A stretch of DNA of 20,594 bases from Bdellovibrionia bacterium (GCA_045805065.1 JBJMMA010000227.1:1-20594), one strand, 5' to 3'; shown: positions 1 to 20,594, numbered from the stretch's first letter. Translations and numbers: made by a program. Notes: a model not told the origin generated them from the sequence alone.

Positions 1-767
1 ACATATTGGAAGATGCTCTTGCGCTCGATGTGCTTGAGGAACGCTCCGATCACCAGAAGCCCCGTGAACATCGTCACGATGATCGCAACGACAAAAGAGA
101 GCCAGCTTGTGTCCATCATGGGTTGCGCGGCATGAAAATCGATCTGCTGGAACTCATGCACGGTTTGAACGACGAGAAGAGGGGCAAGCGCAAAGAAGGC
201 GAACTTGGCTGCAGCCTCGCGGTTATAGTTTCTGAACATCGCCGCAATCCAGGTTGCGCCCAGGCTCCCGATGCCGACAAAAATGGTGCTCAGTTGAACC
301 ACGCCCACAATGAGCGAGTCGAGCCAGTTCCAATCAAACATGCCTTTGTTCTTGCGGCTCATGGATTCTGAAAACGACAGAATCACGCTGAAGACGGCAA
401 GTGACGCCGCGATTGTCAGAGGCGTCCACTCGATATGAACCACATGTTCCGTGAGCGCAGGACCTGCAATCAAGACCGGAACCGTTGCGATCAGGATAAA
501 GAGCGGAAGCCGCTCGTCCAGGGTCATCGGGCGTTTTCTGAAGATCACGACCTGCAGGATGCAGGAGATCTGGCTTGCCCAGTCGTGACGGAAGTAAACC
601 AGAAGCGCGAGCAGTGCTCCCAGGGAAAGCGCTCCATTGATCGCACCCGTTGCGGCTGGCCAGTGAGTGACAAATGGGAAGAGCTGCTGATGGGCTTCCC
701 AGCTGATGGGAAGAAATTGAGTGAAACCACGCAGGATGGCGTAAACGATGGCTTGGAAAGTGGTCAT
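1..767 (-). CDS. uppP: UppP/BacA (undecaprenyl-diphosphate phosphatase) family membrane protein with degenerate catalytic motifs; 3' end outside the window
   Basis: Manually translated from ATG at 767: MTTFQAIVYAILRGFTQFLPISWEAHQQL...LALLVYFRHDW...DSLIVGVVQLSTIFVGIGSLGATWIAAMFRNYNREAAAKFAFFALAP. This matches the BacA framework (GxTxFLPIS..H, 'vYFr', 'IG.aQ', 'ReaAa.FsF...P'). The frame stays open to position 1 (about 255 codons) and is hydrophobic throughout. Absent from the ORF track. Confidence 0.85.
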   Translation of the reverse strand, partial: MTTFQAIVYAILRGFTQFLPISWEAHQQLFPFVTHWPAATGAINGALSLGALLALLVYFRHDWASQISCILQVVIFRKRPMTLDERLPLFILIATVPVLIAGPALTEHVVHIEWTPLTIAASLAVFSVILSFSESMSRKNKGMFDWNWLDSLIVGVVQLSTIFVGIGSLGATWIAAMFRNYNREAAAKFAFFALAPLLVVQTVHEFQQIDFHAAQPMMDTSWLSFVVAIIVTMFTGLLVIGAFLKHIERKSIFQY

Positions 768-776
768 ATATGACCA
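761..776. promoter_or_regulatory. Perfect 16-bp palindrome TGGTCATATATGACCA over the uppP-like start codon (candidate operator)
   Basis: 761-768 TGGTCATA is the exact reverse complement of 769-776 TATGACCA. Confidence 0.45.
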
Positions 777-803
777 ATTTACCTGCGCCGGGGGCGAACG
801 CAA
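776..803 (-). promoter_or_regulatory. Candidate sigma70-type promoter of the uppP-like gene
   Basis: Minus strand reads TTGCGT-N16-TAAATT, ending 8 nt before the ATG; no clear SD sequence. Confidence 0.35.
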
Positions 804-817
804 AAGAGAAAGAGCGC

Positions 818-1123
818 TTAGTTAGCTTTCTCTTGAATCAAGACGTAGGGTTGAACAACCAGAGTCGAAAACCGCTTCCCAGGATTTTGCTCCCAGGTGC
901 GAACCTGAGTGGGAGAGGGCTTGGAGAGAAGCTCGCGCCCGATCCAGTCCTGTACCGTTTTTGCGTCATCTTCGGCGATCTTGATTCCCACTTCGATGAT
1001 GTTGAGATCTTGGGAGACTACAACGACTGCTTGCCGCTCGGCGTGGGGGGCGATCCAGTTCCACTCGGCTTGATCGAGCGACTCTTCGAGCGTGGTCTTC
1101 AAATCTTTCTTAAGCTGGGTCAT
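818..1123 (-). CDS. DUF2288 family protein
   Basis: 101 aa with 'AEWNWIAPHAERQAVVVV..DL.IIEVG..IAEDD...VQ.WI...LL.KP' and C-terminal 'VVQPYVLIQE', as recalled for DUF2288. Its start overlaps the upstream stop (TGATG). Confidence 0.8.
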   Translation of the reverse strand: MTQLKKDLKTTLEESLDQAEWNWIAPHAERQAVVVVSQDLNIIEVGIKIAEDDAKTVQDWIGRELLSKPSPTQVRTWEQNPGKRFSTLVVQPYVLIQEKAN

Positions 1124-3969
1124 CAGTAGTAAACTCCCGTGTTTTCATCGAAGAGACCAATGCCCAAAGCTTCTTTGCCACCAGCGCCTGCACTATTCGT
1201 CACATTGGCTTGGCTGTACTGTCCGCCAACCATTAAGCTTCCGGCGGAAGGTGATTCAATCGAGCTCACATAATTATTGCCGGTGTTGTACATATTGTAC
1301 AGATGAGGGTCAAAGCCAGCATTGAACAGTCCTTGAGTCAGATCAAAGGCCATCAGTGATGAGCCGGATGACCCGTCCGCTAAGCCGCCGATGTAAAGAT
1401 ACCCGCCTGACGCTAGAAGAGCGTAGGTTTTGAGCATGCCTGACGGGAGGATGTCAGTCTGACCACTCGACCAAGTCAGAGAGGCGCCGCTGGTTGCGCT
1501 GATTTTCTTAATCAGTGCAACTGGGCTGCCACCTGACGTGAGGGTAGCAACTGCAAGGTCACCTGATGGAAGAAGGGTCATGGTTTGAACGCCTTGAGTG
1601 AGGCCTGCATTGCTCCAGCCGGCAATAGCGCTTGAGCCTGAGGTATTTAAGGCCACAAGTCCGTTATACGTTCCTGCGTTGACTATGTTAAATGAGCCTC
1701 CCACGAAAACGCGATCGGATTTGGCGATAATAGCGTTTACGGAAGGTGGGCCACTTGCTGCTGTGACGGTAGGCGTCCAGCTGCCATCATAGGTCAGGTT
1801 GCTCAAACTGAGTCTTGCCAATCCAGGGAGCGATCCTTGACCTGCCATGCTATTGAAAGTCCCGCCGACGTAAAGGGAGACGTTGTCTGAAGAGAGCGCG
1901 ATCGTGTTTACGTCTTCACCTGAATAAGTATTCGGATGGACTTCATTTAGTAACGAAGCAGAAGCAGTGGATGTAAATTTTTTCACGCCTCCAAGAATAG
2001 AGTGAGCGCTATCCGCTTTGTAGCCTACGAAGATAGCCGAGCCATCTGTCGCCAGCGAAGTTCCTTCTCCCATGCTGCCAGTGGGCGCCCAAGCCGTTGG
2101 AGTGCCCGAGGAGAGATCGAAAGCTGCAATGTTGTTTCTCAGGTTACCTCCAATGGAATGGAAGTCTCCGCCGACATAGAGTCTGCCTGCGGCATCAGGA
2201 ACAATAGTTTTGACTGAACTAAGTGCATTGGTATTAGCCGAGAATATCGCGCTGGCTGACGGTGCAGTGGACGGATTTGAGAACGCAATCACGCCTTGTT
2301 TGATTGGCGTCGCAGAAGTCACCGCAAATTTTCCTCCAATGTAAAGCATTGGAGTTGGCGTCAAAGTGGACAAGGCGAGGGTATTGATCGTCTCGCTGGT
2401 GTTTGCAGTAAACAGGTTGGAAGCCCCCGTGCCTGTCGCTAGATCAAAGCGATATACTTTTGGGCCAGGGCTGAAATTCACTGCCGCAAAGAGATTCAGA
2501 CCATCGCTTACGACAGAGCTGACACTCATGGATCCGGTCATGATAGTAGGATTTGCGTTCCAGGTTGCGTCAGTTGCTCCGGTCGCGCCATCCACACGTG
2601 CCAGATGATTTCGTGTTGCTGAATCTGCAAAGGCTGTAAAGTTGCCGCCCAAGTAAACGCTTGAAGCACCATTGGAGAGGACGGCATTGACCATATTGTT
2701 TGGATCAGGATGCCAATTACCATCCAGCGCAAGAGGGCTGAGAGCGATTGCTACAGCATGTTGATGAGTGCCTCCTGCATAGGAGAAATAACCACCCACA
2801 TAAAGACGATTCGAGCTAAGGCTAATGGAATTGACAAGTGGGCTCGCTCCAAACGTAGCGATAAAGCCCAGGTCGGCGGTAGTTTTAGTTTCTAAGTTAA
2901 AATCAGCCAGTGCCAATGCCGCATTGGCGCTTGCAGAATTGTACGTGAGTTGAGTAAAAGATCCACCTAAATACAAATGGGCACCATCTCGAAGGCAAGT
3001 ATTGACTGCGCCCGTATCCAGCTTGATGACAAAGCTTTTATCCCAGGAGCCATCGCTTGCAATGTGGAGAACTCCAGCGTTCGTGAACAGCGTGCTTTCG
3101 ACGCCTGTGAAAGATCCGCCTACATAGTAGCCGCCCCATCCATCAGGGGTAGCGCAATTCACGACTCCATTGATGTGAGCAATGTTGGAGCCTGCGATCG
3201 AGCCCGTGGTTTGAGAAAGCATGACGCCACTGTGGGTGTTTGGACCGATGTAATCAAATTTGCCTGTGACAAAAGTCGAGCCGTTGACAGTCTTTGAAGC
3301 GTTGACCGTGCCGGGGCCGGTTCCTGCGTAAACTCCCCAAAGATGAGTGCCATCGTCCGTGCCGTTGGAGCGTTTGCATTGATCGAACGCACGTTTGGCG
3401 GACGTGGAGCTATAGCTTGCTTTGATGGTTACACTGGCGTCGCTGAAAATGTCCTGGCGAGTGCTGCCAATTTCGTAAAAATGTCCAACGTTCTTGAAGT
3501 TAATGGCGCCATCCTGAAGCATGTCGCGAAAATTTGGGCAGCCAATCAGGCTCTTAACGCCAAGAATCTTGATCGTGCGGTCTGGGCCAGCTGGAACGAC
3601 AAGATCGATCGATGCGTTTCCGTTAGGAACAAAACCACCTAAAATCGCAGGAGCGTCGGCAGGATCTGTACAGCTGACATTGGGATCAAGATTAATCCCT
3701 GGGCCATTCACATTCACTGCGAAACAGTCAAATTCAGATAAGCTTGCGGGATCCGTGTCCAGATTCGATGAGGTCGTGGGACTTGCCCAGGCCAGGCTGA
3801 TCCACTCGGTCATGCTTTTCAGGATTGGGTTTTGGACGAAGTTTGCGCCAGGAAGCGCAATCGTCAGCGTCTGCTGCTGGCCATTGGATTTCAGCGAGCA
3901 GGAGCTTGCAATCACTGCAAGAGCGAGCACACTCAGGGTCTTGGATTTTTTCAGCGAAACGTACAACAT
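1123..3969 (-). CDS. Large secreted lipoprotein: N-terminal Cys-containing domain plus 14 'LYVGGxF'-type beta-propeller repeats
   Basis: 948-aa ORF with a basic N-terminus, hydrophobic stretch and lipobox-like IASSC. Repeats of about 50-60 aa have the core (L/V)(Y/F)(V/I/L)GGxF. Rich in Ser/Thr/Gly/Asn. Confidence 0.8.
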   Translation of the reverse strand: MLYVSLKKSKTLSVLALAVIASSCSLKSNGQQQTLTIALPGANFVQNPILKSMTEWISLAWASPTTSSNLDTDPASLSEFDCFAVNVNGPGINLDPNVSCTDPADAPAILGGFVPNGNASIDLVVPAGPDRTIKILGVKSLIGCPNFRDMLQDGAINFKNVGHFYEIGSTRQDIFSDASVTIKASYSSTSAKRAFDQCKRSNGTDDGTHLWGVYAGTGPGTVNASKTVNGSTFVTGKFDYIGPNTHSGVMLSQTTGSIAGSNIAHINGVVNCATPDGWGGYYVGGSFTGVESTLFTNAGVLHIASDGSWDKSFVIKLDTGAVNTCLRDGAHLYLGGSFTQLTYNSASANAALALADFNLETKTTADLGFIATFGASPLVNSISLSSNRLYVGGYFSYAGGTHQHAVAIALSPLALDGNWHPDPNNMVNAVLSNGASSVYLGGNFTAFADSATRNHLARVDGATGATDATWNANPTIMTGSMSVSSVVSDGLNLFAAVNFSPGPKVYRFDLATGTGASNLFTANTSETINTLALSTLTPTPMLYIGGKFAVTSATPIKQGVIAFSNPSTAPSASAIFSANTNALSSVKTIVPDAAGRLYVGGDFHSIGGNLRNNIAAFDLSSGTPTAWAPTGSMGEGTSLATDGSAIFVGYKADSAHSILGGVKKFTSTASASLLNEVHPNTYSGEDVNTIALSSDNVSLYVGGTFNSMAGQGSLPGLARLSLSNLTYDGSWTPTVTAASGPPSVNAIIAKSDRVFVGGSFNIVNAGTYNGLVALNTSGSSAIAGWSNAGLTQGVQTMTLLPSGDLAVATLTSGGSPVALIKKISATSGASLTWSSGQTDILPSGMLKTYALLASGGYLYIGGLADGSSGSSLMAFDLTQGLFNAGFDPHLYNMYNTGNNYVSSIESPSAGSLMVGGQYSQANVTNSAGAGGKEALGIGLFDENTGVYY

Positions 3970-4002
3970 AAATCACCGCCTACTCAATGGAATTGATTCT
4001 GA

Positions 4003-5082
4003 TCAGTTCGTGGTAATCACCACTCGAAGTTTTTTGAGAGATCCTTGGGTGTTGATCGCAGGTTGATTGAAAATCTGGTTAGGTCCCAGTGCACCAGGAA
4101 TATTGAGATCGATCGGGCGCACGGGAGGAGGAGGTGGGAGCGGAACTTCCGTAGAAGCCAAGACTCGATGGATTCCATCAGGAGAGGGAGCCAGGCCAGG
4201 GCCGCCGCTGCTTGCAGGAGATCTGCTTCCCTGACCGCCTTGATTGGAGTTTTCGACAATGACTGCCTTTTGGAAAGTCGTGTCGACGACTTTTGCCTCA
4301 GTGGCAATCGTTTTCATTTGGCCTGCATCCATCATTTTTGGAGCAGTAATAGCCGCGCTCCCCAGAGCCGTTGAGATCTGATTGCCGGCAGTCAGGCTTA
4401 CGATGCCTGCGCTCGAAGGGTTGCGACCTGCGGTCATTGCGCTTGCATTGAAATCGTGTTTGCCAACGTCCACTTTTCCCTGAAGCACGGTGACTTCAGT
4501 AGAGGACTTCAGATTGGGCTCTTGTGACGCTAAAGCAGCGGGCGGCAAGGTGCCGGAGGTATTCTTCAAAAGTTTGCCAACATCCTTGAGATCGCTGACT
4601 TCGGATTTGACGACAAACTCGGTGCCGCGAACACCCATGGTTGCGCTCGGGGTTTTGACCTTGAACTTGCCTTTGCCTTCAAGCTTCTGAGTAACGGCTG
4701 CGCGCATGGTGCCATAGACCATGCTCACATCGACTTCACGATCGGCTGCGCCTTTCTTTCCTTTGAAGTCATCGATCTTGAAAAGAGCGGATGGGCCCAA
4801 GTCGATGATGCTCTTGTCTTTCATGAGGACTTTAATGCGGCCGTCGCTACCGGTATTGATTACATCCTTGATGTAGATCACATCGCCGGCCTTCGCGGTT
4901 CGCATTTTTGCCTGTTGCGCATCCGAGCGAAGAAGGACTGTTCCTGAGACGCTGACAATATCGCCAGCGGGTGCGCTCTCATTCGCGTCTGTTGCCCACG
5001 ACGAAGTCGAGAGACAGAAAGGAGAGGCCATCAGGGAGATGGTTGTCAGGAAACTGGGTATAGAACGAAGTACGTGCCGCAT
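4003..5082 (-). CDS. Secreted FecR-domain protein with Pro-rich C-terminal tail
   Basis: FecR motifs 'GDVI...D.INTG.DGR', 'LGPS', 'VKTPSATMGVRGTEF', 'VTVLQGKV'. Start moved to ATG 5082 (MRHVLR...SSWA signal peptide), which removes the overlap with the divergent gene. Confidence 0.8.
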   Translation of the reverse strand: MRHVLRSIPSFLTTISLMASPFCLSTSSWATDANESAPAGDIVSVSGTVLLRSDAQQAKMRTAKAGDVIYIKDVINTGSDGRIKVLMKDKSIIDLGPSALFKIDDFKGKKGAADREVDVSMVYGTMRAAVTQKLEGKGKFKVKTPSATMGVRGTEFVVKSEVSDLKDVGKLLKNTSGTLPPAALASQEPNLKSSTEVTVLQGKVDVGKHDFNASAMTAGRNPSSAGIVSLTAGNQISTALGSAAITAPKMMDAGQMKTIATEAKVVDTTFQKAVIVENSNQGGQGSRSPASSGGPGLAPSPDGIHRVLASTEVPLPPPPPVRPIDLNIPGALGPNQIFNQPAINTQGSLKKLRVVITTN

Positions 5083-5125
5083 TTTATCATGGTAAGTCGG
5101 CTCTTCCAGTCTTACAATTTGTGTC
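5083..5125. promoter_or_regulatory. 43-bp divergent promoter region with back-to-back -10 boxes
   Basis: Plus strand: TACAAT (5113-5118) 7 nt before ATG 5126. Minus strand: TACCAT (5094-5089) 6 nt before ATG 5082. Neither side has an SD. Confidence 0.5.
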
Positions 5126-6730
5126 ATGGGTAACACAGGGGGAAGAGGACTGAGACAGGCTTTAACGGGTCTAGCATCTGTGTCCTTTTTGTATCCGCTT
5201 ATTCTCACTAGCGTGGCTTTCGGAGAGGAATCCCACCCCGGAATGAACGCAGAAGTCCTTTATTCTGAGGCTGTCATTGCTTTGAGCCGCAAGCAGACGC
5301 AGCAGGCTTTGGATACTTTGGACCAGCTTTTAAAGGAGTTTCCAAAGAATACCGAGGCTTTGGAGCTGAAGGCGCTGACCCTGAAGAACGAGGGCAGTGC
5401 GGATCTTGCGATTGAGTCTTATAAGAAGCTTATTCAACTCAAGCCAAGCTCCGAACGAGGGCCGTATCACTTTGAGCTTGGGATGATTTATAACCGTCAA
5501 AAAAATGCCGCTCAGGCGCGATACCATTTCGCGATGGCGCTCAAGCTCAAGACCAATCCAACGATCAGTCGGTTTTTTCTGGCCATGCTGAGCTATGAAG
5601 ACGGGCGGTATAAAAACGCAGAGCTTCATTTCCGCAGAGTGGCTCATGACGATACAGGCGAGCTCAAGCTGATCTCGCATTATTACCTTGGTCTGATTGA
5701 GCTCAAGACCGGTTACTCCCTGGGCGCAACTCGCGATCTTCGTGAGGCAAGAAACCTTGCCAGCGCAATGCCTGAGAACAAGAACGCGAAAGAGATCATG
5801 ACATCGTCCGATCAGATCCTGGCGCCTTTTGGAAAGCCACAATGGTTTGCCAACTTGGCGATGCTGGGCGGATATGATTCCAATATCTCCCAAGTGCCGA
5901 CCAGTCTTGCGACTTCCAATCAGGTGTCAGGACGTTCCACCGCGAAAACGACGCTCTCTTTGGGTGTTGGGCACATGACCGCTCCCATGGACACGGTCCA
6001 ATACGTGACCAATTATCGCTTCAATCTGAACAAGAACTTCAGCTCCGATACGCGCAATTATGAGTTTGCGACCAACACGCTCTCATTTTATGCCAATTTC
6101 CTTCCTTTGAACCCGACCCAGGGTGGCTTCAAGGTGGAAGGAAGCTTCATGTTTCAGAATCAGCCCCAGGATAATGCGTCGGCAACAGATGCGAACGCTC
6201 GTTATACCTACGGAAAGTATAATCTGAGCGCTGAAATCGGACCTTTCTTTCGGTATCAGCCCTCCCGACAGATCAGTACCGAGCTCGATGTTTATCTCAG
6301 GCCTCAAAAGTATTATCAGATCGATGGACAGTCGGGGACCGCGATCTTTACTCGCGCAAGCATCCGCTGGGATCTCTTTCAAAATTGGTTCAATCCAAGC
6401 GGATCTCTGAGTTACGAGAGTAATCACGCTAAAAGCGGGGATTATCGCGAAAACAGTATTGGAATCGGCGCATCCAACCTGTTCAAGATCACTCCTGTCG
6501 ATAGCTTGAATTTCTACTTTGATTTCACTTCGACCAAATATCCGGAGTACTCTGCGGGATCGGTTCGTGCGGATAAAAATTACGCCTTTCGCTTGAACCA
6601 TGCTCACACGATCAACGCGAAATGGACGCTTCTTGCGGATCTGACCTATACGCTGAATCGCTCCTCGGTTGCTGAGACTTATACCTACAACCGGCTCCAA
6701 AGCGGTTTGGGTATCAGCTGGTCGCTCTAA
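5126..6730 (+). CDS. TPR-repeat protein with C-terminal outer-membrane beta-barrel (Slam/DUF560-like architecture)
   Basis: 534 aa with a signal peptide (..SVAFG/EE). About 200 aa of TPR helices ('HFELGMIY', 'HYYLGLIE') are followed by 'GGYDSNI' and amphipathic aromatic-rich strands ending 'SGLGISWSL'. Confidence 0.75.
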   Translation: MGNTGGRGLRQALTGLASVSFLYPLILTSVAFGEESHPGMNAEVLYSEAVIALSRKQTQQALDTLDQLLKEFPKNTEALELKALTLKNEGSADLAIESYKKLIQLKPSSERGPYHFELGMIYNRQKNAAQARYHFAMALKLKTNPTISRFFLAMLSYEDGRYKNAELHFRRVAHDDTGELKLISHYYLGLIELKTGYSLGATRDLREARNLASAMPENKNAKEIMTSSDQILAPFGKPQWFANLAMLGGYDSNISQVPTSLATSNQVSGRSTAKTTLSLGVGHMTAPMDTVQYVTNYRFNLNKNFSSDTRNYEFATNTLSFYANFLPLNPTQGGFKVEGSFMFQNQPQDNASATDANARYTYGKYNLSAEIGPFFRYQPSRQISTELDVYLRPQKYYQIDGQSGTAIFTRASIRWDLFQNWFNPSGSLSYESNHAKSGDYRENSIGIGASNLFKITPVDSLNFYFDFTSTKYPEYSAGSVRADKNYAFRLNHAHTINAKWTLLADLTYTLNRSSVAETYTYNRLQSGLGISWSL

Positions 6731-6777
6731 CGGTAGAAAATAAAAAATTAACCCCGCTTGCTTGCCGTGTCATGCCT

Positions 6778-6793
6778 TGGAACGAGGTTTGCT
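6778..6793 (+). promoter_or_regulatory. Sigma-54 (RpoN) -24/-12 promoter
   Basis: TGGAAC-GAGGT-TTGCT matches TGGCAC-N5-TTGCW with one mismatch and the exact GG-N10-GC spacing. It is intergenic and about 80 nt upstream of ATG 6875. Confidence 0.65.
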
Positions 6794-6874
6794 TGGATTG
6801 GGAGCCTGTTCGTCATGGAAACCCAGTATGGGTAATAACGACGAACAATCCAAGGAAGGTCTAAGGGTAGTAAT

Positions 6875-7558
6875 ATGAAGCAGTTCTCTCGTATCGGGGC
6901 TTTGGTCTTATTGGGATCGGCACAAGTTCTGGCCGCTCTCGCTCTCTTCGGCAGCTCGGCGCCAGCCGCGGAATCCACTCCGGCGCCGTCTTATGTTCGG
7001 ATCTCCCGAGCATTTTTCGAAAAACCTCTCCATGCTCAAGTTAAATTGAGCGCTCCTAATTCAACCGCTAGTTCAAACGGGTCCGATTCAAAAACTTTTG
7101 ATAGCGAAGTGGAATGGATTCAATATCCGCCAACCACTCCCGCTCCTCAAACGAATAACTCAGAGTTGGGCCAGGTATTGGCGGATTTCAGAGACTTTGT
7201 CGCTTGTGCGGAAATGTCATCTCTGGGTGAATCCAGGCTTTGCTTCAAGGTCATGGCCGATGTCTCCAATCTCGGAGTGAATGACAACGAGATGACATTG
7301 CGTGGAGTGGATACGATCTCAACCGAGACCGCACTCTTTCCTACCGGCGCTCAATGCTCGGCTACGGCCTCACAAAATGCTGCGCCTACGCCAAGCGCGA
7401 GCACACCAGGCACCACCAAAACTGCAGCGGACGGTGGACCTCCATCGCGCTACAAACTGCAAAAAGCGACCGTCTCAGCCAACTCACTCGAGCTTGAGTT
7501 CAAGTACTCGGATGGTTGCGGACCGAACGTTCAATTGACGCTGACTCAGGTCCCATGA
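6875..7558 (+). CDS. Hypothetical secreted protein
   Basis: 227 aa with an N-terminal signal peptide (..SAPA/AE), four Cys and Pro/Thr/Ser-rich linkers. No family recognised. Confidence 0.7.
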   Translation: MKQFSRIGALVLLGSAQVLAALALFGSSAPAAESTPAPSYVRISRAFFEKPLHAQVKLSAPNSTASSNGSDSKTFDSEVEWIQYPPTTPAPQTNNSELGQVLADFRDFVACAEMSSLGESRLCFKVMADVSNLGVNDNEMTLRGVDTISTETALFPTGAQCSATASQNAAPTPSASTPGTTKTAADGGPPSRYKLQKATVSANSLELEFKYSDGCGPNVQLTLTQVP

Positions 7559-7583
7559 TTTGATCATGGGACATCATGATCAA
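7550..7583. repeat. Two overlapping inverted repeats spanning a stop codon and the next start codon
   Basis: GTCCCATGAT (7550-7559) pairs with ATCATGGGAC (7563-7572); TTGATCATG (7560-7568) pairs with CATGATCAA (7575-7583). Confidence 0.7.
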
Positions 7584-8166
7584 GCGGGTATACATCTTTC
7601 GACATGGCGAAACAGACTGGAACCGAGAAGGGCGCTTTCAAGGCCATCTTGATGTTCCGATCAACGAGACGGGGAGGAGACAAGCGATTGAGCTTGTCTC
7701 CCGTCTCGATGGCTCAGGAATCGAAGCCATTTTAAGCAGTGATCTCTCGCGCGCCTATGAGACGGCGCGTATTGTCGCAAATCAGTTAGGGATCCCTGTT
7801 TTCTCTCACGAAGGACTCCGAGAAGCGCATCTGGGTGAAGCCCAAGGACTTGTGCGCGAGGAAATTGAGCGCCGTTTTGGAACGGAAATCGCGACCAAAT
7901 GGCGTTCCAACCAGATTAGTGATGCGGACATCTGCTATCCAGGAGGCGAAACCGGCGCTGCGATCATGAAGCGCGTGTTTGACGCCATGGAAGCCTTCTT
8001 ACATGACCGCGCTTATGAAAACGTGGCGATCTCCACTCACGGTGGGGTGATTCGCAGGGTGATGCAGAGACTGCTTCCTCCGGGAAGCGAGATGGTTCCA
8101 ATTCCCAATACGGTTCTTTATCTGCTAACTTATGATCTCAAGGAACGTCGATGGAGGTCTGCCTGA
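7576..8166 (+). CDS. Histidine phosphatase (phosphoglycerate mutase/CobC-like) family protein
   Basis: RHGETDWN motif, 'SSDLSRAYETA', 'LRE..LG..QG', 'PGGE', 'STHGGVIR'. No signal peptide. Confidence 0.92.
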   Translation: MIKRVYIFRHGETDWNREGRFQGHLDVPINETGRRQAIELVSRLDGSGIEAILSSDLSRAYETARIVANQLGIPVFSHEGLREAHLGEAQGLVREEIERRFGTEIATKWRSNQISDADICYPGGETGAAIMKRVFDAMEAFLHDRAYENVAISTHGGVIRRVMQRLLPPGSEMVPIPNTVLYLLTYDLKERRWRSA

Positions 8167-8171
8167 TTTTT

Positions 8172-8702
8172 ATGATTCGCACTTCAAAAAAGTACTTCAG
8201 CAAAGCTTTGATCCTAACGAGTATTTTTGCTTTCAGTAGTCCGGCATTTGCGGAGCATACCCGGCCGACCAATCCCAATGCGGTCAGCTTGGAAATTCTC
8301 GGTAAGACTTTTCTTTACACCGTGCAATATGATCGTGCAGTGACGGACGACGTCTTTGCGGGTGTTGGGGTCGGAAGTGTAGCGCTGGATTATCTCAATG
8401 GTACAGATGCGGGCAACTCGGCGGTTCTCGTTCCTGTTTATGCCGGCTATTACTTTCTAAGAGATCAAGGATCGCCGTTCGTTATTGCGGGCGCGTCCTT
8501 AGTCACGAATCACTCGGAAACCAGCGGGAAGAAAACGAACCTCGCCGGCCTTGAGATGGGCTCTAGTCAGGTTCTTCCGTTTTTCGGAGCAGGCTATGAA
8601 GTCCGCACGGACTCAGGCTTTCTCTTTCGCGTGACCGGATACGGTGAAATCGGTAAATCGCTCAAGCCTTGGGGCGGCGCTACCTTTGGATATGCGTTCT
8701 AG
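8172..8702 (+). CDS. Small outer-membrane beta-barrel protein
   Basis: Signal peptide ending AFA, about eight amphipathic strands, and a C-terminal BAM-type signal 'GATFGYAF'. ATG 8172 preferred because it lies 5 nt after the upstream stop. Confidence 0.7.
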   Translation: MIRTSKKYFSKALILTSIFAFSSPAFAEHTRPTNPNAVSLEILGKTFLYTVQYDRAVTDDVFAGVGVGSVALDYLNGTDAGNSAVLVPVYAGYYFLRDQGSPFVIAGASLVTNHSETSGKKTNLAGLEMGSSQVLPFFGAGYEVRTDSGFLFRVTGYGEIGKSLKPWGGATFGYAF

Positions 8703-8707
8703 CGAAT

Positions 8708-9880
8708 ATGCGTTTTAGCCTTCGCTGGGCTTTATCTCTCACCGCTTTACAGATTCTTTTCATGCTAGCGCTTGCGCCAGGGACCTCCTTTGGCGCGCGC
8801 TATCTAGCATTCAACAATTGGGATAGCTTCCACTATCTGCATATCGCAGAAGGCGGATACAAGATCCCCACGGGCACGATCACTAGTGACGATATTCATG
8901 AAGGACGCGCCAATGTGGTTTTCTTTCCTGGATATCCCATGGCAGCGCGTGGAGTCTCGCAGCTCACGGGGCTTTCAGTTCCGCTCAGCTTGCTGATTGT
9001 CGCGCAGCTTTGTTGTTTTATTTTCTGGATCTATTTCTTTCTGTTGATGAAGCAGTTTGGATTGAGCGAGGAGACTGCACGAAATCGCGCGTTGTGCATT
9101 GCGCTCCATCCTGCGGCCTTTTACCTGGTCGCAGGTTATACAGAGACTCTTTTTCTTGTTGGCATGATGGGCTTTCTCTACTGGAGCAATCGCTGGCTCA
9201 AGGAGGGGGGAGTGGCAGGGGTGATTGCGGCCGCTCACGGCTTCGCCATGTCGATCACCCGGATCGTCTCTTTTGCTCCGGCTTCTTATCCAAGCTTTGT
9301 GGAGCTTTTCTCCCATGGGCCTTCTGCGCTGAAGAAAGCGAAATTCTGGAAAGCCGTAGCGATCTCCCTTGCAGGAGTTTCCGGCGCGGTTGTCTTTTTT
9401 GCTTATTGCCAATCCCGTTTCGGGATGTGGAATCTCTACTTTCAGCTTGAGGAAACAGGCTGGCAAAATCATCGGCGCTGGTTTGCCGTGATTAATCCAT
9501 TGTCTTACGTGCCTCGTTTTTTCTTTGAGCACTCGGTGGATTCGCTGAACCGAACTGCGGTTTTGGTGACCGGGATTCAGCTCGTTCAGACATTTCCTAA
9601 AAAGCAGTCTTGGAGAAAAATTTTCAGCGCTGAACTTTTGCCGCTTTGGATCGTGGCCTTTACGCTTTTCTATATCGCGCTCACCGGCAAAGCCAACGCC
9701 AATATGGATAGCATGCTCAGGTACACGCTTCCGCCTTTCATTTTACTTTTGTTGATTGGCGCGCGTGAGGGAACGGATCTGCTCAAGCGTCCTCGTTGGA
9801 TCGCTCTTGCCGCGGTTTTCTCGTTCGCACTTCAAATCTGGTGCGCTTATCGCTTTTTACGCGGACACTGGGTGGCCTAG
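8708..9880 (+). CDS. GT-C glycosyltransferase, PIG-V-like (Mannosyl_trans2/GT76-like)
   Basis: 'WDSFHYLHIAEGGY', 'VFFPGYP', 'GYTETLF' and a late 'RY' motif match PIG-V-type signatures (WD..yl.IA..GY, FFP.yP, YsEslF). Multi-pass membrane protein; ATG 8708. Confidence 0.85.
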   Translation: MRFSLRWALSLTALQILFMLALAPGTSFGARYLAFNNWDSFHYLHIAEGGYKIPTGTITSDDIHEGRANVVFFPGYPMAARGVSQLTGLSVPLSLLIVAQLCCFIFWIYFFLLMKQFGLSEETARNRALCIALHPAAFYLVAGYTETLFLVGMMGFLYWSNRWLKEGGVAGVIAAAHGFAMSITRIVSFAPASYPSFVELFSHGPSALKKAKFWKAVAISLAGVSGAVVFFAYCQSRFGMWNLYFQLEETGWQNHRRWFAVINPLSYVPRFFFEHSVDSLNRTAVLVTGIQLVQTFPKKQSWRKIFSAELLPLWIVAFTLFYIALTGKANANMDSMLRYTLPPFILLLLIGAREGTDLLKRPRWIALAAVFSFALQIWCAYRFLRGHWVA

Positions 9881-11325
9881 GGGCCGCACTCAAAGAGCGT
9901 CCAGTTTCTGAGCCTTGCGAGAGGTTTCCAATCGGGAAGAGAATGAGTCACGGGGCGGCAGCGGTTCGATAACTCCGGATTCGAGCTGGAGTTGAGTTCC
10001 GCTGAAGGCGATGCGTACCAAAACGCTGTCGCTGGAGCGCTGCCGCCTTCCAGTGGCGAAAGCTTCAGTCCTTCAGGCCGGTAAAAGTACATGGGGATTC
10101 CTAAAAGCGTATAAGGATCCTGACCCGGAGAATAATAGAGCTCGGTCAGCGATCGATCATAGACCGCCTTGTAAAACCGCATTCCTGGGGCTGCGGGAAC
10201 GAGTGCAAGCGTCACGAGCGCAATGCCGTTCAAAGCGAATATGCCATCGCCTGCCCAACGTGAAGGCCTGCGAGCCAAGATCCATTCCCCAATGGAGCGT
10301 CCATGATGCTGCGTGAAAAGAAGAAGCATGAGAATGACAGGGGCCGCATGAGCCAGAGGAAAAAGAAAGCGCGTCTCTTTGTGCCCGATCCCAAGGTGCA
10401 CGAGGAATAAGGGGGCATGCGACCAGGTCAGCACATGCCGAGGCTCTCGGATCCAGAAAAAGATAAGCCCCATCAGGGTCAGAAACCCAAGAACCGGAAC
10501 ACTCTCAGTCCAGCTTCTTCTGAAATAATCCCACCACGGAGAAACATCGGTCGATGAGACGTAGTCCTGGATCAAGTTGAAGTGAAAGTAATTCCAGGGA
10601 GCGAAGGTCCACTTTCCATAACCTAAGAAATCGAGATAAGTCCCAAATCCAATGGCAAGTACGATCCCCGCAAACAGAATCGTTAGGTCTCTGATCCGAA
10701 GTCTTGCCATCAGCGCAAACCAGAAAAAGCCTCCGGCAACCATAAAGCCTAGCTGATATCTTGCCTCAAAGGCCAGACCCCAGAGGATGCCGGGAAAAAC
10801 CCAAACGAGTGCTGACTTTGCAAAGCCAGTGGTCTCTTTTCGCATCATCTGAACGGCTAAGCACAGGCCGATCACGAACAAGGCGCCACTCAGGTTTTCA
10901 GACGAAGTACGCGCATGAAGGGCGGGCAGGCACCAGAACAAAGAGAGCGCGATCACGCTCCATTTCTGCCAACGGGTCTCTTTCACCCAAAGCGGAATAC
11001 AAAGAGCAAGGCTCACGACACTGAGCCATCCAATCAGAGAGGAGAGAAGCCTCATGGCCAAGGCCCAGGTAAAAGGATTCTGGATTCCCAATGCCATCAA
11101 AAGCCGCACTGGCACCCAATAGAGAAAGGGTTGAAACCAGGGCCTGATCATATGAGAGTATTCGATCGGGAGCGCTGAAGGCGGCGTGCGCCCTAAAACC
11201 GTGCCCAGGAATTCAAGAATCTGGAAATGCTCATCTGAGTTCTGATAGCCCGTGCTGAAGATCGCAGCCAGAAGGTGCAGCCCCAGGGAAATCAGTAGCC
11301 AGCGAATCAGGAATCGTTTGCTCAC
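9877..11325 (-). CDS. GT-C glycosyltransferase, GT22 family, PIG-B-like
   Basis: 'DEHFQILE', 'EY...IRP', 'RTSSE' and 'HKETRFLFP' match PIG-B/Alg9-type motifs (DE.wQ.lE, HKE.RF..P). GTG start; multi-pass membrane protein. Confidence 0.85.
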   Translation of the reverse strand: MSKRFLIRWLLISLGLHLLAAIFSTGYQNSDEHFQILEFLGTVLGRTPPSALPIEYSHMIRPWFQPFLYWVPVRLLMALGIQNPFTWALAMRLLSSLIGWLSVVSLALCIPLWVKETRWQKWSVIALSLFWCLPALHARTSSENLSGALFVIGLCLAVQMMRKETTGFAKSALVWVFPGILWGLAFEARYQLGFMVAGGFFWFALMARLRIRDLTILFAGIVLAIGFGTYLDFLGYGKWTFAPWNYFHFNLIQDYVSSTDVSPWWDYFRRSWTESVPVLGFLTLMGLIFFWIREPRHVLTWSHAPLFLVHLGIGHKETRFLFPLAHAAPVILMLLLFTQHHGRSIGEWILARRPSRWAGDGIFALNGIALVTLALVPAAPGMRFYKAVYDRSLTELYYSPGQDPYTLLGIPMYFYRPEGLKLSPLEGGSAPATAFWYASPSAELNSSSNPELSNRCRPVTHSLPDWKPLARLRNWTLFECGP

Positions 11326-11355
11326 CTTCGCAAGTTTTGCATAAACTACCCTTGA

Positions 11356-12546
11356 ATGGAAAACGAAAGAACTCAGTCAAAATCGGTATTAACGAAAAAA
11401 AGGGTCATTCATTGTCTGTGGATCATTCTCGGCATTGCCGCTTCCATTCGCCTGATTCGCGCGGCTCAGGCCGATAGCATGGACTTTCATGTCTATTGGA
11501 AGGCTGCTCAGACTTGGATCGGGCAGGGGATCTCCCCTTATCTTTACGATGCTTCTGATCGTGGGTTTGTCTTCAAGTATCCTCCCTGGATCCTGCCATT
11601 TTTTTTCCCCTTTGGTTTTCTCTCTTTTGAGGCTTCAAAGGTTACTTGGGCGTTAGTTGGGCTCTTTTGTATCTATTTTTCGATCTACCAACTGATCCGG
11701 CAGGGGATGCGACCAGGGGTTGCTTTCGTTTCTGCGGCTTTGTTTTGGTGGATCTGGCTTGGGCATATCTATTCGGGACAATTTACTCTTGTTCTGCTTG
11801 CTGCTGCGATGTGGGCGGTGCCGACCCGGTCTTCGCCAGGAAAGCTTGCCTTTCTATCCATTATTTTCACGACGAAAGTGTTTTCAGTCATTTCGCTTCT
11901 GGGGCGCTGGCGTGAGTGCTTTCGCCTCAGGCCTGTCGTTGCAGGTCTCGCTCTGCTTTTGTTTTTGCATCTGATCGTCTTCGGAGTGTTTGTCCTGCAT
12001 GGGCAGAGCTATGGGATGGTGGAGCTTTATCGGCAGTGGGTTCAAGCTGCGAGCTCCGGTGGTCAAGAGCTGGGAGCAGTCGTTGTCCGCGGACAAATGA
12101 ATCATGGTTTTACGGCAGGAGTGCTGCGGGCTTTTCATGTGGATGCTCACGAGACTTCGCTCGATTACAAGGTGGCTCTTGTGCTTGCTGCGCTGTTTTC
12201 AGCGATTTGGGTGCGGGCTTCCAAGGGACTTAAGCCTGTTGAAGTTTGGGCCGGATGGCTTGGCGTGGGACTGATCTGTCATCCGCTTGCCTGGCATCAT
12301 TCGTTTGTGCTGGCATATCCTTTGTGCGCATTATCATTGGATCGAGCAGTGAGTACGCGTAGCACGTGGCTGAAGGCTCTTTCAGTCTTTGGCATGGTCT
12401 GCATTGGAATTCTTATTCCCAATGTGTTTGGGATGACGCTTGTGACTCCACTGGAAATGATCTCCATCAAGTCCTGGGGAGTTTGCTTTTCTGCTCTTGC
12501 CCTTGTTTTGGCGACACGCTCACTGAGTTCCCAGCAGCCCGCTTAA
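11356..12546 (+). CDS. GT-C glycosyltransferase, GT87/DUF2029 family (PimE/PIG-M-related)
   Basis: 'DFHVYWKAA', 'GISPY', 'FKYPP', 'GQ' and 'PLAWHH' motifs; multi-pass membrane protein. Confidence 0.85.
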   Translation: MENERTQSKSVLTKKRVIHCLWIILGIAASIRLIRAAQADSMDFHVYWKAAQTWIGQGISPYLYDASDRGFVFKYPPWILPFFFPFGFLSFEASKVTWALVGLFCIYFSIYQLIRQGMRPGVAFVSAALFWWIWLGHIYSGQFTLVLLAAAMWAVPTRSSPGKLAFLSIIFTTKVFSVISLLGRWRECFRLRPVVAGLALLLFLHLIVFGVFVLHGQSYGMVELYRQWVQAASSGGQELGAVVVRGQMNHGFTAGVLRAFHVDAHETSLDYKVALVLAALFSAIWVRASKGLKPVEVWAGWLGVGLICHPLAWHHSFVLAYPLCALSLDRAVSTRSTWLKALSVFGMVCIGILIPNVFGMTLVTPLEMISIKSWGVCFSALALVLATRSLSSQQPA

Positions 12547-14014
12547 AAAGTGATATGGCTTTTAAGCTCCGGCTTGAGTGTTCCACGACTCGCTCAGGAT
12601 AGCCTTTAGGAAGCTTTGGGAGTTTCCAGGGCTCATGGATATGACGTGTAGCGACTTCCGCGAGCTCCGGCACGAACTTGCGCACGAAGGTACCCTCCGG
12701 ATCGTAGTGCTTTCCTTGCAGAGTCGGATTGAAAATTCGGAAATATGGCTGTGGATCACATCCTGTGGATGCGGCCCACTGCCAGCCGCCATTGTTTGCG
12801 GCTTGATCGCCATCTAAAAGCTTTTCCATGAAATAGCGCTCACCCCACTGCCAGTTGATCAGAAGATCCTTGGTCAAAAAGGAGGCAACCACCATGCGCA
12901 TTCTGTTATGCATCCAGCCTGTGGTGTTGAGCTGCCTCATCGCCGCATCGACAATGGGATAGCCTGTTTTTCCTTCGCACCAGGCTTGAAAAAGTTTCCG
13001 GTCGTCTTCCCAATCAATATTCTTGTACTTGGGTTGGAAGGCTTCCTTCTCAACGCGTGGGGCGTGATAAAGGATGTGATAGTAGAACTCACGCCAGATC
13101 AGCTCGTTCAGAAATTTAGTCCGCGAATCCTGAGTTGCTGCCGAACGATCAGAATGTTTTTGCTGAGCGAGGTCAAGTTCCGCGATCACTTGCGCGCTCG
13201 AGATGGATCCATTCTTCAGATAGATCGAAAGGCGAGAGGTCCCGTCGATGGATGGGATGTCTCGGTTTTTGGCATAATCCTGGATTCCTGTTTCTGCAAA
13301 GTGCCGCAGCTGCTCAAGCGCTGCCTGATGCCCTGCGCGCGGAAGCGGCACTTCGCTCTGAGGCAGGGTCTTGGTGCGGTAGCTTTCCAGCTGATCAGAA
13401 AACTTTGAGGCGAGCCGGTCTGTGAGGATTTTCTTCCATGCCAGGTGGAATGACTCACTCTTTTGTTCCTTGAGTCTTTGCTGGATTTCCTGACTGAAGA
13501 AAGCCTTCATCCACTTTTTTTGAAATGGGGAATAAACCTGATACCAGTTTCCACTGCTGCCTTTGGCAGGCTCCTTGGAAATCTCATGAGGCTCGATCAG
13601 GAGATGGTCTCGCTCCGTATGAACCGGAATTTGAAAGCGCCTGGAGACGAGGGCTTCGATTTTTGCATCACGCTCTCGGGCAAAGGGTTCATAGTCCCGG
13701 TTGAAAGACAACGTGGAAGGAAGTGGAAGCTCCGCGTCCTTGAGAGCTGAAAAAAGCGAGTCAAAGGCCTGGTCGGGACCTTGATCTAAAACCAGAAGGT
13801 CGCCACCCAATGCTTTCATTTCTTTCTTGAGCTCGCAAACCGTCTCAAGAAGGAAAGCAAAGCGGCTCATGGAGATGTCTTTCCTGGCTAGAAATTTGGG
13901 ATCAAAGACAAAGATACCCAGGACGCGTCCCTGGTGAGCTTTGCAATTCGATAACAAAGCAGGATTTCCGGCCACTCGGAGATCGCGTCGAAACCAATGA
14001 ATCCCATATTTCAT
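12467..14014 (-). CDS. phrB: Deoxyribodipyrimidine (CPD class I-type) photolyase
   Basis: 'WFRRDLRV..NPAL', 'GTSRLS.YL..G', 'ELIWREFY', 'GKTGYPIVDAAMRQL..TGWMHNR.RM..ASFL.KDL', 'NNGGWQW.AS.G.D..PYFRIFNP'. The Trp triad positions are present. Confidence 0.95.
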   Translation of the reverse strand: MKYGIHWFRRDLRVAGNPALLSNCKAHQGRVLGIFVFDPKFLARKDISMSRFAFLLETVCELKKEMKALGGDLLVLDQGPDQAFDSLFSALKDAELPLPSTLSFNRDYEPFARERDAKIEALVSRRFQIPVHTERDHLLIEPHEISKEPAKGSSGNWYQVYSPFQKKWMKAFFSQEIQQRLKEQKSESFHLAWKKILTDRLASKFSDQLESYRTKTLPQSEVPLPRAGHQAALEQLRHFAETGIQDYAKNRDIPSIDGTSRLSIYLKNGSISSAQVIAELDLAQQKHSDRSAATQDSRTKFLNELIWREFYYHILYHAPRVEKEAFQPKYKNIDWEDDRKLFQAWCEGKTGYPIVDAAMRQLNTTGWMHNRMRMVVASFLTKDLLINWQWGERYFMEKLLDGDQAANNGGWQWAASTGCDPQPYFRIFNPTLQGKHYDPEGTFVRKFVPELAEVATRHIHEPWKLPKLPKGYPERVVEHSSRSLKAISLFKRAAGNSVSVSPKQGQEQKSKLPRT

Positions 14015-14061
14015 AGATAGACTTTCTTTTTCCCCGATATTTGTGAGATTGTCGAGAAGTC

Positions 14062-14994
14062 ATGCGTGCGTTGGTAACAGGAGCAACAGGATTTATCGGA
14101 TATCAACTGGTCAAACAGCTGGTCGAGCAAGGCCACGATGTTGTGGTCATATCGCGAAACCCGGACGGAGCCAGGTGCCGTTTTGCGCGCGTTTTGATGG
14201 AAAAAGGAAAAGAGCTTCTCCATTTTTACGGCTGGGATGCGATGCATGGTCCTCCGCCGTCTGTGGCTCTTGAAGGGGTGGATGCGGTCGTTCATCTGGC
14301 AGGCGAGCCGCTGGCTGAATCCAGATGGAGCCCGGAGAGAAAGCGTTTGATTCGCGAATCGCGCGCTCTTGGAACCAAGAATCTGGTTCGCGGGCTTGCC
14401 ATTGCGAAACCTAAAGTCGTTGTCAGCGCTTCAGCGATCGGCTTTTACGGTGATCGCGGGGATGAGAGACTCGATGAAGGTTCAAGCGCGGGCGCAGGCT
14501 TTCTTTCTGAAGTCTGTCGTGATTGGGAGCGTGAAGCGCTTGAGGCTGAAAAGATCGAAGGCACTCGAGTCGTGAGGCTGAGAACCGGCTTGGTTTTAGG
14601 TCGCACCGGCGGAGCCTTGCCTCGAATTCTTCCCATCTTTCGATGGGGGGCTGGAGGCGTTTTGGGAAGCGGCAATCAGTGGATGAGCTGGATCCATGAG
14701 TGTGATCTTGTCTCCATGATTCAATGGGCCTTGGCTGAGCACGATTTGCAAGGCGCCGTCAATGCGGTCGGACCGACCCCTGTGACCAATCGCGAGTTCA
14801 CGCAAGCCTTGGCGCAGGCGCTCAAGCGCCCTGCGTTGATTCCTGCTCCTGCAACAGCGCTTAAGTTCGCGTTAGGCGAAATGTCTGACGTTGTGCTTCA
14901 TAGTCAGCGTGTTCTCCCTAAGAAGGCGCTGGAGCGCGGTTTTCAATTCCAATTCCAAGATTTCAACGGCGCGATCCAGGACTTGCTGAAATAG
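14062..14994 (+). CDS. TIGR01777 family NAD-dependent oxidoreductase/epimerase (YfcH/SDR39U1-like)
   Basis: 'TGATGFIG', 'HLAGEP...RW', 'SASAIGFYG', 'GFLSEVCRDWE', 'GSGNQWMSWIH', 'SQRV.P'. Confidence 0.93.
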   Translation: MRALVTGATGFIGYQLVKQLVEQGHDVVVISRNPDGARCRFARVLMEKGKELLHFYGWDAMHGPPPSVALEGVDAVVHLAGEPLAESRWSPERKRLIRESRALGTKNLVRGLAIAKPKVVVSASAIGFYGDRGDERLDEGSSAGAGFLSEVCRDWEREALEAEKIEGTRVVRLRTGLVLGRTGGALPRILPIFRWGAGGVLGSGNQWMSWIHECDLVSMIQWALAEHDLQGAVNAVGPTPVTNREFTQALAQALKRPALIPAPATALKFALGEMSDVVLHSQRVLPKKALERGFQFQFQDFNGAIQDLLK

Positions 14995-15032
14995 AATTCA
15001 AGCGATATCCCCAAAAGAGATAGGAGACGCAT

Positions 15033-15404
15033 ATGGCTCATTCACATGAATTCTTAAAGCTTGTCGATCAATCCAGAGAGAAAATCAAAGAGTGCACCAC
15101 GGACGATGTGATGCAAAAGCTCCAGGCCGGAGAGAAGTTTCACTTCGTGGATTGCCGTGAAGACGATGAGTGGCGCCAAGGTCGCGCAAAAGGCGCGATC
15201 CACATCGGCCGCGGCGTTTTAGAGCGCGATATTGAAGAAGAGATCCCAAACAAAGCGGATCAGATCATTCTTTATTGCGGTGGTGGCTTTCGCTCCGCTC
15301 TCGCTGCCGAATCCATCCAAAAGATGGGCTACACGAACGTCATCTCGATGGATGGCGGTATCCGTGAGTGGAAGCAAAAAGGCTATCCGATTACGCAGGA
15401 CTAA
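15033..15404 (+). CDS. Single-domain rhodanese-like sulfurtransferase
   Basis: 'VDCREDDEW..G...GAIH', active-site loop 'YCGGGFRS', 'MDGG...W'. SD AGGAGA upstream. Confidence 0.92.
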   Translation: MAHSHEFLKLVDQSREKIKECTTDDVMQKLQAGEKFHFVDCREDDEWRQGRAKGAIHIGRGVLERDIEEEIPNKADQIILYCGGGFRSALAAESIQKMGYTNVISMDGGIREWKQKGYPITQD

Positions 15405-16064
15405 CTAAAAGCCTTCAGGCTTATAGCGATCCGGATGCGATGCCTGGCATGCCTCTGTCTTGAGCGCGTTTGAATAGATTTGAGCAATCAGCGGGAATTC
15501 TTTCTCCAGATCGATGTCAAATCGAAGCGCTGCATAGCACTGAGGAATCAAAAAGAGGTCAGGCATCGTAATCTGATCGCCCACCGAGTACAGACCTGCC
15601 GTGTCTTGTGCCCACTCCGTATAGGCAGTGAGTCCGTTGCGAACCCATTTCTGACTCCAGGCTTTTCGGACGTCTTCATCTTTGCTGACAGCTCCAGTTA
15701 CAGGAGGATTCTGCAAAGGCTGGATCCCTGAGTTCACAAGCTCAGAGAGTCTGCGGAGCTGAGCCTTTTTCTTGGCATCTCCGGGAAGCAGGCTTGGCGT
15801 TGGGTAGAGCTCATCTGCCCACTCAATAATCGCCGTGGATTCGGTGAGAAATCGTTCCGAGCGCTTCGCGTTTTGTGGTTGATCCAAAAACTCCAGGACA
15901 GGCACGTAACCCATCGGGTTTCTTGCGCGGTGCTCAGGGCGATCCGTCTCATCATCCAAAAGATTGACGTGAATCATCTCAGGATGAATTTTTTTGAGCT
16001 CAAAAGCCCAGCGAACCCGCCAGCTGCTTCCGGAACGCCAGTAGTGATAGAGTTTGATTTTCAT
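15405..16064 (-). CDS. maiA: Maleylacetoacetate isomerase (zeta-class GST)
   Basis: 'YWRSGSSWRVR', 'NPMGYVP', 'TES.AIIE', 'SGIQPLQN', 'D..LIPQ.Y.A.RF', 'HP'. Lies 13 nt downstream of the FAH gene. Confidence 0.9.
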   Translation of the reverse strand: MKIKLYHYWRSGSSWRVRWAFELKKIHPEMIHVNLLDDETDRPEHRARNPMGYVPVLEFLDQPQNAKRSERFLTESTAIIEWADELYPTPSLLPGDAKKKAQLRRLSELVNSGIQPLQNPPVTGAVSKDEDVRKAWSQKWVRNGLTAYTEWAQDTAGLYSVGDQITMPDLFLIPQCYAALRFDIDLEKEFPLIAQIYSNALKTEACQASHPDRYKPEGF

Positions 16065-16077
16065 GGTTCAGCTGACC

Positions 16078-17100
16078 TTAATCGGCAGCAACAATGGAAT
16101 TTTCCAGGCGTCCAAGCTCATCGACTTCCATGACGACTTTGTCGCCTGGTTGGAGCCATTGATTGTCCGTAATCTTTGAGCCATTGAGCTCAAGAAAGCA
16201 TCCGGTTCCAACTGTGCCTGATCCAATGACTTCGCCGGGATGAAGAGTGACGCCATAGCTTGCGCGCTCAATGATCTGAGCAAAGGTCCAGCTCATGTCT
16301 TGTAGATTTCCGTCAGACACTTGCTTACCGTTGACGAAAGCCTTCATGCGAAGATTGTGTCGCTCACCCCCGGCGCTACGGCTTGCATAAGCCGCAAGCT
16401 CATCACGAGTCACAAGATAAGGCCCCAAAGAGGTCGCAAAATCCTTGCCCTTGGCAGGCCCAAGATTGAGCTTCATTTCTTCCATTTGAAGAGTGCGTGC
16501 TGACCAGTCATTCATGACCATGTAGCCAAAAATATAGTCATCAGCTTCGGCAGCCGGGATGTTGCGGCCTTGCTTTCCAATGACGACAGCGACTTCCAGT
16601 TCGAAATCAAGCTTGTCGCGTGCCATTTTTTGGACAGCGATTGGACCCGGACCCGTCACAGCCAGGTGATTGGTGAAATAGAAAATAGGGAAGTGGTCAA
16701 ACTCCGGAATCATCGGCACGCCACGGTTTCTGCGTGCGGCTTCGACGTGCTGTCTGAAAGCGTAACCATCGCGCATCGAGGTTGGACGCGGAATAGGCGA
16801 GAGGAGTGTGACCGCTACTTCAGGCGAATAAAGAGAGTGCGGAAGCTTGCCTGCTTCAAAAGCGGCAAGGATTTGCTTCATGCCCGGCTGAAAATCGTTC
16901 CAGTGTTCGATGATGGAGAGCATATCGCCTGCGTGATGCGAATGCTTCAGTGGTGTCGTGTTGGGCTGGGTATTCAGCCATTCAACCGCAGCGGCAACAT
17001 CAATGATTTTCGCGCTCATCGGATCTTTGCCGCCGGTCCTCAGACCGACGCGAGAGTTGGAGCGCGGATCGTTCTTGGATTGGTAGGTCACGAATTTCAC
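16078..17100 (-). CDS. Fumarylacetoacetate hydrolase family protein
   Basis: 'RDGYAFRQHV', 'LDFELEVAVVIG', 'NDWSAR.LQ..E', 'KGKDF', 'GEVIGSGT'. GTG start with AGGAG SD; co-oriented with maiA. Confidence 0.92.
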   Translation of the reverse strand: MKFVTYQSKNDPRSNSRVGLRTGGKDPMSAKIIDVAAAVEWLNTQPNTTPLKHSHHAGDMLSIIEHWNDFQPGMKQILAAFEAGKLPHSLYSPEVAVTLLSPIPRPTSMRDGYAFRQHVEAARRNRGVPMIPEFDHFPIFYFTNHLAVTGPGPIAVQKMARDKLDFELEVAVVIGKQGRNIPAAEADDYIFGYMVMNDWSARTLQMEEMKLNLGPAKGKDFATSLGPYLVTRDELAAYASRSAGGERHNLRMKAFVNGKQVSDGNLQDMSWTFAQIIERASYGVTLHPGEVIGSGTVGTGCFLELNGSKITDNQWLQPGDKVVMEVDELGRLENSIVAAD

Positions 17101-17126
17101 GGCAGGGTCTCCTATATAAAGAGCTT

Positions 17127-17167
17127 AAAGACAAACGCGGAGCCTGTTCTTAAGAACAGACTCCGCG
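17127..17167 (-). terminator. Intrinsic terminator after the HU gene
   Basis: Minus strand CGCGGAGTCTGTTC-TTAA-GAACAGGCTCCGCG forms a 14-bp stem including one U-G pair, followed by TTTGTCTTT. It begins 23 nt after the HU stop. Confidence 0.85.
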
Positions 17168-17190
17168 CTATAAAACTGGAAGGCTAAAAA

Positions 17191-17544
17191 TTACCAGTTG
17201 CGCTTGTTAGCGAAGGTGTCCTTCAAGGAGCGAGGGAAGGACCAACGTGGCTTCTTGGAAGCTGGACGTGCCTTGATTTCCATTGCCTCACCGGTGAAAG
17301 GATTGACACCCTTGCCAGCCTTGCGTGCCTTGACTTCCTTGCGGACGAGGGCGCCGATGACTGGGAAACGAACGCGTTCGCCGCTTGCAGCAGCCTTTGC
17401 GCCGTTGATGAAAGCGTTTTCAATAGCGGCCTTAACATCAGCGCGCTTCAAGCGGACTTCACCCTTGCGAGTGACTTCAGCAGAACCGAGGACGGTTTCA
17501 TAGACTTCGTTGATGAAAGAATATTTAGCTTTTTTCTTAGCCAT
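17191..17544 (-). CDS. hup: HU/IHF family DNA-binding protein
   Basis: 'GERVRFP.IG', arm motif 'ARKAGKGVNPFTGEAMEIKARPASKKP', 'SLKD'. Very basic, with an AGGAG SD and its own terminator. Confidence 0.88.
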   Translation of the reverse strand: MAKKKAKYSFINEVYETVLGSAEVTRKGEVRLKRADVKAAIENAFINGAKAAASGERVRFPVIGALVRKEVKARKAGKGVNPFTGEAMEIKARPASKKPRWSFPRSLKDTFANKRNW

Positions 17545-17599
17545 GTTTTTTTAGTCTCCTGAGAAATGTTGTAGGAGGCTTTTTCTCGTGCTGCAACTT

Positions 17600-17830
17600 G
17601 TTTTTTCGCTTTTTAGCAAAAATTTGATTTTCTTTTTATTTCGAGAAGGCTTGTTTTTACGGGAAAAACGCTAGAAATCAGTCTGGCAAAGGGTTTTCGG
17701 GTTCTTGCTGTGTTATAAAAGTGCCGAAAAAGCGGGCAAAATTGGCACATTTTAGAAAAATTGAAAAAGCGGCCAAAAACAAGGCAAATTTCAAGAAAAA
17801 GCTGCAACCCATTTTTTAAACTTCGCAAAA
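17600..17830. promoter_or_regulatory. AT-rich upstream region of the HU gene with helically phased A-tracts and an IHF-consensus site
   Basis: A/T tracts start at 17717, 17727, 17738, 17749 and at 17764, 17775, 17786, 17796. Minus strand AATCAAATTTTTG (17629-17617) matches WATCAANNNNTTR. Confidence 0.55.
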
Positions 17831-17845
17831 TGCAAAGTAGTGCAC

Positions 17846-18619
17846 TTAATCCACAGTCGCGTGAATGGGGCGAAGCTGAAGTCCCAGGCCGTGTACGACT
17901 TTTCGGATGATCTCCAGGGCTTCTTTGGGTTCATCAGTAATGTGGATAAAGTCGAGGTCCTCGCGCGAAACAGTTCCTTCTGCAACGAGCGTGTTCTCCA
18001 CCCAATCGTAAAAGCCCTTCCAGTAGTCGCGCCCCACTAAGATAACCGGAAAGTCGTAGAGCTTTCCTGTTTGGATCAGCGTGATGGCTTCAGACATTTC
18101 ATCGAGCGTACCCATGCCCCCCGGCATGATGACAAACGCGTAGGAGTATTTGACGAGCATGACCTTGCGAACAAAGAAGTAGTAAAACGTAATGACCCGA
18201 TCGAGATAAGGGTTGGGATCCTGCTCATGAGGAAGAACAATGTTGCATCCAACGGTTTGTCCTCCTGCGTCCTTGGCGCCACGACTTGCGGCTTCCATGA
18301 TTCCGGGCCCACCACCGGTCATGACGGTATAGCCATCGCGCGCCAGGAGCGCGCCCATTTCGCGCGCTTTCTGATATTCAGGATGTCCATCTTTGAAGCG
18401 TGCTGAGCCGAAAACCGTGACCGCAGGTCCAATTCCATGAAGGCGCCAGAATCCCCAGAAAAACTCCATCCCGATTTTAATGAGCCGCTCGATCTCGCGG
18501 AGGTAACCATGACGCCCGGCCAGAAAATGCGCTTCGGTTTTTGCGTTTGCTAAGTCTCTCAGGCTTCTCCGGTAATTTTTGGGGTAATTTTTGGGGTAAT
18601 TTTTAGGCTGGCCGTTCAT
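17846..18619 (-). CDS. LOG family protein (TIGR00730 Rossmann-fold nucleotide phosphoribohydrolase)
   Basis: 'VTVFGSAR', 'TGGGPGIMEA', 'YFFVRKVMLVKYS', 'PGGMGTLDE'. ATG 18619 preferred because GGGAG lies just upstream. Confidence 0.92.
   Translation of the reverse strand: MNGQPKNYPKNYPKNYRRSLRDLANAKTEAHFLAGRHGYLREIERLIKIGMEFFWGFWRLHGIGPAVTVFGSARFKDGHPEYQKAREMGALLARDGYTVMTGGGPGIMEAASRGAKDAGGQTVGCNIVLPHEQDPNPYLDRVITFYYFFVRKVMLVKYSYAFVIMPGGMGTLDEMSEAITLIQTGKLYDFPVILVGRDYWKGFYDWVENTLVAEGTVSREDLDFIHITDEPKEALEIIRKVVHGLGLQLRPIHATVD
18572..18607. repeat. Three in-frame 12-bp tandem repeats encoding (PKNY)3
   Basis: GTAATTTTTGGG, GTAATTTTTGGG, GTAATTTTTAGG. Confidence 0.9.
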
Positions 18620-18750
18620 GTCATCTCCCACAAGCTTTCGAGTCTTAAGGTTTTTAGCAAAAAAATCAAAGGTTTTAGGTAATTGGGGTAACTTGACGCA
18701 ACATATAAAGCTCGTTGTGGGCTTTGAGACGAAGTGTTAAAAGATGCGCC

Positions 18751-20594
18751 ATGCGGGTTTTGCTCCTCACACCTCCGATGACTCAGCTCAATACGCCTTA
18801 TCCAGCGACCGCGTATTTGACGGGCTTTCTTCGCTCACAGAGCGTGGATGCGCTCCAGTCAGATCCCGCCATTGAGCTTGTCCTCAGACTTCTTTCGAAA
18901 AAAGGTCTCGTTGCGATTGCAGAGATCCTGAGTCAGCGGCTGCAGCAAACGAATGACAAGAACTGTCCGGAGCCGATTTCCTTTTTTCTTCGCGAAAAGG
19001 CTCGCTACCTCTTCTGTATTGACCCGGTCATTCGCTTTCTTCAGGGGAAGGATCCGAGTCTTGCGCTTCGAATTGCGAGTCGTGAGTTTCTGCCTGAGGG
19101 GCCGAGGTTCCGCGCTCTGACGCAGTTTTCAAGCGAGTCCGGTGAGCCGGTTCAAAGCCCGCTGGAATGGGCGTTCGGATCGCTGGGCGTGCAGGATCAG
19201 GCCAAGTATCTGGCAAGTCTGATGGTCGATGATCTCGCGGATGTGATCCGTTTGGGAATTGACCCGAGATTTGAGCTTTCCAGGTATGGAGAAAAGCTTG
19301 CGGCAAGCGCGCCGACTTTTGATCCGCTTTTGGAAGCGCTCCAGGCTGAACCCACTTATGTCGATCAAACGTTGGATGAGATCACACGCGAGCTCATGGA
19401 GCGCGAGCGGCCCGATATTGTCGGGTTGACCGCGCCCTTTCCAGGAAATGTTTACGGAGCGTTTCGGATCGCTCAGACCATTCGGAAAATTTCGCCTAAA
19501 ACAACCGTGATCCTGGGCGGAGGTTATCCCAACACCGAGCTGAGAGAACTCTCCGATCCGCGCGTTTTTGACTTCATCGATTACATCACTCTCGATGATG
19601 GTGAGCGGCCGTTTCTCTGCCTGCTTGAGTATCTTCAAGAAAAGCGATCACCAGGAAAGCCATCAAAAGGCGAGCTCTTGAGAACCTTTGTGCGGGAAAA
19701 CGGCAAGGTCGTGCTCAAGAGCACTTCGAAAGCCCATGATATCCCGCATCGCGACACGGGAACTCCGACCTACGATGGCCTGAAGCTGGATCAGTATCTC
19801 TCGATTTTTGAAATGCTGAACCCGATGCACCGGATCTGGTCGGATGGCCGTTGGAACAAGCTCACGCTTGCTCACGGCTGCTACTGGAAAAAGTGCAATT
19901 TCTGCGATGTGAATCTGGATTACATCGGACGCTATGACGCTGCCTCTGCGGATCTCTTAGTGGATCGAATCGAGCAAATTGTTCGCGAAACCGGGCAGAC
20001 AGGTTTTCATTTCGTGGATGAAGCCGCGCCTCCTGCCGTGCTTCGCGGCCTGGCCACGCGTCTCATTGAGAGAGGCGTGACAATCACCTGGTGGGGAAAT
20101 GTTCGTTTTGAGAAAACTTTCACGCCCGAGCTTGCCGCGCTTCTTGCGCGCTCAGGTTGTGTCGCCGTAAGCGGTGGGCTTGAGGTTGCTTCAGATCGCC
20201 TGCTGAAGCTCATGAATAAAGGCGTAACAGTGGAGCAGGTGGCTCGCGTGACTCGCGCATTCACTGAGGCTGGCATCATGGTGCATGCGTACTTGATGTA
20301 CGGTTTTCCGACCCAGACTGAGCAAGAGACGCTCGATGCGCTCGAGCGCGTCCGTCAGCTCTTTGAAGCAGGATGCATTCAATCGGCCTACTGGCATCGC
20401 TTTTCGGCTACGGCGCACAGTCCGATCGGAAGACAGCCTGAAAAATTTGGCATTCGACTTCTGCCGATGCCTCAAGTCAGTTTCGCAAGGAATGATCTTC
20501 AATTTGAGGATCCAACCGATTGCGATCATGAGGCGATGGGAATCGGGCTTCGCAAGGCTCTCTACAATTACATGCACGGCGTTGGTCTTGATAT
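18751..20594 (+). CDS. B12-binding domain radical SAM protein; 3' end outside the window
   Basis: Manually translated: MRVLLLTPPMTQLNTPYPATAYLTGFL...ILGGGYPNTELR...LAHGCYWKKCNFCD (CxxxCxxC at 19879-19905)...FHFVDEAAPP...SGGLEVAS...HAYLMYGFP...LYNYMHG. Open to the window end and absent from the ORF track. Confidence 0.92.
   Translation, partial: MRVLLLTPPMTQLNTPYPATAYLTGFLRSQSVDALQSDPAIELVLRLLSKKGLVAIAEILSQRLQQTNDKNCPEPISFFLREKARYLFCIDPVIRFLQGKDPSLALRIASREFLPEGPRFRALTQFSSESGEPVQSPLEWAFGSLGVQDQAKYLASLMVDDLADVIRLGIDPRFELSRYGEKLAASAPTFDPLLEALQAEPTYVDQTLDEITRELMERERPDIVGLTAPFPGNVYGAFRIAQTIRKISPKTTVILGGGYPNTELRELSDPRVFDFIDYITLDDGERPFLCLLEYLQEKRSPGKPSKGELLRTFVRENGKVVLKSTSKAHDIPHRDTGTPTYDGLKLDQYLSIFEMLNPMHRIWSDGRWNKLTLAHGCYWKKCNFCDVNLDYIGRYDAASADLLVDRIEQIVRETGQTGFHFVDEAAPPAVLRGLATRLIERGVTITWWGNVRFEKTFTPELAALLARSGCVAVSGGLEVASDRLLKLMNKGVTVEQVARVTRAFTEAGIMVHAYLMYGFPTQTEQETLDALERVRQLFEAGCIQSAYWHRFSATAHSPIGRQPEKFGIRLLPMPQVSFARNDLQFEDPTDCDHEAMGIGLRKALYNYMHGVGLD

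What the first reader, a model, noticed from the sequence alone, without database searches (positions are those of the whole stretch)
8708..12546. Three adjacent GT-C transferases mirroring the GPI trimannosyl-core enzymes (PIG-V-like, PIG-B-like, GT87/PIG-M-like)
Seen: three consecutive multi-pass genes, each with the acidic first-loop motif of a different GT-C family (WDSFHYLHIAEGGY; DEHFQILE plus HKETRF; DSMDFHVYWKAA...GISPYL...KYPP). Known: eukaryotic GPI anchors receive three mannoses from a polyprenyl-P-mannose donor via PIG-M, PIG-V and PIG-B in turn. The third gene's N-terminal loop resembles the PIG-M pattern D..V...AA....G.SPY....Y.P as I recall it. Inference: a periplasmic assembly line for a GPI-core-like or PIM-like oligoglycosyl lipid or protein glycan in a Gram-negative bacterium. 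Caveats: orientation is +/-/+ rather than one operon, each family occurs separately in bacteria, the sugar cannot be read from sequence, and the window has no GT2 donor synthase, PIG-A/PIG-L or transamidase.
Basis: partly seen in the sequence, partly recalled or inferred. Interest (0 to 1): 0.85.

Follow-up and report, generated by a model that had tools for sequence, protein, structure and literature searches.

The report
Three clustered bacterial GT-C glycosyltransferases
Three neighbouring membrane sugar-transferase genes in an uncultured predator-group bacterium are real, and two of them form a conserved pair, but nothing shows that they build a eukaryote-like GPI anchor.

Summary
Window 8708-12546 carries three adjacent multi-pass genes with the quoted motifs, each just after the first membrane helix. 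g2 is a clear GT22 (Alg9/PIG-B family). g3 is a GT87 whose model is closest to mycobacterial PimE, not to PIG-M. g1 has a confident GT-C fold, but scores below the Pfam threshold for PIG-V.

The genome is an Oligoflexia (Bdellovibrionota) MAG. Across the 75 genomes of its family, all 13 close g3 orthologues lie directly beside g2. With one pair split at a contig end, that makes 14 pairs in 11 genera, 7 divergent and 7 as g3-then-g2. g1 lies within 2 kb of the pair in only 5 genomes.

The GPI/PIM reading is not supported. An inositol-phosphate synthase and PIP-synthase-like genes exist, but only 17 of 28 g2 genomes and 12 of 14 pair genomes carry the synthase. No C13 peptidase or PIG-M was found. 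More distant bacterial GT22 genes often sit beside LPS genes.

Best reading: periplasmic, polyprenyl-phosphate-sugar-dependent glycosylation of an envelope glycolipid, possibly LPS. The core is a coupled GT87-GT22 pair and g1 is an accessory. The acceptor and the sugar are unknown.

The parts
8708..9880 (+). g1: 390-aa GT-C fold membrane glycosyltransferase, a distant PIG-V (PF04188)-like family. Putative catalytic loop NWDSFHYLHIAEGG, with WDS at nt 8819-8827.
   Evidence: ORF. The gene callers' form P0001 is 390 aa. AF2 model pLDDT 91.6. Top Foldseek and VIA matches are GT-C enzymes, Z about 20 to Pmt4, STT3, AglB, ALG12 and ArnT. PF04188 at 18.1 bits, below the 22.4 cut-off. W38 and D39 invariant.
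9877..11325 (-). g2: 482-aa GT22 (Alg9/ALG12/PIG-B family) glycosyltransferase. DEHF loop at nt 11224-11235 and HKETRF at nt 10366-10383. About 100 C-terminal residues lie outside the Pfam match and hold invariant Cys456 and Cys480.
   Evidence: PF03901 at E 3.3e-22. The family profile hits chicken ALG12 (9s6t) at E 5.7e-7 across the HKExRF block. Invariant columns. JGI names homologues 'phosphatidylinositol glycan class B'.
11356..12546 (+). g3: 396-aa GT87 glycosyltransferase, structurally PimE-like. DSMDF at nt 11473-11487 and KYPP at nt 11575-11586.
   Evidence: PF09594 at 30 bits, above the 25 cut-off. AF2 model pLDDT 93.9. Foldseek best match PimE 9dm5, TM 0.69/0.71. VIA Z 25.8 over 355 residues at rmsd 4.1. 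Directly beside g2 for all 13 close orthologues in the family.
8151..8702 (+). Neighbour, membership uncertain: 183-aa secreted small outer-membrane beta-barrel-like protein. It ends 5 bp before g1 and overlaps the histidine-phosphatase gene upstream, so it is probably co-transcribed with g1.
   Evidence: ORF and sequence. No Pfam or NCBIfam hit. ESM Atlas look-alikes are OMP beta-barrel clusters, score 0.96-0.97. It precedes g1 in G001. In G019 it lies with the phosphatase gene about 1.5 kb from g2, with two other ORFs between and no g1.

Best explanation
The locus encodes three inner-membrane GT-C glycosyltransferases. Their catalytic acidic loops face the periplasm, and they take a sugar from a polyprenyl-phosphate-sugar donor. 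In known GT22 enzymes and in PimE, the characterised GT87 enzyme cited here, that sugar is mannose. The functional core is the GT87 (g3) plus GT22 (g2) pair, which most likely adds successive hexoses to one lipid-anchored envelope glycan. g1, a PIG-V-like GT-C, is a lineage-specific accessory third transferase. Because g2 is by far the most widely kept and often stands alone, it probably performs the founding step and g3 and g1 elaborate its product. My preferred acceptor is the lipid A-core region of LPS or a similar outer-envelope glycolipid, at about 0.3. The locus is not a GPI pathway. Shown: the folds, the families, conserved catalytic-loop residues, the conserved g2-g3 adjacency, and the presence of donor-synthase candidates and of lipid A synthesis. 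Inferred: periplasmic orientation, the donor type, the sugar, the order of action and the acceptor.
For: Families and folds. Acidic motifs just after TM1 and invariant in the families. PimE uses an Asp at the tip of the first juxtamembrane helix as catalytic base, with polyprenyl-P-mannose as donor (PMC12041525, passages read). Coupling of g2 and g3: among 75 family genomes, 13 of 13 A3 matches with E <= 1e-130 lie within about 100 bp of g2. G022, split at a contig end, makes 14 pairs in 11 genera. The orientation changed (7 divergent, 7 co-directional g3 then g2) while the adjacency was kept. g1: 11 of the 12 genomes with a close g1 orthologue also have g2. g1 lies within 2 kb of the pair in 5 genomes from 4 genera (G000, G001, G007, G022, G081) and 18 kb away in G004. 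Donors: 17 GT2 genes, of which 6 resemble polyprenyl-P-sugar synthases of the ArnC/PgfS, AglJ, PpgS or Dol-P-hexose types. LPS lead: in 30 GT22 loci from other bacteria, 6 had LPS-specific neighbours. These were GT9 in L042 and L109; the Wzy_C O-antigen ligase family in L086 and L049; a KdsB-type cytidylyltransferase in L086; and LptB plus LptC/OstA in L100 and L107. LpxC is present in this genome. Bdellovibrio bacteriovorus lipid A carries alpha-D-mannose in place of phosphate (Schwudke 2003, as cited in PMC13689555, passages read).
Against: No neighbour of the pair within the window's own family points to LPS or to any glycan pathway. The contexts there are flagellar, translation, trehalose or housekeeping genes and differ from genome to genome. 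The LPS contexts come from homologues only 29-35% identical to g2, and 24 of the 30 loci showed none. g2 stands without a close g3 in 15 of the 28 genomes with a strong g2 match. In two of those (G043, G063) a weaker g3-like gene lies on another contig. g1 lies away from the pair in 7 of its 12 genomes. The three donor-synthase candidates tested do not follow g2: C197_260 is in 15 of 28 g2 genomes and was not found in G004 or G081, while C193_289 and C188_261 are each in 11 of 75. The sugar and the acceptor cannot be read from sequence. g2 was not modelled, and no expression data were examined. The promoter and terminator scan was at chance level.
Confidence: 0.55

Rival explanations
1. PIM-like or GPI-core-like pathway: the three enzymes mannosylate an inositol phospholipid made by this genome's inositol-phosphate synthase and PIP synthase, giving a PIM/GPI-like glycolipid in a Gram-negative bacterium.
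For: The genome encodes myo-inositol-1-phosphate synthase (PF07994, E 4.5e-99). It lies directly beside a CDP-alcohol phosphatidyltransferase whose best NCBIfam matches are archaetidylinositol-phosphate and PIP synthases, at E 2e-33 and 1e-30, below the cut-offs. A second PIP-synthase-like gene lies on contig C90. g3's closest solved structure is PimE, which mannosylates PI mannosides. JGI labels g2 homologues PIG-B or GPI mannosyltransferase 3. The synthase is present in 12 of 14 genomes with the pair and in 11 of 12 with g1.
Against: The synthase is common in the family anyway (53 of 75), so 12/14 and 11/12 are not clearly enriched. g2 occurs in 11 genomes where no synthase was found, including all 4 of genus g10 (completeness 77-95%). 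The g2-g3 pair occurs in G075 and G076 (75% and 82% complete), which lack it, as does their 93%-complete congener G017. None of the 30 examined GT22 loci had an inositol or CDP-alcohol gene among the four nearest genes. No C13 peptidase was found. There was no PF05007 match, although the control for that search rang nowhere. PimE is the only GT87 entry among the structural matches, so the best hit says nothing about the acceptor. From recall, GT87 also includes arabinosyl- and LAM-branching transferases.
Confidence: 0.08
2. No common pathway: the three GT-C genes are independent enzymes (for example each decorating a different glycan or protein) that happen to sit together in a rearrangement-prone region. 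At most g2-g3 share regulation.
For: The orientation is +/-/+, and g1 converges on g2 with a 4-bp overlap. g1 lies elsewhere in 7 of the 12 genomes that have it, and in G062 a g1-like gene sits beside a g3-like gene without g2. g2 stands alone in many genomes. Outside the family, GT22 genes are mostly solitary or in GT22 tandems: only 3 of 79 loci had a g3-like neighbour, 2 of 79 a g1-like one, and at least 9 had GT22 repeats. The genome holds at least 9 GT-C genes.
Against: The strict adjacency of g3 orthologues to g2 (13 of 13, plus G022) across 11 genera, kept through changes of orientation and of all flanking genes, is hard to explain without a shared function. g1 orthologues almost never occur without g2 (11 of 12).
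Confidence: 0.2
3. Protein glycosylation: the enzymes mannosylate periplasmic or outer-membrane proteins (PMT- or DPY19-like O- or C-glycosylation) rather than a lipid-linked glycan.
For: g1's highest VIA scores are to the protein O-mannosyltransferases Pmt4 (Z 20.2) and Pmt1-Pmt2 (19.7) and to oligosaccharyltransferases (about 19-20). g1 is probably co-transcribed with a small outer-membrane beta-barrel protein gene.
Against: The Z values for PMT, STT3, AglB, ALG12 and ArnT are tied within about 1-2 units, so no subfamily is singled out. g1 lacks the large soluble domains of PMT and STT3 (390 aa in all). The characterised GT22 and GT87 enzymes I know of act on lipid-linked glycans (recalled; for PimE). 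The OMP gene accompanies g1 only in the window's own genus.
Confidence: 0.1

Closest known systems
PimE (Mycobacterium, GT87), the polyprenyl-phosphate-mannose-dependent PI-mannoside alpha-1,2-mannosyltransferase
   Same: g3 passes the GT87 Pfam cut-off. Its model superposes best on PimE: Z 25.8, 355 residues, rmsd 4.1, 16% identity, and Foldseek TM 0.69/0.71. It has a conserved Asp at the start of the first loop helix after TM1. Conserved K174 and H309/H315 could correspond to PimE's D58, K195 and H322. That correspondence is inferred, not aligned residue by residue.
   Different: Only 16-19% identity. A family profile of g3 does not detect PimE by sequence. The host is a Gram-negative bacterium. 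g3 is paired with a GT22, which is not part of the PIM pathway as I recall it. No dependence on inositol synthesis was seen.
Eukaryotic GT22 enzymes: ALG9, ALG12, PIG-B (GPI mannosyltransferase III), PIG-Z
   Same: g2 matches PF03901 over profile positions 2-326 of 414. It carries the HKExRF block, aligned to ALG12's HKELRF, and an invariant DE after TM1. Annotation pipelines call its relatives PIG-B.
   Different: It is bacterial. It has about 100 extra C-terminal residues with two invariant cysteines. No phylogeny with eukaryotic members could be made here, so 'PIG-B-like' as against 'ALG9/12-like' is undecided. More distant bacterial relatives sit in LPS-type neighbourhoods.
PIG-V / Gpi18 (GT76, PF04188), GPI mannosyltransferase II
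   Same: PF04188 is the only Pfam family that g1 and its relatives hit repeatedly: 7 of 29 relatives at E <= 0.01 (best 1.7e-14) and 11 of 71 library representatives at E <= 0.001. The G014 orthologue scores 29.7 bits, above the cut-off. g1 has a GT-C fold and a WD motif in the first loop.
   Different: The window protein itself is below the Pfam cut-off (18.1 against 22.4 bits). Most relatives have no Pfam hit at all. The g1 profile belongs to a very large, mostly unnamed family (16,457 representatives at E <= 0.001). No PIG-V structure was among the PDB matches to compare with.
Periplasmic lipid A and LPS-core GT-C modification enzymes (ArnT; Rhizobium RgtA-D, recalled)
   Same: They share the fold class, a polyprenyl-phosphate-sugar donor made by a GT2 enzyme, and action on the periplasmic face. 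ArnT is among the structural matches of g1 (Z 18.6). GT22 relatives lie beside WaaL-family, GT9, KdsB-type and Lpt genes in 6 of 30 loci.
   Different: The CAZy families differ (GT83 against GT22, GT87 and PIG-V-like). No LPS gene lies next to the pair in the window's own family. No biochemical link is known.
Eukaryotic GPI core mannosylation (PIG-M/X, PIG-V, PIG-B)
   Same: Three different GT-C enzymes. Two of the three families (GT22 and, loosely, PIG-V-like) are shared.
   Different: No GT50/PIG-M: g3 is GT87 and scores Z 17.2 to Gpi14 against 25.8 to PimE. No C13 transamidase was found. The genes do not track inositol synthesis. PIG-A, PIG-L and PIG-X were not searched for.

Membership tests
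GT22 (PF03901, Alg9-like mannosyltransferases) for g2 | Pfam model match above the gathering score | tested here: met
   79.7 bits against a cut-off of 23.8, E 3.3e-22. All g2 orthologues scanned also pass.
GT22 for g2 | Conserved HKExRF block and an acidic DE motif in the first lumenal/periplasmic loop | tested here: met
   HKETRF at residues 315-320 and DEHF at 31-34. H310, K316, R319, D31 and E32 are invariant in 36 sequences. The block aligns to HKELRF of chicken ALG12.
GT22 for g2 | Dol-P/polyprenyl-P-mannose-dependent mannosyl transfer | not testable with these tools
   Needs an enzyme assay.
GT87 (PF09594) for g3 | Pfam model match above the gathering score | tested here: met
   30.0 bits against a cut-off of 25, E 5.4e-7. 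In the precomputed annotations many, but not all, listed homologues carry PF09594.
GT87 for g3 | Fold closest to the solved GT87 member PimE | tested here: met
   VIA Z 25.8 for PimE against 21.4 for the next family, ALG3. Foldseek E 7e-6, TM 0.69/0.71.
GT87 for g3 | Catalytic Asp at the tip of the first juxtamembrane helix (PimE D58), with Lys/His holding the donor phosphate (K195, H322) | tested here: inconclusive
   D43 (90% or more conserved) lies at the start of the first loop helix. K174 is invariant and H309/H315 nearly so. No residue-level superposition was available to confirm equivalence (for the PimE residues).
GT76 / PIG-V (PF04188) for g1 | Pfam model match above the gathering score | tested here: not met
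   18.1-18.2 bits against a cut-off of 22.4 for the window protein. One orthologue (G014) reaches 29.7 bits. 7 of 29 relatives match at E <= 0.01 and 11 of 71 representatives at E <= 0.001.
GT-C fold superfamily for g1 | Multi-pass GT-C core with an acidic residue in the first extracytoplasmic loop | tested here: met
   pLDDT 91.6. Z 17-20 over 310-335 residues to Pmt4, STT3, AglB, ALG12, ArnT and PglB. W38 and D39 invariant.
GT50 / PIG-M (PF05007) for g3 | Pfam match or closest fold to GPI-MT-I | tested here: not met
   g3 scanned against all of Pfam at E <= 0.01 matched only GT87. Gpi14 (9wno) gives Z 17.2 against 25.8 for PimE. The whole-genome PF05007 search found nothing, but its control rang nowhere, so that part is uninformative.
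GPI-anchoring system | GPI transamidase (C13 peptidase, GPI8-like) in the genome | tested here: not met
   No PF01650 match in the 94%-complete genome. The control rang in Caulobacter.
GPI-anchoring system | PIG-A-type GlcNAc transferase and PIG-L-type de-N-acetylase | not tested
   Not searched for. A YdjC-type deacetylase fused to GT87 and GT2 domains exists elsewhere, on contig C90.
Inositol-lipid glycosylation (PIM-like or GPI-like) | Genome can make inositol phospholipid | tested here: met
   An inositol-phosphate synthase lies beside a PIP-synthase-like CDP-alcohol phosphatidyltransferase. The latter scores below the NCBIfam equivalog cut-offs.
Inositol-lipid glycosylation (PIM-like or GPI-like) | The transferases co-occur with inositol synthesis across relatives | tested here: not met
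   The synthase is in 17 of 28 g2 genomes, 12 of 14 pair genomes and 53 of 75 overall. Genus g17 has the pair without it. Some of these genomes are incomplete.

The most novel reading that the evidence does not exclude
The GT87-GT22 pair, with the PIG-V-like g1 in some lineages, mannosylates a phosphatidylinositol made by the genome's own inositol-phosphate synthase and PIP synthase. That would give a PIM/GPI-core-like inositol glycolipid in a Gram-negative Bdellovibrionota lineage, a bacterial counterpart of the eukaryotic GPI mannosylation module. Lineages without the synthase would then have switched acceptor.
Probability: 0.07. Interest if true: 0.85.

Novelty: new member of a known kind. 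Interest (0 to 1): 0.38.

Why it matters
Bacterial GT22 ("PIG-B-like") enzymes are widespread. One scan found 468 confirmed relatives, and the best 79 loci spanned Bdellovibrionota, Bacteroidota, Gemmatimonadota, Nitrospinota, Myxococcota and Acidobacteriota. I found no paper on their function in five literature searches.

A strictly conserved GT87-GT22 pair gives a defined two-gene unit to test. The LPS-type neighbourhoods of distant relatives suggest candidates for unexplained neutral-sugar decorations of LPS in predatory bacteria. One such decoration is the mannosylated lipid A of Bdellovibrio, for which the 2026 review passages I read name no enzyme.

The result also warns against automatic "PIG-B / GPI mannosyltransferase" labels on bacterial genes.

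Tried and rejected
**Sequence searches against the PDB**
- g2 and g3 as single sequences gave nothing relevant.
- Profiles of g1 and g3 gave nothing.
- Only the g2 profile reached a solved structure, ALG12.
- NCBIfam has no model for any of the three.

**Inositol link**
- A first look at 25 family genomes suggested that every genome with g1 or g3 has the synthase (10 of 10 against 7 of 15).
- The full family of 75 genomes removed that pattern, so I dropped it.

**Donor synthase by phyletic pattern**
- Three of the six candidates were tested, and none follows g2.
- The two ArnC/PgfS-like genes and C60_245 were not tested.

**Trehalose link**
- GT20, GH15 and GH65 genes flank the trio in G007, and a GT20 gene lies near g1 in G014.
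- In G000 the GT20 genes are on other contigs, so I dropped this.

**Second PIP-synthase-like gene**
- It lies near the GT87-GT2-YdjC cluster on C90.
- It was not found in the fetched stretches of the four relatives checked; two of those stretches end at a contig end.

**Other steps**
- The search of the genus of 'Bdellovibrio sp. ZAP7' for GT22 covered only 5 genomes, all with a match and 2 of them strong, so it said little.
- The promoter and terminator scan was at chance level.
- Earlier notes of this scan returned nothing.
- A ManC-type domain search gave only a weak 137-aa hit, so the GDP-mannose supply is unresolved.

**Not done**
- A phylogeny with eukaryotic PIG-B/ALG9/PIG-V sequences, because none could be brought in.
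- A complex prediction, because no binding claim is made.
- A look at expression data.

Full report
**What is there**

The window is one whole contig (C227, 20,594 bp) of a 4.2-Mb metagenome-assembled genome that is 94% complete. Its closest protein relatives come from Oligoflexia and Bdellovibrionota MAGs. LpxC is present, so it makes lipid A.

Three multi-pass membrane genes lie side by side between 8708 and 12546:
- g1: 8708-9880, + strand, 390 aa. A TTG at 8669 would give 403 aa.
- g2: 9877-11325, - strand, 482 aa.
- g3: 11356-12546, + strand, 396 aa.

g1 and g2 converge and overlap by 4 bp. g2 and g3 diverge, with 30 bp between their start codons. Each acidic motif sits just after the first hydrophobic segment, and the motif residues are invariant or nearly so in alignments of 29, 36 and 34 relatives.

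**Family assignment**

g2 is a clear GT22:
- PF03901 matches at E 3.3e-22.
- A profile of 36 relatives reaches chicken ALG12 in the PDB at E 5.7e-7, across the HKExRF block.
- JGI's pipeline names many relatives 'phosphatidylinositol glycan class B'.

g3 passes the GT87 threshold, at 30 bits against 25. Its AlphaFold model has pLDDT 93.9 and fits mycobacterial PimE best. VIA gives Z 25.8 over 355 residues at rmsd 4.1, and Foldseek gives TM 0.69/0.71. Next come ALG3 (Z 21.4), PIG-U (19.3), ALG6 (17.9) and the PIG-M orthologue Gpi14 (17.2). So g3 is PimE-like rather than PIG-M-like, although both belong to one structural group.

g1's model has pLDDT 91.6 and is an unmistakable GT-C. It scores Z about 17-20 to Pmt4, STT3, AglB, ALG12, ArnT and PglB, and these are effectively tied. 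By sequence it is only a peripheral relative of PIG-V:
- The window protein scores 18.1 bits against a cut-off of 22.4.
- 7 of 29 relatives match PF04188 at E <= 0.01.
- One orthologue is above the cut-off.
- A profile of the family finds 16,457 representatives at E <= 0.001 in a 1.84-billion-protein library.
- I scanned 71 of these, taking every second one of the 142 new proteins among the best 150. Only 11 matched PF04188 at E <= 0.001, and no other GT-C family recurred.

**Do the three belong together?**

I searched all 75 genomes held for the window's family with profiles of the three proteins.

g2:
- It has a strong match (E <= 1e-140) in 28 genomes.

g3:
- It has a close match (E <= 1e-130) in 13 genomes, and in all 13 it lies within about 100 bp of g2.
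- G022, where g3 is cut by a contig end, makes 14 pairs in 11 genera.
- The pair is divergent in 7 genomes and co-directional, g3 then g2, in 7.
- The flanking genes differ almost everywhere, so the adjacency itself appears to be what is kept.

g1:
- It has a close match (E <= 1e-110) in 12 genomes, and 11 of them also have g2.
- It lies within 2 kb of the pair in only 5 genomes (G000, G001, G007, G022, G081; 4 genera).
- It is 18 kb away in G004 and elsewhere in the rest.
- In G007 the gene order is g1, g3, g2.

Outside the family, a pattern scan of one genome per prokaryote species with the g2 profile confirmed 468 relatives. The best 79 loci span Bdellovibrionota, Bacteroidota, Gemmatimonadota, Nitrospinota, Myxococcota, Acidobacteriota and others. 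Of those 79:
- 3 have a g3-like neighbour.
- 2 have a g1-like neighbour.
- At least 9 carry tandem GT22 copies.

The trio is therefore a lineage-specific arrangement built around a robust GT87-GT22 pair.

**Testing the GPI/PIM idea**

Donors exist. Of 17 GT2 genes, 6 resemble polyprenyl-phosphate-sugar synthases.

The genome also has an inositol-phosphate synthase (E 4.5e-99). It lies directly beside a CDP-alcohol phosphatidyltransferase whose best NCBIfam matches are archaetidylinositol-phosphate and PIP synthases, below their cut-offs. A second such gene lies on contig C90. So an inositol phospholipid acceptor is plausible in this organism.

In a first sample of 25 family genomes, all 10 with g1 or g3 had the synthase. 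The full family removed the pattern:
- The synthase is in 53 of 75 genomes.
- It is in 17 of 28 g2 genomes, and in none of the four genomes of genus g10.
- It is in 12 of 14 pair genomes. G075 and G076 lack it, as does their 93%-complete congener G017.
- It is in 11 of 12 g1 genomes.

Incomplete assemblies weaken single absences, but g2 clearly does not depend on inositol synthesis, and the pair probably does not either. No C13 peptidase was found. A PIG-M family search found nothing, though its control was silent. PIG-A and PIG-L were not searched for. I put the PIM/GPI-like reading at about 0.07-0.08.

**What the acceptor might be**

In the window's family the neighbours give no hint. I then looked at 30 GT22 loci from other bacteria, scanning two genes on each side. 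Six had LPS-specific neighbours:
- GT9 heptosyltransferase-family genes in L042 and L109, the latter also with an MsbA-like ABC transporter.
- Wzy_C/O-antigen-ligase family genes in L049 and L086.
- A KdsB-type cytidylyltransferase and a GT4 in L086, which is from 'Bdellovibrio sp. ZAP7'.
- LptB plus LptC/OstA in L100 and L107.

Others had nucleotide-sugar genes or GT2 genes. None had inositol genes.

Bdellovibrio bacteriovorus lipid A is known to carry alpha-D-mannose in place of its phosphates (Schwudke 2003, as cited in a 2026 review of which I read passages). The passages I read name no enzyme for this. That makes periplasmic LPS/lipid A-core glycosylation my preferred acceptor class, at about 0.3. 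It remains an extrapolation from homologues only 29-35% identical.

Three donor-synthase candidates do not follow g2's distribution.

**Mechanism proposed**

All three are inverting GT-C transferases. A catalytic acidic residue sits on the first periplasmic loop: g1 D39, g2 D31/E32, g3 D43. The donor is a polyprenyl-phosphate-hexose. This follows PimE, where D58 at the tip of the first juxtamembrane helix is the base and K195 and H322 hold the donor phosphate (PMC12041525, passages).

g2 is the widest-kept enzyme and often stands alone, so it probably acts first. g3, which is always beside it, and g1 then extend its product. The order, the sugar and the acceptor are inferred.

**Literature**

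Five full-text searches found no paper on bacterial GT22 function, on a GT22-GT87 pair, or on inositol lipids in Bdellovibrionota. I saw search listings and abstracts for these, and read passages of three papers: PMC12173739, PMC13689555 and PMC12041525.

**Verdict**

The resemblance to the GPI trimannosyl module is a family-level echo (GT22, and loosely PIG-V) rather than a pathway. This is an uncharacterised member of the known class of periplasmic, polyprenyl-phosphate-sugar-dependent envelope glycosylation systems. Interest is moderate.

Noticed in passing
G000 contig C90, locus L023:3560-10292 (- strand): A second GT-C cluster: a 356-aa unknown, a GT2 (267 aa), a methyltransferase, a 945-aa three-part protein (GT87 at the N-terminus, a GT2-like middle, a YdjC/HpnK-type deacetylase at the C-terminus) and a 466-aa unknown. 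Its core genes are conserved in order in G001, G007, G012 and G014; the ends of the cluster fall outside some fetched stretches. In G000 a PIP-synthase-like gene lies two genes further on, but none was found in the fetched stretches of those relatives. A glycosyltransferase plus a sugar deacetylase plus a GT-C is loosely reminiscent of the early GPI steps.
   Followed up: partly
G000 contig C40, locus L037:98-8143: A PIP-synthase-like CDP-alcohol phosphatidyltransferase, myo-inositol-1-phosphate synthase and a GFO/IDH/MocA oxidoreductase lie side by side. A small unrelated gene and two 640-aa PLD-type proteins follow. The synthase occurs in 53 of 75 genomes of this Oligoflexia family, so inositol lipids may be common there. 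A search for inositol, phosphatidylinositol and Bdellovibrionota together found no paper.
   Followed up: partly
window 9877-10180 (C-terminal ~100 residues of g2): g2 and its relatives carry about 100 residues after the last membrane segment. This tail has invariant Y415, C456 and C480 and lies outside the Pfam GT22 match (residues 9-334). It may be a disulfide-bonded periplasmic domain specific to the bacterial clade.
   Followed up: no
G000 contig C212, locus L024:6594-9342: A paralogue of g1 (437 aa, 32% identity) overlaps the end of a 510-aa amine-oxidase/phytoene-desaturase-like flavoprotein gene on the same strand.
   Followed up: no
L027 (G007) and L036 (G014): Trehalose genes lie around the GT-C genes. 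In G007 a GT20 OtsA-type gene (742 aa), a GH15 gene and a GH65 gene flank the trio. In G014 a GT20 gene lies one gene from g1. In G000 the two GT20 genes are on other contigs.
   Followed up: partly
window 12467-12546: The 3' ends of g3 (+) and the photolyase gene (-, 12467-14014) overlap by 80 bp. tblastn matches point to a similar overlap of about 58 bp in G001.
   Followed up: no
window 7576-8702: A cytoplasmic histidine-phosphatase gene (cobC/PspA-like, below the equivalog cut-offs) overlaps the start of a small outer-membrane beta-barrel-like gene that runs up to g1. The phosphatase-barrel pair is also found in G019, and the end of the barrel gene precedes g1 in G001.
   Followed up: partly
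L044, L053, L065 (Halobacteriovorax marinus) and other loci: Arrays of two or three tandem GT22 paralogues occur in several Bdellovibrionota and Bacteroidota genomes. Some lie beside GT2 genes, GDP-mannose dehydratase-type genes or a PMT_2 GT-C gene.
   Followed up: partly
window 1123-6730: A 948-aa beta-propeller protein (Rax2/DUF5122 repeats), a FecR-domain protein with weak similarity to Leptospira LipL45/Lsa33, and a 534-aa TPR protein lie upstream of the GT-C region. None is conserved next to the pair in relatives.
   Followed up: no
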